Assembly: GCA_039801225.1 (NCBI GenBank)
Contig: JBDRUH010000002.1
Coordinates: forward strand, 285 to 64,284
DNA length: 64,000 nucleotides
Origin: a candidate division WOR-3 bacterium
GTDB taxonomy: Bacteria; Hydrothermota; Tepidihabitantia; Tepidihabitantales; Tepidihabitantaceae
Reading direction: 5' to 3'
The position numbers and the translations under genes are program-made. Positions 1 through 64,000 of this stretch are shown here, one piece after another. The notes beneath the pieces are model-generated. The model was not told where the DNA came from, searched no databases, and saw nothing but the letters and a program-made list of their open reading frames with translations. Every line of letters starts with the position of its first letter. Positions within the stretch are counted from its first letter, which is position 1.

Positions 1-58
1 TCTCGGAATTAGGGCAATTTGACTATATATTCTTTATTGTTAAACTAATCAACGAGAT

Positions 59-1363
59 ATGAAACCGATGGGGAAAATAATAATTTACACAGTTGCTCTA
101 TCTATTGCCCATTGGGCTTTTGGTGGGACCACTTATGTAAGTGGATTTCTCAAAAGGAATACAACCTGGGACTCCCGCGGCAGTCCATATGTAATAACCG
201 GAGATGTCTATGTGGATTCTGGGGTCAGTCTATATATTCTGCCCGGAGTGAAGGTTCTATTTACCGGTGGTAAGAAACTGGTGGCGAAAGGTATACTTAC
301 GGCTATCGGCTTTGAGTCTTGCCCGATTATTTTCACCGCTCTTGACACTCTTTCTCCTTGGGAACAACTCCGGTTCATTTCTCCGGTTTCCCCCTGCAGT
401 CTGAAATACTGTGAGGTCTCCTATGCCTGCAATTCAGCAATTAACAATTCAGGCTGGCTCTACATCGGCTACTCCACTCTCAGCAGAAATAGCGGCGTTT
501 TGGGTGGTGCGATATACAACAGTGGGACCGTGCTGATAATCAACAATACGATTACCCAAAATAGCGCTTCTTTTAAGGGCGGTGCCACCTGCAATGAGGG
601 GGGTGCATTTATAATTGGCAATACGATAACCCAGAATAGTGGTTACTGGGGTGGAGGTGTTTATACCAGTGGTGATATAAAATTAACCAACAACAAGATA
701 ACCGGGAATAAGGCGGGATATGGAGGAGGTATCTACATCTACAGCGGGAGCGCAACAATAACTTATAATACGATAACCGGGAATAAGGTTGATTACGGTG
801 GCGGCGGTATATTTAACTCCAAAGGAAGTGTTTCAGTAACTGACAATACAATTATTGACACCACCATATCCACGATATGGAACAATGCCTATATCTATCT
901 TTACCATAATAACCTCAATAACCTCCGATATTGGGGAAACACATTTTTCAACACTACTTCTGATGATGTTACTGCCAGATATAACTACTGGTTTACCCTT
1001 GATACCGAGGTAATCAACCAGAAGATTTACGACTACTGGGATGATTCTACCAAAGGCAAGGTCCTTTACCAGCCCTTCCTCACCGAACCGATAGGGATAG
1101 GTGAGGAAAAGATTCTTCCCTTCCGGGACAATAGTCATTCCATTCTCTCCCTCTATCCAATTCCGGGAAGGTCCTTTTTCCATATTTCCTTTCCACCCGA
1201 CATATACGATATTAAAATATATGACCCATCGGGAAGGATGATAAAAGAGCTCACCCCTTCCCATTTATCAAAGGAGTTGAAGATATCATTGAAGGGTTTC
1301 CGGTCAGGGGTCTACTTTCTAAAAACTAACAAAGGGGTAATAAAGTTCCAGGTGGTGAAATAG
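59..1363 (+). CDS. Secreted parallel beta-helix repeat protein with T9SS C-terminal sorting domain
   Basis: 434-aa ORF with a hydrophobic N-terminal signal-like segment (KIIIYTVALSIAHWAFG). It has about 10 tandem ~22-aa units of the form NNTITQNSA..GGA / NNKITGNKAGYGGGIY, typical of right-handed beta-helices. The last ~80 aa (LSLYPIPGRSFFHISF..IKIYDPSGRMIKEL..GVYFLKTNKGVIKFQVVK) fit the T9SS CTD pattern. Confidence 0.8.
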   Translation: MKPMGKIIIYTVALSIAHWAFGGTTYVSGFLKRNTTWDSRGSPYVITGDVYVDSGVSLYILPGVKVLFTGGKKLVAKGILTAIGFESCPIIFTALDTLSPWEQLRFISPVSPCSLKYCEVSYACNSAINNSGWLYIGYSTLSRNSGVLGGAIYNSGTVLIINNTITQNSASFKGGATCNEGGAFIIGNTITQNSGYWGGGVYTSGDIKLTNNKITGNKAGYGGGIYIYSGSATITYNTITGNKVDYGGGGIFNSKGSVSVTDNTIIDTTISTIWNNAYIYLYHNNLNNLRYWGNTFFNTTSDDVTARYNYWFTLDTEVINQKIYDYWDDSTKGKVLYQPFLTEPIGIGEEKILPFRDNSHSILSLYPIPGRSFFHISFPPDIYDIKIYDPSGRMIKELTPSHLSKELKISLKGFRSGVYFLKTNKGVIKFQVVK

Positions 1364-1602
1364 ATGATAAGCACACTAATTCCAATGAAACCCCGTCCCG
1401 ACAATTCAGCAGAAACCGGATAAACGCTACGCATCTCTGATATGTGCTTTGATATAGGTACAAATCCTCCTTTTTGTTTTAACTAATCCGACCGCTGATG
1501 GTGTTAAACCTCCTTTACCACCAGCACTTCTTCATTTGGCAAATATATTATCTTCATCTCGCTGAGGGCAAACCGGCTGAGTTTGAATGATGTTAAGGGT
1601 TC

Positions 1603-2226
1603 TCATAGATGGCAACAATGGTTCACCGCCCAGGATACTTGATGGGTTGGTTGGGAGTGCACACCCGGTCCAAAATTACACCAAAGGTAATCTATCAGCC
1701 ATTCCAGTTCCCCTCGGACTTTCTGGTTGTGGTGGACACAATAGCCGCGCCTCTGCTTGACAACTACTGGATATAGATGAGGATAGCGGCTCTTGTAATC
1801 AGCCGTGCCTTTTGCTCCCAGATAGCAGAAATCAGGGTATTCACTTAGAAGAACAGCACCGTGTTCAAAGTGAGGACCGACATCGTATTCTAAATCTTTC
1901 TGGGTATTGTGATTGGGAATATTATTTCTGTTTGCTCTCAAAGTAGCTCTACCGTTAACATCTTCATATATACAATCCAGTCTATAAGCGTATTTTGCAC
2001 CCCAGTAGGCATTCCCACACAATTTCTTGGTTACCTTTGCCACATAGATGAGTCTTGCGCCATCCCTATTGGAACTGAATCCTATTACATAGTCACCGCG
2101 CTCAGCCACCGACCGCAACGGCTTGGCACATAATGCAAGCGTCAGAATTTTGCCACCGGTTATACAAGGAGCAAGCCCCGTATCGGCTGTCATTTTGTAG
2201 AAATAAATATTGTTACGCGTTACCAT
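1603..2226 (-). CDS. Nmad2-like protein (putative nucleotide-modification-associated family), distal gene of a coupled pair
   Basis: 207-aa ORF whose ATG overlaps the upstream gene by 14 nt. Motifs are IYFYKMTADTGLAPC, LTLALCAKPLRSVAERGDYVIGFSS, RLIYVAKV, DCIYED and VLLSEYPDFCYLG. From memory these match the Nmad2 family pattern (y.Y.v..D.GfAPnP ... TLA.CKp.iR....GDwv.G). This is not verified by any search. Confidence 0.55.
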   Translation of the reverse strand: MVTRNNIYFYKMTADTGLAPCITGGKILTLALCAKPLRSVAERGDYVIGFSSNRDGARLIYVAKVTKKLCGNAYWGAKYAYRLDCIYEDVNGRATLRANRNNIPNHNTQKDLEYDVGPHFEHGAVLLSEYPDFCYLGAKGTADYKSRYPHLYPVVVKQRRGYCVHHNQKVRGELEWLIDYLWCNFGPGVHSQPTHQVSWAVNHCCHL

Positions 2227-2953
2227 CTAAGTTGTTCCTTTTTACCAGTTCGGGGGTTTGCCTGTTAAACCAGTGAAGAAACCGCTCCGGTTTTGTAAAA
2301 GCCGGTAAAACGGCGCTGCGTTGAATGTAGCCGTTATTAACACTGAGTCCACCCCATTCTTCAAGAATATCTGGGCAAACGCGATATGCCCTGTTCCTCC
2401 ACCCTCCAATTGGTATGCAGCGCCGCAATCTGCCAGAATATTGGTGTTGAGCCCGCACCACAATTTCATTTGCTTCGGGTAAGGGCTCTCGTCTGGTATG
2501 AGCATTTTTCCCCCAGTGCTCTTCGGGTATTTTTTCTGCCGGCACAATTTCATCAATAACAAAAAAGCCTATCAGAGCATACACCAGACCGTGATCTTTA
2601 GGATTTATTGATTTTAGCCCAGCATAAAAGGCTAAGAAATCTCCCCGGCTTAGTTGCATAATTTGACTGCCCTTTCTTCTCCCATCCCCATAGGTCAAAT
2701 GTTCAAAATCAGGGTCAAGATGCATATATCTATTTTCCAAATGATTTGGTAGAGCTACCTCTATTTTTCTCAATGCTGTAATGAGTTCCGTGTATTCATT
2801 ATACATTTGAGCATAACCTGATCTAAGCCTGCATTCATCTTGGGTATCTTCAGGCACTGGAACATATACAAACTCATTCGTATCCCGGTTGACAGGGCTA
2901 TTCCACTTTCCGTCCGTTATGTCAATACCTACTCGGACAAGCAAACCTGCCAT
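2213..2953 (-). CDS. Nmad3-like protein (putative nucleotide-modification-associated family), proximal gene of a coupled pair
   Basis: The track ORF starts at a GTG (2968), but an ATG at 2953 is preceded by AAAGGAG with 6-nt spacing. Motifs are LLVRVGIDITDGKWNSPV..EFVYVPVPE, HLDPDFEHLTYGD and GDFLAFYAGL..LVYALIGFFVIDEI. From memory these resemble the Nmad3 pattern. This is not verified. Confidence 0.55.
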   Translation of the reverse strand: MAGLLVRVGIDITDGKWNSPVNRDTNEFVYVPVPEDTQDECRLRSGYAQMYNEYTELITALRKIEVALPNHLENRYMHLDPDFEHLTYGDGRRKGSQIMQLSRGDFLAFYAGLKSINPKDHGLVYALIGFFVIDEIVPAEKIPEEHWGKNAHTRREPLPEANEIVVRAQHQYSGRLRRCIPIGGWRNRAYRVCPDILEEWGGLSVNNGYIQRSAVLPAFTKPERFLHWFNRQTPELVKRNNLDGNA

Positions 2954-3025
2954 ATTATCTCCTTTCACTAAGCGTGGTGGTTAAATTATTTATAGAACCT
3001 TTTATTAACATTTTTCATACAGGTT

Positions 3026-3053
3026 ATATTATGCCGACATAGGTTAAAGTCAA
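3026..3053 (-). promoter_or_regulatory. Sigma-70-type promoter for the Nmad-like cassette
   Basis: The minus strand reads TTGACT, a 16-nt spacer, then TAATAT, about 70 nt upstream of the ATG at 2953. The -35 element lies at the edge of a repeat shared with the TA module. Confidence 0.45.
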
Positions 3054-3243
3054 TGTATAATTCAAATACATCTGCGACATATTGGGTTTTTCCCCAGCAA
3101 ATAATTAGGAGAAATTCATAAATTATCCCTATGAAGGGATTGCTTCGCTAACGCTCGCAATGACAGCGGGTGATGACGGATGGCGATGGGGTCCCAACGA
3201 TAAAAATACAAAAAGCAGGCTAAAGCCTTGCCCGACATATAGC
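3049..3243. repeat. Composite intergenic repeat, copy 1 (promoter module + GATTGCTTCGC..CTCGCAATGAC motif + GCAGGCTAAAGCCTTGCCCGAC hairpin)
   Basis: This copy aligns block by block with 4072..4195, and copy 1 carries two extra insertions (about 3101-3133 and 3161-3202). The 3049..3098 block also recurs at 49508..49558. Confidence 0.8.
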
Positions 3244-3450
3244 CACGAATTTTACTGAAGACCCGGCGAATTTCCCCATCAAACCTCGGTATTGCCAATT
3301 TCGTATAGATATCTTAAATTTTTAGAGGGCAAGGAATTTGAAGCCCCTTAGGCAATTTTGCCTTTTTGGCATAATGATGTTGCCGCCGCAATAAGAAAAT
3401 TATATAAGGGGCGGAATGTTATTTAACCCTTTTCAGCGGTGTGGGATTGA

Positions 3451-3807
3451 TTAGCCACCGCGGACCCGCAACTGGTTTTCATCAACAACCCAGAGCCGGT
3501 TAGTTAATGGCTCACGCCCGAAGTGGGTAATAATTCGTTTGAGCAGGTTGATAACAGTTTCCTTATCCTGCCGGTTGGCACGCAAGATAATAATCCCTGG
3601 AGATTCCCGTGGAGGATAGGCAAGGATGTTGGCATAACCAAGGTCAAGTGTTATGAGAATTCGCCCTTCGCTCTGGCATTGATTGTAAAGGGTTGCATCA
3701 CTCACACCAACAAGATTTTGCTCTTTTACCGTTTGAGTATCGTAGCCAGCCAAACTCAAGAGTTGAGCCGACTCTTGCGGTAGGTTTTCGTCAATTTTGA
3801 ACTTCAC
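3451..3807 (-). CDS. DUF5615-type PIN-like (Mut7-C-like) putative toxin
   Basis: 118-aa ORF starting MKFKIDENLP...ITLDLGYANI..GIIILR, which is the DUF5615 pattern. It lies 13 nt downstream of a DUF433 gene, the classic pairing. Confidence 0.7.
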   Translation of the reverse strand: MKFKIDENLPQESAQLLSLAGYDTQTVKEQNLVGVSDATLYNQCQSEGRILITLDLGYANILAYPPRESPGIIILRANRQDKETVINLLKRIITHFGREPLTNRLWVVDENQLRVRGG

Positions 3808-3820
3808 CGGTCAGTTGATT

Positions 3821-4195
<375 letters not shown>

Positions 4196-4255
4196 GGGAT
4201 TTTGGATAAGTTTTGACTTATGCTCCATTGTAATATAATTCATATCGTCCTTGAT

Positions 4256-5425
4256 ATGAAGAAGTTTGTATTATTATTTCTTCCGCCCTTTTTATTGTTG
4301 TATCCCCAGCCCTTTCAGCACAGGATTCTTATCGCCACCTCAACCGATGGTCTTAATTTTGTCCGGCAGAACATTATCGCGGTTGATTCCGGGGATGTGC
4401 CCGATGCGGTCGTTGGTCCTGATTCTGAGGTCTATTTATATTTTCAGGGATTATGGACCCATACCACCGACGGCATTATGCTCGGTAAATCGCCGGATGG
4501 ATTTAATAACTGGCAGTTCTATCAGGTTCATATCCCGGGAACAGAAAGTTGGCCCGGCAAACCCTGTGACCCGGATATTATCCTGAGAAATGACACATTC
4601 CGATTGTATTTTACTGGTGACCCGTATAATGACCGGCAGCCGGAAACTTATTCGGCAATCTCGCTTGATGGAATAAATTTCACCCTGGAATCGGGAGTGC
4701 GGTTTGCAGTTTCTAAGAGCGCGGTACTTGACCCGAGTCTGTTATGGACCGGTGATACCCTGCAGTATTTTGCCGGCGGTGCACCACCATTCTATAACTG
4801 GCATGCCCATTCCTATGACGGAATAAACTTTATTCAACAGCCCAATTATTTTGCCGAGAGCCTGATGCTCGCCAACGGTATCAAGTTAGCCAATGGCTAT
4901 CGGTTCTTCGGTTTCAGAAATTTGCCGCCGTGTGGAATTCGTTCGCTATACTCCCCGGATGGAGAAAACTGGACGGTTGAACCGGGCTATCGGCTAAAAC
5001 TTGACACCACCAGCAGACTGGAAAGCCTTATTGTCAAGGACCCGGCAGTTGTCTATAAGGATAGCATCTTCATTATGTATTATGTAACAAGAAAACCCCT
5101 CAGCGGTATTGAAGAAAATGGGCTTTTAAAAGATGATAAAATAGATTTGGAAATTTTCCCCAATCCCTGCCGGAATGGGCTGGGAATAGGCTTGAACTCA
5201 GGATATATCAGGGGAAAGAAGGGGCTTTTTAGAATCTCAATAAAGATTTTTGACATTACGGGTTCGCCTGTCCGGAAATGGGAGAATATTTTGGTAAGTG
5301 AACGGGAGAAAATCTTCTGGTATGGTGATAATGAATTGGGCGTGCCGGTCAATCCGGGTATTTATTTTGTCTGTTTTGAAGATAATCTGATAAGAAAAAG
5401 AATAAAGGTAATATTGATTGAATAA
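4256..5425 (+). CDS. Secreted five-bladed beta-propeller (GH43/32-like fold) protein with T9SS C-terminal domain
   Basis: A signal peptide starts at MKKFVLLFLPPFLLL (ATG 4256, whereas the track ORF begins at 4220). Blade motifs recur (S.DG.NF/W, then DP..v). The C-terminus LEIFPNPCRNGL..IKIFDITGSPVRKW..GIYFVCFEDNLIRKRIKVILIE is T9SS-CTD-like. Confidence 0.7.
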   Translation: MKKFVLLFLPPFLLLYPQPFQHRILIATSTDGLNFVRQNIIAVDSGDVPDAVVGPDSEVYLYFQGLWTHTTDGIMLGKSPDGFNNWQFYQVHIPGTESWPGKPCDPDIILRNDTFRLYFTGDPYNDRQPETYSAISLDGINFTLESGVRFAVSKSAVLDPSLLWTGDTLQYFAGGAPPFYNWHAHSYDGINFIQQPNYFAESLMLANGIKLANGYRFFGFRNLPPCGIRSLYSPDGENWTVEPGYRLKLDTTSRLESLIVKDPAVVYKDSIFIMYYVTRKPLSGIEENGLLKDDKIDLEIFPNPCRNGLGIGLNSGYIRGKKGLFRISIKIFDITGSPVRKWENILVSEREKIFWYGDNELGVPVNPGIYFVCFEDNLIRKRIKVILIE

Positions 5426-5905
5426 ACTTAGGATTAAAAAGCCCTGCCAATTCTGAAAAGGTCTTCCAAAAGAATGAATGGTTGGATGTTAACAAAGGAA
5501 AATGGGCGTTTTGGTGGTTCTTTCAGTTAAGTCTCAGTTTTTTGATGACTTATTAAACTGACCGCCATAAAGTCCGCCACCCCGGTAGTGCTCCACTCCA
5601 CCACCTCCTCTCCTGCCCCGTTTTTCGCTGTTTTTATTGAGTCGGTTGATGGTTTTGGCTTTTCTTCTCTCTTTAAAGTGGTAAAAGTACCGTTTTTAGC
5701 ACTGCTGCTGGCTTTTTATGTAATGATAAGTTTAAATTTGATGGTGATTAGTTATTGAATTACAGTTGCCCGATCGCAGTTAAACCCGGTTTTTGGGTTT
5801 TCAGTTGGACTTTGGTTAAGAGAGACTTCTAAAAACCGACTTCAGATTGATGGTGGATTCAACAGGGTTAAATCTCGGGCTTTTTGTTTTTTATTTTGTA
5901 AAATG

Positions 5906-5933
5906 TTGACGAGTATGTTTATGCCGGTATCAT
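5906..5933 (+). promoter_or_regulatory. Candidate promoter of the tRNA-tuf operon
   Basis: TTGACG, a 16-nt spacer, then TATCAT, ending 14 nt before the first tRNA. Confidence 0.4.
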
Positions 5934-5947
5934 ATCCCACCGGTTCT

Positions 5948-6020
5948 GCCGACATAGCTCAGCCGGTAGAGCAGAGGTTTTGTAAACCTCAGGTCGGGGG
6001 TTCGACTCCCTCTGTCGGCT
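5948..6020 (+). tRNA. tRNA-Thr (anticodon TGT)
   Basis: A cloverleaf folds by hand: acceptor GCCGACA/TGTCGGC, anticodon loop TTTGTAA, T-loop TTCGACT. Confidence 0.9.
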
Positions 6021-6030
6021 TGAGTTTGAC

Positions 6031-6113
6031 GGACGGGTTCCCGAGTGGTTAAAGGGGGCAGACTGTAAATCTGCTGGCGAACGCCTACGGAGGTTCGAAT
6101 CCTTCCCCGTCCA
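6031..6113 (+). tRNA. tRNA-Tyr (anticodon GTA)
   Basis: Acceptor GGACGGG/CCCGTCC, anticodon loop CTGTAAA, a long variable arm and T-loop TTCGAAT. Confidence 0.9.
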
Positions 6114-6151
6114 TTTAATTTCAGTAATAGCGCCGACTGGTAAACGGAAAA

Positions 6152-6222
6152 GCGGGCGTGGTGTAGCGGTAGCACAACAGCCTTCCAAGCTGTTTGCGTG
6201 GGTTCAATTCCCATCGCCCGCT
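6152..6222 (+). tRNA. tRNA-Gly (anticodon TCC)
   Basis: Acceptor GCGGGCG/CGCCCGC, anticodon loop CTTCCAA and T-loop TTCAATT. Confidence 0.9.
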
Positions 6223-6245
6223 GAAATTTGAAACTAAGGAGATTG

Positions 6246-6274
6246 TTGACAGGGGAATAATTTTAATTTATAAT
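6246..6274 (+). promoter_or_regulatory. Perfect-consensus sigma-70 promoter internal to the tRNA cluster
   Basis: TTGACA, a 17-nt spacer, then TATAAT, ending 18 nt upstream of tRNA-Thr(GGT). Confidence 0.55.
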
Positions 6275-6292
6275 ACTAGAACGCTAAAATTT

Positions 6293-6365
<73 letters not shown>

Positions 6366-6501
6366 GAGGTTTTATGATTATTGGACTTTTAGATCGCCAT
6401 CCGCTCTCCGTCCGAGAAGGCGAGGTATACTTAATCGCCTCTCTAATTAAGTAAAAAAACGGAGTCGGCGGATAAAGGAGTGAATTAAAGGAGGAATGTA
6501 A

Positions 6502-7704
6502 ATGGCAAAGGCAAAATTTGAACGAACAAAGCCGCATGTTAATGTCGGAACCATCGGTCATGTTGACCACGGTAAAACCTGTTTAACTTCGGCTATTACT
6601 AAGGTGTTATCAAAAAAGGGTCTCGCCACCTATATGACCTATGACCAGGTGGCAAAGGCAAGTGAGGCTCATGGTCGTAGAGACGAAACGAAGATTCTCA
6701 CTATTGCGGTATCGCATGTAGAATACCAGAGTGAGAAAAGGCATTATGCCCATATTGACTGCCCAGGACACGCCGACTATATCAAGAATATGATTACCGG
6801 CGCTGCCCAGATGGATGGCGCAATTCTGGTCGTTTCCGCGGCCGATGGACCAATGCCGCAGACCACCGAACATGTGTTACTGGCACGCCAGGTGAATGTG
6901 CCGGCAATTGTCGTGTATCTGAATAAAATTGACCTGGTGGAGGACCCGGACCTGATTGAACTGGTAGAGGAGGAAATCAGAGATATTCTTAACAAATACG
7001 AGTTTCCCGGCGATAAGACACCAATTATTCGGGGTAGCGCCTTGAAGGCACTGCAGGAGGAGTCCGGACCTAATGTGGACTCAATCTGGGAGCTGATTAA
7101 GGCGCTGGATGAGTTCATTCCCGAACCGGTTCGGGATATTGATAAGCCGTTTCTTATGCCCATTGAGGATATCTTCTCCATTACCGGGCGCGGCACGGTT
7201 GTAACCGGTAGGGTGGAACGGGGAATTCTGAAACCGGGCAGCGAGGTGGAAATCGTTGGCTTCGGCAAGCACGATAAGGTGGTGGTAACCAGTATTGAGA
7301 TGTTTCGTAAGGTTCTGGATGACGCCCGAGCCGGTGACAATGTCGGGCTCTTATTGCGCGGCGTTGGTAAGGAGGAGGTGGAAAGAGGTATGGTCGTTGC
7401 CGCCCCTGGTTCTATCAGACCCTATAAGAAGTTTAAGGCCGAAGTTTATGTCCTCACTAAGGAGGAGGGTGGACGCCATACGCCGTTCTTCCCTGGCTAT
7501 CGTCCGCAGTTTTATATCCGGACCACCGATGTTACCGGAACCGTGCAGTTGCCCCAGGGTGTGGAGATGGTGATGCCCGGCGACCATGTTACAATGGAGA
7601 TTGAGTTGATCACCCCGGTAGCGCTGGAGCAAAATTCTAAGTTCGCCATCCGCGAGGGCGGCAGAACTGTCGGCGCCGGAACAGTCGTAGAAATAATTGA
7701 GTGA
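6502..7704 (+). CDS. tuf: Elongation factor Tu
   Basis: 400 aa with [16 protein letters not shown] and NKID G-motifs. AAGGAGG lies upstream of the ATG. Confidence 0.98.
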
Positions 7705-7708
7705 GCCG

Positions 7709-7855
7709 ATGCGAACACTTATCACATTAGCCTGTGCCGAGTGCAAAAACCGGAATTATCATACCGATAAGAATAAGAAGAAGACCCAAAGGCTGGAACT
7801 GAAGAAGTTCTGCCCAGCCTGCCGGAGACATACAGTTCATAAGGAGGTTAAATAG
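7709..7855 (+). CDS. rpmG: 50S ribosomal protein L33
   Basis: I translated this 48-aa ORF by hand because it is below the track cutoff: [48 protein letters not shown]. It has the CxxC...CxxC zinc ribbon and the conserved position between tuf and secE. Confidence 0.85.
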
Positions 7856-7926
7856 GCCAGTAGCTCTAACGGTAGAGCGGCGGACTCCAAATCCGTAGGG
7901 TGGGGGTTCAAATCCCTCCTGGCCTG
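7854..7926 (+). tRNA. tRNA-Trp (anticodon CCA)
   Basis: Acceptor AGGCCAG/CTGGCCT and anticodon loop CTCCAAA. The 5' end overlaps the rpmG TAG stop by 2 nt. Confidence 0.88.
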
Positions 7927-7935
7927 CTGAAATAA

Positions 7936-8127
7936 ATGCATTTTTTTAAGAGGGTTAAAGAGTATTTGCAGGATGTAATTAGTGAGATGAAAAAGGTCTC
8001 CTGGGTGAAGCCCAAGGAGTTGTGGACTACTACATTGGTCGTAATTGTCTTCTCCACTTTAATCGCTTTGTTCATCGGGATATGGGATTTTATTTTTTCC
8101 CGAATTCTAACTTTGATTCTTAAATGA
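7936..8127 (+). CDS. secE: Preprotein translocase subunit SecE
   Basis: 63 aa with KEYLQDVISEMKKVSWVKPKEL followed by a single TM helix. It sits just upstream of nusG. Confidence 0.9.
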   Translation: MHFFKRVKEYLQDVISEMKKVSWVKPKELWTTTLVVIVFSTLIALFIGIWDFIFSRILTLILK

Positions 8128-8651
8128 TGAAGTTTTTCGTCATTCATACCTATACCGGACGGGAGCGAAAGGTTAAAGAACTCCTGGAGAAGGCAATTGA
8201 GGCAAAGGGTCTTAAGGAGTTATTTGGACGGGTAATCGTTCCGGCGGAAAAGGTCACAAAGGTGCGAAAATCAAAACTTGTGGCTGAGGAACGGCGGCTG
8301 TATCCCGGTTACATCGTCGTGGAGATGGAACCTACCGAGGAGGCGTTGAAGCTGGTTACCTCCATCCCCGGCGTCACTCATATGTTAGGCACCAAAAAGG
8401 AACCGGTGGCTTTGTCAGAAGAGGAAGTGGCAGCAATGTGGGAGCAGATTGAACAGGGGAAGGAGAAGATTACCCCTGAGGCACCATTTGAAAAGGGAGA
8501 AACGGTAAAAGTAACCAAGGGACCTTTTGCCGGATTTGCCGGAACGGTTGAGGAGGTTATACCTGAACGACAAAGGGTGAAGGTGATGGTGACAATATTC
8601 GGTCGTCCGACGCCAATTGACCTGGACTTTTTTGAAGTGCAACCGATTTAG
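8124..8651 (+). CDS. nusG: Transcription termination/antitermination factor NusG
   Basis: 175 aa with an NGN domain start ([15 protein letters not shown]) and a C-terminal KOW motif ([21 protein letters not shown]). An ATGA overlap joins it to secE. Confidence 0.95.
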
Positions 8652-8659
8652 GAGGCTTT

Positions 8660-9091
8660 ATGGCGAAGAAGGTTTTAGCAATAGTGAAGTTGCAAATTCC
8701 TGCCGGTCAGGCAACACCGGCGCCGCCGGTTGGTCCGGCTTTAGGTCAGCACGGTGTAAACATCTCAGAATTTATTAAGGCTTTTAATGACGCAACCCGC
8801 AAGGAACCACCCGGTATGCTTATCCCGGTAATTGTAACCATTTACAGCGATAGAAAGTTTACCTTTGTGACCAAGAGCCCACCGGCTTCGGTTCTCTTGA
8901 AACAGGCGGCCGGTCTGGCAAAGGGCTCAGGGGAACCGAACCGGGTAAAGGTCGGTGTGGTGAGTAAAACGGCATTGAAGGAAATCGCCTTGAAGAAAAT
9001 TAAGGACCTTAATACCGAAGATTTAACCGCAGCAGTCCGAATTATTGAAGGGACCGCCCGCTCTATGGGACTGACGGTGGAGGAGAAATGA
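8660..9091 (+). CDS. rplK: 50S ribosomal protein L11
   Basis: [26 protein letters not shown] signature. Confidence 0.97.
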
Positions 9092-9798
9092 GACGGAGTA
9101 AACGGTATAATCTTTTAAAAGAGAAGGTGGCTACCAACCGGTTGTGGTCATTACCAGAAGCGGTGCGTCTGGTCAAAGAAACCGCCACCGCCAAGTTTCC
9201 CGAGTCGGTTGAGATCGCGGTGCGGTTAGGAATTGACCCGAAAAAGCAGGACCAGTTGGTTTCCGGAACGGTGACGCTACCGCACGGCAGTGGTAAAAAT
9301 GTCCGGGTTCTGGCATTTGCTAAGGGCGATAAGGTGAACGAGGCACAAGCCGCCGGCGCCGATTATGTCGGGCTTGAGGATTTAATTGAGAAGATCAGCA
9401 CCGGCTGGACCGATTTTGATGTCGCCGTCGCCACACCGGATACAATGTCACTGGTAGGAAGGCTGGGGAAAATCCTTGGACCAAGGGGATTGATGCCCTC
9501 ACCTAAAACCCAGACGGTAACTTTTGAAATCGGTGCGGCGATCAAGGCGTTGAAGGGTGGAAGAATTAATTATCGCTCCGATAAAACCGGGAATGTCCAT
9601 GCAATAGTGGGTAAGGTTACTTTTGGTGAAAAGGAGTTGATAGAAAACATTCGCACCTTTATCGGTGAGCTGGCAAGGAATAAACCAGCAACGGCAAAGG
9701 GTCAGTTTATCCGCAAGGTGGTTATTTCATCAACCATGGGCGTCGGAGTGCGCGTTGACCCCAAGGAGTTTACCGAAACAAGAAAGCAAGAGGGGTAG
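9088..9798 (+). CDS. rplA: 50S ribosomal protein L1
   Basis: Motifs [26 protein letters not shown] and [10 protein letters not shown]. An ATGA overlap joins it to rplK. Confidence 0.97.
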
Positions 9799-9859
9799 CT
9801 GGTGAGTTGCTATGAGTGTTATAAATTTAAGGAGAGTAGGACACAAAGGCAGGAGAACG

Positions 9860-10399
9860 ATGAGGGAAGATAAAATCAAAGGTGTAGAAGATTTAAAAGA
9901 GAAAATCGGGCGGTCGCAAGCCTTTTATTTTCTTGATTTTACCGCGGTTCCAGCCAATGATTTTAACACCTTCCGGCGCCGTGCCCAAAAGGAGGGACTG
10001 AGCCTGAAAGTGGTGAAAAATTCTTTAGCCCTTTTGGCATTTACCGCCTGTGGGGTACCAGAAGAAATAGGAAAATTTCTGCGCGGACCAACTCTAATTA
10101 TTTTTACCGATAGCGAGCCGGTCACGCCGGCACGGCTGCTGCAAGAGACACGCGAGCGGTTACCAGGATTGAAGTTCAAAGGGGCATTTTTTGATAATAC
10201 CTTTTATCCACCCGAGGAGTTCTCTTTCCTCTTGAGTCTGCCGACAAAAAAGGAGGCAAGAGAAAATATCGTTCAGGCGCTTTTGACCCCACTTGCCGGA
10301 TTGGTCGGAGTGTTAGAAACACTAACCGGTGAGTTGGTATGGGTATTAGAACAGGCTCGGCCGATGGCTGAGAGCCAAGAACCGAGTGCCAAGCAGTGA
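9860..10399 (+). CDS. rplJ: 50S ribosomal protein L10
   Basis: L10-like sequence in the conserved position. I prefer the ATG at 9860, which is preceded by AGGAGA, over the track start at 9812. Confidence 0.9.
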   Translation: MREDKIKGVEDLKEKIGRSQAFYFLDFTAVPANDFNTFRRRAQKEGLSLKVVKNSLALLAFTACGVPEEIGKFLRGPTLIIFTDSEPVTPARLLQETRERLPGLKFKGAFFDNTFYPPEEFSFLLSLPTKKEARENIVQALLTPLAGLVGVLETLTGELVWVLEQARPMAESQEPSAKQ

Positions 10400-10432
10400 G
10401 TTGTAATTTTTTAATGAATAGGAGGACTCTCT

Positions 10433-10828
10433 ATGTCAGAAGATAAAATCAATAAGTTGATAGAAACAATTGAGAATTTGTCCGTGGCGGAATTAACCAC
10501 CCTGGTGAAGGAGTTGAAGAATAAATTCGGCGTCACTGTCCCGGCTTTTGTTGCCGGCGCCGCACCCGCGCCAGTGAGTGGTGGAACTCCCAGCGCCCCG
10601 GAGAAAGTTGAGGAGAAAACCGAGTTTGCCGTCACCCTTGTCTCAGTAGGTGATAAGAAAATTCAGGTGCTGAAAGAGCTCAGAGCGTTGATGCAGTTAG
10701 GGTTGAAGGAAGCAAAGGAGATAATTGATAAAACTCCCAGTGTGATTAAGGAGAATGCCACCAAAGAGGAGGCGGAGCGAATAAAGAGTAAGCTGGAAGA
10801 GGTGGGCGCGAAGGTGGAAATAAAATGA
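10433..10828 (+). CDS. rplL: 50S ribosomal protein L7/L12
   Basis: An Ala/Pro hinge and a C-terminal LKEAKEIIDKTP..EEAERIKSKLEEVGAKVEIK. Confidence 0.97.
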   Translation: MSEDKINKLIETIENLSVAELTTLVKELKNKFGVTVPAFVAGAAPAPVSGGTPSAPEKVEEKTEFAVTLVSVGDKKIQVLKELRALMQLGLKEAKEIIDKTPSVIKENATKEEAERIKSKLEEVGAKVEIK

Positions 10829-10848
10829 CGGCTCACGAAAGGAAACCC

Positions 10849-10884
10849 AAAATCCAAAACCCAAAATTTTAGATTTTGGATTTT
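10849..10884 (+). promoter_or_regulatory. AT-rich inverted repeat in the rplL-rpoB spacer (possible attenuator-type hairpin)
   Basis: AAAATCCAAAA ... TTTTGGATTTT forms 11-bp arms around a partly self-complementary loop. The position corresponds to the known rplL-rpoB attenuator site in E. coli. Confidence 0.35.
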
Positions 10885-10905
10885 AGAGCGGATGAGGGAG
10901 GTCCT

Positions 10906-13900
10906 ATGAATGTCCGGCAAAAGAATTTCGCTAAAAGGGCGACAGTTCTAGAAATCCCGAACCTTCTTTCCCTGCAACTGGACTCTTTTGCTGAATTTAC
11001 CCAACATAATGTTGCGCCGGCAGAGCGAAAGCCCACCGGACTTGAGGGGGTTTTTCAGGAAATGTTTCCGATTGAGGACGAGCACCGTAACTTCCGGCTG
11101 GAATATGTCCGCTATGAGTTTGGTCAACCCCGGTATTCGCCCGAGGAGGCTTTCGCCCATGGCGTGACCTATGCTATGCCGCTGAAGGTGGTCTTCCGAC
11201 TGATTAAGAAGGGGTTTGGTAAGGACGCCGATAAGGTACGGGATGTAATTGAACAGGAGGTATTTTTCTGCGAAATCCCCTGGATGACGCCTACCGGCTC
11301 GTTTATCATTAACGGCGTTGAGCGGGTGGTAGTTAACCAGCAGCATCGCTCACCAGGAGTTTATTTCTCCCAGGAAAAGGAGGAGGTCTCGGCACTGTTA
11401 GTGCCATTGCGTGGCGCCTGGTTTGAAATGGTTGTGAGTAAGAACCGTGCCCTTTTGGTTGTTCTGGACCGGAAGAAGCGCATCCCCGCCGCAACTTTCC
11501 TGAGAGCAATAGGCTACAGTTATGAGGATGTTTTGAAAGGGCTATTTAAGGTGGCAAAAAGGCGGCTCACACCAGGGCAGGTTCTCGCCGAAGATATTTC
11601 CGGACCCGAGGGCGAGGCTTATGCCCGAGTCGGCGAAGAGGTAACTGAAGGGTTGGTTGATTTTCTCGCCACAAAAGGCGTTACCGAAGCAGAGGTGGTC
11701 ATTGAAGGGCAACCGGGAATAGATATCATTATTAACACCTTTAAGGAGGACTATTTCCAATCCAAGGAAGACGCTATCAAAAAAATCTTCTACCGCCTCC
11801 GCTCTATCGTTCCCCACTCAGTTGATATCGCCGAACAGGTAATATTGGGGCTGCTCTTTGACCAGCGGCGCTTTGACCTGGGCAAAGTAGGGAGATTTAA
11901 ACTCAACCACCGGCTTTTTTTATCCACGCCATCTACTCAAACCGGACTAAAGAAAAATGAGTTACTTACCATCATCAGCTACCTAATCCACCTCGCCAGT
12001 GATGCCCAGATGTTTCTCCTCCGCGTGCCCTCTTCTATAGTTAACGATGAGCAAAAAATTTTCGCAGTGCTTAACACAATAGAATTAACACCCGAGGTAT
12101 TCCGCGTTAGTCGCCAAGCAGGAAATTGGCAAATCTGGTTCCGTGATGAAGCAGATGGACGACGGGCGATGGAACTTTTTGAACGAGCCGGTTATCGTCC
12201 AAGGGGAGAAGCGGTTAGGTATTCATTGGACGATGTTGACCATCTGGCTAACCGACGTGTCCGCCGGGTGGGTGAGCTATTGGAGACCCAAGTTCGTACC
12301 GCTCTTTTGCAATTAGCCCAAAATATTAGAGAACGGGCGGCATTCATTGACGAAAGTCAACTTACTCCTCAGGAACTTGTCAATACTCGGGTGGTGGCAA
12401 ATGCAATTATGCAGTTCTTCACCTCCAGCCAGCTCTGCCAGTTTATGGAACAAACTAACCCGCTTGCCGAACTTACTCACAAGCGCCGTGTCTCCGCACT
12501 CGGTCCTGGAGGACTCACTAAAGAGACGGCTGGTTTTGAGGTGCGCGATGTCCACTATTCCCATTATGGCCGAATCTGCCCAATAGAAACACCGGAAGGA
12601 CCTAATATTGGTCTCATCACCACCATTTCTACCTATGCCCGAATTGACCCCTACGGATTTTTAACCACCCCTTACTGGCGGGTAGAAGAGGGGCGGGTAA
12701 TAATGGGAAAAGGTAAAGAGGTTTATCTCACTCCCGACGAGGAAGAACTTTATACTATCGCTCAAGCGACAACCGAATTGACCGAGGACGGAAGGTTTGT
12801 CAAAGACGAAATCATCTGCCGGCGCCGCGGTGATGTTGTCACCGTGCCTAAGGAGCAGGTTGACTTTATGGATGTCTCACCCAAACAAATATTCGCTCCT
12901 TCTACCGTCCTTGTCCCCTTCCTGGAGCATGATGATGCCGACCGTGCCCTGATGGGCGCGAATATGCAGCGTCAGGCGGTTCCCCTGCTTATTCCGGAGA
13001 AGCCGGTGGTGGCTACCGGTGTGGAAGGGAAAATCGCCGCTGAATCGGGCGCGGTTCTTCTTGCCGATGAAGCGGGAGTGGTTACCCAGGTTGATGCCAG
13101 AAGCATTACTGTCCGCACCGAAAGCGGGTTAAAGGAGTATCGGCTTTTGAAATTCCGTAAGTCTAATCAGTACACCTGTTTTTCTCAGAAGCCGATTGTC
13201 CGAGCCGGTGATGTGGTGAAAAAGGGTGATATCCTTGCTGATGGTGCGGCGACTGAGGATGGTCAGCTCGCCCTGGGAAGAAATGTCTTCGTCGCCTTTG
13301 TTCCCTGGCGGGGTTATAACTACGAGGATGCGATTGTGATTTCCGAAAATCTTCTTAAAGAGGATGCGTTTACCTCTATTCAAATCTTAGAGTTTGAAAT
13401 TCAGGCGTGTGAGACCCGGCTCGGACCAGAGGAGATTACCCGGGATATTCCCGGTGTTACTGAGGAGGAGTTAAGAAATCTGGACGAGTTTGGTATTGTT
13501 AGAGTTGGTGCCGAAGTTGGTCCGGGCGACATTCTGGTTGGTAGAATTACGCCCAAGGGAGAGACTGAAGTTACACCGGAGGAGCGGCTTTTACGAGCAA
13601 TTTTTGGCGAGAAGGCGGCAAATGTCCGGGATACTTCTCTGCGGGTAGAGCCAGGGGTATATGGAACGGTAATTGACCGGCGAGTCCTTTCCCGAAAACT
13701 GAATAACCCTCTTTGCCGCCGGCTGGAAAAGGAGCGCATCGCCGAGGCAAATAGGAAGTTTGACCTTAAAATAAAATTCTTTACCGAACGCCGGGACGAA
13801 AAAATCCGTGCCGTCCTTAGAGGGCATAAAGCGGCGGCAAATGCCAAGACCGGACGCGGTAAGGTGCTCCATAAAGCCGGCTTAGTAATGGATGAAAAGT

Positions 13901-14907
13901 TTCTCTATTCCGAGGAGTTTTCTGAAGTGGTAAATTTTGCCCAACTGGTCTCCAACCCCCGGCTCCAGGAGGAAATTCACACCATTGAGGAGGAGTTCCG
14001 CGCGGCAAAGGTGAAGGCGGATGAGGAAAGAAAAGAGGAGATTGAAAGACTCTCGCGCGGTGACGAGCTCCCACACGGCGTTCTCACCTGGATTACCATC
14101 TTTATCGCCCAAAAGCGCCGTTTATCTGTCGGAGACAAAATGGCCGGGCGGCACGGAAATAAGGGGGTGGTGGCTAAAGTCTTGCCGGTGGAGGATATGC
14201 CGTTTATCGCCGTAAACCCGGAACAAACAGCCGAGAGCCGAGAGCCGACAACTGTCAGCCGACTGCGGGGGATTCCAGTAGATATGGTTCTAAACCCATT
14301 GGGGGTGCCGTCGAGAATGAACTTGGGACAGGTGCTGGAGACCCATCTTGGCTGGGCAGCAAAAATTCTTAATTATCAGGCGATATGTCCAGTGTTTGAA
14401 AGCGCCAGTCCAGAGGAAATTAAGGAGGAACTGAGAAAGGCAGGTCTGCCCGAGGATGGGAAAGTTGTTCTCTATGACGGCAGGACCGGAGAACCATTTA
14501 AGAGTAAGGTAACGGTGGGAGTAATGTATATGATGAAGTTGGTTCATATGGTTGATGATAAAATCCATGCCCGTTCTACCGGCCGTTATTCGCTTATTAC
14601 TCAGCAGCCTTTAGGTGGCAAGGCGCAGTTTGGCGGGCAGAGGTTTGGTGAAATGGAGGTGTGGGCTTTAGAGGCATACGGTGCGGCACATGCACTTCAG
14701 GAGATGTTGACCATTAAGTCGGATGATGTGGAGGGGAGAAGCGCCCTTTATGAGGCGTTGGTTAAAGGGAAAAATCCACCCCGACCAAGAGCACCCGCCT
14801 CTTTTATGGTTTTGGTTAAGGAACTGCAGGGACTGGGCCTGGAGTTGAAAGCCGAGGACCGAGGACCGAAGACAGAGGACAGAAAACGGCGGACGGAGGA
14901 GCGATGA
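10906..14907 (+). CDS. rpoB: DNA-directed RNA polymerase subunit beta
   Basis: Conserved blocks include DDVDHLANRRVRRVGELL, PIETPEGPNIGLI, GDKMAGRHGNKGV and NPLGVPSRMN. The ATG at 10906 follows GGGAGG, whereas the track start at 10876 lies inside the upstream hairpin. Confidence 0.98.
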   Translation: MNVRQKNFAKRATVLEIPNLLSLQLDSFAEFTQHNVAPAERKPTGLEGVFQEMFPIEDEHRNFRLEYVRYEFGQPRYSPEEAFAHGVTYAMPLKVVFRLIKKGFGKDADKVRDVIEQEVFFCEIPWMTPTGSFIINGVERVVVNQQHRSPGVYFSQEKEEVSALLVPLRGAWFEMVVSKNRALLVVLDRKKRIPAATFLRAIGYSYEDVLKGLFKVAKRRLTPGQVLAEDISGPEGEAYARVGEEVTEGLVDFLATKGVTEAEVVIEGQPGIDIIINTFKEDYFQSKEDAIKKIFYRLRSIVPHSVDIAEQVILGLLFDQRRFDLGKVGRFKLNHRLFLSTPSTQTGLKKNELLTIISYLIHLASDAQMFLLRVPSSIVNDEQKIFAVLNTIELTPEVFRVSRQAGNWQIWFRDEADGRRAMELFERAGYRPRGEAVRYSLDDVDHLANRRVRRVGELLETQVRTALLQLAQNIRERAAFIDESQLTPQELVNTRVVANAIMQFFTSSQLCQFMEQTNPLAELTHKRRVSALGPGGLTKETAGFEVRDVHYSHYGRICPIETPEGPNIGLITTISTYARIDPYGFLTTPYWRVEEGRVIMGKGKEVYLTPDEEELYTIAQATTELTEDGRFVKDEIICRRRGDVVTVPKEQVDFMDVSPKQIFAPSTVLVPFLEHDDADRALMGANMQRQAVPLLIPEKPVVATGVEGKIAAESGAVLLADEAGVVTQVDARSITVRTESGLKEYRLLKFRKSNQYTCFSQKPIVRAGDVVKKGDILADGAATEDGQLALGRNVFVAFVPWRGYNYEDAIVISENLLKEDAFTSIQILEFEIQACETRLGPEEITRDIPGVTEEELRNLDEFGIVRVGAEVGPGDILVGRITPKGETEVTPEERLLRAIFGEKAANVRDTSLRVEPGVYGTVIDRRVLSRKLNNPLCRRLEKERIAEANRKFDLKIKFFTERRDEKIRAVLRGHKAAANAKTGRGKVLHKAGLVMDEKFLYSEEFSEVVNFAQLVSNPRLQEEIHTIEEEFRAAKVKADEERKEEIERLSRGDELPHGVLTWITIFIAQKRRLSVGDKMAGRHGNKGVVAKVLPVEDMPFIAVNPEQTAESREPTTVSRLRGIPVDMVLNPLGVPSRMNLGQVLETHLGWAAKILNYQAICPVFESASPEEIKEELRKAGLPEDGKVVLYDGRTGEPFKSKVTVGVMYMMKLVHMVDDKIHARSTGRYSLITQQPLGGKAQFGGQRFGEMEVWALEAYGAAHALQEMLTIKSDDVEGRSALYEALVKGKNPPRPRAPASFMVLVKELQGLGLELKAEDRGPKTEDRKRRTEER

Positions 14908-17900
14908 CGGAAGACGTAACACGACTGACCGATTTTGATTCCTTGTGTCTGAGGATAGCCTCAGCTGAGACCATCCGGAGTTGGTCCTATGGCGAGGTAA
15001 TTAAACCCGAGACCATCAATTACCGAACGCAGAAGCCAGAAAGGGATGGACTTTTCTGTGAGCGGATCTTTGGACCGGTTCGGGATTATGAGTGTAATTG
15101 CGGAAAGTATAAAAAGTTCCGTTATAAAGGAATTGTTTGCGATAGGTGTGGGGTTGAGGTTACCAGTTCCAGTGTTAGAAGGTATCGGATGGGGCATATT
15201 GAATTGGTCGTTCCGGTAGCCCACACTCTGTTTTATCAGGTGCCACCTTCTAAGATCGGGCTCATTCTTGGGTTGTCAATTAATGAGGTGGAGACAATTC
15301 TTAATTATGAGGTGTATATTGTTATTGAACCGGGTGAGTCTCCTTATAAGAAAATGGAATTGCTCGCTGAGGATGACTACCGGAATGCCGTAACGCGCTA
15401 TGAGGGCTTTAAAGCCGATACCGGGGCACCGGCGCTGAAGACTTTGTTGAGTAGTATTGAACTTGACGACCTGGCGGCAGAGTTGCGGGCAAGGATTAAG
15501 CACGAAACCTCCCGTCGTTTTACCCTTCTCAGGCAGTTGAGAGTGGTTGAGGCGTTCCGAACCAGCGGTGCGCGACCCGAATGGATGATTCTTGAGGTTT
15601 TGCCGGTCCTGCCACCAGACTTAAGACCTCTGGTTCCTTTGGAGGGTGGTAGATATGCCACCTCAGACCTGAATGACCTTTATAAACGGGTAATAGTCCG
15701 GAATAATCGTTTGAAGCATCTGATGTCAATTAGGACCCCGGAGATAATTTTGAAGAATGAGAAACGGATGCTCCAAGATGCGGTTGATGCTTTGTTTTCC
15801 AATGAGACAAGACCCCGCCCGGTCCGCGGTAAGGGTAATCGGCCGTTGAAATCGCTGTGTGAAGCACTGCGTGGGAAGCAGGGTAGATTCCGAAGGAATT
15901 TGCTGGGTAAGCGGGTAGATTATTCTGGAAGGTCGGTAATCGTTGTTGACCCGACGCTGAAGTTGCATCAGTGCAGTCTACCCAAAGAGATGGCTCTGGA
16001 ACTTTTTAAGCCGATGATATTACGCCGTCTTGAGGAACGGCGTCTGGCCGGAAGTGAAAGGGGGGCAAAGACCCTTTATCGGGAGGAAACACCTGAGGTC
16101 TGGGAAGTTTTGGAAGAAGTTACCAGAAATCATCCAGTTCTTTTGAATCGGGCACCGACTCTGCACCGAGTATCAGTAGAGGCTTTTTATCCGGTTCTTT
16201 CTGAGCATCGGGCAATAGGAATCCATCCGTTAGTCTGCCCGCCGTTTAACGCCGACTTTGATGGTGATACAATGTCGGTGCATGTGCCGGTAACTCCAGA
16301 AGGAATCCTTGAATCGGCGGTTTTGATGCTTTCTTCAAATAATATTCTTTCCCCGGCACACGGCAAGCCTCTAATGACACCTTCCCAAGATATAGTAGCC
16401 GGAATTTATTATATTACCAAGAGCCGTGAACCGTACGCCGAAAGCCAAAAGCCGAAAGCCGTTTTTGACGATTTTGCCACCGTCCATTCGGCTTATGACC
16501 TCGGTGAACTTGAATTGCACGAGTGGATTTTGTTCCGTTATAAAGGAAAGGAGTATCTCACGACCACCGGTCGGGTGTTGTTTAATGAGGTTTTGCCTAT
16601 AGAGCTGCGGTTTGTAAATGAGGTCTATTCTAAGGAGAAGTTGGTGAACCTGATTGACCGCTGCGTGAAAACATTGGGGTTTTCTACAACCGCAAAGTTG
16701 CTGGATGATTTGAAGGACTTAGGACTGGAATTTGCTACCCTGTCTGGTCTGTCAATCGGAATGGATGATGTTGTTGTCCCTGAGGAGAAGGAGAAAATTT
16801 TGAAGGAAAGTGAACGGGAGGTAAGAAAATTCGTTCAGGCCTACGAAAGGGGATTGTTAACCGATTCGGAGAAGTATAATAAGATTGTTAATACCTGGAC
16901 ATTGGCTACCGCCGAGGTGGAGGAGGCGCTGATGGCAAGGCTTTCCCGGGACCAGAATGGTTTCAATCCGGTTTTTATTCTAATTGACTCCGGGGCAAGG
17001 GGCTCCCGAACTCAGGCGGCACAGTTAGGAGGGATGCGCGGGTTAATGGCAAAGCCGCAACGTCGCTCCGCCGGAGAGGAAGTAATTGAAACACCGATAA
17101 AGAGTTCTTTCCGTGAAGGACTTTCGGTATGGGAATATTTTATCTCTACCCATGGCGCGCGCAAAGGGCTCACCGATACCGCCCTGAAGACCGCTGAAGC
17201 CGGTTATCTTACCCGGCGGCTGGTGGATGTGGCACAGGATGTGGTGATCACAATGGAAGATTGTGGCACAATTGTCGGTCAGGAGGTAACCGCCCTGCGC
17301 GAGGGCGGCGGGGTTATTGAGCCGCTCTCAGAGCGAATTGCCGGCCGGTTTGCCCTTGACGACATTGTCAATCCGATTACTGGCGAGGTGATCGTCAATG
17401 CCGGGGAAGAGATTACCGACCAAGCAGCAGAGGAGATTGAAAACTCCGGGATTGAGACCGTCCGGGTGCGTTCGGTTCTTACCTGCGAGGCGCCCAATGG
17501 TCTGTGTGTTAAATGTTACGGCAGAAATGTTGCTACCGGCCGGCTGGTAGAGATTGGTGAGGCGGTGGGAATTATCGCTGCCCAGTCAATTGGCGAACCC
17601 GGAACGCAGTTAACGCTAAAAACCTTTCATGTGGGTGGAGTGGCATCACGGGTCGCAGAGCAGACCAAGGCTATTGCCCGCTTCTCAGGACGGGTCAAGT
17701 TTGAGTCGGTCAATGCCGTGCGCCGGAGCGATGGCGAGATGACCGCATTGGAACAGGGACGCCTTCTCCTTGTTGAAGAGGGGCGGGCGGTGCCATTTAC
17801 CATCCCGGTCGGCGCATTGGTTCGGGTTCGTGATGGTCAGGATGTTAAAGAGGGCGAGGTGCTCTTTGAGTGGGAGCCTTATTCCATTCCCATCCTTACC

Positions 17901-18917
17901 CGAACAAAAGGAAAGGTTAGATATGGTGATATTGAGGTGGGCAGGACACTCAAAGAGGATATTGACGAACGAACTGAACGAATGCAACGGGTGATAATTG
18001 AGGACCGAGAGCGCAAACTTCATCCCAAGTTGGATATTGTAAATGAAAAAGGGAAAGTTTTGGAAACTCACGCCCTTCCTGCCGGTGCCTATCTGGTTGT
18101 GGAGGACGGAGCCGAAGTCCTGCCCGGTGATGTCCTCGCCCGGCTCCTAAGGGAAACCGCCAAAACCCGCGACATCACCGGTGGATTGCCCAAGGTAGCC
18201 GAGCTTTTTGAGGCGAAACGGGTGAAATCACCGGCGGTGATTTCCGAAATTGACGGCACCGTGGAAGTGGGAGAACCGAAAGAAGGTAAAAGACTTGTCC
18301 GGGTAATATCACCAGGTGGCGCGGTGAAGGAGTATGAGATTCCTTACGGTAAGTTTCTTTTGGTGCGGTCCGGAGACGAGGTAAAGGCGGGTGATAAGTT
18401 GTGTGAAGGAGCGGTTGACCCCCACGATGTCCTGAAAGTCAAAGGCTGGTTGGCGGTGCAGGAGTTCTTAACCAATCAGATTCAGGCGGTTTATCGTCTC
18501 CAAAAGGTGAAAATCAATGACAAACACATATCGGTTATCGTCCGACAGATGTTGCGCAAGGTGAAGATTGAAGATGCCGGCGATACCAACTTTATTGAAG
18601 GAGAAATTGTTGAAAGGCGCCGGGTAATAGATGAGAACGAAAAACTCCTTGCCGAAGGGTTGCGACCGGCAACTTATCAACCAATTCTCTTAGGCATCAC
18701 CCGCTCGGCACTGCTCACCGAGAGTTTTCTATCCGCCGCCTCATTCCAGGAAACAACCAGGGTTCTTTCCGAGGCGGCGATTCAGGGACGGGAAGATAAA
18801 CTGCGTGGACTCAAGGAGAATGTGATCGTCGGTAGATTAATTCCCGCGGGAACCGGTTTCCGGGAGTTCACTCGGATAAAACTAATAACCGAAGTTGAAG
18901 AAAAAAGCAGCGAATAG
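14904..18917 (+). CDS. rpoC: DNA-directed RNA polymerase subunit beta prime
   Basis: A zinc-binding [21 protein letters not shown] motif, the catalytic NADFDGD and 1337 aa. An ATGA overlap joins it to rpoB. Confidence 0.98.
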
Positions 18918-18926
18918 GAGCGTTGT

Positions 18927-19313
18927 ATGCCAACAATCAATCAGTTAGTTCGTAAGCCCCGCAAAAAAATCCGTAGAGCCTCCAAGGCACCGGCTCTAAA
19001 GGGAAATCCGGTGCGACGGGGAGTTTGCACCCGGGTTTATACCACCACTCCCAAAAAACCCAATTCCGCCCTGCGCAAGGTGTGTAAAGTTAGATTGACC
19101 ACCGGCTACGAGGTTACCGCTTACATACCCGGGGAAGGGCATAACCTCCAAGAACATTCTGTTGTTCTTGTTCGGGGTGGACGGGTGAAAGACCTGCCTG
19201 GTGTCCGTTACCATGTGGTCCGAGGCGTATTAGACTGCAGTGGTGTTGAGGGACGAAAGCAGGCACGTAGCCAATACGGGGTAAGAAAACCAAAACCGCA
19301 GGCCTCATCTTAA
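18927..19313 (+). CDS. rpsL: 30S ribosomal protein S12
   Basis: [14 protein letters not shown]... and [10 protein letters not shown]. Confidence 0.97.
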
Positions 19314-19343
19314 AATGGCTTCGACTGAAATAGGAGGGTTTCT

Positions 19344-19814
19344 ATGGCACGAAGAGGTAAAATAAAAAAGAGAACACCCGCACCAGACCCACGCTACAAA
19401 TCGGTTATTGTGGCAAAATTTATAAATAAACTGATGTGGGAGGGCAAAAAGACTGTTGCCCAAAAGATTTTCTACGAAGCACTAAACTTGGCGCAAAAGA
19501 AAACTAACGAAGACGGCTATGCCCTATTTCAAAGGGCGCTCAACAATGTCAAACCGGTCCTGGAGGTCAGACCAAGAAGGGTGGGCGGCGCCACCTACCA
19601 GATTCCAATGGAGGTTCCTCCCCATCGGCGCGACTCTTTGGCGATGAAATGGATAATTGAAGCGGCACGGGCGCGCAGTGAGCCAACAATGATTGAACGA
19701 TTAGCCGCCGAATTAATAGACGCCAGTAAAAAACAGGGGAATGCGGTCAAAAAGCGGGAAGATACCCACAAAATGGCTGAAGCCAATCGCGCCTTCGCCC
19801 ACTACCGCTGGTAG
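19344..19814 (+). CDS. rpsG: 30S ribosomal protein S7
   Basis: [15 protein letters not shown] and a C-terminal [10 protein letters not shown]. Confidence 0.97.
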
Positions 19815-19832
19815 GCTGGGGTAGTCGGCTGT

Positions 19833-21545
19833 CTACTGTTGGGTAGCCAAGTCTAAGATATTTAGTTGGACCGACTTTCTGCCTTTAAAGTAATCGGTTT
19901 TAACCGTATAACAGATATCTAAATGCCCGGGTTTCCCCACCTGAAGGTTTAAAAGGTCAGAACTTCTTTTCCAGGCGATAGCCGGAAAAACGGCTGAGTT
20001 CGCTCTCACCTTGAATTTCAAATGCTCCCTTCCCACCCTTCGGGGATAGCCAACCACCTCCACCCCCTTACTGACAAATACCGGCTCCGGATTATCCGGT
20101 CCGAAAGGCTCAAACTGGGCAAAAAAACGGAGAAAATTCTCATCAATTTCCTCCAGGTCAATAACCGCCTCAATATGAAGGGTAGGTTCAAAGATTTCAT
20201 CCGGTAGACCACGGGCAAACTCATTTATTGCCCGAGTGAATGGCTCGAGCATCTCCGGTCTTATTTTTAGCCCTGCCGCATAACGATGACCACCAAAAGT
20301 AACAAGATACCCCTGGGTCGCCCTAAGCGCCTGATATAAGTTGAAGTTGTTGATGGAACGCCCCGACCCTTTCCCTATCTCCTCTTCAAGCGAAATAACG
20401 ATAGCGGGGCGCCAAAACCGCTCCACCAGCCGCGCCGCAACAATACCAACAACTCCCACGCTCCAGCCCCTCCGGGCGAGCACGATAACCCGTTCTTCAT
20501 CCAGCCTCCTCTTTTCAACCTCGCCAATTGCTTCAGCAAGTATCGCCTCCTCCATCTTCTGACGGAAACGGTTAAGTTCCTCCAAACGCTCTGCAAGTCC
20601 AATCGCCTCCTCAAAACTCTCCGTGAGAAGGAGTTTCAATGCCATCCGGGCATGCCCCACTCTGCCCGCAGCATTAAGCCGGGGGGCAAGGATGAAATTG
20701 ACATCCCGGGTAGAAAGGTTTTTGCCTCTTAAACCGCTTGTTTCAATAAGCGCCCTGATACCCGGACGTTTGCTCCGACTTAACGCAACTAAACCAAAAC
20801 GGGCAATGATCCGATTCTCACCAATAAGGGGCACCACATCAGCAAGTGTCCCCAGTCCCACCAGGTCAAGAAGGGAGACCAGTTCCTCCTTCTTTCTGCC
20901 CGAGGCTGCCAATAGACTCCAGGCGAGTTTAAACGCCACACCGACACCGGCCAGTTCCGGAAAAGGATATCCCGAATCCATTCGCTTGGGATTGACAAAA
21001 GCCACCGCCGGAGGATACTCCGGACCGGTCTCATGATGGTCAGTAACTATCACATCAACCCCTTCACTCTGCGCCCGCTTTATCACCGCTATGTCGTTAG
21101 AGCCGCAATCATTGGTGATAATAAGGCGGATGTTATTTAAAAGGGCAAATTCTAATCCCCCGGACGAAAGTCCATACCCTTCACTCTCCCGGTGGGGAAG
21201 ATAATAATATACCTTTCCACCAAGCGATTTTAAAACCGACACCAAGAGTGCTGTGCCACACACACCATCCACATCATAATCTCCATATACCAGGAGCGGC
21301 TCCTTTCTATCTATGGCAGTTATGATGCGTTCGGTTGCTATCCCGATATCGGGAAGGGTGTCGGGTTTATTCAACCAGGCCGGAGAAGGGTTCAAAAACT
21401 CCTTAACCGCTTCCGGGGTGCGACAGCCCCTTTGGTAAAGAAGTAGGGCAATGAGTGGCGCCACCCTAGTCTCCCTGATAAGGTTCTGAATCTCAACCGG
21501 CGAGGACAAAGGTAAACGCCAGCGATGATTGGGCACTATCGCCAT
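19833..21545 (-). CDS. recJ: Single-stranded-DNA-specific exonuclease RecJ
   Basis: DHH-family motifs (VYGDYDVDG, NDCGS, VIVTDHHE) plus a DHHA1 region (GGHRYAAG). The track start at 21560 is a TTG and the first ATG is at 21545, so the start is uncertain. Confidence 0.9.
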   Translation of the reverse strand: MAIVPNHRWRLPLSSPVEIQNLIRETRVAPLIALLLYQRGCRTPEAVKEFLNPSPAWLNKPDTLPDIGIATERIITAIDRKEPLLVYGDYDVDGVCGTALLVSVLKSLGGKVYYYLPHRESEGYGLSSGGLEFALLNNIRLIITNDCGSNDIAVIKRAQSEGVDVIVTDHHETGPEYPPAVAFVNPKRMDSGYPFPELAGVGVAFKLAWSLLAASGRKKEELVSLLDLVGLGTLADVVPLIGENRIIARFGLVALSRSKRPGIRALIETSGLRGKNLSTRDVNFILAPRLNAAGRVGHARMALKLLLTESFEEAIGLAERLEELNRFRQKMEEAILAEAIGEVEKRRLDEERVIVLARRGWSVGVVGIVAARLVERFWRPAIVISLEEEIGKGSGRSINNFNLYQALRATQGYLVTFGGHRYAAGLKIRPEMLEPFTRAINEFARGLPDEIFEPTLHIEAVIDLEEIDENFLRFFAQFEPFGPDNPEPVFVSKGVEVVGYPRRVGREHLKFKVRANSAVFPAIAWKRSSDLLNLQVGKPGHLDICYTVKTDYFKGRKSVQLNILDLATQQ

Positions 21546-21706
21546 ACTAATTCTTATCAATCACTACTGGTGCTGTCAAATAAGTTTTTCTTTTTTCTTC
21601 ACAACTGGCTTAGAAACGGGTGAGTTTAAAAGCCGGCGAAGTGGTTATTGACGGTAGCGGATTTGGATGCTATCTTTTGGAAAATTCAAACGAAAGGAGT
21701 TAATTT

Positions 21707-22045
21707 ATGGCCTGCTTTCTTGTCCCGGCTGCCGCGGGAATTGCCACAACCGCTTTGAAAAAGAAGTTTCCTGCGGAGTTTCACCCGGAGTGGCTGAATT
21801 CAATGCTCTGGGGCGGAGTGGCAATGCTGGCGGTGGAGCACTTTAGCCACGGCGAGGTGGTACCCTATCCGCCTTTCTTGACCGCAATGAAAAACCCCTC
21901 AGAAGTTTCGGTAATGCTCAAGGAGATGCTGACCGTTGGTGGCACAATGACCTTGGCAATCTTTGCCGTCTGGCTGATACTGGTGGCGGTTAGTAAGAAA
22001 ATGCCCGGGAAAAGTAAGGTTACGGTTAAAACTGATGGAGGATAA
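21707..22045 (+). CDS. Small membrane protein, paralog 1 (unknown family)
   Basis: 112 aa with 2-3 predicted TM helices. An AAGGAG RBS lies upstream. It shares an LWGG..M..V[ED]H motif with the next ORF. Confidence 0.6.
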   Translation: MACFLVPAAAGIATTALKKKFPAEFHPEWLNSMLWGGVAMLAVEHFSHGEVVPYPPFLTAMKNPSEVSVMLKEMLTVGGTMTLAIFAVWLILVAVSKKMPGKSKVTVKTDGG

Positions 22046-22048
22046 GCG

Positions 22049-22333
22049 ATGTGGTTGATAACCACTCTTGCCGCAGCAATCGTTGCCACCGTTTTCTGGC
22101 GATTGTTTAGAGGTAAATACCAACTGGGCTTTTTAAGCCTATTGCTCTGGGGTGGAACGGTGATGATCCTTGTTGACCATATCCTCGGCTATGAGGGCGG
22201 AAGGTTTATTGAGGCAACGACTGATGGTATGGTGAGAAGCGGCACCCTGCTCGGGCTCTGGATGTTATTACCAGTTCTAATAATCTGGGCGGTGGCGCTT
22301 TTTCTCAGCTGGACTAAAGAAAAGAAAGGTTAA
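22049..22333 (+). CDS. Small membrane protein, paralog 2 (unknown family)
   Basis: 94 aa, starting 3 nt after paralog 1. It aligns with paralog 1 over the first ~50 aa. Confidence 0.6.
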   Translation: MWLITTLAAAIVATVFWRLFRGKYQLGFLSLLLWGGTVMILVDHILGYEGGRFIEATTDGMVRSGTLLGLWMLLPVLIIWAVALFLSWTKEKKG

Positions 22334-22334
22334 A

Positions 22335-23993
22335 TTACTGGCTACCCGGGCACTCGCGGGCAACTATCGGGTCAATACCCTTGTTGCGGTAGGCGTGGTG
22401 GAAGAAGATGTTAAACTCGTTTGCCAGTTTCTTTGCCCGCTCTTCATAGGCTGACCGGTCCTGCCAGGTGTTTTTCGGGTTGAGAACCACCGGGTCGGGC
22501 ACACCCGGGCAGGATCTCGGAATCTGAAGCCGGAAAAAGGGCTCAGATTCGTAATCAACATTCTCCAGTGCACCCTTAAGAATCGCCCGAATGATTTGCC
22601 GGGTAAGGGTGATGTCAATTCTTTTTCCCACGCCGTAAGGTCCACCGGTCCAACCGGTGTTTACCAAGTAAACCTTGGTGTTATGACGGCGCAGTTTCTC
22701 ACCAAGGAGACGGGCGTAAGCATCGGGATTCCGAGGCATAAATGGCTGACCAAAAAAACGGGAAAAGGTGCTCTTGGGTTCAATGATGCCGGTCTCGGTG
22801 CCCGCCAGTTTTGATGTGTAACCGACAAGAAACCAGAACATCGCCTGCTCGTTAGTAAGTTTCGCTACCGGCGGCAGGACACCGTTGGCATCAGCGGTGA
22901 GGAAGATTATCGCTTTGGGATGACCACCAATTGGCGGTGTTTTTATATTACTCAAAAATGATAACGGATAGGAGCCCCGGGAGTTCTCGGTTAAGCGGGA
23001 GTCGCTCAGGTCAAATGTGCCATCGGGATAAATCATCGCATTCTCCACGATTGCCCCGTGCTCCAAATAGGGTGCCTCATGGAAGCAGGCCTGGTAAATC
23101 TCCGGCTCCTTTTTCGGGTCAAGGTTGATCAGTTTCGCATAACAGCCATTCTCAAAGTTGGCAATGCCATCATCAGACCAGCCATGCTCGTCGTCGCCCA
23201 AAAGTTTCCGCTCCGGGTCGGTGGAAAGGGAGGTCTTGCCCGTGCCAGAAAGCCCCAAGAAAAGGGCGATGTCCCCTTCCTGCCCCTCGTTTGCCGAACA
23301 GTGCAGCGGCAGAATCCCCTTTTCCGGTAAGAGGTAGTTCATTACGGTAAACATCATCTTCTTGATGCTACCGCAATACGCCGAGCCGATGATAATTCCG
23401 AGCCGGTGGTCAAAGTCAATGGCGATGACCATTGTGCTCGTTTGGTTGGTCGTGGGCAGACGCCGGAGCCGGCCGGTATAGCGATTGGGGTCAAGGCGGT
23501 CATAGGGAAGGGCGATGAGGATAAACGGCTTCTCGGCAAGAGAGGAACGGTTGATATCCTCAGGCACCGGACAGAACATATTGTCGCAAAAGAGCGCCTG
23601 AAGCGCCCGGTCGGTAATCACCTGAAGCGGTAGGGCGTAACGGACATCGGCACCGACCACCCGTTTGAGTAAATAGAGCCGGGACTTCTTTGCCAGCCGT
23701 TCCACAGCATCGGCAAATATCATATCAAAGGTCTCGGGCGTAATCGGCAGGTTGTTCGGTGAACTCCAGTCAATATTTCCCTCGGACTCCGGTCGCAAAA
23801 CCGTAACCGTATCCTGCGGACTGCGACCGGTGGAGTCACTTGGTGTCCAGGTTGCCAGACAACCACATTTTGCTACCAGCGCCTCCCGATGTTCCACCGC
23901 AAAAGCGATCAACTGCCGGCGACCAGGCTCCTGCTGGATATCCGGGTGGCTCTCAAGAACCTTAGCCAATCTAACTCTAAACTCATCCATCAA
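22335..23993 (-). CDS. pckA: Phosphoenolpyruvate carboxykinase (ATP)
   Basis: 552 aa with the kinase-1a motif GLSGTGKTSLS followed by LLGDDEHGW. Confidence 0.93.
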   Translation of the reverse strand: MMDEFRVRLAKVLESHPDIQQEPGRRQLIAFAVEHREALVAKCGCLATWTPSDSTGRSPQDTVTVLRPESEGNIDWSSPNNLPITPETFDMIFADAVERLAKKSRLYLLKRVVGADVRYALPLQVITDRALQALFCDNMFCPVPEDINRSSLAEKPFILIALPYDRLDPNRYTGRLRRLPTTNQTSTMVIAIDFDHRLGIIIGSAYCGSIKKMMFTVMNYLLPEKGILPLHCSANEGQEGDIALFLGLSGTGKTSLSTDPERKLLGDDEHGWSDDGIANFENGCYAKLINLDPKKEPEIYQACFHEAPYLEHGAIVENAMIYPDGTFDLSDSRLTENSRGSYPLSFLSNIKTPPIGGHPKAIIFLTADANGVLPPVAKLTNEQAMFWFLVGYTSKLAGTETGIIEPKSTFSRFFGQPFMPRNPDAYARLLGEKLRRHNTKVYLVNTGWTGGPYGVGKRIDITLTRQIIRAILKGALENVDYESEPFFRLQIPRSCPGVPDPVVLNPKNTWQDRSAYEERAKKLANEFNIFFHHAYRNKGIDPIVARECPGSQ

Positions 23994-26623
23994 TCAGAAC
24001 TCCTTTCCACTTTTTTCCCGAGTGCGGACTGTGCCGCAACCAGCCGGGCGATCGGCAACCGATAGGGTGAGCAACTCACATAGTCAATACCAAGTTTGTG
24101 GCAGAACTCAATTGTCCTTGGGTCACCACCGTGTTCACCGCAAATACCGATCTTTAATCTCGGATTAACCTTTCGCCCTAAACGCACCGCCATCTGCAAG
24201 AGACCTCCTACCCCTTTGATGTCCAAGGTCTCAAACGGGTCCTCACTCATTACCCCTAACCGCTTATAATCAGGAAAAAACTTCCCATAATCATCCCGGG
24301 AAAAGGCAAAGGTCAACTGGGTTAAATCGTTGGTACCGAAAGAGAAAAAGTCGGCAACCTCGGCGACCTCATCGGCAATCAGCGCCGCCCGCGGCACCTC
24401 AATCATCGTTCCCACCCGGTATGCTACCTTGACACCAACCTCTTTAAAAACCGCCGCAGCAACCTCTTCCACCAAACGGCGCTCATGGGCAAGTTCACGA
24501 GCATCACTTACTAAGGGAATCATTACCTCAGGAAAAACCTTTAACCCCTCCTTCTTCACCTGGCAGGCGGCCTCAAAAATCGCCCGCGCCTGCATTGCGG
24601 TTATCTCCGGATGGATTATTCCCAAACGACAGCCCCGAAAGCCGAGCATCGGATTCACCTCCTCAAGCCTTTTGACCGTATTTAGAACTCGCTCAAAGGT
24701 GACACCCAGTTTCTCGGCGAGCAATTTCATTTGCTCCTCGTCGGTGGGCAGAAATTCGTGGAGGGGCGGGTCAAGGGTTCGGATTGTTACCGGTAGACCG
24801 GCCATCACCCGGAATATAGCCACAAAATCCTCCCGCTGCATCGGCAAGAGTTTATCCAAAGCCTTTTTTCTGCCCTCAGCATCCAGAGCGAGAATCATCT
24901 CCTGCATTACGCCAACCCGGTCCTGGGCAAAGAACATATGCTCGGTGCGACAGAGTCCGATTCCCTCGGCACCAAAATGTCGGGCGCGCTGGGCATCCTC
25001 TGGCGTGTCGGCATTCGCCCGCACCCGGAGTTTTCGGAAATCGTCCGCCCATTCAAGCAAAGCAATAGCCTCACCAGAAAGTTCCGGCTCCACCATCTCA
25101 ACCGCACCAATAATCACCTCGCCGGTTGAACCGTTGATGGTGAGCACATCCCCCTCTTTTAACTCCTGACCGGCTATCCGAATTACCCCGCGCTCATAGT
25201 CCACCTGAATCGCCTCACAGCCGACCACCGCCGGTTTTCCCATTCCTCGGGCAACCACCGCTGCATGGGAGGTGGTGCCACCTGCTGCGGTAAGAATCCC
25301 TTCCGCCTTTGCCATTCCCTTCACATCGTCGGCTGAGGTCTGATGCCGGACTAAAATCACCTTTTTCCCCTGTTCTGTCAGTTCTACTGCCCGATGGGAA
25401 AAGAGCACCAGTTCACCCTTTGCCGCACCAGGCGAGGCAGGAATTCCTCGGGCAGCAACGGTGTATTTTGCCTCAGGCGCAATCGTCTTATGCAACAGCG
25501 TGTTTAATATTTCCGGTCCAATCCGGCTCAGCGCCTCGGCCTTGGTAATTAACCGCTCCCTAACCATATCGGTCGCAATCTTAACCGCGGCTCGGGGAGT
25601 TCGTTTCCCACTCCGGCACTGGAGTATCCACAACCTCCCCTCTTCAACCGTCCATTCAACATCCATCATCTCCCGGTAATGCCGCTCAAGCCGGCTCAGG
25701 GCTTTTGCCAACTCCTGATACACCTCGGGGTAATCCTCCTTTAACCGGGCAATTGGCTGCGGCGTCCTCAGCCCGGCAACAATGTCCTCGCCCTGGGCAT
25801 TAGCAAGATACTCACCATAAAGTTGTCGCTCCCCGCTGGCTGGGTCCCGGGTGAAAACCACCCCGGTTGCCGATGTCGCACCACGGTTACCAAAAACCAT
25901 CGCCTGAACATTCACCGCCGTGCCCCAGTCATCCGGGATGGAGTAAATCCGACGATACTCCTTTGCCCGCGGATTCTCCCAGGACTTGAACACCGCTTCA
26001 ATCGCCAGCCACAGCTGCTCATTTGGGTCCTGGGGAAACTCCCTCTGCGTCCTATCTCGCACAATCGCCTTGAATTTGGCGACAACCTCCTCAAGAGTTC
26101 CTTCAGCAATTTCCCCACGACTAAAGTCCTGCTCTACATCCCGCCAGATTTTTTCAAACTCCTCCCTGCCGGTTTTGAGGACAACATCGCCAAACATCTG
26201 AATCAACCGACGATAGGCATCAAGGGCAAATCGGCGATTATTGGTCCTTCTTGCCAGCCCTTCAACGGTTATGTCATTCAAGCCGATATTCAAAACTGTG
26301 TCCATCATTCCCGGCATTGAGGCTCGGGCGCCCGAGCGAACCGAGACCAGAAGCGGATTTTCCGGGTCGCCAAACCTCCGCCCCATCACCTTCTCAATAA
26401 ACTTTAGTCCTTTTGCCACCTCCCGCTTTAAGCCCGGAACCATCCGACCGTGCCGCAGATAATAGACACAGGCTGCGGTGGTGATCGTGAAACCGGGTGG
26501 CACCGCTAAACCGATGCGGCACATCTCGGCGAGATTGGCACCCTTGCCGCCCAGGATGTCCCTCATTCCTGCCGAACCAGCCGCTTTCCCATTGCCAAAA
26601 AGATAGACCAATTTCTTTCTCAT
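23990..26623 (-). CDS. ppdK: Pyruvate, phosphate dikinase
   Basis: 877 aa with an N-terminal GGKGANLAEM, the phosphohistidine loop GGTTSHAAVVARGMGKPAV and a C-terminal PEP-utilizer TIM barrel (FFSFGTNDLTQ). It overlaps pckA by 4 nt. Confidence 0.95.
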   Translation of the reverse strand: MRKKLVYLFGNGKAAGSAGMRDILGGKGANLAEMCRIGLAVPPGFTITTAACVYYLRHGRMVPGLKREVAKGLKFIEKVMGRRFGDPENPLLVSVRSGARASMPGMMDTVLNIGLNDITVEGLARRTNNRRFALDAYRRLIQMFGDVVLKTGREEFEKIWRDVEQDFSRGEIAEGTLEEVVAKFKAIVRDRTQREFPQDPNEQLWLAIEAVFKSWENPRAKEYRRIYSIPDDWGTAVNVQAMVFGNRGATSATGVVFTRDPASGERQLYGEYLANAQGEDIVAGLRTPQPIARLKEDYPEVYQELAKALSRLERHYREMMDVEWTVEEGRLWILQCRSGKRTPRAAVKIATDMVRERLITKAEALSRIGPEILNTLLHKTIAPEAKYTVAARGIPASPGAAKGELVLFSHRAVELTEQGKKVILVRHQTSADDVKGMAKAEGILTAAGGTTSHAAVVARGMGKPAVVGCEAIQVDYERGVIRIAGQELKEGDVLTINGSTGEVIIGAVEMVEPELSGEAIALLEWADDFRKLRVRANADTPEDAQRARHFGAEGIGLCRTEHMFFAQDRVGVMQEMILALDAEGRKKALDKLLPMQREDFVAIFRVMAGLPVTIRTLDPPLHEFLPTDEEQMKLLAEKLGVTFERVLNTVKRLEEVNPMLGFRGCRLGIIHPEITAMQARAIFEAACQVKKEGLKVFPEVMIPLVSDARELAHERRLVEEVAAAVFKEVGVKVAYRVGTMIEVPRAALIADEVAEVADFFSFGTNDLTQLTFAFSRDDYGKFFPDYKRLGVMSEDPFETLDIKGVGGLLQMAVRLGRKVNPRLKIGICGEHGGDPRTIEFCHKLGIDYVSCSPYRLPIARLVAAQSALGKKVERSSD

Positions 26624-26646
26624 AATCTCCTTTCTTAAAAATTAAC

Positions 26647-26877
26647 TCACCGCCAGCGCCGAAAGAGCAGATTAAGAATCAAAGTCAATAAAATTGAGAT
26701 AACGAGCATTGACACAATCGGAATATAGATAACTAAATTGGGGCGCTGGATTAAAATATCGCCGGGCAGACGCGGCGCGCCCAGCCGGCTAATGAAAAGT
26801 AGCAACAACCCGAGGAAAAGGAAAATCCCGCCCAAAAGAATCAAAAGCCGTCCCAACACTGATAGATTACCCATCAC
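26647..26877 (-). CDS. DUF2905-family small membrane protein
   Basis: 76 aa with two TM helices and RLPGDILIQRPN between them. Confidence 0.65.
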   Translation of the reverse strand: MMGNLSVLGRLLILLGGIFLFLGLLLLFISRLGAPRLPGDILIQRPNLVIYIPIVSMLVISILLTLILNLLFRRWR

Positions 26878-27112
26878 TTTTCTCTACTTGATTAGACGCC
26901 AGAAATCCGGCAACAATCTCCTTTGCCTGGGCAAAGTTCTCCTCCGCAACCAGCACCTCACCCCAGTGCGGTCGCATCATCTGTGCCACCCCGTCATAGG
27001 CGGGAATTTGGAAGGAGTGAATCAGCGCCGGAATGCCATTCTGTTCCAAAAGGTCGCGAATTGCATTCGCCATTAACTCATTTTCTACTTGACAAACCGC
27101 CATCAATGCCAT
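26867..27112 (-). CDS. DUF2007-like putative signal-transducing protein
   Basis: 81 aa with E..MANAIRDLLEQNGIPALI..., a pattern recalled for DUF2007. It overlaps the DUF2905 gene by 11 nt. Confidence 0.5.
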   Translation of the reverse strand: MALMAVCQVENELMANAIRDLLEQNGIPALIHSFQIPAYDGVAQMMRPHWGEVLVAEENFAQAKEIVAGFLASNQVEKSDG

Positions 27113-27204
27113 AGAACCAAAATTATAACAAACCGCTCTGAAAAATCAAAATTTATTTTTTACTGACTTCTCTTTCTCACCGGTCAAAAAATTTGCCGCC
27201 TTAA

Positions 27205-27480
27205 GTTTTAAACTCTCCTGTTAACTCTAATCTTACTTTCGTTGTAAAAATCGTCGAAGATTCCCTTTTGAGCCCTCTTGTTAAAGCCGATTCGCCATCG
27301 TTTTTTGACCTTATTTTTAATAATGAAATGGGCAATAAAAGAAGCATTAGTAAAAAACCATCTTTAAAGCCCGATTTTACAACCACTTATGCAGAAAATC
27401 CTCCCTTTAAACTTACCAACAAGTCTAAAAACGAGTCCGGAAAGGGTTTTACCACCCTAGTGCTGGAGTGGACCGCCCCC
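27205..27480 (+). repeat. 276-nt dispersed element, copy 1 (candidate MITE or ncRNA)
   Basis: The 72-nt right-hand core (27409..27480) matches 61357..61428 at 68/72 positions. The AT-rich left part shares collinear blocks with copy 2 (GTTTTAAACTCT, TAATCTTA, GTTGTAAAAA/CTTGTTAAAA, TAAAAAACC). Confidence 0.75.
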
Positions 27481-27645
27481 CATTTAACTATCCTCTGAAA
27501 AACACAAAGGCTTAAATAATTGCATTTTAATAATTTATGTTGATTTAAGGAGATGGGGAAAAATTCCTCTGCTCCCACCCGGAGCGAGCAAAGAAACGGT
27601 CCGGGTTGAACTATTCCTTGAGCAAAAACCAGCCTGTCCGGTCAA

Positions 27646-28210
27646 TCATTTTTTATCACTACATACTGGGGTAAACAGACTTATTTCACCTAACTGCTGT
27701 CTTACATAACTCTTAACTCTTTTGCTTCTCTTTTTTAACGAGATTTCCTTTTGCTCTAATTCCGCCGAGTCGGCAGGCAGAATAAAGGCATCTTTTATCT
27801 TCTGCCAGTCCTTATCTCTAATGGTTATCACATCATCAAGGAATTCGCTGACATAACAGCCATTGATAATAGTTGGTTCGGTTTCAGCAAGTTTCATTTT
27901 TGTGATTTCCACATATTTCGGGTCAATATCAATACCAATATACCGCCTGCCCAGTTTCTTTGCCGCAACTGCGGTTGTTCCTGTCCCGATAAACGGGTCA
28001 AGGATGATATTAAATTTTGCCCCGGTATTTTCTAAAAGTTTCGTCTATTTTTAGTAATTCTGCCTTCTTAAATTTCGAGCCTAGCAAGTGCCATAATACC
28101 CTAGGTTCAATATATCCATCTCGGTACAGGTCGATAATAATTTTCAATTTGGTTCTTTTGCGAGATTTATCTTGCTTTTTTCTTTTATTGCCTAGTTTTT
28201 CCATCATCAA
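27646..28210 (-). pseudogene. Frameshifted C-terminal remnant of a beta-class N4/N6 DNA methyltransferase
   Basis: Hand translation of 27913..28044 gives TKLLENTGAKFNIILDPFIGTGTTAVAAKKLGRRYIGIDIDPKYVEI, which is motif I followed by GIDIDP, continuing into track ORF 27646..27912. The upstream 66-aa ORF (28010..28210) is in another frame. No DPPY/NPPY motif occurs anywhere. Confidence 0.6.
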
Positions 28211-28773
28211 TCTTCCTCGTTAGAAAAAAATAATCTTTCCCACGTTTCCTTATTTTGCCAGATTTCAATTACTGATTTATGCCATGTTTTATCCTCATGT
28301 TCAGAGATGATATGCTTTACAAGTTTCCGTATCGGTTTAGTAAATTTAATGTTGATGCGCGGGAGGAATTGTATTCTTGAAACTTTACCGAGCCGCTTAG
28401 TAGATCTCAGCCACTCTACAAGTTGTTCTAAAAATTCTCCTGTATTTCCAAGCCCCAGTTGCTGGCGAATGAAAGGCAACGCTTTCGTCATTACAACAAT
28501 ATTTTCTGGTAACAGGACAAAATAAAGCCAATAGTCTCGCTCGAAAAAAAGCTTATCGATGGCTGTTAATCCGTTTATTGCTATCCAATTATCTGAACGT
28601 TCCATTGTTTTGACTTCTATTTTACGAACTTCGCCTTTTTTGTTAGTAGAAATACCATTAAACCCTGATGTCCGTTTTACCAACTCAATTCTGCAGCCTC
28701 GAAAAGTCTCTACTGAGCAGGTAAGCCCAAGCCCAAGTTTTTCGATCGTAGCCCCGTGACGAGTGGCGGCCAT
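28207..28773 (-). CDS. PD-(D/E)xK-like nuclease-fold protein (restriction-endonuclease or DUF3883-like core)
   Basis: Intact 188-aa ORF containing the segment GFNGISTNKKGEVRKIEVKTMERSDNWIAINGLTAIDKLFFERDYWLYFVLL. This resembles the G.D..(n)..IEVKT..(n)..Y.LY.V nuclease core, although the first acidic residue is not obvious. Confidence 0.45.
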   Translation of the reverse strand: MAATRHGATIEKLGLGLTCSVETFRGCRIELVKRTSGFNGISTNKKGEVRKIEVKTMERSDNWIAINGLTAIDKLFFERDYWLYFVLLPENIVVMTKALPFIRQQLGLGNTGEFLEQLVEWLRSTKRLGKVSRIQFLPRINIKFTKPIRKLVKHIISEHEDKTWHKSVIEIWQNKETWERLFFSNEED

Positions 28774-28803
28774 AGGAAGCTTAATTTAAGTTAATAATCA
28801 ATA

Positions 28804-29253
28804 CTATAATATTATCTTGCTCCCACACATCGGGTCAAGGACAACCTCACCTAGTTTCACTCCAAGAATATTCAGTATCCCCTTAATCAGTTGCGGATGA
28901 AATTTACCCCGATAGAGGAAGAGCCCATGCGTTGCATAGCCGGTGGAAAAGTTGCCCTCTTTGAAATATGACCTTGTCAGTTCGGACCTGCCCTGCCAGA
29001 TAAGCGGGCTGTTGTTTGAACATATCTGGAAGTGATTGGTTAATTTGCCATCAACGCTTTTGAAAAACGCACCCCGGGAGATAATTTCCTCTTTTGTCAG
29101 GAATTGATACTCATAAAAGGCAAAATCCAGTTCAAAAACCTCAGTGGTGTTGGGCAGAAGTTCATACTCCTGCGGAAACAAAACTGTATTTATTTTGGGC
29201 AATGCCGCTATCCGGTTGCCGGTGGAAATAAGTTCATTTATTTGGGCGGTCAT
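28804..29253 (-). pseudogene. Truncated N-terminal fragment of a DNA/RNA methyltransferase (ends inside motif I)
   Basis: The 149-aa ORF ends ...YRGKFHPQLIKGILNILGVKLGEVVLDPMCGS then KIIL-stop. The expected GSGT of motif I is replaced by AT-rich sequence, and there is no catalytic motif. Confidence 0.55.
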
Positions 29254-29464
29254 TTTATATATTCTGCCTTCACAGAATGTTAATAAAAACTGAAAATAGA
29301 ATCAAGGTAAGATAATGCCATAGGGAAAAAGTAACCAGAATAACAAAGTCTAAAGAAAAACTGCGGTTTGCCAAAGTCAATGCAGTAGTTTCTGAGTTGA
29401 GTAACCCGCTCTGGGCTAATTTTGGTTGGCGGTCGGTGCCAGTATCCCCTAATTTGATAATCAT

Positions 29465-30271
29465 TTGACTCATTTCATAAAGAGAGTGTCTATCTTAGAA
29501 AGTTGCGATTTTGTAGTTGCAACGATGTCTATTTTGACATTGGTTTCCATCCACAGGATAATCTTGGCAATGCCCTGGGCTGTGCTGTTTTTTGCTCTTT
29601 CCATTACTGAGAGGAGCGTGATTGAAAGTGTTTTTGTCCGTCAGGCTGAGATTGGTCGCAGGCTCGCCGGTGTAAATTACCTGGCGAATTTCAGTTATCT
29701 TGAGACCGACAGTCTGAATGGAACAACCAAGAGGCTTGGCTGTGTCCGCCGGGTAATGATGACCGGTTATGAAAAGCAAAGGGATGTTTTCCTCAGCGCA
29801 ACTGTTGATGGTAAAGAGGTTTATGGCGCAAGGATGAGGCGGGTTTGCCAGGAACTTAAAAGAAAAGGTCTGATTGCCCGCCAATCAATAATGCCTTTTC
29901 TGGTCTCAACAAGAGATGAATATGACTACGAGGTTATCAGAAATGATATGGTAAATGGTGAAAGTTGCTTGGTGATAGAGTTTTTTCCTAAAAAGGTGGG
30001 CAGTCGCCATCTGCGCGGCAAGGGTTATGTCTCCCGGAAAAGTTATGATGTTGTCCGCCTGGAGTTTTTGCCGGCAAGGTTGCCGTTTGTTGTTAGAAAG
30101 GCACGGATGGTGCTTGATTACAAACCGGTTCAGGGTTTCTGGCTGCCCTGCCGTTTTTCAATGTGGATGGAGTTGCGTTTGAAGGTCTTTAAGGAGTTTC
30201 TCCATCAGCGAATTGAGGTGGAGGATGTTTATGATGATTATCAACTGAGCCTGAGCCGATATGGATCTTAA
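29465..30271 (+). CDS. Hypothetical protein, possibly LolA-like outer-membrane lipoprotein-sorting fold
   Basis: 268-aa ORF with an N-terminal hydrophobic segment. The C-terminal half (GESCLVIEFFPKK..RGKGYVSRKSYDVVRLEFL..) weakly recalls LolA-like proteins. The start codon is uncertain. Confidence 0.35.
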   Translation: MTHFIKRVSILESCDFVVATMSILTLVSIHRIILAMPWAVLFFALSITERSVIESVFVRQAEIGRRLAGVNYLANFSYLETDSLNGTTKRLGCVRRVMMTGYEKQRDVFLSATVDGKEVYGARMRRVCQELKRKGLIARQSIMPFLVSTRDEYDYEVIRNDMVNGESCLVIEFFPKKVGSRHLRGKGYVSRKSYDVVRLEFLPARLPFVVRKARMVLDYKPVQGFWLPCRFSMWMELRLKVFKEFLHQRIEVEDVYDDYQLSLSRYGS

Positions 30272-30833
30272 GATAATAGTTTCTTTGGTACTCTTGCCGC
30301 TCAGCGGTTTTTTGTCCGGTTCGCTAATGTTTTCCTTCTGGTTTGGGCTTTGGCGCGGTAAGGACATAAGAAAGGTGGGTGATGGCAACCCGGGCGCGGT
30401 CAACGCCTTTAAATCTGCTGGACCTCTTGTCGGCACGCTCGGGCTACTTTTTGATTTTCTTAAGGGTGCACTGCCGGTCACTTTCGGTTACTGGTATCTT
30501 CATATCTCCGGAATTGCGCTGACCAACCTGATTGTCGCCCCGGTTCTCGGTCATGCCTTTTCACCCTGGCTGAGATTCCGAGGCGGAAAGGCGCTGGCAG
30601 TAACATTCGGGGTCTGGTCAGGAGTAACGCTCTATCAAGTGCCGGTTTTAATGGGCGCAACTCTTTTCTTCAGCCGTTTTGTTCTCCGTATCCGTCAGGA
30701 CGAAATTTGTGTTCTTTTAGCGCTCTTGGCGATGATGGTTTTTGTTATCCTGGTGTATCATTCACCCCCGCTTACTCTCGCGGCGATTTTGAACGCACTG
30801 ATTGTCGCATACAAGCATCGCGCAGAACTTTAA
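30261..30833 (+). CDS. plsY: Glycerol-3-phosphate acyltransferase PlsY
   Basis: 190 aa, polytopic, with a GDGNPGAVNAF motif and FDFLKG. Confidence 0.88.
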   Translation: MDLKIIVSLVLLPLSGFLSGSLMFSFWFGLWRGKDIRKVGDGNPGAVNAFKSAGPLVGTLGLLFDFLKGALPVTFGYWYLHISGIALTNLIVAPVLGHAFSPWLRFRGGKALAVTFGVWSGVTLYQVPVLMGATLFFSRFVLRIRQDEICVLLALLAMMVFVILVYHSPPLTLAAILNALIVAYKHRAEL

Positions 30834-31991
30834 ATGAACTTTAATAATTTCTTTTTTGACAGTTATCGGATTTTAATATTTGTGGCGGTGCAATTTTTGA
30901 TTGCGGTGAGCAACTGGTTCTTGTTGCGCCGTCCGAAAAAAGAACCGGATGTTAATCTCCAACCCAAGGTTTCTATATTAGTGCCGGCACGCAATGAGGA
31001 GAAAACGATTGCTGCCTGCGTTAATTCGCTGATTGAGCAGGACTATCCTGATTTTGAAGTGGTGGTTCTTGATGACCATTCTGAAGACAGGACCAGGGAA
31101 ATTTTAGCCAGCATCAGTTCAAGAAAGTTACGGGTGATTGCGGGGCAAGACCTGCCGGCGGGATGGACCGGTAAAAACTGGTCCTGTCATCAACTTGCTC
31201 AAAATGCTCTTGGTGAACTCTTTATTTTTACCGATGCCGATGTGGTATTTGAAAAGGGGACGCTCAGCCGAGTGGTAGCGATGAGGCAAAAAAACAACGC
31301 CGATATGCTTACAGGAATTGTCAGAAATGTCCTGCCAACTTTTGGCGAGCAGATTACCGTGCCCTTTCTTTTGTGGTCAATAATGGCGATATTGCCGATA
31401 GGAATTGCCCAGATCTGGCGAAGTTCCAAGGCATTTGTGGCGGCAAATGGTAAGTTTATGCTCTTTTCCCGAGCGGCTTACGAAAGGATTGGCGGTCATC
31501 AGGCGGTAAGGAGCGATGCAGCCGAGGATTTGGCTTTAAGCCGGCTGGTAAAAGGGGCAAGGATGAAATGGCTTTTGATTGACTTGACCGAACTGGTTTC
31601 AGCCAAGATGTATCACGGGTTTTTGTCCGCTTGGCGGGGTTTCAGCAAAAACTTTTTCGCCATATTTGACTACCGGGTTCTACCCGCACTATTTGTCTGG
31701 TTCTGGATGCTCTTGATTACCTATCACCCGCTGGTTACTGCCGCGGTCTTGATTGGCAATGGACAATTAAACGCCCATTTTCAGGCAGCGGCGGCAACAG
31801 TGGCGCTCTCACTTCTTATCTGGTTTATTACCGCTTTGAAAACAAAACTGCCGGTGACGGTAGTTTTATTATATCCACTAACAATGGCGGTCGCATCCTC
31901 TATCGGCATTTATTCGCTTATATTGAGCGTTCTTGGACGAACCGGCTGGAAAGGGCGGCGTTTGCCCAGACACCGAATCCGAATTGTTTAG
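30834..31991 (+). CDS. Family 2 glycosyltransferase (membrane-associated)
   Basis: VSILVPARNEEKTIAACVNSLIEQDYPDFEVVVLDDHSED, then FTDADV, and C-terminal TM helices. Confidence 0.8.
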   Translation: MNFNNFFFDSYRILIFVAVQFLIAVSNWFLLRRPKKEPDVNLQPKVSILVPARNEEKTIAACVNSLIEQDYPDFEVVVLDDHSEDRTREILASISSRKLRVIAGQDLPAGWTGKNWSCHQLAQNALGELFIFTDADVVFEKGTLSRVVAMRQKNNADMLTGIVRNVLPTFGEQITVPFLLWSIMAILPIGIAQIWRSSKAFVAANGKFMLFSRAAYERIGGHQAVRSDAAEDLALSRLVKGARMKWLLIDLTELVSAKMYHGFLSAWRGFSKNFFAIFDYRVLPALFVWFWMLLITYHPLVTAAVLIGNGQLNAHFQAAAATVALSLLIWFITALKTKLPVTVVLLYPLTMAVASSIGIYSLILSVLGRTGWKGRRLPRHRIRIV

Positions 31992-32109
31992 CCGGTGATT
32001 CCTAATAAGTTTTCCCCTTGAGATGTAAAATAACGCTTCCTTGACTGAAACAATATTTTCCCTATTCTTTTTATCGGCGATACTGGATATGATAGTGATA
32101 ACAGTTTTT

Positions 32110-32182
32110 GGGGCCGTGGCGCAGTTGGGAGCGCGTTTGACTGGCAGTCAAAAGGTCACGGGTTCAAGTCCCGTCGGCTCCA
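32110..32182 (+). tRNA. tRNA-Ala (anticodon GGC)
   Basis: Acceptor GGGGCCG/CGGCTCC with the G3:U70 alanine identity pair. The anticodon loop is CTGGCAG. Confidence 0.88.
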
Positions 32183-32226
32183 GTGAAATTGTCGTTATCG
32201 GTTTTTAAAGTGAAAGGAGAACAGTA

Positions 32227-33414
32227 ATGTTTAATTTGAGGTCTTTCCTTGCCCTTTGCCTTTTGACTTTTGCCTCTTTTTATTGGTCCGGCGGCTGCGC
32301 CCCAACCCAAACGGTAAAGAAGTTTAGCGAAGAGGAGTCAAAGGCGCGGCGGGATTCTGCCCAGCAGAGTTATTCTATTGGCGCCACATATTATCAGCAG
32401 GGTGACTATGAGTCGGCACTGGCAAATTTCCAAAAGTCGCTGGAATACGACTCGCTTTACTACGACCCTTATATTGCCATTGGCAACATCTATCGCAAGC
32501 GCCGCGATGCCAGTCAGGCCGAAGAGAACTTTCGCAAGGCGATGAAAATTGACCCGAGAAAGGCAAAGGCCTACGAGGCGTTAGGCGACCTTTATCTGGA
32601 AATGGGGAGAGATGAGGAGGCGCTGGCGGTTTATCAAGCCGGACTTAAAGAGGACTCCACTCTATCAGACTTATACAATGGCATCGCCGATATCTATGTC
32701 CGGAAGGGTATGATACAAGAGGCGGATTCGGTTTATAAAATTGCCCTCAAGCGGTTTCCCGATGACCCGGCGGTGCAAAGGCTCTGGGGCGAGTTTTTAT
32801 ACAAGTCGGGAAGATACCGCGAGGCGGTTGATGCTTTGAAACCGTTAGTGGCAAGGTTCTCCTCCATCCCGGCTTTAAGGGCGAAACTTGCCGATGCGCT
32901 GATCGAACTGAAGGAGTATAAGGCGGCACTGGCACAACTGGACACCCTTTTGACAGTTGACCCGAATAATTATCAGGCAAAGTTGCGCCAGGGGGTAATC
33001 CTGGGGCGTCAGGGGCAATATCGCTCAGCAATCGCCAAGTTTGATGAGGTGATTGCTAAAGATTCCACTCTGGCACTCGCCTATCTTTATAAAGGCGAGG
33101 CGTTGGGCGAGCAGGGTAATTACTCGGCTTCGGATGCCAATCTCCGTCGTGCCCTGTCACTTGACCCTACTCTTCTCCAAGCCTATATTGACTTAGGTGA
33201 TAACCGGCGTAAGCAGGCGGATGCCAATCGGGGAGGTAATATTACCCAGACATCCACCGCAAAACTAAAAGCGGCAAAGGCACTTTATGAAGAGGCAAGG
33301 GAATACTACCAGAGGGCGTTAAGCGACCCAGTATTAGCCAATTATGCTCGGGCACAACTGGAATATATCGCAAAGAATCTCAGTGCCATTGAAAAGGAAC
33401 TGTTTGTCCGTTAG
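32227..33414 (+). CDS. TPR-repeat lipoprotein
   Basis: A signal peptide with a lipobox-like SGGC, then repeated 34-aa TPR units (A..Y..G....G.Y..A...F.kAl..dP). Confidence 0.8.
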   Translation: MFNLRSFLALCLLTFASFYWSGGCAPTQTVKKFSEEESKARRDSAQQSYSIGATYYQQGDYESALANFQKSLEYDSLYYDPYIAIGNIYRKRRDASQAEENFRKAMKIDPRKAKAYEALGDLYLEMGRDEEALAVYQAGLKEDSTLSDLYNGIADIYVRKGMIQEADSVYKIALKRFPDDPAVQRLWGEFLYKSGRYREAVDALKPLVARFSSIPALRAKLADALIELKEYKAALAQLDTLLTVDPNNYQAKLRQGVILGRQGQYRSAIAKFDEVIAKDSTLALAYLYKGEALGEQGNYSASDANLRRALSLDPTLLQAYIDLGDNRRKQADANRGGNITQTSTAKLKAAKALYEEAREYYQRALSDPVLANYARAQLEYIAKNLSAIEKELFVR

Positions 33415-33420
33415 GATAAT

Positions 33421-33924
33421 ATGTTGAACCGACCGGTTTTGCTTTTAAATCAGAACTACGAGCCGCTTTCGGTATGCCGGATTAGAAGGGCACTGATATT
33501 AATGTTAAGCCATAAGGCAGAGCCGGTGGAAACATCTGAATTTGCCGTGCACTCTGTTAACTTCACCATTCCTGTGCCCAGTGTTTTGCGGTTGAATTAC
33601 TATGTGCAGATCCGGCGCCGCGAGGTGCCGCTCACCAAAAGAAACATTCTGAGACGGGACAACTACACCTGCCAGTATTGTGGTGTCCGAAAGCCGGTTA
33701 TGACCACCGACCATGTCATTCCTAAGGCGCTCGGTGGCACAGACTCCTGGGAGAATATGGTTTGCGCCTGCTCCGAGTGCAACGCCCGTAAGGAAAATAG
33801 AACTCCCGCCCAGGCGAATATGAAACTCCGGCGCAAGCCTAAGACCCCTCACTATATAACTTTTGCCGTTAACGCCTTGGAAGAAATTCCGGAGGCTTGG
33901 CGTCAGTATCTTTTCCTCAGTTAA
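33421..33924 (+). CDS. HNH endonuclease-domain protein
   Basis: CQYCG...TTDHVIPKALGG..WENMVCACSECNARK (HNH/ENDOVII motif). Confidence 0.85.
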   Translation: MLNRPVLLLNQNYEPLSVCRIRRALILMLSHKAEPVETSEFAVHSVNFTIPVPSVLRLNYYVQIRRREVPLTKRNILRRDNYTCQYCGVRKPVMTTDHVIPKALGGTDSWENMVCACSECNARKENRTPAQANMKLRRKPKTPHYITFAVNALEEIPEAWRQYLFLS

Positions 33925-35614
33925 ATCCCACCCTCGGCTATCAACCTTTTTTATTCTTGTCTTTTGTCTTTTGCAATTCGGTTCACTCGGTATATCTTCA
34001 ACCGAGTTTGGCGAGCGGTGGCGGATAGCAACGGTTAAGGTAACCGGCAAAGGTTTACCTAAAGGAACCTCCCCCAATTTAAAAGCCGGCGACACGGTAG
34101 ATTGCCGGCTTCTTGAAGACAATAGAATCAGCATCAAGCGTTTTTTACAGGAACGGGGGTTTCTGTGGTCAGAGGTAAAACTGGATACGATGATTGAGTC
34201 GGACCGAATAAAAGTTCACTATCAGGTCAATCTCCAGAAGCCGGCGAGAATCGCCCGATGGTTAATTAATGGTCAAGAGAGTATTCCAGAACAGGCGCTC
34301 ACCGCTGTGCTGCCGAAAAGAGGGGCGATATTCACCACCAAGGCGCTCAGGCGGTCGGTCAAAGATTTAATAAAAATCTACGAAAAAAAGGGCTTCCCTT
34401 TTGTCACGGTTACTCCGACCGGGATAAGGGAAAGTACCGAGAGAGAAAACGGCGCTGAATCGGGCTGGGTCTATCCCGTTTTAACCATTCAGGAAGGACC
34501 AAAGGTTAAAATAAATTTTGTTACATTTACCGGGGCTAAAAAGACCGCGGAAAATCTGTTGCTTCGTTACGCCGGTTTCAAAAAAGGCACGGTGTATTCG
34601 GGTGAGGTGATAAACCTGTGGCGAAAAAATTTAGAGAAGAGCGGCTGGCTCAAGGTGGACAGTGAAGACCTGGTTGTTGGACCTGAAGAGAGTTATGGAA
34701 TAAGATTCTATATTTCAGAAAAACTGAGCAGCGAGTTCTACGCCACCATTGGCTACCTTTCTGAGGAAAAAAGATTGGTCGGATGGGCAGGTATAAAGTT
34801 GCTAAACTTACTTCAGTCCGGCCGAACCTTAGCCGGGGAGTGGCGGTCAACATTCCAAAGGGCTCACTACCAGTTAAGTTATACCGAGCCTTGGGTCCTG
34901 GGCTCACCAGTAAATATCACCGGTTTTGCCAAACATGAAGCGATTGACACCACTTTCGCATTTACTATTCTTTCCCTCACCGCTATGACTAGAGCAAAAG
35001 CCACCGACTTCCAACTGGGTTGGGGAATTGAGCGGGTTGCCGGGTTGGTTAACGCTCAGACCGTCTGGCTGTCAACCGGCTTTGTTTTTGATAACCGCGA
35101 CCCGAATCGTTTCAGGGGATTATTGGGACGGTTAGAAACCCGGGTCGGCAATAGAAATAAACCGAGCGAGGGTTTAAGCATTCTCGGACGAATGGAAGGC
35201 GATTTTTGCCCGATTTTGCCTCTAGGGGGAAAATTTTCCCTGTTAAATAACTACAGCGTGCGCATGGTTTTTAGCCGCAAAGAGCTGACTCCTCCTGAGT
35301 TGTATCAGGTAGGAGGTATGGGCAATGTCCGGGGTTATCGCGAAGGCTGGTTCATTACCACCAGAATGGGCTGGTGGAACTGCGAACTGCGCTATCATTT
35401 TCCCCGCCGTTCAATATTGCAACTGTTTGCCGATGTTGGGGTATATGAAAAAAGGACTGCTGATGCTCGCTCGGTCTGGACTCCTATTGCCGGCTATGGA
35501 ATTGGCGGCAGGTGGCGGACAAAGATAGCAACCGTCGGCATAGACTATGGGGTTCCGATTCCGGAATCGCCCTTGGAGGGTAAGGTGCATATAAGTTTTG
35601 CCGCTGAGTTTTAA
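33863..35614 (+). CDS. BamA/TamA-family outer-membrane protein (POTRA + surface-antigen beta-barrel)
   Basis: 583 aa with POTRA-like repeats (e.g. IKIYEKKGFPFVTV). The C-terminal barrel ends in a ..ISFAAEF aromatic terminus. The start overlaps the HNH gene by 62 nt and is uncertain. Confidence 0.7.
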   Translation: MPLTPWKKFRRLGVSIFSSVKSHPRLSTFFILVFCLLQFGSLGISSTEFGERWRIATVKVTGKGLPKGTSPNLKAGDTVDCRLLEDNRISIKRFLQERGFLWSEVKLDTMIESDRIKVHYQVNLQKPARIARWLINGQESIPEQALTAVLPKRGAIFTTKALRRSVKDLIKIYEKKGFPFVTVTPTGIRESTERENGAESGWVYPVLTIQEGPKVKINFVTFTGAKKTAENLLLRYAGFKKGTVYSGEVINLWRKNLEKSGWLKVDSEDLVVGPEESYGIRFYISEKLSSEFYATIGYLSEEKRLVGWAGIKLLNLLQSGRTLAGEWRSTFQRAHYQLSYTEPWVLGSPVNITGFAKHEAIDTTFAFTILSLTAMTRAKATDFQLGWGIERVAGLVNAQTVWLSTGFVFDNRDPNRFRGLLGRLETRVGNRNKPSEGLSILGRMEGDFCPILPLGGKFSLLNNYSVRMVFSRKELTPPELYQVGGMGNVRGYREGWFITTRMGWWNCELRYHFPRRSILQLFADVGVYEKRTADARSVWTPIAGYGIGGRWRTKIATVGIDYGVPIPESPLEGKVHISFAAEF

Positions 35615-36397
35615 ATGAGCCTCCTGCAGGGTATTCTTTTAGGATTGGTGCAGGGGATAACGGAAATTCTGCCGATCTCCAGTGATGGTCATCTGGCAAT
35701 TTTACAGTATATCTGGAATATCCCCGAGGCGGTTCGGGTGAATTTAACCGCCGCTTTACACCTCGGCACCGCCCTGGCAATTCTCTTTGCCTTCTGGCAC
35801 CGACTTAAGGAGATAATAACCGGGGTGTTTACCGCTGAGCCAGTAAAAAGACGGGAAAATATCAAATTGGTGATTTTTATCTTTTTCGCCTCTTTACCAA
35901 CCGTGTTCGCCGGTATTTTTATCAAAGATTTAATAGAGAAATTTTTTACCCAGAAGAGTTTCATCGCCATTTTTTTCTTGCTTAATGGCACACTGTTATA
36001 TCTCACCCGCTATGCAAAGGAAAAAAGGGATTCGCTTAACTGGGTGACCGCGATTCTAATTGGTTTAATTCAGACTACCGCCCTTTTACCGGCAATATCC
36101 CGCTCCGGAACCACCATCAGCCTGGCGGTTCTTTTAGGGGTCTCGCGGAAAAAGGCGTTTGACTTCTCCTTTCTCCTCGCTGTGCCCGTTACCATCGGGG
36201 CGGCACTATTTGAACTACTCCAAATAGACTTTTCTCTCCTTGCCCCGGGCGCGGTATTTTTAGGAATTTTCCTCGCCGGCGCATCAGGGGTTTTAATGGT
36301 TTTTCTCCTGCGCCGCTGGGTTACAAGTCAGCGATTTTTTTTGTTTGGTGTCTACTGTTGGTTAATGGGACTGTTAGTCCTTTTCCTGTTGCGTTAA
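35615..36397 (+). CDS. uppP: Undecaprenyl-diphosphate phosphatase
   Basis: GLVQGITEILPISSDGHLAI, later PAISRSGTTIS, and a polytopic topology. Confidence 0.92.
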   Translation: MSLLQGILLGLVQGITEILPISSDGHLAILQYIWNIPEAVRVNLTAALHLGTALAILFAFWHRLKEIITGVFTAEPVKRRENIKLVIFIFFASLPTVFAGIFIKDLIEKFFTQKSFIAIFFLLNGTLLYLTRYAKEKRDSLNWVTAILIGLIQTTALLPAISRSGTTISLAVLLGVSRKKAFDFSFLLAVPVTIGAALFELLQIDFSLLAPGAVFLGIFLAGASGVLMVFLLRRWVTSQRFFLFGVYCWLMGLLVLFLLR

Positions 36398-36678
36398 CGC
36401 AGTCGCTCCATTTTAGTCCCAAGAACACTGAGGTGTCCGTCATTCTCAATTAAATTGATAATCTTACTGCTATTCTGCTGAATCATCCGCCAGTCGGTAT
36501 TGATTAAAACCACCGCTATCAGCGACCGCTGCCACTGGTTCTGATAGTCAACTTCACAGAGGGCGATGTTAAAAGAACGGCGCAGTCGCTCAGTCAGACT
36601 GGTGAGAATGCGCCGTTTCTCCTTCAGGGAAAGGCATTCTCCTAAAAAACAGTCAACAAGCAGAAGGGCAATGTTCAC
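36394..36678 (-). CDS. DUF503 (YlxP-like) protein
   Basis: 94 aa with SLKEKRRILTSLTERLRRSFNIALCEV. It occupies the conserved position downstream of infB. Confidence 0.75.
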   Translation of the reverse strand: MNIALLLVDCFLGECLSLKEKRRILTSLTERLRRSFNIALCEVDYQNQWQRSLIAVVLINTDWRMIQQNSSKIINLIENDGHLSVLGTKMERLR

Positions 36679-36686
36679 ACCTTAAC

Positions 36687-38810
36687 TCAAAAAGTTTCCG
36701 TCTTCCGTGCCCCATCCTCTGTCTTCCGTGCCTTAATTTCCCTGGGCGTCTCTTCAATTGAATAGAACTCCAAGATATCGCCTATCTGGAGGTCCTTTAA
36801 ATCTTTAATTCCGATGCCACACTCATAACCGGTGGCCACCTCTTTTACATCCTCCTTGTAACGGCGCAGGGAGATAACCTCACTGGCAAACACCTCTTTA
36901 TTATCCCGGATGATACGAACTAACGCCCCACGAACCACCTTCCCCTCAGTAACAAACGACCCGGCAATAAGCCCTTGCCCAGGAATGGAAAACACCTGCC
37001 GCACCTCAGCATGCCCGAGGAAAACCTCCCTTTTCTCCGGTTCAAGCATTCCCAGCATCGCCGCCCGAACATCACCAATTGCGGCATAAATTACTTTGTA
37101 AGTCCTTATCTCTACACCCTCCTGTTCGGCAATCTGGCGTGCCTCGGCTAAAGGGCGAACATGAAAACCAACGATGATCGCTTGAGAGGCCTGGGCTAAG
37201 AGGACATCATTCCGGGTTATCGGTCCGACACCGGAGTGAATCACCCGGACTTTAACCTCATCAAGCGATAAACCCTCCAGCGCCTCGCGGAGCACCTCCG
37301 CCGAACCGGCAACATCAGTTTTGAGGACAATCTTTAACTCCCGGACCTGCCCTTTGGCAATCTGCTCCTGGAGTGCCTCAAGCGTCACCTTAGGTTTACT
37401 GGCCGCGAGAATCCGGTCCCTTTTTGCCAGCAAGCGGCGATGGGCAATTTCCCGGGCGGTGCGTTCATCACCTACCACCTCAAACCGTTCTCCAGCCTGA
37501 GGCAACCCCGAGAATCCTACTACCTGGACCGGAATGGATGGTGTGGCCACCTCAACCGGTAAAAACATCTCATTGAGCATATCCCGAACCCGGCCATAAT
37601 GCTCCCCGGCGACAAACGAATCACCCCGTTTGAGTGTGCCCTCCTGGATTAATACCGTGGCGATATTACCCCGCCCCCGGTCAAGTCGTGCCTCAATTAC
37701 CACCCCCTGGGCAGGACCGTCATAGGACGCCTTGAGGTCCATCTCCAGACTCAATACTAAAATTGCGTCAAGAAGCGCCTCTATCCCCTGACCGGTTACC
37801 GCCGATGTTTCTACACACACAGTATGCCCGCCATAATCCTCTACCCGAACATTATGACTGGCAAGTTGGCTTTTTACCCGGGCAGGGTTAGCCGTAGAAA
37901 GGTCTGATTTGGTTATTGCTACAATAATGGGAACACCAGCCGCCCGGGCATGGTCAAGCGCCTCTAAAGTCTGCGGCATCACCCCCTCATCGGCAGCAAC
38001 CACTAAAACGGCAATGTCGGTTACTTGCGCCCCACGGGCACGCATTGAGGCAAACGCTTCGTGCCCCGGCGTGTCAAGAAATACAATTGGTTTGTTGTTA
38101 TAGTAAGCAACATAGGCGCCGATATGCTGGGTAATGCGACCCACCTCTTGCTCCACCACATTAGTCTTTCGGATGTAATCAAGCAAGGCGGTTTTCCCGT
38201 GGTCAACATGCCCCATTACCACTACTACCGGTGGCCGGGGAAGTGGTTCACCGCGGACGACAGGGATCTCAACCTCTTCCTCCTCCTTTACCGCAATTTT
38301 GAACTCATCGGCAAGCAGCATGATGGTATCAATATCAAGCCGATGATTAACCGTTGCCCGCAGTCCTAAACTTAAACATTTCTTGATGATTTCCGAAACT
38401 GGCAAGTTAAAAACCTGCGCCAGTTCCGCCACCGTCATATAAGGGGTAACTTTTACCATTTGAGCGGTTGCCTCTTGCGACTCTTGAGTCTCCTCTTGTC
38501 CCAAACGCCTTTTCTTTCTTTCCCGGCTATAAACCTTTGGCGCGGGTTGTTTAACCTTCAACCCATCCTTCGGCTCTTCTAACTGAGCCGGTGGCGCCTT
38601 GGGAGTTGTTATCTCGCGTCGGCGCCGAATTGACTCCTTAAACTGATGCTTCTCCCGGCGCAGATGCTGTCTTGCCGCATTAAACTCCTCTTCAGTAATA
38701 TAGGAGGTGTAACCGCGCGGTGGAAAGTTCAACTCTTTTAGTAGGGCAATAAGCGCCTCACTGGAGAGGTTTAACTGTTTTGCCGCCTCAAATACCTTTA
38801 ACTTGCCCAT
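36687..38810 (-). CDS. infB: Translation initiation factor IF-2
   Basis: G-domain [25 protein letters not shown] and TKSD in a 707-aa protein. Confidence 0.97.
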
Positions 38811-40039
38811 ATCTTATCCCGAACCTCCTGCTTCAAAGCCTCCACCGCCTCCACATTTAATTCGGTAATTCGGGACAGCTCCTCCGGTGAGGCATTAAGC
38901 AAGTCAAAGCCGGTATTTATTCCGGCAGCAATAAATTTACTCTTGAGCCCCTCCTCAATTCCCAACTGGTCCAGGGGTATTTTTGCCGCCCGATTCATAA
39001 TCACCCGGTTCCGATAATCACTCTCTTTGAGCACCTCAATTTTTGTTTGCGTAAGAATGCTGGCAAGCCGGACATTTTGTCCCTTCTTGCCAATGGCAAT
39101 GGAATACTCGGCATCCGGAACTACCACCGTATAGGTATCACCCTCACGAATTATCTCGGAGACCTTTGCTGGTCCTACCGCCCGGGCGATAAACACCTGC
39201 ATATCCCGACTCCATTGAACTATGTCAATTTTCTCACCGGAGAGTTCCTTAATAACATTTTCTATCCTTGATTTACGATAACCAACACAGGCACCAACCG
39301 GGTCAACCCTTTCATCCAGCGAAGCAACCGCCACCTTGGAGCGAAATCCAGGTTCACGGGCAATCGCCTTAATTTCCACCACCCCTTCTTTAACTTCCGG
39401 CACCTCGCGGGTAAGCAGTTTCCGCAAAAACTCCGGATGAGTGCGGGAGAGGTAAACCCTTGGTCCGATCGGCGTCTTTTCTACATGGTGGATATACGCT
39501 TTAATCGGTAACCCCTGCCGGTAGTGATCGGTCTTTAGTTGGTCCCGATTGCGCAGAACCGCTTCAATCAGCCCCAGATTAACAACAATCTCCTCTTTAC
39601 CGATTCGTTGAATCGTTCCGGTAACAATTTCACCTTTTTTCCGGCTATACTCCTCATAGAGTCGGTTGCGCTCCGCTTCCCGCAGTTTCAGCATCAACTC
39701 GTCCGAGGCTTTTCGGATTACCATTCTACCCAGTTCATCAAGGGGCATCTCCATCCTTATCATATCGCCCAGTTTTACATTAGGGTTTATGGCTACCGCT
39801 TCACTTAAAGAAATCTCCAGCCCCGGGTTGTTTACCTGCTCAACCACCTTCTTTGCTAAGAAAACTTGAATTTCGCCCGTTTCCGGATACACATTAACCT
39901 CTGCCTCGGTATTGGCGCCAAAACGTCGTTTAAGACCGGCAACAATACTCGCCCGCAGTGTTTCGCAGACATAAGTGATGTCCACATTCCTAATCCGGGC
40001 AATCTGAGCAATAAGATTGGCAACCTCTTTATTATCCAT
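38798..40039 (-). CDS. nusA: Transcription termination/antitermination factor NusA
   Basis: S1 and KH regions (GEIVTGTIQRI.., PGFRSKVAV, AIGKKGQNVRLAS) and a C-terminal HhH. It overlaps infB by 13 nt. Confidence 0.95.
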   Translation of the reverse strand: MDNKEVANLIAQIARIRNVDITYVCETLRASIVAGLKRRFGANTEAEVNVYPETGEIQVFLAKKVVEQVNNPGLEISLSEAVAINPNVKLGDMIRMEMPLDELGRMVIRKASDELMLKLREAERNRLYEEYSRKKGEIVTGTIQRIGKEEIVVNLGLIEAVLRNRDQLKTDHYRQGLPIKAYIHHVEKTPIGPRVYLSRTHPEFLRKLLTREVPEVKEGVVEIKAIAREPGFRSKVAVASLDERVDPVGACVGYRKSRIENVIKELSGEKIDIVQWSRDMQVFIARAVGPAKVSEIIREGDTYTVVVPDAEYSIAIGKKGQNVRLASILTQTKIEVLKESDYRNRVIMNRAAKIPLDQLGIEEGLKSKFIAAGINTGFDLLNASPEELSRITELNVEAVEALKQEVRDKIWAS

Positions 40040-40075
40040 AACTTTATTCTTTATTCTCCTTTTTCATTTAAGCGA

Positions 40076-40103
40076 TTATAACCACTCTATAAAAAGAGTC
40101 AAT
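40076..40103 (-). promoter_or_regulatory. Candidate promoter of nusA-infB
   Basis: The minus strand reads TTGACT, a 16-nt spacer, then TATAAT, about 36 nt upstream of the nusA ATG. Confidence 0.5.
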
Positions 40104-40229
40104 CTCACTCCCACCTGCGGTCTTATGGCGTCCCGGAGTTCTTCGGTTATTCCTGGCGCAACCATCGTCCACCATAATTCCCTGATGTTTAATATGTTAT
40201 AGCCGCGCTAAATCAAAAATATTAACAAC

Positions 40230-40257
40230 TTGACTTTCATATTGGTTATAGTAAATT
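40230..40257 (+). promoter_or_regulatory. Candidate promoter of the initiator tRNA
   Basis: TTGACT, a 16-nt spacer, then TAAATT, ending 12 nt before the tRNA 5' end. The -10 element is weak. Confidence 0.3.
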
Positions 40258-40269
40258 TATTTTAAGAAT

Positions 40270-40343
40270 TGCGGGGTAGAGCAGCCTGGAAGCTCGTGAG
40301 GCTCATAACCTCAAGGTCGCTGGTTCGAATCCAGCCCCCGCTA
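40270..40343 (+). tRNA. tRNA-Met (anticodon CAT), most likely the initiator tRNA-fMet
   Basis: It is nearly collinear with E. coli tRNA-fMet as I recall it (..GCGGGGT.GAGCAGCCTGG.AGCTCG....CTCATAA....AAGGTCG..GGTTC.AATCC..CCCCCGC). It has a 1:72 mismatch (U/U) and G30-C40 and G31-C39 pairs in the anticodon stem. Confidence 0.75.
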
Positions 40344-40378
40344 TTTCGTAGCAAAACAAAGCCGTTTCAGGAGGGAAT

Positions 40379-40576
40379 ATGTCCGAAGATACAGCAGAAT
40401 GCAAAGGAGGTAAGATGAAAATCATCCATAAATGGCGTGGTCCGGATATAATGGGACCAGTCTGGTTCATCGGCTGGCTCTTCACTATTGGCTATTTACA
40501 CCTCCCCTTTTTCTGGAAGGGCGTTCTCGCCCTCATCATCTGGCCCTATTATTTAGGAAGGGCACTCACCCACTAA
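40379..40576 (+). CDS. Small membrane protein (unknown)
   Basis: 65 aa, with AGGAGG 5 nt upstream of the ATG and two hydrophobic helices rich in Trp and Tyr. Confidence 0.45.
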   Translation: MSEDTAECKGGKMKIIHKWRGPDIMGPVWFIGWLFTIGYLHLPFFWKGVLALIIWPYYLGRALTH

Positions 40577-40651
40577 CCAATTACTTCTTTTCCCTCGGAA
40601 AATGCACGCTGTGACAACGACAATAGTATAGCAGTGTATTATAAAATTGAA

Positions 40652-42292
40652 CTAAATGTCACGGCGTCTTGTCCGCCAGCGTTTGACCACCCCTTCTATG
40701 TCAACTTCACCAGGTCCATCTGACCACCAGCGGGCAAACTCAATATCACCGCTCATCGGCTTCGGGTTAGGCAGGTCAACCATCATCCGTGTCGGCATCG
40801 CTACCGCCTCACCTAAAATTAGCGCCTCACCGGTGCGCAACGCTGGCAGCATATTCATAAGTCCGGCAAGGGAATCCGGCACCAGCCGTCGAACATAGTT
40901 CTGATCTTCCGGATTGGTGAGACGCATTGCAATAAATGTGCCGCATTGCGAAAGGACTGTTTCTGATAGTTCTTTGGGGCGCTGGCTCACCACAATCAAT
41001 CCCACGCCGTATTTCCTACCCTCTTTGGTTATCCGTTCCACCGCAGTGCGTGCAGCGGTGAATCGGTCGTCACTTTTGCTGGGAACATAGTTATGTGCCT
41101 CCTCAAGAACCAAAAGAATCGGACACTGCTCCCTCTGCGGATTCCAGAGGTTAAACTCAAAAACCAGCCGGACAACAAGCGCCACCACCACTTCTACCGC
41201 TTCAGAAGGAACACCACTTAAATCAATCAGGGTAATTCGGTGGGGAGATTCCACTGATAAATAAGAGCGCAAAAGGTCAGGAAAGGTGGCGCTTTTAGTA
41301 TAAGTCGTGGGTTTAAAAATAAAATTATAGCGCGGGTCAGAGAGTTTGCTATCCAGTCGGATAAGAAATTTCTCAAAAGCCCCGTATAGTGGTCCTTCCT
41401 CCAGTTCTCCCTTTGCGTTATAAATCATCTGGATGTTCCACTCCCGAATCATTGAAACCATATCGTCAAAATCAAAGCACACGGGTGAATCAGCGGTAAG
41501 CAGGCTGCCCAGACCAAGTTGCTCCTTGGTATCCCAGGCTTGGCGGGCTCGAACCAGACAGTCACGCAACACCGTAATCTGATTCTTGGCGGTCATTTCA
41601 CTTTTGTCTACTAAGAGGTCAACGAACTCATCAAAGTTTAAAAGCCAATAAGGTAATTCGGCATTCTCCGCTTGAATCAGATTTGACTCTTCCGGGAACG
41701 CTGCTCTATACTCACCGTGCAGGTCAAGGACGACAATATGGGCATTGGCATATTTCTTAATAACCTCTTGGAGAATGCTCGCCACAGTGCAGGATTTCCC
41801 CGAACCAGTTGCTCCCAGCACCGCAATATGGTGTCCGAAGAATTTATCAACATCAATATAAACCCGCTCTCTTTCGGCACTACTGGGATGTCCGAAAGAA
41901 AACCCGAATTCAATAAACTCGGAGAAAATCATCTCTAACTCTTTGGCGGTCACCATCTGAACCGGGTGACCAACATTGGGATAGACAATAACCCCCCGCG
42001 CAAACCGACCGGAGGAAGACAGCGTACCCAAAAGAACACAATCGGCAATCTTCCGGGAAGATGGACTTACCGTTATCTCACCGAAAGGAGCGGTAGTCTC
42101 AACTTTTACCCCGGAAACGATACCAATTATTCGGTGCCCCTGGGATGGTATCTTTACATAAGATCCGGGCTGTCCTGGATAGTAACCATCCATTAATGGC
42201 TTAGTGGTGTCAACTGTCAACTCCACCCGAACCCGCTCCCCTTGAACCTCAACTACATAGCCAATATCAGCTGCAAGGGAATCTTTACTCAT
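40652..42292 (-). CDS. HerA/DUF87-type (FtsK-HerA superfamily) ATPase
   Basis: 546 aa with an N-terminal barrel-like segment (IGYVVEVQGERVRVEL..GSYVKIP). Walker A is HIAVLGATGSGKS and Walker B is PILLVLEEAHNY. It also has GVGLIVVSQRPKELSETVLSQCGTFIAMRL. Confidence 0.8.
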   Translation of the reverse strand: MSKDSLAADIGYVVEVQGERVRVELTVDTTKPLMDGYYPGQPGSYVKIPSQGHRIIGIVSGVKVETTAPFGEITVSPSSRKIADCVLLGTLSSSGRFARGVIVYPNVGHPVQMVTAKELEMIFSEFIEFGFSFGHPSSAERERVYIDVDKFFGHHIAVLGATGSGKSCTVASILQEVIKKYANAHIVVLDLHGEYRAAFPEESNLIQAENAELPYWLLNFDEFVDLLVDKSEMTAKNQITVLRDCLVRARQAWDTKEQLGLGSLLTADSPVCFDFDDMVSMIREWNIQMIYNAKGELEEGPLYGAFEKFLIRLDSKLSDPRYNFIFKPTTYTKSATFPDLLRSYLSVESPHRITLIDLSGVPSEAVEVVVALVVRLVFEFNLWNPQREQCPILLVLEEAHNYVPSKSDDRFTAARTAVERITKEGRKYGVGLIVVSQRPKELSETVLSQCGTFIAMRLTNPEDQNYVRRLVPDSLAGLMNMLPALRTGEALILGEAVAMPTRMMVDLPNPKPMSGDIEFARWWSDGPGEVDIEGVVKRWRTRRRDI

Positions 42293-42368
42293 ATATAATT
42301 ATCTCCCAATATTATTAAATGTCAAATCACCAATTGAGTCGCTGAATTTCAAAATGCAAATCGCCAAC

Positions 42369-43748
42369 CTAAAAACTATCCGCCACATCAGAAATTCGCA
42401 CCTCGTTACAGATTAGCCAAAGGGGAACGCTCATTCCCTGTGGTGCCCGGCGTCCGTAGGTGGAGGACTCATTCTGAGTAACCGAACCGGAGGAGATGGC
42501 AAAAACATTGTTAAAAAGGTTGGGAATAGAGTCGGTAATGCGCGAAGAAAAGATGGGTGCAACAAACTTGCCATCCCTTATTAACAGGGCGTTGAACCGG
42601 GAGGAACCGGTAAATATCCCCCGCGTTGGGTCGGGCATATGAATGTAGTGGAGGTGAGGGATGTAGAGAGCATCACCGGCAAGTTCAACCGCTGATGATA
42701 AATCAGCCGGTCCAGAGCCTGGCACAAAAACCAAGTCCCAGTTCTCTAAGTCATGCCCAGTTGGTTCTTTTTTATATTTCGCGGCAGTTTGGGAGTCGTA
42801 ACAAAGCCCAGCAAACACCCCATTTTCCACCAGTTTGAACAACCGTCGCCTTCTGCCGTTGAAATCAAAAGGCATACCAAAAACCAACGGATTGGTGGGG
42901 TCATCAAGAATGGTGATGTCTTTAGAGAATAGTCTTTCACCAAATTTGTTCTTGGCGGTAAATGCCCTCCCTTCCTCCCAGAACCTGCCGATAAATCCGC
43001 CCCAGATACAAAGGGAAACAAGTTGAGCAATCGCCTGCGGACCAAACACCACCCGATGGTTGCCTACTTCGGTCTTAAACCCGGGATTTTTTTCATAGAT
43101 TGAAAGAAGCGTTTCAAACTCGCTTACAATCTCCTCGGCACTGAACTCAACCGCTTTTTTCTGACTCCTCTCCACTGAGAGCTCCCATTTCTGGGTCTCA
43201 TGCTTGAGAACCAGCACTAACCTGCCGTCGGTGAGTCGGCGATACGCCTCGTTGTCATTGGCAGTAGTAATGTAATAGACCTCAGTTGAGCCAGTTGACC
43301 AGGAGCCGGAGAAGTTATAATCACCCCTGGGTTTGAGCATCTTTATCACCTGGGCACACAAACTCGCCTTCTTTTCCGGGGCGAGCGTCTCAAGGGACGG
43401 GTCATAGCCGGTAGAATCATCAACCGATTCTTCAACCCGACCGAATATCGGCTCATACTCCTTCTCTAAGGCGCTGCGACAGTTTTCCGCCGCCTTATAC
43501 AACGCCTCTTGGAGTTGTTTTGCGGATGTTATATCGGCAGTAATGGAGAATGAACCCACTCGCCTTCCCTCCTGAACCGAAACATCCAGCCGGCTTAATT
43601 CCTCGCCGGTGGAAAGAGCAATTGCCGAGTTGCCTAACCGAATCAAACTGGAACGCTCCCGATGGAATAAAAACTCGGCATTGAGCCCATTTTTCCGTGC
43701 ATAATTCCGCGCCTCTAACAATAGACTACGAATTCTTTCTTCAAGCAT
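42369..43748 (-). CDS. pmbA: TldD/PmbA-family protein, PmbA (TldE)-like subunit without HExxxH
   Basis: Family-typical C-terminal region (YIPHLHYIHM..GIFTGSSRFNALLIRDGKF). I prefer the ATG at 43748, which follows AAGGAGG plus 5 nt, over the track start at 43793. Confidence 0.75.
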   Translation of the reverse strand: MLEERIRSLLLEARNYARKNGLNAEFLFHRERSSLIRLGNSAIALSTGEELSRLDVSVQEGRRVGSFSITADITSAKQLQEALYKAAENCRSALEKEYEPIFGRVEESVDDSTGYDPSLETLAPEKKASLCAQVIKMLKPRGDYNFSGSWSTGSTEVYYITTANDNEAYRRLTDGRLVLVLKHETQKWELSVERSQKKAVEFSAEEIVSEFETLLSIYEKNPGFKTEVGNHRVVFGPQAIAQLVSLCIWGGFIGRFWEEGRAFTAKNKFGERLFSKDITILDDPTNPLVFGMPFDFNGRRRRLFKLVENGVFAGLCYDSQTAAKYKKEPTGHDLENWDLVFVPGSGPADLSSAVELAGDALYIPHLHYIHMPDPTRGIFTGSSRFNALLIRDGKFVAPIFSSRITDSIPNLFNNVFAISSGSVTQNESSTYGRRAPQGMSVPLWLICNEVRISDVADSF

Positions 43749-43873
43749 TTTTTCCTCCTTATTTATTTCCCCATTTGAACCAATTGCGGACAATATCGCC
43801 CGCCTTCTTCTGCTGCGGGGTATAACTCCAGTTTACAGTTTTCATTACATTTTTATATTTCGCCCGCCGTTTA

Positions 43874-45487
43874 CTATTCTAGCATTGTAACCTTGCTGGT
43901 TTTTATTGTGTCTTGGGTTGAAAGCACAAATATATAAATACCAGCGGGAACCCGGCGACCCGTAATATCTGTTCCATCCCAAACGAAAGAGTAAACACCA
44001 GCCGGCAATAGCCCGTCAATTAGTGTTTTAACCAGCCGACCGGAAACATCAAAAATCCTCACATTTGTTCTGCCCTGGGCTGAAAGCGGTATACTGAGAG
44101 CGGTTAGCCCTCTGCACGGATTGGGCTTTGCCGCAAAGGTGAGGTCTGTAACTTTTTCCGTCTTGCCCTCCTCAACCCCACCACCCTGAGTATATTTAAT
44201 CACAAGTATGTCGGGAACATCTGAAGTGTCGTATGCTGTACCGGCAACACACACCTCCTGGTTCGGACCCAGCGCCAACTCACTCATATATTCGGCAACG
44301 GCGTATGAACTGCTGTAACGTCTCACCCACATAGTTTCTCCCTGCGCCGAGTAGCGGATGGTAGCGCAGTCCTCCTTTTTCGTTATGCCTCCCCAAGTGC
44401 TTCCAGTTACATAGACATCGCCACTTTCACTTACGGCTATCGCAAGTCCACCATCGGGTCCGTGAACTGGACCGTCGTACCGAGCAACCCATTTAACACT
44501 TCCGTCCACAGAATACTTGATGGTAACACAGTCGTAGTCGGTCTCAAGAAACTGAGCTACGCCGGTGATATACACGCTACCGTCTCCCCCTACCGCCACC
44601 CCCCTTGCCTCATCCCGCTCATTTGCCGACCCATTGAACCTCCGCACCCAGCAGGTCTCACCCTTATAGTTATACTTGATGGTTAAGTAGTCAAGACTCG
44701 TACCCACACCCTCGCTGCTACCAGTAACGATGGTGTTCCCATCTAGGTCTACAGCAATGTCTTCAACATAGTCATTGTCAACCGGTCCGTCATAAGTTGC
44801 ATGCCAAAGCTCCGAGCCCAAAGAATCATACAACACCGTTAGATAGTCTGCACCAATATGGTGCCAACACTCACCAGCAGTGGCCACCTTCCCTTCAGAA
44901 GATACCGCTACCCCTATTGCAAGGTCCTCATATCCCGCCCCGTCTCTGGTGCGCACCCAGGCAATCTCACCATTAGGACGATACTTGATGGTCATAAAAT
45001 CCCAACTGTAACAGTAGGTATCCCCGCAGATATACACATTTCCTTCTTTGTCCAACGCCAAATCACGAGCAGAGGTACCAAGTCCTTGGAATCTTCTCCA
45101 TAATCTCTGCCCGGAGGAGTCATATTTCACTGTGAGAATCCTGTCATTGCCTCGGCCGGTTACATAGACATTCCCTAACACATCAACACCCAGTCCAAAG
45201 GGTCTATCATCGCCGCCAAAGTCCTCAAGCCTGACCCAAACGCAATCGCCGTTGGGACGATACTTGATGGTAACGAAATCGCCGCTGCTAAAACCAATGA
45301 CATACACATTGCCGGCTGAATCAACCGCAATGCCAGTTGCCTGATCCCAGCCATGGGCTGGACCATCCCACCGCCTCACCCAGGCGGTATCCACTTGCGC
45401 CATTGCTAAGAAAATAACACCCCAAACCATTATTATTACTGCGGAAATTTTAGACTTTATTTTATCCTCCTTCGCCAGTTTGGACAT
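43874..45487 (-). CDS. Secreted SBBP-type beta-propeller repeat protein with T9SS C-terminal domain
   Basis: A signal peptide and about 8 repeats of the form G..A.GVAVD..GNVYVTG......D..TIKY...G...W. The C-terminus is AKPNPCRGLTALSI..VRIFDVSGRLVKTL..GIYIFVL. Confidence 0.8.
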   Translation of the reverse strand: MSKLAKEDKIKSKISAVIIMVWGVIFLAMAQVDTAWVRRWDGPAHGWDQATGIAVDSAGNVYVIGFSSGDFVTIKYRPNGDCVWVRLEDFGGDDRPFGLGVDVLGNVYVTGRGNDRILTVKYDSSGQRLWRRFQGLGTSARDLALDKEGNVYICGDTYCYSWDFMTIKYRPNGEIAWVRTRDGAGYEDLAIGVAVSSEGKVATAGECWHHIGADYLTVLYDSLGSELWHATYDGPVDNDYVEDIAVDLDGNTIVTGSSEGVGTSLDYLTIKYNYKGETCWVRRFNGSANERDEARGVAVGGDGSVYITGVAQFLETDYDCVTIKYSVDGSVKWVARYDGPVHGPDGGLAIAVSESGDVYVTGSTWGGITKKEDCATIRYSAQGETMWVRRYSSSYAVAEYMSELALGPNQEVCVAGTAYDTSDVPDILVIKYTQGGGVEEGKTEKVTDLTFAAKPNPCRGLTALSIPLSAQGRTNVRIFDVSGRLVKTLIDGLLPAGVYSFVWDGTDITGRRVPAGIYIFVLSTQDTIKTSKVTMLE

Positions 45488-46946
45488 TCTTAAACCGCAT
45501 CACCGGCACACCATGCCCAACTTCCATAATCTGATTCGGTTCGCCCTTACCGCAGTTTGCCACCTGAAAGAGTCGCCATGTGGAGCGGTCACCAACCATA
45601 TCCAAGGAGTTCCAGAATTCAATGGTATGTCCTTGATAGGTCGGATTTTTATAAACCTTGGTAATCCTGCCCTCCTTAACCTCCCAGGCGATTTCGCAAC
45701 CAAAATGGAAATGCTCCCGGTTGGAGCCAATTGACCAGGAGACCGGCATATCAAGAATTACGCCATCCTCGGTTGCTTTAACAATATCCTCAAGTGTGCC
45801 ATCCTGCCCCCATTCCACACACACATTGGTCATCCGGTCTATCGGCGTCTTATAGAACCCGGCGGCACGAGCCGAAGCCCCTGATTTTTCCACCACTAAT
45901 TTCCCTGCTTTGGCATTTACTTCAGCGATATCAAGCCTTGATGACAGAACATTTACTAAAATCCCATTTTTTATTAAATAGTAATCGTATTGGGGGGTAC
46001 CGTCATCATCATAGCCAAATGTTCCCGGTGAGTTCTCAACCACCATCACCCGAGCATTCAACTTTTCCGAGCCATAGCGCAGAGTCCCAATCATCTCCGG
46101 CCGGACATGAGAACCACCAGCAAATGAGAGCTCATATCCCAAAATTCGGTCAAGTTCTAATGGATGCCCGATCGTCTCATGGACCTGAAGATGACCCTGA
46201 CCTGGTAACAAAATCACATCCCGTTTTTGTGGTGGCAGAGTTTCAGCAGCAACAATTTCACTTAATTCCCTTTTGATACGCTCGGTATGTTCGGCAAAGG
46301 CAGAAGGGTTGATGAGCCACTCAAAACCACGTGTTCCGGTCCCATCCGAGTCAAGGTCAAAACTCCTCCGTTGACTTCTCCCCTCTTTATCGCGAGCCAT
46401 CACTGTCATATCGGCAAAGATGTTCATCACCCACCGCTCAATCTCACTTCCTTCGCTGTTAAAATAAAACACCCGCCGCTTCTGAAACGAAACTCCTACC
46501 ATCCGATGCTCCACGACTTTATCCTTAAGTTTTTCGTCAATCCCCTTGAGAAAGGCGAGTTTCTCATTAAGCGGTAGTTCAAACGGGTCTTCCTTAAAAG
46601 GCGGTTTATAGTTGCCCTTAATCGGCTCAGCCCTTCCCATATCCCTTGGGAAACCTAAAAGATGTGCTGCCGCATCCGCATTTGCCTTTGCCCGGTCAAA
46701 ACAACGGGAAATTGAATCTAAATCGGCAGTTGCCGCAAATCCCACCGCACCACCTTTAATGAGCCGGACGCCGATTCCCCGTTCAAACTGCCGATAGTTA
46801 ACCTCAAGGTTACCATCGTATAGAACCAGCCGTTCTGTTGAATCCTCGTCATAAAACCGGACATCAGCAAAACTACAGCCTGAATCAATCATTCGGTTAA
46901 TTTCACCCTTAATAATTAAGGCGAGTGAATTTATTGAACCACTCAT
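45462..46946 (-). CDS. tldD: Metalloprotease TldD
   Basis: HETIGHPLELDR (HExxxH) and GGSHV.. motifs. The ATG at 46946 is preceded by AAGGAG, whereas the track start is 46973. Confidence 0.85.
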   Translation of the reverse strand: MSGSINSLALIIKGEINRMIDSGCSFADVRFYDEDSTERLVLYDGNLEVNYRQFERGIGVRLIKGGAVGFAATADLDSISRCFDRAKANADAAAHLLGFPRDMGRAEPIKGNYKPPFKEDPFELPLNEKLAFLKGIDEKLKDKVVEHRMVGVSFQKRRVFYFNSEGSEIERWVMNIFADMTVMARDKEGRSQRRSFDLDSDGTGTRGFEWLINPSAFAEHTERIKRELSEIVAAETLPPQKRDVILLPGQGHLQVHETIGHPLELDRILGYELSFAGGSHVRPEMIGTLRYGSEKLNARVMVVENSPGTFGYDDDGTPQYDYYLIKNGILVNVLSSRLDIAEVNAKAGKLVVEKSGASARAAGFYKTPIDRMTNVCVEWGQDGTLEDIVKATEDGVILDMPVSWSIGSNREHFHFGCEIAWEVKEGRITKVYKNPTYQGHTIEFWNSLDMVGDRSTWRLFQVANCGKGEPNQIMEVGHGVPVMRFKNVQTGEGG

Positions 46947-47070
46947 AAAAACTCCTTGTTTTAGAATTAGCAAGGCTACCCCGCGTCAGGGGGATTGCCC
47001 TACATCTTCCAACCTATAATTAAGACCTGATTTTCGGTCCGAATCGAGCTGATTGCCTTCCACTCCATAA

Positions 47071-48846
47071 TCACTCTCTCAATAAAAGAACTTTCCTCCT
47101 TACTCTCCTGCCCTCTGCTTTAAGCATTAAAAAATAGAGACCAGACCGAGTCTTGTTGTTCTGCTCATCCCTACCATCCCAAGTAACTGTCCAAACTCCA
47201 GGTTCCTTATATTCATCCGTTAGTGTTTTGATTAATCTGCCAGAAATATCAAAGAGTTGGAGCGATACTTTCCCGGCTTCCTGTAACGAATAGCGGATTT
47301 TGGTGCCAACCCCAAAAGTAGGGCAAACCTTCAGGTTTACTTCTGAAGGTATTTGATGTTCACACCTGTTCTCTTCAACACCCACCGGTGGGGTATACTT
47401 GATTGTCAAATAATCATAATTATTGGCACTATCACTATAACCGGTAACATAGACACCACCAGAGTTGTCAAGTGCTATTGCATAGGAATAGTCGGAACCT
47501 CCTTTATCATACCTCCATTCCTTTTCTTGGGACACCACATTGCCTCTACTGTAATACTTTATAGTAGCATAGTCCATATTTGTCCCGCCCCAACTTGCTC
47601 CGGTTACATAGACATTTCTCATTGAACTGCTAACTGCTATCCCATACGCATAGTCTTTCCCCTCTGCATAATTGTATCTTGCTTCCCACTGCATCACCCC
47701 TGACGAGTTATATTTGATAGTGGCATAGTCCTCCTGTTGGTTGCCAGAACCAGTACTTACTCCGGTAACATAAATATTTCCATTCTGGTCAACCGCTATC
47801 GCCCGGGCATAGTCACTGCCATTTCCCGGTCCATTGTATCTTCTCACCCACAGTGTATCTCCGTTAGCATTATACTTGATTGTCGCATAGTCGTACATAG
47901 TGGCCGAACCTGTGCTTCCTCCGGTAACATACACATATCCAGATTTATCCACGGTTATCGCATAGGAGTAATCTTCACCATTACCAGGTCCATTATACCT
48001 TTTTACCCATAATTTCTCGCCGCTGGGTCCATACTTAATTGTCGTATAATCCAAATAAGTCCCCGAACTTTCGCTACTTCCTGTAACATACACATTTCCT
48101 AAACTGTCAACTGCTATTGCATAAGCATAATCATCGCGATGCCTCGGTCCGTCATATCTCCTCACCCAAGCAGTGTCGCCATTCGGCTTATACTTGATTG
48201 TGGCATAATCATAATAATTACCGTAACTATAACCGGTAACATAAACATTTCCTGAATCATCCACCGCTATGGCCCGGGCATAGTCATTGCCATTGGAGTA
48301 ATTATATCTTGCAACCCACTTCTGATTTCCTATTGAATCATACTTGATTGTCGCATAGTCCATATTTGAACCATTCCAACTGGAGCCGGTAACATAAACA
48401 TATCCTGAGTCATCAATTGCTATCGCACAGGCAGAATCAGCGTTATTTGCGTAATTATATCTTACTGCCCACAGTGATTCGCCCAATGTGCTATACTTTA
48501 TTGTCGCAAAGTCATAGTTGGGTGTTGAACCGCCGTAACTATACCCGGTCACATAAACATTTCCCGAACCGTCAACCACTATCGCCCGCGCCACATCCGT
48601 TCCGTTTCCCGGCCCATTGTATCTTCTCACCCAGGCGATATCATCGGCGTAGGTCGCTACCTGAGCGCTTCCCAAAATAAATAGGAGAAAAGAGAGGAAA
48701 GGGGTAAATCCAATTCCAGAAGGTTTGCCCTTTATTGGGGATTTCGTAGGGCAAGGCTTTAGCCCTGCATAATATTTCCGAATGCAAACCTTCAGGTTTG
48801 CCCTACATCGGGTGAACCGCAGTTGTTGATTTGGGTGGTAAGCCAT
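47071..48846 (-). CDS. Secreted SBBP-type beta-propeller repeat protein with T9SS C-terminal domain (start uncertain)
   Basis: About 10 repeats of the form DYA.AIAVD.SGNVYVTG.S....DYATIKY...G...W.. The C-terminus is LKVCPTFGVGTKIRYSL..LQLFDISGRLIKTL..GLYFLML. The first ~40 codons are a read-through of REP-like hairpins, and the signal peptide begins near FTPFLSFLLFILGSAQVATYA. Confidence 0.75.
   Translation of the reverse strand: MAYHPNQQLRFTRCRANLKVCIRKYYAGLKPCPTKSPIKGKPSGIGFTPFLSFLLFILGSAQVATYADDIAWVRRYNGPGNGTDVARAIVVDGSGNVYVTGYSYGGSTPNYDFATIKYSTLGESLWAVRYNYANNADSACAIAIDDSGYVYVTGSSWNGSNMDYATIKYDSIGNQKWVARYNYSNGNDYARAIAVDDSGNVYVTGYSYGNYYDYATIKYKPNGDTAWVRRYDGPRHRDDYAYAIAVDSLGNVYVTGSSESSGTYLDYTTIKYGPSGEKLWVKRYNGPGNGEDYSYAITVDKSGYVYVTGGSTGSATMYDYATIKYNANGDTLWVRRYNGPGNGSDYARAIAVDQNGNIYVTGVSTGSGNQQEDYATIKYNSSGVMQWEARYNYAEGKDYAYGIAVSSSMRNVYVTGASWGGTNMDYATIKYYSRGNVVSQEKEWRYDKGGSDYSYAIALDNSGGVYVTGYSDSANNYDYLTIKYTPPVGVEENRCEHQIPSEVNLKVCPTFGVGTKIRYSLQEAGKVSLQLFDISGRLIKTLTDEYKEPGVWTVTWDGRDEQNNKTRSGLYFLMLKAEGRRVRRKVLLLRE
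48746..48805. repeat. REP-like double-hairpin element
   Basis: GTAGGGCAAGGCTTTAGCCCTGC ... TGCAAACCTTCAGGTTTGCCCTAC has outer arms GTAGGGCAA/TTGCCCTAC and a perfect inner 7-bp stem GCAAACC-TTCA-GGTTTGC. Related copies lie at 3205..3226, 4158..4178 (approximate), 47320..47345 and 61736..61813. Confidence 0.7.
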
Positions 48847-49392
48847 TAATTACTCCTTAACAATCTTACTCAAATTGATACTGTTGAGCAAGAAATATCA
48901 TTTTTTATCCGTGATCAGCACTGGCTGGAAAAGTTAAGATACATAAGCGACATTAGCAATAGTGAGGTTTGATAAAAAGGTGGCGATTTGGGCTATTATT
49001 GCCACGCAAAAAATTCTACCTATAGGTAGAAAAATTACCACATGGTTTTTATTGGCTATCTCCTTGACTTTAAAAGTATTATAGTAATTATACAGAATTT
49101 TAGACCCCAGCCCCCAGGTAGCCCCCCACATAATCTAATAAGTTATAATTTAGGTAATCCCCAAAATTGCCTTGCTTATAGTTCTTTTTACTGTTTCCCA
49201 AAGGGTTTTGGCGGTAATTTATTAAGCGGCGCTGAATTTGATTTCAGCCGTAATTCGCTAAGTAATCTTGGAAAAAGCCCTTCAATTCACCATCCTCATT
49301 ACCCTCATCTTAACCCCACCAATTACCCCTTTTGTTATTCCACCTCTCTCGCCCTCCGTTTTCTCGCTCCGCTCGGAAGGGAGCATAGCGAG

Positions 49393-49501
49393 CCCCTCGC
49401 CCCGCCATTCCGACCGAAGTGGAGGAATCCTTTTTTTCGCTCGGGGCAGGCTCCGTGAAGCAATCCCATTACCGTAGGGGCAATTCATGAATTGCCCCTA
49501 C
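49393..49501. repeat. REP-like cluster: two GGATT(C/G)CT..-type motifs (minus orientation) plus a perfect 28-nt palindrome
   Basis: The reverse complement of 49393..49430 closely matches 52356..52393. 49431..49467 ends in GAAGCAATCCC as in copies at 3136 and 4132. 49474..49501 is GTAGGGGCAATTCATGAATTGCCCCTAC, a perfect palindrome. Confidence 0.75.
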
Positions 49502-49507
49502 TTGTTT

Positions 49508-49581
49508 GCGGAAAACCAAAATGTCGCACAGGGATTTGACTTATACAAGCACTTGACCGATAGAAAATGAAAGTTTATACT
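49508..49581 (+). promoter_or_regulatory. Third copy of the promoter-bearing repeat module, upstream of or overlapping the regulator start
   Basis: 49508..49558 (GCGGAAAACCAAAATGTCGCACAGGGATTTGACTTATACAAGCACTTGAC) aligns with the minus-strand reading of 3049..3098 and 4072..4126. TTGACC (49553), a 17-nt spacer and TATACT (49576) follow. Confidence 0.45.
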
Positions 49582-52326
49582 AAATTGATTAAAATGTTAC
49601 CCGATATTCATCAGAAAATTCAATTTCTCAAAGAACAATTAGGGACTTGCCATTCTCCAAATGAACGAATATCTCTGTTAATCAAACTGGGTGATGCGCT
49701 CAGAATTACCTCCCCTACTGAAGGAAAGAGTTATCTTGAGGAGGCGATGAAATTGGCTAATGAACTGGGGGATTTGGAGGCGGTTGCTCAGTCGGCACGA
49801 GTTTTAGCGAGCATTTACCGGGCACTCGGTGATATTGAATCCAGTTGGAACTACGCCAATCAGGTTATGAAACTGGCACAGCAAATTGGTCATCGCCGGT
49901 TAGAGGGCGCAGGAGTTTATCTCTTGGGAATGGTTTATGAAGCCAAGGGAGAGTATGAACGAGCCGGTGAGCACTATCATCAAGCCCTAAATATCTGGGA
50001 AGAGAATGGCAATGATAAAGGGGTTTACGCCGCACTGAATCAATTAGGTAATTTGGCCGGTTTGCAAGGTAGGTTCACCGAGGCAATAGGTTATTATCAG
50101 AGATGTGCTGAACTCCTAAAGAAGTCCGAGTTTGATGATTTTGCTCGTGCAACAAATTATTATAACTGGGGCTGGGTAAGCCTTCAGACTGGCAGGTGGG
50201 AAGAGGCGACGGAGAAACTTTATCGGGCGGTCGCATTAGCAGAAAAAGGCGGATATGAACATCTCAGATTAACCGCTATTAGCAGTTTAGGAGAGTTGTT
50301 TTTGAAAAGAAACCGAATTGCGCAGGCGATTGAAATGTTCCGGCGGGTAGTCGAAGCGGGACGAGAAGGAAAAGTTCTGCCCGATTTGTTGCGGGATGGG
50401 TTGATAGAATTGGGGGAAGCCCACTTTCGGCAGGAGGAGTTTGCCGCCGCTGGTAATGCTTATGAAGAGGCTTTCTCACTCTGTATGCGCGGCGGGGATA
50501 AATTTGGGCTGAGTGAACTTTACTGGCGGATGGCCGAATTGGAACTTGCCCGGGGACAGTTGAATAAATGCGAAGGGTTCTGCAGACAGGGGCTGGAGTT
50601 AACACGAAGTCTGGGAATCCGAAAGTGCGAGGCGGAGATAATGCGCGTTCAGGCACTGTTGGAAGCAGAAAGGGAGATGACCGCCGCGGCTGAGAGCTAT
50701 TTCCAAGAGGCGATTAAACTGTTAACGGATGCTCAAGAGAGTTATGAGTTTGCCCGCATTCAATTCCAGTATGGTCGTTTTCTATTGAAAGAAGGGAAAA
50801 AAGCGCAGGCGGTTGTTTTATTGAAAACTGCTGCCCGGATATTTCGTAATCTCGGGGTAGTCGCGGAAGCCGAAGAAATAAATCGTTTACTATTCCAGTT
50901 GGAGTTGGGAGCCGACCGGGATATGGCGGTGCTTTCGGCGATTTCCAGTCTCGCCACAATGGGACTGGAGCCAGCGAAATTTCTCAACCAGGCACTTAAG
51001 ATGTTATGCGAAGGTTTGGGCTGCATCGGCGCGGCACTTTTAATAAAAGGTAAAGTTGTGCTCACCGTCGGTAAAGTTAATTTGGCGACAGCCCAGTCCT
51101 TAAAGACGGAAGGCGGCAGATGGCAGACGGAAATAAGCGGGGCAAACCGATTTTTTTCTATTATGTCTGGTGGTGAGGTGCTAGGAAATGTTTACCTGGA
51201 AAGCGACAAATCAAAGACAATGGATTTCAATCCATTAGTGGTAGAAACCATCGGGGCATTAATGGCACCCTCAGTTCAGCGATTTGCCAGTTGTGACTCG
51301 GTCATTAGAGAAGAGTTAACTCTTGAAACTCCAATCCCTGGGCTCCGATTTAAAGGGGTAATAGGGAGATCGCCGGTGATGCGAAAGAATTTAGATATTA
51401 TTGCCCGAACTGCAAATTCTTCCGTCCCGGTTTTAATCCGCGGGGAAAGTGGCACCGGCAAGGAACTGGTTGCCCGCGCTTTGCATGAATCTGGTCCCCG
51501 TTCCGGTAAACCCTTTGTCGCAATCAACTGTGCGGCGGTACCAGAGACTCTCCTTGAAGCAGAATTTTTCGGGGTAGAAAAAGGAGCGGCGACCGGTGTG
51601 GTGGCAAGAAAGGGTAAGTTTGAACTGGCTGACGGTGGGACGGTATTTTTAGACGAAATTGGTGATATGAGCCTTGGCTTGCAGGCAAAACTCCTCCGGG
51701 TCCTCCAAGAGAAGGAGTTTGAGCGAGTAGGCGGGACAACTCCGATAAAGGTGGACATCCGGATTGTTGCCGCAACCAATCAGAACATTGAAAAATTAAT
51801 CGCCGATGGTAAATTCCGGCAGGACCTTTACTATCGGTTGAACGGAGTAGAAATAACCCTTCCTCCGCTCCGGGAAAGGAAAGAAGACCTGCCGGAATTT
51901 GTGCGTTACTTTATCGCCTGTGCCAATCAGGAAACAAATCGGGCTATTAAAGGGGTTGACAATGAACTGATGGAGTGCCTTCTCGCCTACAACTGGCCGG
52001 GGAATATACGCCAGTTGCAAAATGTCATATATCGGGCAGTGGTTCTTGCTGGAGGAGATGTGTTAAGAGTCGCTGACCTGCCAGTTGAGTTGCAAAATTT
52101 TGCCGATAGAATTCAGAAGGAAAAAAAGCAGGATCTGCGCACCAGTCGACGGTTAGCCCAATCCCAAGCGGCGGCTGAGGTAGAACGAGAGGCGTTAATA
52201 AGGTTTCTTGAACAAGCCGGCGGAGTTGTTACGCAAGCGGCGACGCTTGCCGGTTATAGCCGAGCACAATTTTACCGACTTCTCAAGAAACATAACATTT
52301 CACCAAAACATCGCTCTAACCGCTGA
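49567..52326 (+). CDS. Sigma-54-interaction-domain transcriptional regulator with long N-terminal TPR region and C-terminal Fis-type HTH
   Basis: 919 aa. About 450 aa form TPR-like repeats. The AAA+ core has GESGTGKELVARALH, GGTVFLDEIGDM, RIVAATN and RERKEDL. The HTH is AATLAGYSRAQFYRLLKK. The start may be the ATG at 49594 if the repeat-borne promoter is used. Confidence 0.85.
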   Translation: MKVYTKLIKMLPDIHQKIQFLKEQLGTCHSPNERISLLIKLGDALRITSPTEGKSYLEEAMKLANELGDLEAVAQSARVLASIYRALGDIESSWNYANQVMKLAQQIGHRRLEGAGVYLLGMVYEAKGEYERAGEHYHQALNIWEENGNDKGVYAALNQLGNLAGLQGRFTEAIGYYQRCAELLKKSEFDDFARATNYYNWGWVSLQTGRWEEATEKLYRAVALAEKGGYEHLRLTAISSLGELFLKRNRIAQAIEMFRRVVEAGREGKVLPDLLRDGLIELGEAHFRQEEFAAAGNAYEEAFSLCMRGGDKFGLSELYWRMAELELARGQLNKCEGFCRQGLELTRSLGIRKCEAEIMRVQALLEAEREMTAAAESYFQEAIKLLTDAQESYEFARIQFQYGRFLLKEGKKAQAVVLLKTAARIFRNLGVVAEAEEINRLLFQLELGADRDMAVLSAISSLATMGLEPAKFLNQALKMLCEGLGCIGAALLIKGKVVLTVGKVNLATAQSLKTEGGRWQTEISGANRFFSIMSGGEVLGNVYLESDKSKTMDFNPLVVETIGALMAPSVQRFASCDSVIREELTLETPIPGLRFKGVIGRSPVMRKNLDIIARTANSSVPVLIRGESGTGKELVARALHESGPRSGKPFVAINCAAVPETLLEAEFFGVEKGAATGVVARKGKFELADGGTVFLDEIGDMSLGLQAKLLRVLQEKEFERVGGTTPIKVDIRIVAATNQNIEKLIADGKFRQDLYYRLNGVEITLPPLRERKEDLPEFVRYFIACANQETNRAIKGVDNELMECLLAYNWPGNIRQLQNVIYRAVVLAGGDVLRVADLPVELQNFADRIQKEKKQDLRTSRRLAQSQAAAEVEREALIRFLEQAGGVVTQAATLAGYSRAQFYRLLKKHNISPKHRSNR

Positions 52327-52355
52327 CCGCCAACCCTGCCCCGAGCCCACGGAAA

Positions 52356-52393
52356 GGGATTCCTCGGCAAGCTCGGAATGACGGGACGAGGGG
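52356..52393 (+). repeat. REP-like motif copy
   Basis: GGGATTCCTCGGCAAGCTCGGAATGACGGGACGAGGGG is similar to the reverse complement of 49393..49430 and related to GGGATTGCTTCGCTAACGCTCGCAATGAC at 3136. Confidence 0.7.
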
Positions 52394-52453
52394 ACGACTA
52401 TCTGTTATTAGGCGAGGTGGTATTGACTTTATGAAAGTTTTTGGGTAATTTTT

Positions 52454-52891
52454 GTGGTGCTCTTCAGTCTCCTCACGCTGCTATTATTCAACACCGCACC
52501 TTCTGGCTTTCTTTCCGTTAACTCCATACCACCAGGGCTTTCGGTGTTTGTGGAAGGAGAAAGTATTGGTCGGACACCGGTTGAGCGCCAGGTTTCCCCG
52601 GGTATTTACTGGGTCACGGTGGTCTCAAATGATAGCCTCCAGCGTCTTTATCATCAATTACGAGATGCAAAACTTTTAGAGAAGCTCTCTGCCTTATGGG
52701 AACTTGCCCGGATTGACGCCGGCACCACACAGGTGGAGGTTCTGCCCGGATGCGAAACCGAGGTAATAATTGACTCCAAAGCAATGGAGAAGAATGTCTG
52801 CCGGGCGAAGTGGCTTGTTGCTGGGGGAGTAGGCGGTATTTTCGGTTTGGGATTTCTCCTCGGACTGGTGATTGGATTTGTTGCCCAATAG
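52454..52891 (+). CDS. PEGA-domain membrane-anchored protein
   Basis: GTG start and an N-terminal hydrophobic segment. The PEGA-like core is LSVNSIPPGLSVFVEGESIGRTPVERQVSPGIYWVTVV, followed by a C-terminal TM helix. Confidence 0.6.
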   Translation: MVLFSLLTLLLFNTAPSGFLSVNSIPPGLSVFVEGESIGRTPVERQVSPGIYWVTVVSNDSLQRLYHQLRDAKLLEKLSALWELARIDAGTTQVEVLPGCETEVIIDSKAMEKNVCRAKWLVAGGVGGIFGLGFLLGLVIGFVAQ

Positions 52892-53983
52892 GTGATGCGG
52901 CATTTTTTTCTTTCTAGTGCTCTCTCTTTGTTATTTCTCACTTCATTGGTCAAAGAGAAGGTGGAAAATTTCTCGCCCAAAGAGGCGCTCTACTATAAAC
53001 AGTTGGCAAATAAACAGGTTCAGTGCCAGTTGTGTCCAAGAAGATGTGTCATCGCCCAAGGAAAAAGGGGCTTCTGCCGGGTACGGGAGAATCGGAATGG
53101 CAAACTTTACTCTTTGGTCTATAGTAGACCCTGCTCAATTAATCGGGAGCCGATTGAGAAAGCGCCTTTCTTCCATTTTCTACCGGGAAGACTTAGACTC
53201 ACTTTAGCCACCGTGGGCTGTAATCAGCGGTGTAAATACTGTCAGAACTGGGAAATATCACAGCGATCTCCCGAGGAAGTGCCGAGTGAAGAGATGTCAC
53301 CGGAGGAAGTGGTAGCGCTTGCCGAAAGTTTACAATTGCCCATTATCTGTTTTACCTATACTGAACCAGTAGTTTTTTTTGAATATATGGTAGACATTGC
53401 CCGGCTGGCTCGCCAGAAAGGAATTAAAACCGCGGTGGTGTCCGGGGGTTATATCAACCCGGAGCCATTGAAGGAACTGTGCTCGGTTGTTGATGCAATT
53501 AAAATTGATTTAAAAGGTTTTACCAAAGAGTTTTATCAAGAGGTTTGCGGCTCAACGCTTGAGCCAGTTCTAAAAGCGTGTTCAACTGTTGCCGCCTCCG
53601 GTTGCCATCTGGAACTGGTGAACTTGGTTGTTCCCAAGTATAACGATGATTCGGCAACTATCCGGGCAATGTGTGTCTGGATTAAAAAGAACTTAGGTGA
53701 CACAATCCCAATTCACTTCACCCGTTTTCACCCCGATTACCGGCTTCAGAACAGCCCGCCGACACCAATCCCGACCTTGGAGCGATGTGTTGCCATTGCC
53801 CGGAAAGTAGGTTTGAAGTTTGTCTATATTGGCAATGTCCCTGGGCATAGAGATGAAAGCACCTGCTGTCCCAATTGCGGCAAGACCCTAATCAGACGTC
53901 AGGGATTTTCGGTTACCGAAAACAATATCGTCAATGGCAGATGCAAATTCTGCAAAACCCGAATTCCCGGGGTGTGGAATTGA
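52892..53983 (+). CDS. amrS: AmmeMemoRadiSam-system radical SAM enzyme
   Basis: ALYYKQL...VQCQLCPRRCVI..GKRGFCRVREN.NGKLY, EPIEKAPFFHFLPG, and the radical SAM cluster GCNQRCKYCQNWEISQ. It has an unusual hydrophobic N-terminal extension if the GTG/ATG at 52892/52895 is used. Confidence 0.85.
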   Translation: MMRHFFLSSALSLLFLTSLVKEKVENFSPKEALYYKQLANKQVQCQLCPRRCVIAQGKRGFCRVRENRNGKLYSLVYSRPCSINREPIEKAPFFHFLPGRLRLTLATVGCNQRCKYCQNWEISQRSPEEVPSEEMSPEEVVALAESLQLPIICFTYTEPVVFFEYMVDIARLARQKGIKTAVVSGGYINPEPLKELCSVVDAIKIDLKGFTKEFYQEVCGSTLEPVLKACSTVAASGCHLELVNLVVPKYNDDSATIRAMCVWIKKNLGDTIPIHFTRFHPDYRLQNSPPTPIPTLERCVAIARKVGLKFVYIGNVPGHRDESTCCPNCGKTLIRRQGFSVTENNIVNGRCKFCKTRIPGVWN

Positions 53984-55011
53984 ATAAGTCAGTTGTCTGG
54001 TTTGCCCCTCCGGAGCGGGCTCGGGAAGCGATTGGCATAATCCTGGAAAAGTCCGGGTTTTTCCAACGCACCAAGCCAAGGAAGAAAATTGGTATTAAAG
54101 TGCACTTTGGTGAGGCGGGAAATAATAACCACTTAGACCCGGAGTTTGTCCGCACTGCAGTAATCATCTGCAGCTATTACCACCTCCAGCCGGTGGTGAT
54201 TGAAACTACATCTTTATACCGGGGTAGACGCCAAAGGGCAAGTGAACATATTAAACTGGCATATGAACATGGCTTTACCCTTAAGCGGATTCTTGCCCCC
54301 ATTGAAATTCTCGATGGCGAGTATGGTGAGAAATTCTGGACGATTAAATTACCCGGTGATGAAACGGCTGATGTCCATCTTGCCCAGCGGTTGCGCTATT
54401 TCCCCTATATTATCAACCTTGCCCATTTTAAGGGACACTTCGTTACCGGATTCGGGGGTGTGATAAAGAATCTGGCAATGGGTCTGGCGGCAAAGGCGGG
54501 GAAACTGGCGATGCACTCAACATCCCAGCCCTATGTTGACGAAGATAAATGCACCAGTTGCGGCACCTGTGTTGATTACTGTCCGCACGATGCGATCAAC
54601 TTTATTCAGTATATCGCAAAAATTGGTCGTTCCTGCACCGGCTGCGGTGGCTGTCTTACTGTCTGCCCTAACGGTGCCATTAAACTTAACTGGGACGAGG
54701 CTTCTGAGTCTATCCAGAAAAAAATGGCTTACTATTGCCGGGCAGTGCTCTGGCAACGGGAGGCGATTCATTTCAACTTTGCTCTCAAAATTACCCGGAA
54801 CTGTGACTGCAACCCCAATACCGAAACACCGCTCATTCCCGACATCGGACTCTTTGCCTCCTTTGACCCGGTTGCCTGCGACCAGGCGGCATACAACTAC
54901 ACTAAAAAGACACTTGGCGACCTTTACCCCCATCTCAATCCAGAAATCCTGTTAGAGGAAGGAGCCCGTCTCGGGCTGGGCAGGCGCGAGTTTGAACTGG
55001 TGGAGTTGTGA
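53974..55011 (+). CDS. DUF362-domain protein with 2x[4Fe-4S] ferredoxin insert
   Basis: IGIKVHFGEAGNNNHLDPEFVR (DUF362-like) plus CTSCGTCVDYCP and CTGCGGCLTVCP. The track ORF starts at 53875, inside amrS. A GTG at 53974 or a TTG at 53980 is more plausible. Confidence 0.7.
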   Translation: MELNKSVVWFAPPERAREAIGIILEKSGFFQRTKPRKKIGIKVHFGEAGNNNHLDPEFVRTAVIICSYYHLQPVVIETTSLYRGRRQRASEHIKLAYEHGFTLKRILAPIEILDGEYGEKFWTIKLPGDETADVHLAQRLRYFPYIINLAHFKGHFVTGFGGVIKNLAMGLAAKAGKLAMHSTSQPYVDEDKCTSCGTCVDYCPHDAINFIQYIAKIGRSCTGCGGCLTVCPNGAIKLNWDEASESIQKKMAYYCRAVLWQREAIHFNFALKITRNCDCNPNTETPLIPDIGLFASFDPVACDQAAYNYTKKTLGDLYPHLNPEILLEEGARLGLGRREFELVEL

Positions 55012-55736
55012 TAAGGGAAACTACCATTCAACTGGCTATGTTTGAAGGACCGATTGAACTTCTCCTGTATCTTATTCGAAAGCAGGAGATTGACATCTTT
55101 GATATTCCCATTGCCCAACTCACCGACGACTACCTCTCCTTTATCCGTTCCGCCAGGATGATTGACCTGGACTTTATCAGTGATTTTTTGGTGATGGCGG
55201 CGGTTCTTTTGCGTATCAAGGTGCGTGCCCTTCTCCCTCGTCTTAAAGAAGAGGACCTTACCACCCCTCAGGTGTCTCTGGACCAAATCCTAAAAACTTA
55301 CCACCAGTTTCAAGAAGCGGCACGACTCCTGGGCAAAAAAGAAAGGGAAAGCCTTTGCCGTTTTCCCCGGCGCGGCGAATCACCCCGAACCCAATGGGCT
55401 GAAGGCGAAGAGGTGCTTCTTCTTACCCGGGCTTTCACCCGAATTCTCACTCGGCTGACTCCCCCAAGGGTCCAACTCACCCCTCGGGAGGTAAAACTGG
55501 AGGATAAAATTATCCAGTTGCGGAACCTAATTGCCCGAGAGGAGACCATAGACTTTGAAGAGGTGGTTATGAAAGAGGGAACGGTAACTATTGCGGAGCT
55601 AATCGTTTTATTTTTTGCCCTATTAGAATTGGTGCGCTTAGGTGAAATCCGGGTGGAACAGGGGGGCGAATTCGGTCCTATCCGCCTGTCTCGCAAACTT
55701 GACCGAACTCAAGAGCTCGCTAACATCAATCAGTGA
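55008..55736 (+). CDS. scpA: Segregation and condensation protein A
   Basis: FEGPIELLLYLIRKQEIDIFDIPIAQLTDDYL is the kleisin N-terminal signature. Confidence 0.88.
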   Translation: MIRETTIQLAMFEGPIELLLYLIRKQEIDIFDIPIAQLTDDYLSFIRSARMIDLDFISDFLVMAAVLLRIKVRALLPRLKEEDLTTPQVSLDQILKTYHQFQEAARLLGKKERESLCRFPRRGESPRTQWAEGEEVLLLTRAFTRILTRLTPPRVQLTPREVKLEDKIIQLRNLIAREETIDFEEVVMKEGTVTIAELIVLFFALLELVRLGEIRVEQGGEFGPIRLSRKLDRTQELANINQ

Positions 55737-56077
55737 AAATACTAAGAACCGGCTTTGGCTGGATTGAAACGGAACGGGCTCGTTTTGACTTTGACATCCT
55801 CATTTATTCGGATGGACGGGTGGAAAACCGCTACCGTTATCGCATCACCGATAGTCACACCGTCGGACTTAAGGAGCTGCAAAGGCTCCTCGCCAATACC
55901 AGCGCCAAGGTGGTGATTGGCACTGGTCAGTCAGGAATGGTTACCCTTTCTCCCGAAGCGGAAAAGTTTCTCGCCCAGCAAAAAATCCCCTGTCATCTCG
56001 CCCCCACTCCGGAGGCGATTCTGATCTATAACCAGATGGACGACCCTAAAGTTGGAATTTTCCATGTTACCTGCTAA
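55733..56077 (+). CDS. Mth938-like (DUF498) domain protein
   Basis: 114 aa with FGWIE....FDFDILIYSDG and VVIGTGQSGMVTLSPEA..L....I. The pattern is recalled for Mth938/NDUFAF3-like domains. Confidence 0.5.
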   Translation: MKILRTGFGWIETERARFDFDILIYSDGRVENRYRYRITDSHTVGLKELQRLLANTSAKVVIGTGQSGMVTLSPEAEKFLAQQKIPCHLAPTPEAILIYNQMDDPKVGIFHVTC

Positions 56078-56091
56078 AACCGGTTAAGAAG

Positions 56092-56592
56092 ATGCGGCTT
56101 TACACCCTGGGCACCGGTCGTCGACCTCCTTATGAGTTTACCCGGATATTATATAAGTTTGGCATTCAGGTCCTCTTTGACATCCGTTCCCATCCAACTG
56201 CCACCTCGGACAACCTGGCTCATTTCTCCCGCGCCGCTCTGGAACGCCTCTGCGCCGAAAACAAAATTAATTACCTCTACCTCGGTAATGAACTAAGAGC
56301 GCCCCAACAATCGGCCGTCAAGGAGTGGATAGAAAGCGAAGAGTTCCATCGGGGAGTAAAGATAATAATTAGCAAAATTCCCACCCGGGTCTCTTGTTTG
56401 CTCTGCTCCTGTTACACCCCGGAGCATTGCCATCGGCTCATCATCGCCAACGAAATCGCCCGCTGCGGTATCCTGCCCGATTCCCGAATCGGCTCTCTTA
56501 ACTCACCGGGGCAGAAAATTGAAGTCGTCCATATCCTTGAGGAAAACCGGTTCTGGTCGCCAGGCAGCCGGCGTTTTAACCGAAAGAGATGA
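56092..56592 (+). CDS. DUF488-domain protein
   Basis: LYTLGTG.R...EF...L...[10 protein letters not shown] and [13 protein letters not shown]. Confidence 0.7.
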
Positions 56593-57491
56593 TGCCCGGG
56601 GTGGTTGAAGAGATTATCCAACTAAAAAAGGAACGACGGGCGGTAATCCTGGCTCATAACTATCAAAACCCGGAAATTTATCAGGTGGCGGACTTTATCG
56701 GCGACTCCTTAGAACTCGCCCAACAGGCACAGCGGGTGGCGACCGATTTGATCGTGTTCTGCGGCGTCCGTTTTATGGCTGAGACGGCCAAACTGCTCAA
56801 TCCTGATACCCGGGTGGTTCTCGCCGAACCCGAGGCTGGCTGTCCAATGGCCGATATGGTTACGCCAGAAGGTTTAAAAAGAAAAAAGGCGGAAATTGGC
56901 GAATGTATCACCCTCGCCTATGTCAACACCACCGCCGCGGTTAAGGCGCTTTCCGACATCTGTTGCACTTCGGCCAACGCCCTCAGAATCGCCGCCTCTT
57001 TACCAGAAGACCAACCGATTCTATTTGTTCCGGATAAGAACCTCGCCCGCTATGTCGCCCGAGAAACCAGAAGAAAAATCATCCCTTGGGAAGGGTTCTG
57101 TTATGTCCACGCCTTCTTTACGGTTGAGGATGTCACCCGGGCAAGGAATGAATATCCCGATGCGGTGATAATCGCCCATCCCGAATGCCCGCTTGAGGTG
57201 CTAAATAAAGCCGATAAGGTTGCCTCCACCGGTGGTATGCTTAAACTCGCCCGAGAGTATGAGGAAATTGTTTTGGGCACTGAAGCGGGTATGTGCAATC
57301 GGATTCACCGGGAGTATCCTAAAAAAAAATGCCATCCTTTGCGCCGGACCGCCATCTGCGAGAATATGAAACTCACCTCACTTCAATCAATTCGGGCAGC
57401 ACTCCTCGGCGCAGTTCCGGAAATCACCATCCCGGATGAAATCGCCCATCGGGCAAGAAAGGCGCTCAGCCGAATGCTGGAGATTTCTTGA
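56589..57491 (+). CDS. nadA: Quinolinate synthase
   Basis: 300 aa with [39 protein letters not shown] and HPECP. Confidence 0.93.
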
Positions 57492-57525
57492 CACCACTCA
57501 ATTAGGACCTTAAAGTTTTTTAATA

Positions 57526-58029
57526 ATGAACCTGATTTTAATACCGGTATTCCTCCTCTCGGGAGTTGACTTCGGCGCTAAGGTAGGCATTTCTTTTGCT
57601 ACTGGTGGTATCGCCAAAACATCCCGCTCCGCTACCACCCTGGGCGTTTTTGCTGGCTATAACTTTAACCGTTCGCGAGTAGAACTGGGTTACTCCTTTT
57701 TCAACTTCCCCGGTCGCTCCACCTTCCCTAATCAATTAGCCATTCACGAATTGGCGCTGCTTTACAACTACGAGTTTTTCCATCGCCCGGTCTGGGGGAT
57801 CGCCTTGACCGGAGGAGGCGGCTTTGGTTTTATCCGCCGGAGCCTCAAAACGTTCCAGGAGACCGGCACCGCGCCTGACGGTCACCTCGGCTTGGCATTT
57901 ATCCAGCATGAAGGCAAAAGCCGAATCGCTGCCGGTTGGGATAATATTATCTTCTCAGAATTTAAAAAGGGAGTGATTCACTTAACCTACTTCCCGACGC
58001 TCTATGTAAAGGTCGCCTATGCGTTTTAG
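57526..58029 (+). CDS. Small outer-membrane beta-barrel protein
   Basis: 167 aa with alternating hydrophobic strands, a Gly/aromatic-rich composition and a C-terminal ..VKVAYAF. Confidence 0.6.
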   Translation: MNLILIPVFLLSGVDFGAKVGISFATGGIAKTSRSATTLGVFAGYNFNRSRVELGYSFFNFPGRSTFPNQLAIHELALLYNYEFFHRPVWGIALTGGGGFGFIRRSLKTFQETGTAPDGHLGLAFIQHEGKSRIAAGWDNIIFSEFKKGVIHLTYFPTLYVKVAYAF

Positions 58030-58651
58030 ACCGGGCATCTTATTTCTCCTTCTCCTTGCCTGTTCCGACACTCTGCTTTTCCGTTCCAGCGCTGACTATT
58101 TCCCCCTTCGTTCCGGTGCCCAGTGGAAATATCTTCGTAACTGCTCAGACACCGTCTATGTCCAGGTTGACACCTCCTCCGCAGTTTTGCTTGGTCAAAA
58201 CTGCATTAGGGTCTATCGCAACTTCGCCCCGGAATATTACACTCTGAGTCCAACTGAAGTCCGACGGCTTTTTTTAGACATCTTTTCCCGCCCCGGAACG
58301 ACCGAAGATACCATTGCCTGGTTCGGACTTCTCTATCAACTCCCCTTAGTTCTCGGTAACAGTTACGAGGAGCGGTTTGATACCACCCTAATCTGGGGGA
58401 GCGATACGCTCAAATACTCTCACACCCTCACCGCCAAGGTAGCGGCGATTGTTGATACCCTTACCCCTGCCGGGACATTTTACGACTGCTATCGGATTGA
58501 ATTCAGCGAGAAAAAGATTATTGACCAAGAAACAACCGATGTGAAATTCACCGAGTTACTGGCACCAGAAACCGGTATCATCGCCCGCCATCATCCAGAT
58601 TTTGATGAGATCTTAGTTTTTTATCAATCTAAACCACAGCCAACCCAGTGA
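58019..58651 (+). CDS. Lipoprotein of unknown function
   Basis: The signal peptide ends in the lipobox LLLAC. 210 aa with no recognisable motif. Confidence 0.55.
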   Translation: MRFRPGILFLLLLACSDTLLFRSSADYFPLRSGAQWKYLRNCSDTVYVQVDTSSAVLLGQNCIRVYRNFAPEYYTLSPTEVRRLFLDIFSRPGTTEDTIAWFGLLYQLPLVLGNSYEERFDTTLIWGSDTLKYSHTLTAKVAAIVDTLTPAGTFYDCYRIEFSEKKIIDQETTDVKFTELLAPETGIIARHHPDFDEILVFYQSKPQPTQ

Positions 58652-58661
58652 AATTGGAATT

Positions 58662-59417
58662 ATGAGGGAAAGAGACTATCAACCGGTGGCACCAGCCTGG
58701 CAGCGCGACCCCGAGGACCCGGACATCTGGCGCCGTGTTGTGGTAATGCCCTCCTTGGCCCTTAACAAAGTGGAACTGGAGTTCTTGGGTGTCGTTGCCG
58801 GAAAAGCGGTATGTGTCTTGGGTGCGGGTGAAGGGCTCATTCCACTTGCCCTCGCTGCTATGGGTGCTAAAGTAACGGTCATTGACCCGACAAACAGCGG
58901 TCTGGATGTCCTTTTGGTCCGGGCACAAATTGTTGGTGTTGAGTTAGACTACCAGGAGGCGGAGTTGACCAACCTCCCTTCTCTGGGCAAACAACGATGG
59001 GAAATAGCCTACGCCGCTCACATCTCCGGCGGACTTGAGGACCTGGGAAAGTTCTACTCCGGGGTGGCGAAAATCCTCATACCGGAAGGTAGACTGGTAA
59101 TTAACGAGTATCATCCCTTTCGTCGCATCTGGCGCCAGGAACCGGGTTCACCCCGGGTTGCCCACTCCTACTTTGAGCGCCGGCCCCACCCTAAGGAAGA
59201 GGAAGACGAAGAACCATTGAGACTTCCCTGCGAACCCTATACCCTTTATACCTATCACTGGACAGTTTCTGATTACTTCTACTTTCTCACTCAGGCGGGT
59301 TTTCAAATTATTGGTTTTGAAGAAGTAGGCGACAGCCGCCAACACTGGGAGATGCCCAATCTCGCCGGTCTGCCCGAACAACTCGTCATTCACGCCAGAA
59401 AGAGGCGAAAAGACTGA
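58662..59417 (+). CDS. Class I SAM-dependent methyltransferase
   Basis: Motif I VCVLGAGEGLIPLALAAMGAKVTVIDP, later LIPEGRLVINE. Confidence 0.7.
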   Translation: MRERDYQPVAPAWQRDPEDPDIWRRVVVMPSLALNKVELEFLGVVAGKAVCVLGAGEGLIPLALAAMGAKVTVIDPTNSGLDVLLVRAQIVGVELDYQEAELTNLPSLGKQRWEIAYAAHISGGLEDLGKFYSGVAKILIPEGRLVINEYHPFRRIWRQEPGSPRVAHSYFERRPHPKEEEDEEPLRLPCEPYTLYTYHWTVSDYFYFLTQAGFQIIGFEEVGDSRQHWEMPNLAGLPEQLVIHARKRRKD

Positions 59418-59455
59418 TAGCAGAAATATCTCACGGCAAAAATAAGGGTGAGAAA

Positions 59456-61057
59456 GTGCTCAAGCAATGGAAAAATAAATTTGTCCTCCTCGTAACTCTC
59501 ATCGGTGCAGTGTTAGCCGAGGATTCACTCAACTGTCGTGAGTTGGGTAACTGGCCCTTCAGCGCCGCTAACGCGGTAGCGATAGACCCCACAAGGAAAA
59601 TTGCCTTTCTTGGCTCCGGTGGCGGAGTTTACATCCTTGATATCTCTAACCCTAATCAAATAAAAAAAATCTCTGAAGCGCTCCATACCCGGGGAATTGT
59701 CAATAACCTCTTCTACAGCGACCACCGGCTATATATTGCCACGGGCACAGGAGTGGAAATTTGGGAGATAACTACGCCAGAAAATCCAAAACTTCTTAAT
59801 AGATTCAATACCAAGGGAAAAGCCGAAGATGTGGTAGCGGTCAATAAATTTGCCTATTTGGCAGATGGCTATTCCGGTCTAAAGGTAATAGATGTCTCCA
59901 AACCGGAAAAACCGGTTGAAATCGGCTCCTATGACACACCAGACTATGCCAATGGTGTGGCGATTTCGGGTAAAACTCTCTATTTGGCAGACGGCTATTC
60001 CGGTCTGCGGATTATAGATGTCTCCAACCCCCAAAAACCGGTTGAAATCGGCTCCTATAACACACCAGGATTTGCCTTGGACTTGGCAATTCTAAATAGA
60101 TTTATCTATGTTGCTGATAGAGAAAGCGGTATGCGGGTGATAGACATATCTCGCCCTCGGAATCCTGTTGAAAAAGGAGAGTTCAAAACCCCGGGTGAGA
60201 CTTTTCGTGTGGCAATTTCCGGCAATCTCGCCTATGTCGGCAACAGGTATGCCGGTCTGCGGATTATAGATATCTCTGACCCTCGCAACCCGGTGGAACT
60301 TGGCTTCTGTGACACTCCCGGTCTCTCGTATGGGGTGGCTGTTTCAGACAAACTTGCCTATGTCGCAGACGGCGAGAGCGGTCTGCGAATAATAGATGTC
60401 TCCAACCCGCAAAATCCGGTTGAAATCGGTTATTATGACACACCAGGCTTCGCCGAGGATGTTGTGGTTTCAGGTAATTTTGCCTATGTTGTTGACTTTG
60501 GCGCGGGATTGCGGGTAATAGATATCTCCGACCCAAAAAAGCCGTTTGAAGTTGGCTCCTGCGATACACCCGGTGGCGCCTATGATATCATAGTTATAGG
60601 TAACATCGCTTATATTGCGGACTATGATGCCGGATTACGAGTAATAGATATTTCCGACCCTAAAAATCCGGTTGAGGTAGGCTACTACGACACCCCTGGT
60701 TTCTCCTATGGCGTTGCCCTCTCCGATAATTTCGCCTATGTTGCTGATGGCAAATCTGGTTTGAGGATAATTGATGTCTCAAACCCAAAAAAGCCCTTTG
60801 AAATAGGGCATTATCAAACCCCGGGTTTGGCTTATGGTATTGCTGTCTCCGGGAAATTCGCCTATGTTGGTAATAGAGAACCCGGGTTATTGGTGATAGA
60901 TGTCTCAAACCCCAAAAAGCCCTTTGCGGTCGGACATTATAATACTCCAGGGCTTGCCTGTTGCGTTACAGTTTCGGGCAATATTGCCTATTTGGCGGAT
61001 GTGAAAGCCGGTCTGCGGATAATAGAGTTTTATGGCCCGAGTGCTAAGAGCAACTAA
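59456..61057 (+). CDS. LVIVD-repeat beta-propeller protein (secreted, no T9SS CTD)
   Basis: A signal peptide and about 11 tandem ~43-aa units of the form GLRIIDVSNPQNPVEIGYYDTPG.A.GVAVSGN.AYVAD. Confidence 0.8.
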   Translation: MLKQWKNKFVLLVTLIGAVLAEDSLNCRELGNWPFSAANAVAIDPTRKIAFLGSGGGVYILDISNPNQIKKISEALHTRGIVNNLFYSDHRLYIATGTGVEIWEITTPENPKLLNRFNTKGKAEDVVAVNKFAYLADGYSGLKVIDVSKPEKPVEIGSYDTPDYANGVAISGKTLYLADGYSGLRIIDVSNPQKPVEIGSYNTPGFALDLAILNRFIYVADRESGMRVIDISRPRNPVEKGEFKTPGETFRVAISGNLAYVGNRYAGLRIIDISDPRNPVELGFCDTPGLSYGVAVSDKLAYVADGESGLRIIDVSNPQNPVEIGYYDTPGFAEDVVVSGNFAYVVDFGAGLRVIDISDPKKPFEVGSCDTPGGAYDIIVIGNIAYIADYDAGLRVIDISDPKNPVEVGYYDTPGFSYGVALSDNFAYVADGKSGLRIIDVSNPKKPFEIGHYQTPGLAYGIAVSGKFAYVGNREPGLLVIDVSNPKKPFAVGHYNTPGLACCVTVSGNIAYLADVKAGLRIIEFYGPSAKSN

Positions 61058-61128
61058 ACCTTTCTCGGACCCAAGACATTTAAATTTAGAATTTGCTTCC
61101 CTGATTTTTAAAAAATTTTCCACCTTCG

Positions 61129-61428
61129 GTTTTAAACTCTATTTTTACCTTTAATCTTATTTTTCTTGTTAAAACCAAAGTAATTTTCCTTTTTGCCTTT
61201 CTTTTTAAGTCTGCTCTTTAACCGCATTTTAACCCTCTTTTTGGTTCTAAACTTAGCGTTGAATAAAAAACCGCTCCATCCAACCTATCTAGACTATTTA
61301 TTACAACTATCCCTTCACTTGATTTTCTCTTTTAATTTAACTGTGATTTTAACATCAAACTTAACAACAAGTCCAAAAACGAGTCAGGAAAGGGTTTTAC
61401 CACCCTAGTGCTGGAGTGGACAGCCCCC
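61129..61428 (+). repeat. 300-nt dispersed element, copy 2 (candidate MITE or ncRNA)
   Basis: See copy 1. The core 61357..61428 is 68/72 identical to 27409..27480. Confidence 0.75.
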
Positions 61429-61559
61429 AGGCAAAACTGTCTTCAGGTTAAGTTATTTAATTACGACACTTAACTTAATTTTAGCCATCAGAATTTTGTG
61501 TATATATAAATACACTTAGCCTTAACCATTCTTTCCTTTGCGTGCTCCTCGCTCCCTCT

Positions 61560-61632
61560 CATTGCGCGCCTGAGCGATAACGAGGGCGTGGCAATCTCCT
61601 CAGTGAGATTGCTTCGCTTCTCTCGGAATAAC
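61560..61632. repeat. Inverted pair of GAGATTGC..-type REP-like motifs
   Basis: The reverse complement of 61560..61600 (GAGATTGCCACGCCCTCGTTATCGCTCAGGCGCGCAATGAG) faces 61604..61632 (GAGATTGCTTCGCTTCTCTCGGAATAACC). Confidence 0.65.
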
Positions 61633-61735
61633 CCGTTCCGCGCGGAGCGAGGAAACACTAGGTGAGGGGCGTGATAATCTCAGTTTTTTACAACATAAGT
61701 TATGAGGCAAGGCTTTAACAATAACAAACAAATCT

Positions 61736-61813
61736 GTAGGGCAAGAGTTTAGTATTCCCTGTTCGGATGCAAACCTTGGCAAATCGCCCCCGCATCGCGG
61801 GCAGGTCTGCCCT
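61736..61813. repeat. Diverged REP-like hairpin cluster
   Basis: GTAGGGCAAGAGTTTAG..GGATGCAAACCTT.. is related to 48746..48805. It is followed by the small palindromes CCCGC-ATC-GCGGG and GGGCAG-GT-CTGCCC. Confidence 0.6.
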
Positions 61814-61845
61814 TAACAAAATAAATAAATTTTACTTGACAAAGG

Positions 61846-61874
61846 GTAATTTTTAGGATATATTTTATCAAAGG
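61846..61874 (+). promoter_or_regulatory. Candidate promoter of the large T9SS cargo gene
   Basis: TTGACA, a 17-nt spacer, then TATATT, about 36 nt upstream of the ATG at 61911. Confidence 0.5.
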
Positions 61875-61910
61875 AAAGAAGATGCTAATAATAAAAAGGA
61901 GGTTAGAGTG

Positions 61911-64000
61911 ATGCACAATAAAGTAATCACCCTCTTTTTTGTCACAACCGTCCTTATTGGGATTGGCTGGGCAGCAGAAGGTATAGTGGCAGGAAAACTG
62001 CAAGGCATTCGGCTCCGCCCTGAGGATGTGCCGATTGAAATAACGCCAATGCCTTTCCTGTCTGGCGATACGCTCCTTTATGAAAACTTTGATGAAGATT
62101 GGGGTCCTTATGGTGACAACCCACCACCAGGCTGGACAATCATCGCCAATGGTGGTGACAACACCTGGAATGAGAACGACTGGAACCGGTATTACTGGAG
62201 TAGTTCTCAATACTATGTCGCCCGGCTTTACTGGTACCCTTATGACACTGGTGAAGACATCCTGATGTCACCGGTTATCAACTGCAGCAACTACTGCAAT
62301 GTGAAACTCAATTGCTGGACCTATGCTAGTTTCTCTACCGGTAAATATGACTGGAAGATTTGTGGCTCAACCGATGGCGGCTCAACCTGGCCCTACATGA
62401 TCAGAGACTATGGCTTATCAAGTTTCGGTCCTGGTTACGAAACCTTCAACCTTGACTGGGCTGATGGACAACCCAATGTCCGGATTCGCTGGCGCGGTGA
62501 TGGCGACATACACAATATCAACTATTGGATGGTTGATAATATCCAGGTATCCGGTGACCTGAGAGTGGCAAACGATGTTGCGGTAACAAAAATCATCTCG
62601 CCCTCGGTGAAACCGTTCTGGCCCTGGGGTGACACTCTCTACCCGGTTTGCGAGGTTACAAACTACGGCACAAACCCGCAATCCAATATCCCGGTGCGCT
62701 GTAGGATGTGGGACACTTTAACTCATTCAATCGCCTATAACGAAGTGCAGACTGTTGGTCCACTTGAGCCAATGCAGAAGTGCACCGTCTACTTCACTCC
62801 CTTCTTACCGCCTCCCTTTGAAGAACATTTCTTTGTTGACACGATGCGCACTGAACTTTCTGGCGACGAGAAGCCGGAAAATGATGCCAGAATTATCACT
62901 CACAAGGTTACCGTATGGTACAAAGCCTGGATGAAAAACCACGACGGGAGTTTTGAGAGCGGCATCCAATGGACTTCTCCGAATGGCGAATGGGCATCAA
63001 GATTTGCTCAGACACCCTCCTCAAACTTAACGCTCTCTAAAGTTGGTCTCTGGGTATGGGTTTCGGGAAATAACGCCTGCCCGGCTCAAATAATAATCTA
63101 TGGCTGGACCGGCTCAGCACCGAAATCCGACCCGATAGCGGTAAAGGATGTTAACCTCCAATCCGAGCACAATGTCTTTGACTTTAATGTTACTGTTCCT
63201 GATTCGCCCTTTGTTGTCTCTGTCAAGCAATTGAGCGTTTCTCCCATCTTCGCTGTCGGAATGGACTATAACGAGCCGATTGACGACAACGACGCCTGGT
63301 GTCGGCACCCCACTTATACCGGAAATACCTGGCGGAGAATGCGGGATTATTCCGGCTATCATTGCAACTTGAGCCTGGAGGCTGGGTATGAGGGATGGCT
63401 GATTGATGCGGCACTTAAAGGTTTTCCTTTCCCGGATACTTTAAATTCCGACACGGTCATCAACTTTGCCATTGAGGTGAAGAATGCCGGTCTGGTTGCC
63501 CGCAATAACATCAAGGTCAATATGTTCTTCATTCACGACCCGGATGGCGAGACGCTCTTTGCCCTTGAAGGTAACACCGGACCAATCAACGCTGGGCAGA
63601 CCAAGACGGTAACCTTCCCGGACACCTGGAGAACCCAACCGGGGAAATACATCTTTGCCGGCTATACCCAACTTCTCTACGATAAAAACTATGAAAACGA
63701 CTCCTGCCAGCAGGCTATATTCATCCGAAGGGCTCCCGGTGTAATGGAGGAGAAGGTTGAGACGGATAGATTCTGGTTCACCATTTTGCCCAATCCGCTG
63801 ACTAAAGGCTACGGACTTTTGAGTTACAGCGTGCCCCAGGCAGGAAATGCACGGTTAAAGGTGTTTGATGTTACCGGTAGAAATATCCTGGACTGCTCAT
63901 TTATTGCTTATGGAACCGGAAAAAGAAAAATTGACCTGCGCCAACTCCCTGCCGGCGTCTATCTGGTGAGGTTCTCCAGCAACGGGCAGAACGCTATACA
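61911..64000 (+). CDS. Large secreted T9SS cargo protein (3' end just beyond the window)
   Basis: This ORF is missing from the track because it has no stop codon within the window. I hand-translated it from the ATG at 61911, which follows AAAGGAGG: MHNKVITLFFVTTVLIGIGWAAEG... and the frame stays open to 64000. The final ~80 aa (FWFTILPNPLTKGYGLLSY..LKVFDVTGRNIL..LPAGVYLVRFSSNGQ) form a T9SS CTD. The internal segments are CARDB/MAM-like. Confidence 0.8.
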   Translation, partial: MHNKVITLFFVTTVLIGIGWAAEGIVAGKLQGIRLRPEDVPIEITPMPFLSGDTLLYENFDEDWGPYGDNPPPGWTIIANGGDNTWNENDWNRYYWSSSQYYVARLYWYPYDTGEDILMSPVINCSNYCNVKLNCWTYASFSTGKYDWKICGSTDGGSTWPYMIRDYGLSSFGPGYETFNLDWADGQPNVRIRWRGDGDIHNINYWMVDNIQVSGDLRVANDVAVTKIISPSVKPFWPWGDTLYPVCEVTNYGTNPQSNIPVRCRMWDTLTHSIAYNEVQTVGPLEPMQKCTVYFTPFLPPPFEEHFFVDTMRTELSGDEKPENDARIITHKVTVWYKAWMKNHDGSFESGIQWTSPNGEWASRFAQTPSSNLTLSKVGLWVWVSGNNACPAQIIIYGWTGSAPKSDPIAVKDVNLQSEHNVFDFNVTVPDSPFVVSVKQLSVSPIFAVGMDYNEPIDDNDAWCRHPTYTGNTWRRMRDYSGYHCNLSLEAGYEGWLIDAALKGFPFPDTLNSDTVINFAIEVKNAGLVARNNIKVNMFFIHDPDGETLFALEGNTGPINAGQTKTVTFPDTWRTQPGKYIFAGYTQLLYDKNYENDSCQQAIFIRRAPGVMEEKVETDRFWFTILPNPLTKGYGLLSYSVPQAGNARLKVFDVTGRNILDCSFIAYGTGKRKIDLRQLPAGVYLVRFSSNGQNAI

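Follow-up and report, generated by a model that had tools for sequence, protein, structure and literature searches.

Two overlapping minus-strand genes in the window (by which we mean the whole 64,000-nucleotide stretch analysed here) encode proteins of the Nmad3 and Nmad2 families, and we propose, with a probability of about 0.5, that they form a horizontally mobile two-protein unit that recognises a base or nucleotide and plays an anti-phage or anti-mobile-element role. Among homologous loci, Nmad3 is the constant hub and Nmad2 is its faster-evolving, exchangeable partner, one of at least three (Nmad2, B1 and B3). Because the two genes are paired and sometimes fused in nature, resemble readers of modified DNA or RNA bases and often lie in R-M loci, they are a good candidate for a new anti-phage system.

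The cassette and its surroundings

The features discussed below are as follows.

1603..2226, minus strand: Nmad2-family gene, 207 aa, distal (ORF, Pfam match)
2213..2226, minus strand: 14-nt overlap of the two genes (Nmad3 TAA 2215-2213, Nmad2 ATG 2226-2224)
2213..2953, minus strand: Nmad3-family gene, 246 aa, promoter-proximal (ORF, Pfam match)
2959..2963, minus strand: Shine-Dalgarno-like AGGAG, read from the sequence, 5 nt (ATAAT) before ATG 2953
3026..3053, minus strand: candidate promoter TTGACT-16-TAATAT, 9/12 matches
3051..3252, strand not assigned: upstream leader repeat (repeat search; second copy at 4079-4195)
3451-3807: DUF5615/PIN-like gene of a TA module
3821-4063: DUF433 gene of the TA module
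5948-6365: tRNA cluster, with tuf at 6502, ~3 kb from the cassette

The two minus-strand genes and their 14-nt overlap are exactly as the initial annotation had described them, and every peptide motif quoted there is found in the two translations. Its proposal of a single translationally coupled operon is also in keeping with what we see: Nmad3/Nmad2 junctions in homologous loci likewise abut or overlap, at -4 to +10 nt as a rule, and co-transcription with translational coupling fits the arrangement in the window. The longest Nmad3 ORF reaches an in-frame GTG at 2968, but we place the start at ATG 2953 because homologue N-termini ('M.GLLVRVGID') support it over the GTG. An AGGAG does precede this start, with a spacer of 5 nt and not the 6 nt claimed. 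The TTGACT-16-TAATAT promoter is likewise present (3053-3026, minus strand) and is plausible, but it amounts to no evidence, because it matches at only 9/12 positions and the number of promoter-like sites in the region (8, against 6.2 +/- 2.9 in shuffles) is not above shuffled expectation; by site count it is indistinguishable from chance.

The copies of the leader repeat match at 90-100% identity (repeat families D1, D2 and D4), and a 25-mer within it occurs exactly twice in 64 kb, where 0 occurrences are expected. The second copy precedes the neighbouring TA operon, and both copies terminate at the -35 hexamer of their own operon. Rfam models matched nothing in either the cassette or the leader repeat, and no GC anomaly was found at the cassette.

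A defence or accessory context had been suggested for the cassette, with a TA module, repeats and an adjoining tRNA operon. The DUF433 and DUF5615/PIN-like genes bear out the TA module and the repeat search bears out the flanking repeats; the tRNA cluster with tuf is real, at a distance of about 3 kb. The context itself is well supported among homologues, by embedding in type I R-M loci, but is weak in the window, where the neighbours of Nmad2 are Nmad3, the TA pair and secreted proteins, and only the TA module points to defence. We considered the TA pair as a component of the system and rejected it as a probable coincidence, its orientation being different and the pair being absent from other loci.

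Family assignment and conserved residues

The initial assignments to Nmad3 and Nmad2 were correct; both family matches stand far above chance and exceed the Pfam gathering thresholds. Nmad3 matches PF18754 (E=1.6e-24, 87.3 bits vs a cut-off of 27), with residues 5-181 aligned to model positions 4-191 of 247, and Nmad2 matches PF18753 (E=5.3e-17, 62.4 bits vs a cut-off of 26.1), with residues 5-194 aligned to positions 2-194 of 200. NCBIfam returned no match for either protein, and no PADLOC-DB v2 model matches either at E<=1. Searches of Pfam found no EVE, ASCH, YTH or PUA match at E<=1, no recognisable nuclease, glycosylase or NTPase domain and no cofactor-binding domain (SAM, ATP, PLP or radical SAM) in either protein, while PDB sequence searches with Nmad2, Nmad3 and B1 profiles gave no meaningful match. 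The window Nmad3 is 100% identical to ABIK39_00385, a MAG protein from candidate division WOR-3, and Nmad2 is identical to ABIK39_00380; beyond these WOR-3 entries, the nearest relatives of the two proteins belong to other phyla and share only 56-60% identity with them.

The window Nmad3 keeps 35/35 invariant columns of a 27-sequence alignment (A1), including H78-x-D80-P-D82-F, T87-Y-G-D90, D105 and A151-H-T-R154, and it retains all of the family motifs HLDPDF..LTYGD, GD..F, NAHTRR and R..YR. Nmad2 keeps all 14 invariant columns of its alignment (A3), among them Y10, D15, G17, P20, C33, D45, G49, Y74, D84, Y87, D115, Y135 and G137; its position 163 is Cys, and 39/40 relatives have R/K there. 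From these invariants we pick out H78, D80, D82, D90, H152 and R154 in Nmad3, and D15, C33, D45, D84 and D115 plus Y10, Y74, Y87 and Y135 in Nmad2, as putative functional residues. That each protein has its own invariant polar residues suggests that it is a catalyst or binds a ligand tightly, as opposed to reading passively.

Predicted fold

The AlphaFold model of the window Nmad3 has a pLDDT of 92.2 and that of Nmad2, predicted from an alignment of the P-numbered homologues, a pLDDT of 87.2. Foldseek returned no match at E<=1e-3 for either model; the best E-values were 7e-3 and 5e-3, with probabilities of 0.87-0.89 and TM-scores of 0.3-0.55. The top matches are almost exclusively EVE/YTH/ASCH proteins; the informative ones in PDB and BFVD all belong to this group, every one of them sub-threshold, and comprise McrB-N with m5C DNA, THYN1 with 5mC DNA, Mmi1, ZmASCH, TRIP4 and VcaM4I; 5guq has the highest TM-scores among the listed Nmad2 matches (0.42 / 0.55). 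A JGI annotation of one homologue, reached independently, reads 'NMAD domain/EVE domain-containing', and the 'GD..F/Y ... hhYAhhG' motif shared by Nmad2 and Nmad3 is the core signature of the PUA-like superfamily. Nmad3 and Nmad2 thus appear to be divergent PUA-like beta-barrel (EVE/YTH/ASCH) proteins, an assignment that is consistent but not significant, because the Foldseek matches are sub-threshold and there is no Pfam EVE or ASCH match. Characterised PUA-like members use an aromatic pocket to grip a flipped-out, usually modified DNA or RNA base, and there are enzymes among them.

It had also been suggested that the two proteins are distant paralogs. Sub-threshold matches within one superfamily and the shared GD motif agree with this, but hhalign of Nmad3 against Nmad2 gives a probability of 5%, with the GD motif as the only aligned stretch, and since this is not significant, paralogy cannot be claimed at the sequence level. 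For B1 against Nmad2 the hhalign probability is 0.8%.

Pairing, fusion and exchange of partners

Co-localisation of homologues, on which the initial annotation had staked its proposal, is strong from both sides: 24/83 Nmad3 loci have Nmad2 as an immediate same-strand neighbour, and Pfam Nmad3 accounts for 46/104 of the genes that flank Nmad2 in 80 metagenome loci. The further idea of a hetero-complex gains support from natural single-chain fusions in both orders, Nmad2-Nmad3 in L165 (499 aa, both domains at E<1e-56) and P0261, and Nmad3-Nmad2 in P0276. Nmad3 is also fused to B1 (L029, L039, L048, L054, L169, P0246, P0249, P0282 and P0338) and to B3 (P0241), two unrelated partner families, neither of which has a Pfam model. 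Pairwise distances of Nmad3 and Nmad2 correlate (Mantel r=0.54, p=2e-4).

Nmad3 proteins at 85-92% identity nonetheless carry different partners, whether Nmad2, B1 or B3. The Nmad3 proteins of L081 (Nmad2 partner) and L076 (B1 partner) are 90% identical, and those of L010 and L011 are 91% identical, whereas the Nmad2 partners of the latter two loci are only 25% identical. Swaps as recent as these speak against a specific interface shaped by tight co-evolution. Solo Nmad3 and solo Nmad2 genes each occur in many genomes, and a 190-aa gene downstream in L189 may be a further Nmad3 partner.

Genomic context of the homologues

The family is found in 282/185,579 species representatives, with a patchy distribution over many phyla and archaea. 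Type I R-M-like genes lie <=5 kb away in 16/80 genome loci, 10 of which have two or more subunit types, and the order hsdM-hsdS-cargo-hsdR is Pfam-confirmed in L084 and L196. In the R-M loci that were inspected, hsdS and hsdR enclose the pair together with OLD, reverse-transcriptase or AbiE cargo: L084 carries a reverse transcriptase and DUF1016/YhcG, L062 and L011 carry OLD-family ATPases, L041 carries AbiEii and L060 an LmuB-like ATPase. Other island neighbours include HD-domain/WYL, SLFN helicase, CHAT, McrBC and HepT genes, and the pair recurs beside integrases and transposases. A DUF433/DUF5615 TA pair also adjoins the Nmad3/Nmad2 pair in L064.

Many loci, the window included, have ordinary genes around them, such as pyrD in L189, which Nmad3 overlaps by 4 nt, and glnE in L191, and solo Nmad3 genes of Chloroflexi adjoin rlmN or trpD. 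A tblastn search of 50,697 phage genomes matched neither window protein; among 2.9 million viral contigs, a window-type Nmad3 occurs in 1 and an Nmad2 relative in 19, and plasmids hold distant solo Nmad3 genes only.

Relation to known systems

Standalone EVE/ASCH proteins have been described inside type I R-M loci and in defence islands, and binding of modified bases has been predicted for them (Bell et al. 2020, PMC7641849). Like these proteins, Nmad2 and Nmad3 are small PUA-like barrels (predicted, in our case), often of two kinds together, in hsdM/hsdS/hsdR operons. Unlike them, Nmad2 and Nmad3 escape the EVE and ASCH sequence models. They are also larger (207 and 246 aa vs ~145 aa) because of additional strands and helices, have invariant His/Asp/Cys/Arg sets that are theirs alone, and occur fused to each other. 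The defence-island habitat is also shared with modification-dependent (type IV) restriction enzymes that have a PUA-like sensor, namely VcaM4I (EVE-HNH), the archaeal McrB N-domain and SRA/EVE-nuclease fusions (PMC7897488, PMC6765204), and the type IV sensors 6p0g and 6yex are among the best, sub-threshold structural neighbours of both models. In contrast to those enzymes, the cassette has no HNH, PD-(D/E)xK, GIY-YIG or GTPase module and no McrBC-type motor inside or adjacent to it, and any cleavage would therefore need a new active site. ASCH enzymes such as the Zymomonas mobilis ASCH ribonuclease (PDB 5guq) use the PUA-like barrel as a catalytic scaffold; the same barrel is predicted in Nmad2 and Nmad3, but there is no sequence similarity and the conserved residues differ.

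The initial annotation knew of no established activity for either family, which still holds biochemically, but Nmad2 is now part of DS-4/'NTTI', a validated E. coli defence system (DefensePredictor, Science 2026, PMC13092281) for which one supplementary entry shows plating efficiency (EOP) on lambda lowered by ~1 log. Our literature search found Nmad2 or Nmad3 named in no other relevant paper than the DefensePredictor supplements; the families reportedly go back to Iyer et al. (2013, NAR). DS-4 consists of five genes, encoding a thymidylate-synthase homologue, a dNMP kinase, a 5-hmdU DNA kinase, a TIR protein and Nmad2, and lacks Nmad3; of this set the window has Nmad2 only, and the other four genes are absent. 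Within its N-terminal 83 residues the window Nmad2 is 35% identical to that of DS-4 (E=5e-10), and in both cases the Nmad2 gene overlaps the preceding gene. The two arrangements meet in L012, where TIR-Nmad2-Nmad3 occurs with a 5-hmdU DNA kinase: its Nmad2 is 48% identical to that of DS-4, and the locus joins a DS-4-type TIR-Nmad2 core directly to Nmad3.

Possible function and alternatives

We infer that Nmad3 and Nmad2 work together, either within one complex or on a shared substrate. Their target would be a base or nucleotide typical of an invader, for example a pyrimidine that is hypermodified or a precursor of one. Once recognised, the target might be processed, by excising the base, cleaving the strand or hydrolysing the nucleotide, or it might trigger an effector, with the partner (Nmad2, B1 or B3) setting specificity or output. 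Judging from gene context, anti-phage or anti-mobile-element defence is the most likely role. More speculatively, and here we are inclined to doubt, Nmad3 could be the core of an unrecognised, widespread but rare modular immune family, in which a PUA-like enzyme with swappable partners performs new chemistry on a modified phage base or nucleotide and the partner chooses the modification. The EVE/ASCH scaffold might, for example, have been turned into a glycosylase or nuclease, or the module might sense the precursors of hypermodified nucleotides.

It is also conceivable, if rather unlikely, that the pair does not attack invaders but adds or elaborates base modifications in host DNA or RNA, for instance as an extra self-mark alongside a neighbouring R-M system. 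Such a role would accord with the family name and with the original prediction from comparative genomics. Neighbours of Nmad2 agree with that prediction, since they include a 5-hmdU DNA kinase, a thymidylate-synthase homologue, a dNMP kinase, MazG/MazG_C and several methyltransferases, and the slot between hsdS and hsdR would suit a modification accessory too. A writer is, however, hard to square with two proteins that have no SAM, ATP, PLP or radical SAM domain, with a window cassette that has no precursor-making enzymes, and with characterised PUA-like domains, which are readers or hydrolases and not group-transferases. The usual home of base-hypermodification pathways is in phages, and the pair is nearly absent from phage genomes and viral contigs.

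We think it less probable still that the pair is a housekeeping or stress enzyme of nucleoside or RNA repair or salvage with no part in conflict with phages, such as an ASCH-type amidohydrolase that would clear nucleosides or tRNA of acyl groups or other adducts. The ZmASCH enzyme among the sub-threshold matches, the tRNA-tuf operon 3 kb from the window cassette, the solo Nmad3 genes by rlmN and trpD and the pyrD overlap would all suit such a role, but a housekeeping enzyme would not be expected to be so rare and so scattered across the phylogeny, to have its nearest relatives at 56-60% identity in other phyla, to exchange its partner between 90%-identical Nmad3 genes or to recur in type I R-M operons and by integrases and transposases. 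A toxin-antitoxin or abortive infection pair, one protein being toxic and the other neutralising it until infection, seems to us very unlikely. Two small overlapping genes do adjoin another TA module both here and in L064, AbiE and MazE genes are among the neighbours, and a TA-like role has been proposed for EVE/ASCH proteins close to type I R-M genes (PMC7641849); yet the solo genes and the fusions contradict obligate pairing, a toxin is not usually joined to its antitoxin in one chain, as these two proteins repeatedly are, and unrelated families replace Nmad2 while Nmad3 stays unchanged.

Significance

Phage DNA is protected by many base modifications, and few host countermeasures are understood. 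If our reading of the pair as a mobile defence unit is true, a compact reader-fold module with enzyme-like residues would give cells a new means of sensing or destroying modified nucleic acid, its partners being swapped like specificity cassettes and the module being repeatedly inserted in R-M loci, and it could be a source of modification-specific reagents. The analysis identifies two partner families without a Pfam model, B1 and B3, and gives a first functional handle on Pfam Nmad2 and Nmad3. Should the pair instead prove to be a writer or to act in nucleoside repair, the predicted His/Asp and Asp/Cys pockets would represent new enzyme classes on a PUA-like scaffold.

Gene organization and family assignment

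The two overlapping minus-strand ORFs of the initial annotation are both intact, as the ORF listing and the sequence agree, and the Nmad3 stop codon (TAA, 2215-2213) falls within the Nmad2 gene, giving an overlap of 14 nt in the window sequence. The features of the cassette and its surroundings in the window are:

2953..2213, minus strand: Nmad3 gene, ORF of 246 aa from ATG 2953
2226..1603, minus strand: Nmad2 gene, ORF of 207 aa
2963-2959, minus strand: Shine-Dalgarno-like AGGAG, 5 nt before ATG 2953
3053-3026, minus strand: candidate promoter TTGACT-16-TAATAT
3451-4063, minus strand: toxin-antitoxin (TA) pair of DUF433 (80 aa) and DUF5615/PIN-like (118 aa) genes, directly upstream of the cassette
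3051-3252 and 4079-4195: copies of a direct repeat, ~120-200 nt in three blocks, 90-100% identical, bracketing the TA module
4160-4137, minus strand: terminator-like hairpin in repeat copy B
59-1363 and 4220-5425: two large flanking genes with matches to the type IX secretion C-terminal sorting domain (Por_Secre_tail)

We take ATG 2953 as the correct Nmad3 start because the aligned homologue N-termini read 'M.GLLVRVGID', which leaves the in-frame GTG at 2968, the start chosen by the ORF tool, unneeded. The AGGAG reported ahead of this ATG is present, although its spacing is 5 nt rather than 6. The TTGACT-16-TAATAT sequence also lies where it was described, but it is a candidate promoter and nothing more, because consensus-like sites are no commoner in the region than in shuffles (8 versus 6.2 +/- 2.9). 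No compositional anomaly was found.

The family assignments of the initial annotation were right: the Nmad3 product scores 87.3 bits on Pfam PF18754, where the cut-off is 27 (E=1.6e-24), and the Nmad2 product 62.4 bits on PF18753, where it is 26.1 (E=5.3e-17), and all of the quoted peptide motifs occur in the translations. The cassette is thus a bona fide member of both families. Neither protein is matched by an NCBIfam or PADLOC model, and we found no solved structure related to either by sequence. The window is essentially one contig of a MAG from candidate division WOR-3, and its Nmad3 and Nmad2 are 100% identical to ABIK39_00385 and ABIK39_00380, respectively; the nearest non-self relatives are 56% (Nmad3) and 60% (Nmad2) identical. 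At residues 162-163 (window 1738-1743) the window Nmad2 has G-Y-C in place of the G-[H/Y]-[R/K] found in relatives. In an alignment of 40 sequences no other has this Cys, which a single nucleotide change separates from Arg; it could reflect functional variation, decay of this copy or an error in the MAG consensus.

The window-type Nmad3 subfamily is small: when 1.84 billion cluster representatives were searched exhaustively by HMM, 1,106 matched at E<=1e-3, and tightening the limit to E<=1e-30 left 194. A pattern scan found it in 282 of 185,579 species-representative genomes. Those genomes have a scattered distribution, covering Verrucomicrobiota, Acidobacteriota, Planctomycetota, Chloroflexota, Myxococcota, Nitrospirota, CPR and two archaeal classes. 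Viruses almost entirely lack both families: tblastn of either window protein against 50,697 phage genomes gave no match, PHROG gave one weak match, and among 2.9 million viral contigs one has a window-type Nmad3 and 19 have relatives of Nmad2.

Nmad3 and Nmad2 form a coupled pair

Co-localization in other genomes, on which the proposal of a two-gene system hung, was found from both sides. Among 83 Nmad3 loci (80 from genomes, two from metagenomes, and the window), 24 have Nmad2 immediately adjacent on the same strand, downstream of Nmad3 in all save locus L012 (L and P numbers denote homologous loci and proteins). Conversely, Pfam Nmad3 accounts for 46 of the 104 genes flanking Nmad2 in 80 metagenome loci collected with a broad Nmad2 profile, and many of the other loci are contig ends; gene order in the metagenomes is mostly reversed, Nmad2 preceding Nmad3. 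The two genes join closely, overlapping by 4 nt at one extreme and lying a few nt apart at the other, and natural single-chain fusions occur in both orders: Nmad2 then Nmad3 in L165 (499 aa; residues 16-205, E=3.7e-57, and 221-482, E=1.6e-67), a divergent Nmad2 then Nmad3 in P0261 (493 aa), and Nmad3 then Nmad2 in P0276 (501 aa). Pairwise distances of the two proteins correlate over 23 loci (Mantel r=0.54, p=2e-4), with Nmad2 diverging much faster than Nmad3. Nmad3 and Nmad2 are therefore a conserved, coupled and sometimes fused pair, and the adjacency, tight junctions, fusions and correlated distances support the idea that they physically act together.

Nmad3 is a hub with swappable partners

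In 27 further loci the place downstream of Nmad3 is taken not by Nmad2 but by a family of 210-230 aa that we call B1 (for example L007 4142-4768 and L057 6061-6702, within loci L007-L086). B1 carries the motifs DPFWEFGSFGCTGCH..NLL, LAFAQGG and MPFRY (alignment A4), has no Pfam, PHROG or PDB match, and shows no relatedness to Nmad2 detectable by hhalign (probability 0.8%). It is fused to the Nmad3 C-terminus in at least nine proteins (L029, L039, L048, L054, L169, P0246, P0249, P0282 and P0338). Another family without a Pfam match, B3 (~158 aa; pattern TLVYKRTHxGDPD..GRFG..DCMG..IGVGG), lies next to Nmad3 in nine loci, sharing its strand or convergent with it, and is fused to it in P0241 (residues 244-384). 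B3 genes include:

L014, 6725-7201
L036, 6712-7209
L021, 6798-7289

In L189 (9001-11734), where Nmad3 shares 4 nt with the end of pyrD, three overlapping genes without a family assignment follow it, encoding proteins of 190, 277 and 203 aa; the 190-aa protein has no match to Nmad2, B1 or B3, and its gene may represent a fourth partner type. About 19 Nmad3 loci have no recognizable partner, including a Chloroflexi clade in which Nmad3 lies beside rlmN or trpD.

Partner exchange has been recent: Nmad3 proteins that are 85-92% identical carry different partners. The Nmad3 proteins of L010 and L011 are 91% identical while their Nmad2 partners are only 25% identical, and the Nmad3 of L007, which carries B1, is 85-86% identical to both; similarly, Nmad3 of L081 (Nmad2 partner) is 90-92% identical to those of L076 and L049 (B1 partner). 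Many immune systems are built in this way, coupling an invariant part to one that is rapidly replaced, and to our knowledge no such design has been described before for Nmad3.

Predicted folds and conserved residues

Confident AlphaFold2 models of Nmad3 (pLDDT 92.2, pTM 0.91) and Nmad2 (pLDDT 87.2, pTM 0.85) had no Foldseek match at E<=1e-3 in PDB or BFVD, and the top rows below that threshold are nearly all PUA-like superfamily proteins. For Nmad3 the best is an archaeal McrB N-domain with m5C DNA (6p0g, E=7e-3, probability 0.87), followed by MJECL36, PH1033, the TRIP4 ASCH, THYN1 EVE, and Mmi1 and YTHDF2 YTH domains, VcaM4I, and viral ASCH, EVE and DUF3850 proteins. For Nmad2 it is the Mmi1 YTH domain (E=5e-3, probability 0.89), followed by Leishmania 2ar1, THYN1 with 5mC DNA, 2eve, McrB-N and VcaM4I; ZmASCH is also among these matches, with TM-scores of 0.42 / 0.55. 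Both proteins share a 'GD[FY]hh(F/G)' then 'hhYAhhG' motif, which we take to be the core signature of EVE/ASCH domains. Because of these sub-threshold lists and this motif, both are probably highly divergent PUA-like domains with extra elements. JGI independently labels one homologue 'NMAD domain/EVE domain-containing'. The suggestion that the two are distant paralogs thus stands at the superfamily level, but not by sequence comparison, as the motif is the sole stretch aligned by hhalign, at a non-significant 5% probability.

The invariant polar residues (R7, D11, W17, H78, D80, D82, Y88, D90, D105, H152, T153, R154, R186, Y190, R191 and R212 in Nmad3; Y10, D15, C33, D45, Y74, D84, Y87, D115 and Y135 in Nmad2) suggest an enzyme's active site or a site binding a ligand with high affinity, rather than passive reading.

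Genomic context

The window copy has only the DUF433/DUF5615 TA pair beside it. In the Verrucomicrobiota locus L064 (5068-5789) both families again adjoin Nmad3-Nmad2, divergently oriented, probably by coincidence. The repeat around the TA module has two copies only within the 64-kb window and resembles a cassette boundary or promoter leader that has been duplicated, which suggests that cassette and TA module were assembled by the same process or are under shared regulation. The -35 hexamer of a promoter-like site marks the exact end of each copy: TTGACT 3053 for Nmad3-Nmad2 and TTGACA 4076 for the TA operon. The Por_Secre_tail matches of both flanking genes, that of 4220-5425 being under the Pfam threshold, fit a WOR-3 (FCB-group-related) origin.

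Elsewhere, occurrence is patchy and horizontally distributed, frequently inside type I restriction-modification (R-M) loci and other defence islands. Counting gene clusters equated with R-M subunits within 5 kb, 16 of 80 genome loci have at least one type I subunit gene and 10 have two or more subunit types, with the full set Pfam-confirmed in L084 and L196. By our rough estimate, 20% is a large enrichment, given the small share of a genome that such 5-kb neighbourhoods of type I R-M genes cover. The loci checked read hsdM-hsdS-[variable cargo including Nmad3-partner]-hsdR, as do metagenome contigs with the nearest relatives of the window Nmad2. Co-cargo includes a 663-aa reverse-transcriptase-like protein (3924-5915) and DUF1016/YhcG in L084, OLD-family ATPase-TOPRIM proteins in L062 (4083-5846) and L011, AbiEii in L041, and a Ser/Thr kinase with TPR repeats plus an integrase in L196 (3776-7901). 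A PEP-utilising-domain protein also occurs between hsdS and hsdR in R-M operons of this kind. In L060 (110-2164) an LmuB-like ATPase lies directly upstream of Nmad3, and no R-M genes were detected on its 6.2-kb contig. Some of these proteins have no assigned system. Other neighbours are an SLFN-type helicase, CHAT, McrBC and HepT/MNT (L001/L002), and an HD-domain (dGTPase-like) protein, MazE and WYL (L195). The association is not universal: Nmad3 overlaps pyrD in L189 and is a solo gene among glutamine-metabolism genes in L191.

Relation to known systems

DS-4 ('NTTI') of E. coli, validated by DefensePredictor (Science 2026, PMC13092281), comprises a thymidylate-synthase homologue, a dNMP kinase, a 5-hmdU DNA kinase, a TIR (ThsB-like) protein and Nmad2, and a supplement row gives a drop in lambda plating efficiency of ~1 log. 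That paper calls NMAD a domain of unknown function and lists further predicted NMAD-containing systems, whose domains it describes as without experimental validation; Nmad3 is absent from the supplements searched. With the DS-4 protein the window Nmad2 shares 35% identity over 83 residues (E=5e-10), a distant relationship. An Opitutaceae locus, L012 (1-6696), has on one strand:

4896-5366: TIR
5299-5985: Nmad2, 48% identical to DS-4 Nmad2
5989-6696: Nmad3

With a 5-hmdU DNA kinase homologue 4 kb away, this arrangement ties Nmad3 to the DS-4 system type, and L012 is a hybrid of DS-4/NTTI and the Nmad3 pair. Since Nmad2 also adjoins MazG/MazG_C (L147, L156), it is a module reused with several nucleotide-centred partners.

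The cassette is not a member of DS-4, the type IV restriction enzymes or any PADLOC system. Its closest likeness is to standalone EVE and ASCH proteins embedded in type I R-M loci (Bell et al., PMC7641849); unlike these, Nmad2 and Nmad3 are invisible to the sequence models used there and show their own enzyme-like conservation and fusions.

What might the pair do?

If the folds are indeed PUA-like, the pair would recognize a base or nucleotide, and we infer this, together with a role in defence, with moderate confidence. Any proposal for its chemistry, be it excision, cleavage, hydrolysis or signalling, or for which partner senses and which acts, is tentative. The pair might instead be a base-modification writer, a housekeeping enzyme of nucleoside or RNA repair, or a TA/abortive-infection pair; each has some support, and we disfavour all three relative to base or nucleotide recognition in defence.

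Both families and their 'nucleotide-modification' flavour had already been catalogued, and an NMAD domain had been flagged for defence. Absent from the literature we searched are the modular architecture around Nmad3, the new partner families B1 and B3, the probable PUA-like fold of Nmad3 and Nmad2, and the embedding of the Nmad3 pair in type I R-M loci. The system is small enough to permit direct testing.

What the first reader, a model, noticed from the sequence alone, without database searches (positions are those of the whole stretch)
27205..27480. 276-300-nt element present twice, with a 72-nt core at 94% identity: candidate MITE or structured ncRNA
27409..27480 and 61357..61428 differ at only 4 of 72 positions (AAACTTA(C/A)CAACAAGTC(T/C)AAAAACGAGTC(C/A)GGAAAGGGTTTTACCACCCTAGTGCTGGAGTGGAC(C/A)GCCCCC). 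The preceding ~200-230 nt are AT-rich, indel-rich but collinear, and punctuated by TTTAA-type motifs.

The core can form AGGGU-UUUACC-ACCCU and CCAC..GUGG helices. Neither copy has a consistent relationship to flanking genes: copy 1 lies between minus-strand genes, and copy 2 lies after the LVIVD gene. An autonomous small element is therefore more likely than a UTR. There are no terminal inverted repeats and no transposase nearby.
Basis: seen in the sequence. Interest (0 to 1): 0.6.

Follow-up and report, generated by a model that had tools for sequence, protein, structure and literature searches.

The report
Multicopy head-plus-12-base-array noncoding element
The two look-alike stretches are two of about 26 copies of a roughly 440-base non-coding element in a hot-spring WOR-3 bacterium: a conserved "head" joined to about 23 twelve-base units kept in strict register, always laid in the direction of neighbouring genes, matching no described RNA or repeat family, and of unknown function.

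Summary
In detail: the two 72-nt stretches differ at 4 positions. The interpretation needs revising.

**What it is.** The genome (1.5 Mb, candidate division WOR-3) holds 26-28 copies of a ~440-bp intergenic element. Read on the window's minus strand, a full copy runs:
- an AT-rich hairpin;
- a conserved TTGAGT-N17-TAACTT promoter-like pair;
- a G-run/C-run hairpin inside a ~40-nt nearly invariant block;
- about 23 twelve-base units in strict phase, with indels only in multiples of 12.

Copy 1 is an atypical copy that lacks the promoter-like module.

**What it is not.**
- It is not coding.
- It is not a folded RNA, apart from local hairpins.
- It has no Rfam match.
- It has no terminal inverted repeats and no transposase partner.

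**Relatives and selection.** A ~132-nt version of the head occurs 21-24 times in two species of another WOR-3 genus and is absent from their congeners.
- An orthologous copy is 79% identical between those two species. The surrounding spacer is only 46-54% identical.
- Where both neighbours point the same way, the element points with them in 20 of 22 cases.

**Best reading (confidence about 0.4).** It is a selected, self-contained non-coding transcription unit whose unstructured, phase-locked array acts as a lattice for an oligomeric protein.

**Rivals.** Selfish repeat DNA, a DNA-level binding array, and a Rho-loading pad.

The parts
61127..61390 (-). Copy 2: array of 22 twelve-base units in strict phase. 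The plus-strand unit is YYRWTYTTAMMN. The plus strand is G-poor (12% G).
   Evidence: phase information is 2.96 bits against a shuffled null of 0.043 +/- 0.011. The single-copy z-score is 9.0. The 12-mers are printed there; no frame shows a synonymous excess.
61391..61402 (-). Copy 2: 23rd and best-conserved unit (AGGGTTTTACCA). It lies in phase with the array. The box TTTTACCACC is at 61395-61404.
   Evidence: The phase was worked out from model position 36, the array anchor. The box sits at the same offset (+40) in 22 copies.
61388..61428 (-). Copy 2: nearly invariant ~40-nt block (GGAAAGGGTTTTACCACCCTAGTGCTGGAGTGGACAGCCCCC).
   Evidence: alignment of 26 copies; median pairwise identity is 0.93, against 0.58 for the array.
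61411..61430 (-). Copy 2: G-run/C-run hairpin (CTGGAGTGGACAGCCCCCAG). It is the counterpart of the GGGGG-loop-CCCCC hairpin in the related genus.
   Evidence: 86% of cells are paired. There is no covariation because the bases are nearly invariant.
61450..61455 (-). Copy 2: -10-like hexamer (TAACTT on the minus strand).
   Evidence: The block is conserved in own copies (A2) and in 39 copies of genus g12. The fusA promoter of the same genome is TTGACA-N17-TAACAT. The E. coli-consensus scan does not flag it.
61473..61478 (-). Copy 2: -35-like hexamer (TTAAGT here; family consensus TTGAGT), 17 nt upstream of the -10-like hexamer.
61498..61515 (.). Copy 2: AT-rich hairpin GTGTAT-ATATAA-ATACAC. The third pair covaries (G-C, U-A, A-U).
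   Evidence: partner-shuffle control, 9 of 2000 shuffles reach the observed value; pair counts; compensatory change between orthologous copies of G046 and G047.
61516..61521 (.). Copy 2: right boundary word TTAGCC. Similarity between copies ends here or passes into unrelated GC-rich REP-like repeats.
27203..27442 (-). Copy 1: array of 20 twelve-base units. This copy has a 24-nt deletion relative to most copies, so the phase is kept.
   Evidence: 24-column gap. (z = 7.6; 12-mers printed).
27443..27482 (-). Copy 1: 23rd unit plus the invariant block and hairpin. TTTTACCACC is at 27447-27456.
27483..27520 (-). Copy 1: alternative right end (CATTTAACTATCCTCTGAAAAACACAAAGG...). It replaces the promoter-like module and the AT hairpin, and is shared only with the copy on contig C9.
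   Evidence: 83% identity to C9 out to +111.

Best explanation
Each copy is a self-contained, non-coding, direction-sensitive unit made of a conserved head and a phase-locked array.

**Layout on the window's minus strand.**
- The head carries an AT-rich hairpin.
- Next comes a sigma-70-type promoter-like pair (TTGAGT-N17-TAACTT).
- Then a G-run/C-run hairpin embedded in a ~40-nt invariant block.
- About 23 units of exactly 12 nt follow, in fixed register with the head.

**Proposed mechanism.**
- The head promoter, or read-through from the upstream gene, transcribes the minus strand.
- The product is a purine-rich, unstructured RNA of about 330 nt.
- The invariant 5' block nucleates an oligomeric or filament-forming protein, and the 12-nt units space it.
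- The element therefore acts as a multivalent scaffold or titrating lattice, present at ~26 loci.
- Copies arose by past spread of a modular DNA repeat and are now held by selection.

**Shown.**
- Copy number and modular anatomy.
- The strict 12-nt phase.
- Absence of coding and of a global fold.
- Conservation above the spacer background.
- Orientation lock with neighbouring transcription.
- Presence of the head in a second genus.

**Inferred.** Promoter activity, the transcript and its strand, the protein partner, and the function.
For: **Family and anatomy.**
- There are 26-28 copies, each about 440 bp with sharp limits.

**Array.**
- The 12-nt phase information is 2.96 bits against a null of 0.043. 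25 of 26 copies have z-scores of 6-14.5; the divergent C8_33804 copy scores 2.1. Harmonics appear at periods 6, 18 and 24.
- Indels are 12 or 24 nt.
- The best-conserved box lies exactly in phase as unit 23.

**Not coding.** No synonymous excess in any of six frames, and at least 1.8 stops per copy in every frame.

**Unstructured.** There is no consensus fold.

**Strand asymmetry.** The plus strand is 12% G, which points to a single-strand function.

**Head.**
- The -35-like and -10-like blocks sit at a 17-nt spacing. They are among the most conserved words in own copies and in 39 copies from genus g12.
- The genome's fusA promoter has the same type of -10, TAACAT.

**Selection.**
- Between G046 and G047 the orthologous copy is 79% identical. 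Flanking spacer is 46-54% identical and coding sequence 88%.
- The AT hairpin shows a compensatory change between those orthologues.
- Own copies are 75-92% identical, yet 24 of 26 are full length.

**Orientation.**
- Between co-directional genes the minus strand is sense in 13 of 13 cases in g12 and 7 of 9 in the own genome.

**Array is a true module.** One G046 copy (L070) carries a different 12-nt phased array on the same side of the head.

**Weak RNA hint.** Metatranscriptome contigs lie on 60975-61482 of copy 2. None lie on 61493-61727, although DNA runs pile up there.
Against: - No strand-specific RNA data could be obtained. The RNA contigs are unstranded, have depth 2-7, and are no deeper than on neighbouring genes. 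One contig reaches 40 nt beyond the predicted start.
- The promoter-like pair fails an E. coli-consensus scan, because TAACTT scores 3 of 6.
- In g12 many downstream genes have their own consensus promoter between the element and the gene.
- Most g12 copies have a head but no array, so head and array may have separate roles.
- Copy 1 and the C9 copy keep the array and block but lack the promoter-like module.
- No candidate binding protein has been identified. CsrA is absent.
- The distribution is patchy: five of seven g12 species have no copy. That fits selfish DNA as well.
Confidence: 0.4

Rival explanations
1. This is selfish, non-autonomous repeat DNA, MITE-like in the broad sense or a mosaic like BOX, ERIC or Correia elements, with no cellular function. 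It spread in the past by an unknown or lost enzyme. The orientation bias comes from selection against copies whose hairpins or promoter disturb neighbouring transcription.
For: - It is multicopy and confined to intergenic DNA.
- Its distribution is patchy: it is in G000, G046 and G047, but absent from five congeners of G046/G047 and from most of the family.
- In the same divergent intergenic region, G046 and G047 carry the element in opposite orientations.
- It is modular, with the head found with or without an array and with alternative ends.
- Ten copies lie at contig breaks among other repeats.
Against: - No TIRs, and no target-site duplication was seen.
- No ORF, and no Y1 transposase in any carrier genome.
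- There are no near-identical copies; the best pair is ~92% identical.
- Despite that age, 24 of 26 copies are full length with a ~40-nt invariant block.
- Indels preserve the 12-nt phase.
- The orthologous copy is 79% identical, against 46-54% in neighbouring spacer.
Confidence: 0.25
2. This is a double-stranded DNA protein-binding array. A strong site in the head (TTTTACCACC) nucleates cooperative binding of a DNA-binding protein along 22 weaker sites phased every 12 bp. The protein could be a nucleoid-associated protein or, speculatively, DnaA in a datA-like titration role.
For: - The strongest box is in phase with the array, and the units read as degenerate copies of it (TTTTACCA, TTTTAACA, TTTTACAA).
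- The dnaA promoter of this genome has TTTACCACA next to two TTTTCCACA boxes, two of them 12 bp apart. That is the densest DnaA-box cluster in the assembly.
- One copy has TTTTACCACA exactly.
Against: - None of the 94 canonical TTWTNCACA words in the genome lies in an element.
- TTTTACCACM (A or C as the last base) also occurs 39 times outside the elements, mostly as TTTTACCACC. WTTACCACC is 6-7 times over-represented genome-wide, probably because of coding (GGT GGT AAA), so the resemblance may be chance.
- A 12-bp step is out of phase with B-DNA.
- The strong purine/pyrimidine strand asymmetry is not expected for a duplex site.
- The array of L070 in G046 has quite different units.
Confidence: 0.12
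3. This is a Rho-loading pad on the plus-strand RNA. The array, read on the plus strand, is a long rut-like region: U- and C-rich, G-poor, unstructured, with a pyrimidine pair every 12 nt. It would trap and terminate transcription running antisense to the neighbouring genes. Copies in the sense direction would be polar and would be lost.
For: - Plus-strand composition is T 36%, C 21%, G 12%, with YY at the first two positions of each unit.
- There is no consensus structure.
- The L070 array of G046 is likewise C-rich and G-poor on the same strand.
- Rho is encoded in all eight genomes tested.
- The elements lie antisense, in this sense, to co-directional neighbours in 20 of 22 cases.
- Rut sites are described as enriched in U and YC, poor in G and in structure, with one 5'-YC pocket per Rho subunit (PMC9499579).
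Against: - In the cryo-EM structure summarised in PMC12360218, each Rho subunit holds 5 nt separated by 4-5-nt linkers. That gives about 9-10 nt per subunit, not 12.
- There is no evidence of plus-strand transcription.
- Most g12 copies have no array yet show the same orientation lock.
- An invariant head and a strict register over 23 units are not needed for a rut site.
Confidence: 0.1
4. This is a structured small RNA gene family. The core would fold into conserved helices that carry the function.
For: - Local hairpins exist.
- The AT hairpin covaries.
Against: - No Rfam match at gathering or permissive thresholds.
- RNAalifold energies are only -7 to -13 kcal/mol over 215-447 columns, with no shared fold.
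- Core helices show no covariation beyond shuffles.
- Four of five candidate helices in g12 score the same with partners swapped between copies.
- Single-sequence z-scores are modest on both strands.
Confidence: 0.05
5. This is a decayed or recoded family of small protein genes: a lysine-rich peptide on the minus strand, or a hydrophobic peptide on the plus strand ending ...VLPP*.
For: - Collinear copies have indels in multiples of three.
- Two frames give protein-like translations with some shared stop positions.
Against: - Every frame has at least 1.8 stops per copy.
- The synonymous fraction equals the column-shuffled null in all six frames (z between -2.0 and +0.6).
- Codon-phase entropy differs by only ~10%, which the 12-nt repeat explains.
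Confidence: 0.02

Closest known systems
BOX elements of Streptococcus pneumoniae and similar mosaic intergenic repeats (ERIC/IRU, Correia/CREE of Neisseria). From my own knowledge; not compared by sequence here.
   Same: - Dispersed and confined to intergenic DNA, with tens of copies per genome.
- Modular build: a fixed module plus a repeated internal module.
- Hairpin-forming parts and promoter-like words that can affect neighbours.
- Patchy occurrence among related species.
   Different: - No terminal inverted repeats and no TA or other target duplication seen.
- The repeated module is 12 nt long, ~23 units, in strict register with the head.
- Copies are old but kept intact.
- Orientation is locked to neighbouring transcription.
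CsrB/RsmX/Y/Z-type protein-titrating RNAs.
   Same: - A non-coding RNA of a few hundred nucleotides that offers about 20 repeated short binding motifs to an oligomeric protein.
- This is what the best explanation proposes the element works like.
   Different: - CsrA is absent from all eight genomes tested.
- The motifs are not GGA in hairpin loops.
- Spacing here is exactly 12 nt, whereas CsrB spacing is irregular.
- There are ~26 gene copies instead of one or a few.
- Transcription has not been shown.
Rho utilisation (rut) regions.
   Same: On the plus strand the array is U/C-rich, G-poor and unstructured, with regularly spaced pyrimidine pairs. This matches the rut descriptors in PMC9499579.
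   Different: - Natural rut sites have no strict period, no conserved head and no multicopy family.
- The structural footprint is about 9-10 nt per subunit (PMC12360218).
- The strand that fits is antisense to the neighbours.
"Leader plus phased 12-nt array" elements noted by earlier agents of this scan in other hot-spring genomes (e1-5218617, e1-1172651, e1-940297, e1-1915292). These are unpublished, unchecked AI notes.
   Same: - A conserved head or G-rich hairpin followed by about 8-28 units of exactly 12 nt.
- Non-coding, multicopy and lineage-restricted.
- A pyrimidine pair at the start of each unit on one strand.
   Different: - There is no sequence similarity to this family.
- The unit words differ.
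- Some of those families are linked to a regulator or capsid-like gene. No linked gene was found here.
REP/REPIN elements with RAYT, and IS200/IS605-derived hairpin elements.
   Same: - Hairpins near both ends.
- No inverted terminal repeats.
- Orientation bias.
   Different: - The two hairpins are unrelated to each other.
- No Y1 transposase in any carrier genome.
- The element is far larger and carries the phased array.

Membership tests
MITE (miniature inverted-repeat transposable element) | Terminal inverted repeats | tested here: not met
   The left end (..GACCAAAA in g12; AAAWTTT..TTTTAAACTC in own copies) and the right end (..ACTTAGCC) are not inverted copies of each other. The only inverted word, GGCTAAGT...ACTTAGCC, is internal and does not covary.
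MITE (miniature inverted-repeat transposable element) | Target-site duplication, with empty and filled sites | tested here: inconclusive
   No direct repeats were evident at the boundaries. The orthologous loci recovered carried either the same copy, an opposite-orientation copy or unalignable spacer. No clean empty site was found.
MITE (miniature inverted-repeat transposable element) | A related autonomous element or transposase in the genome | tested here: not met
   No longer version was found among the 26 copies. Y1_Tnp is absent from 8 genomes. The Y2_Tnp search was uninformative because the control did not ring.
Protein-coding gene family | Open frame and excess of synonymous change | tested here: not met
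Any Rfam family | Covariance-model match | tested here: not met
   With gathering thresholds over the whole window, only tRNAs matched. The permissive scan of copy 1 gave only chance-level hits with E of 0.8 or higher.
Structured ncRNA in general | Conserved secondary structure supported by covariation | tested here: not met
   The one exception is the 6-bp AT hairpin.
CsrB/Rsm-type sponge RNA | Cognate CsrA/RsmA protein encoded | tested here: not met
   PF02599 is absent from all 8 genomes, and the controls ring.
Rho-dependent terminator (rut region) | C>G and U>G bias and low structure on the transcribed strand; Rho present | tested here: met
   Plus-strand composition, no fold, Rho in 8 of 8 genomes. 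Transcription of that strand and Rho dependence are not testable with these tools.
DnaA-box cluster (oriC, datA or DARS-like) | Several canonical TTWTNCACA boxes | tested here: not met
   0 of 94 genomic matches lie in elements. There is only a near-box, TTTTACCACC.
Sigma-70 promoter | -35 and -10 hexamers at a 16-18-nt spacing that match consensus | tested here: inconclusive
   TTGAGT-N17-TAACTT is conserved in two genera and resembles the fusA promoter TTGACA-N17-TAACAT. It falls below the threshold of the consensus scan. Activity was not tested.
Intrinsic terminator | GC-rich stem followed directly by a T run | tested here: not met
   The scan finds none in either window copy. In g12 the G5/C5 hairpin is followed within 0-7 nt by TTTTGG on the minus strand (by eye). 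This is suggestive only.
REP/RAYT or IS200/IS605-derived element | Y1 (HUH) transposase and matching hairpins at both ends | tested here: not met
   The two hairpins (G5/C5 and GTNTAT/ATNAC) are unrelated.

The most novel reading that the evidence does not exclude
The element belongs to an undescribed class of bacterial non-coding elements: a conserved nucleating head followed by 20-25 units of exactly 12 nt. This class recurs, with unrelated sequences, in several hot-spring lineages. The units would act as a molecular ruler, a phase-locked single-stranded lattice (RNA or transiently single-stranded DNA). A ring-shaped or filament-forming protein with a 12-nt step would polymerise on it from the head. 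About 26 such lattices per 1.5-Mb genome would buffer or organise that protein.
Probability: 0.25. Interest if true: 0.85.

Novelty: new variant of a known kind. Interest (0 to 1): 0.62.

Why it matters
**Scale.** About 0.8% of a streamlined 1.5-Mb genome is spent on ~26 copies of a non-coding element.

**Signs of constraint at each copy.**
- The register of the array is policed: indels occur only in whole 12-nt units.
- The head is nearly invariant.
- The direction follows neighbouring transcription.

**Why that is unusual.** No described repeat family or RNA family has a strict 12-nt lattice joined to a conserved head.

**What it would open up.**
- If the lattice binds an oligomeric protein, it would be a new kind of scaffold or titration device in an uncultivated phylum (WOR-3).
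- It would make the recurring "phased 12-nt arrays" of hot-spring genomes experimentally approachable, because the head gives a handle for pull-downs and reporters.
- If instead it is selfish DNA, it is an unusually well-preserved and direction-sensitive one.

Tried and rejected
**Explanations rejected or weakened.**
- Coding on either strand is rejected.
- No Rfam family matches.
- A global RNA fold of the head or of the whole element is not supported.
- Five candidate helices in the g12 head were tested by swapping partners between copies. Only the AT hairpin beats the control.
- HUH transposases: Y1 is absent. The Y2 search was uninformative.
- A CsrA sponge is rejected because there is no CsrA.
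- The DnaA-box array is weakened, with no canonical boxes in the elements and the near-box common elsewhere.

**Searches that found nothing.**
- BLAST of the conserved 200 nt in 40 relatives found nothing.
- Exact-pattern scans of genome contigs and metagenome contigs found nothing.
- Only a profile search reached the g12 copies.

**RNA evidence.**
- Unstranded metatranscriptome contigs are sparse and no deeper than on neighbouring genes.
- The one raw-read RNA run does not contain the organism.

**Empty-site search.**
- The fusA locus in four WOR-3 relatives is alignable only inside the gene.
- Three G046 loci compared with G047, G045 and G020 gave a shared copy, an inverted copy and a gene replacement, but no clean empty site.
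Full report
**1. The observation**

- Window 27409-27480 and 61357-61428 align without gaps and differ at 4 of 72 positions. The ~230 nt to their left are collinear.
- This is not a two-copy coincidence. nhmmer finds 26 copies of the core in the 1.50-Mb, 72-contig assembly in which the window is contig C2:285-64284. A sequence-only covariance model finds 28.
- The genome is a candidate division WOR-3 bacterium. Its EF-G is 80-81% identical to EF-G of WOR-3 MAGs. The DNA occurs in hot-spring metagenomes.

**2. True extent and anatomy**

*Extent.*
It ends at ...TTTTGTGTATATATAAATACACTTAGCC.
- Conservation also continues ~250 nt to the left.
- All-against-all BLAST of 3-kb neighbourhoods puts the limits at about -250 and +170 relative to the core start, a unit of ~440 bp. 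Pairwise identities are 75-92%.
- Beyond the right limit lie unrelated GC-rich REP-like repeats. Ten copies sit at contig ends.
- Window copy 1 and the copy on contig C9 are atypical. After GCCCCCC they share a different ~35-nt continuation and lack the right-hand module.

*The left part is a 12-nt array.*
- With all 26 copies anchored only at the core and no alignment, position-specific composition modulo 12 carries 2.96 bits. Shuffles give 0.043 +/- 0.011.
- Period 12 stands out, with harmonics at 6, 18 and 24. Single-copy z-scores are 6-14.5 for 25 of 26 copies.
- The plus-strand unit is YYRWTYTTAMMN. There are 22 units.
- The next 12 nt (AGGGTTTTACCA) are the best-conserved unit and lie exactly in phase.
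- Indels between copies are 12 or 24 nt.
Median pairwise identity of that block is 0.93, against 0.58 for the array.

**3. What it is not**

- *Not coding.* Two frames look protein-like. But every frame has at least 1.8 stops per copy. The fraction of synonymous differences equals a column-shuffled null in all six frames, with z between -2.0 and +0.6. The slight three-base periodicity follows from the 12-nt repeat.
- *No Rfam family.* There are no matches.
- *Not a globally folded RNA.*
  - RNAalifold gives -7 to -13 kcal/mol over 215-447 columns and no shared structure on either strand.
- *Not a classical MITE.*
  - No terminal inverted repeats and no evident target duplication.
  - No longer autonomous copy.
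  - No Y1 transposase in any of eight genomes. The Y2 search was uninformative.

**4. Relatives**

- BLAST and exact-pattern scans found nothing outside the genome.
- A sequence profile of the conserved 143 nt found hits elsewhere in the family:
  - 21 copies in G046;
  - 24 copies in G047, both species of another genus (g12) of the same family;
  - weak hits in G005 and G001;
  - none in five other g12 species.
- The shared part is the right-hand ~132 nt, which I call the head.
- In 39 aligned g12 copies the head reads, on the plus strand:
  - ..GACCAAAA;
  - GGGGG-loop-CCCCC;
  - AAAAnTG..TTTTGGCTAAGTTAcgAAAcTGCGAnAnnTAACTCAATTTyACCCC..TGAATTT;
  - GTNTAT-N6-ATNAC;
  - TTAG(CC).
- Of five candidate helices, only the AT-rich hairpin beats a control in which 5' and 3' halves are swapped between copies (9 of 2000). 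Its third pair occurs as G-C, A-U and U-A.
- Most g12 copies have no array. One G046 copy (L070) has a z of 11.3 and one further copy a z of 7.5. Both carry a 12-nt phased array on the same side of the head, with a different, C-rich and G-poor unit. Head and array are therefore separable modules with a fixed arrangement.

**5. Signs of selection and of past mobility**

- At one locus G046 and G047 share an orthologous copy. The element is 79% identical, the non-promoter spacer on either side 54% and 46%, and the flanking coding sequence 88%. The AT hairpin differs by a compensatory G-C to U-A change.
- At another locus the two species carry the element in opposite orientations in the same divergent intergenic region.
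- At a third locus G047 has a small secreted-protein gene where G046 has the element.
- Together with the patchy distribution, this shows a repeat that has moved or been rearranged. Its copies, once in place, evolve under constraint.

**6. Orientation**

They include EF-G, RF1, trigger factor, AsnRS, a pilin, NifS, endonuclease V and a T9SS protease.
- Direction, however, is consistent. Where both neighbours run the same way, the window's minus strand of the element is the sense strand in 13 of 13 cases in g12 and in 7 of 9 in the own genome. That is 20 of 22 overall.
- Copy 2 of the window is one of the two exceptions. Copy 1 follows the rule: DUF2007 gene 26867-27112 and pyruvate phosphate dikinase 23990-26623, both on the minus strand.

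**7. Reading the head on the sense (minus) strand**

- The order is: AT hairpin, TTGAGT, 17 nt, TAACTT, ~12 nt, G-run/C-run hairpin, then the array.
- In g12 a TTTTGG run follows the hairpin. In the own genome the invariant block and then the array follow it.
- The two hexamers are among the best-conserved words in both genera. Variation spares TTG, A2 and T6.
- The genome's fusA promoter is TTGACA-N17-TAACAT.
- The pair falls below the threshold of an E. coli-consensus scan.
- In g12 many downstream genes have their own consensus promoter between element and gene. The element is therefore not simply those genes' promoter.

**8. RNA evidence**

- Two hot-spring metatranscriptomes held as unstranded contigs cover 60975-61482 of copy 2. 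They do not cover 61493-61727, although DNA runs pile up to 61539.
- Depth is 2-7 and no higher than on neighbouring genes.
- The only raw-read RNA run lacks the organism.
- Transcription and its strand remain unproven.

**9. Mechanism**

*Constraints to explain.*
- The array is unstructured.
- It is strongly strand-asymmetric: 12% G on the plus strand.
- It keeps a 12-nt register over ~270 nt with respect to an invariant head.

*Best reading (confidence 0.4).*
- A step of 12 is out of phase with B-DNA but natural for a protein oligomer on a single strand.
- With the promoter-like pair pointing into the array, and the sense orientation, I favour a non-coding minus-strand transcript. Its head would nucleate an oligomeric protein and its units would space it.
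- This works like a titrating or scaffold RNA, but it is not a member of the CsrB family, because CsrA is absent.

*Rivals.*
- Selfish repeat DNA (0.25).
- A duplex DNA-binding array (0.12). The in-phase TTTTACCACC resembles the TTTACCACA box beside two TTTTCCACA boxes at the dnaA promoter. But no canonical DnaA box lies in any element, and the word is common elsewhere.
- A Rho-loading pad on the plus strand (0.10). Composition fits rut descriptors (PMC9499579) and Rho is present. But the structural footprint is ~9-10 nt per subunit (PMC12360218), and array-less copies show the same orientation lock.
- A structured sRNA (0.05).
- A decayed gene (0.02).

**10. Comparison and novelty**

- As a kind, this is a dispersed modular intergenic repeat, like BOX, ERIC and Correia elements (from my own knowledge). 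It fails the defining tests for MITE, REP/RAYT, Rfam families, CsrB-type RNAs and DnaA-box clusters.
- The new feature is the strict 12-nt lattice tied to a conserved head, under evident constraint and direction-locked.
- Earlier agents of this scan noted "leader plus phased 12-nt array" elements with unrelated sequences in other hot-spring genomes. Those notes are unchecked and share no sequence with this family. They do suggest a recurring architecture.
- I file it as a new variant of a known kind. There is a 0.25 chance that it represents a categorically new class of protein-ruler elements.

Noticed in passing
window 61540-61680; also right of most other copies (e.g. C28:16600-16750, C4:17700-17800): GC-rich REP-like palindromic repeats (CCCTCGGCTCCGTCATTCCGAGC / GTCATTGCGAGC ... 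GAAGCAATC) follow the element in most copies. They probably cause the contig breaks seen at ten copies.
   Followed up: partly
G000 contigs C64:~6640-6690, C3:~30680-30730, C1:~26640-26700, C11 (left of four copies): A separate shared word with a perfect palindrome, GGATTCCCAAGGAAAATGTCATATTGACACTTTC (TGTCA-TAT-TGACA), lies ~100-170 nt beyond the array in three or four copies. It could be an operator or another small repeat.
   Followed up: no
L154 (G000:C15, dnaA region) 2299-2480 and 1-969: The dnaA promoter carries four tandem DnaA boxes: TGTGGAAAG, TGTGGAAAA twice and TGTGGTAAA, two of them exactly 12 bp apart. A 970-nt AT-rich gene-free stretch downstream of dnaA, with TTCTCCACA and AATTACCACA, is a candidate oriC.
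   Followed up: partly
G000:C1:69017-69900 (upstream of fusA): fusA is not preceded by rpsL-rpsG here. It has its own TTGACA-N17-TAACAT promoter only ~13 nt before the ATG. The element upstream is bracketed by two copies of a REP hairpin (GCAAACCTNAAGGTTTGCCCTACA) and by heptamer-type repeats (GGACGGATGACGG..).
   Followed up: no
whole genome G000: The 9-mer WTTACCACC occurs 170 times, against ~23 expected. 148 of these lie outside the elements. TTTTACCACM (A or C as the last base), mostly TTTTACCACC, occurs 39 times outside the elements, against ~6 expected for the two 10-mers. This probably reflects GGT-GGT-AAA (Gly-Gly-Lys) coding usage, but it was not checked.
   Followed up: no
window 61269-61456 and 61525-61668 (DNA run X1): Community DNA contigs join 61269 to 61456 (skipping 186 nt) and 61525 to 61668 (skipping 142 nt). 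This suggests variant copies or strains in which the invariant block, or the spacer after the element, is absent.
   Followed up: no
L127 (G047:C169:3800-5800) versus L083 (G046:C16): Between the same two flanking genes, G046 has the repeat element and G047 has an extra ~220-aa gene. The gene has a signal-peptide-like start and a T9SS-tail-like end.
   Followed up: partly
L066-L085 (G046), downstream of the elements: Genes of this WOR-3 genus have near-consensus sigma-70 promoters (TTGACT/TTGACA-N17-TATAAT) 20-60 nt before their start codons, so standard promoter prediction works in this phylum.
   Followed up: no
window 27646-27912 and 28207-28773 (minus strand): Two ORFs to the right of copy 1 (88 and 188 aa) have no Pfam match.
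   Followed up: no
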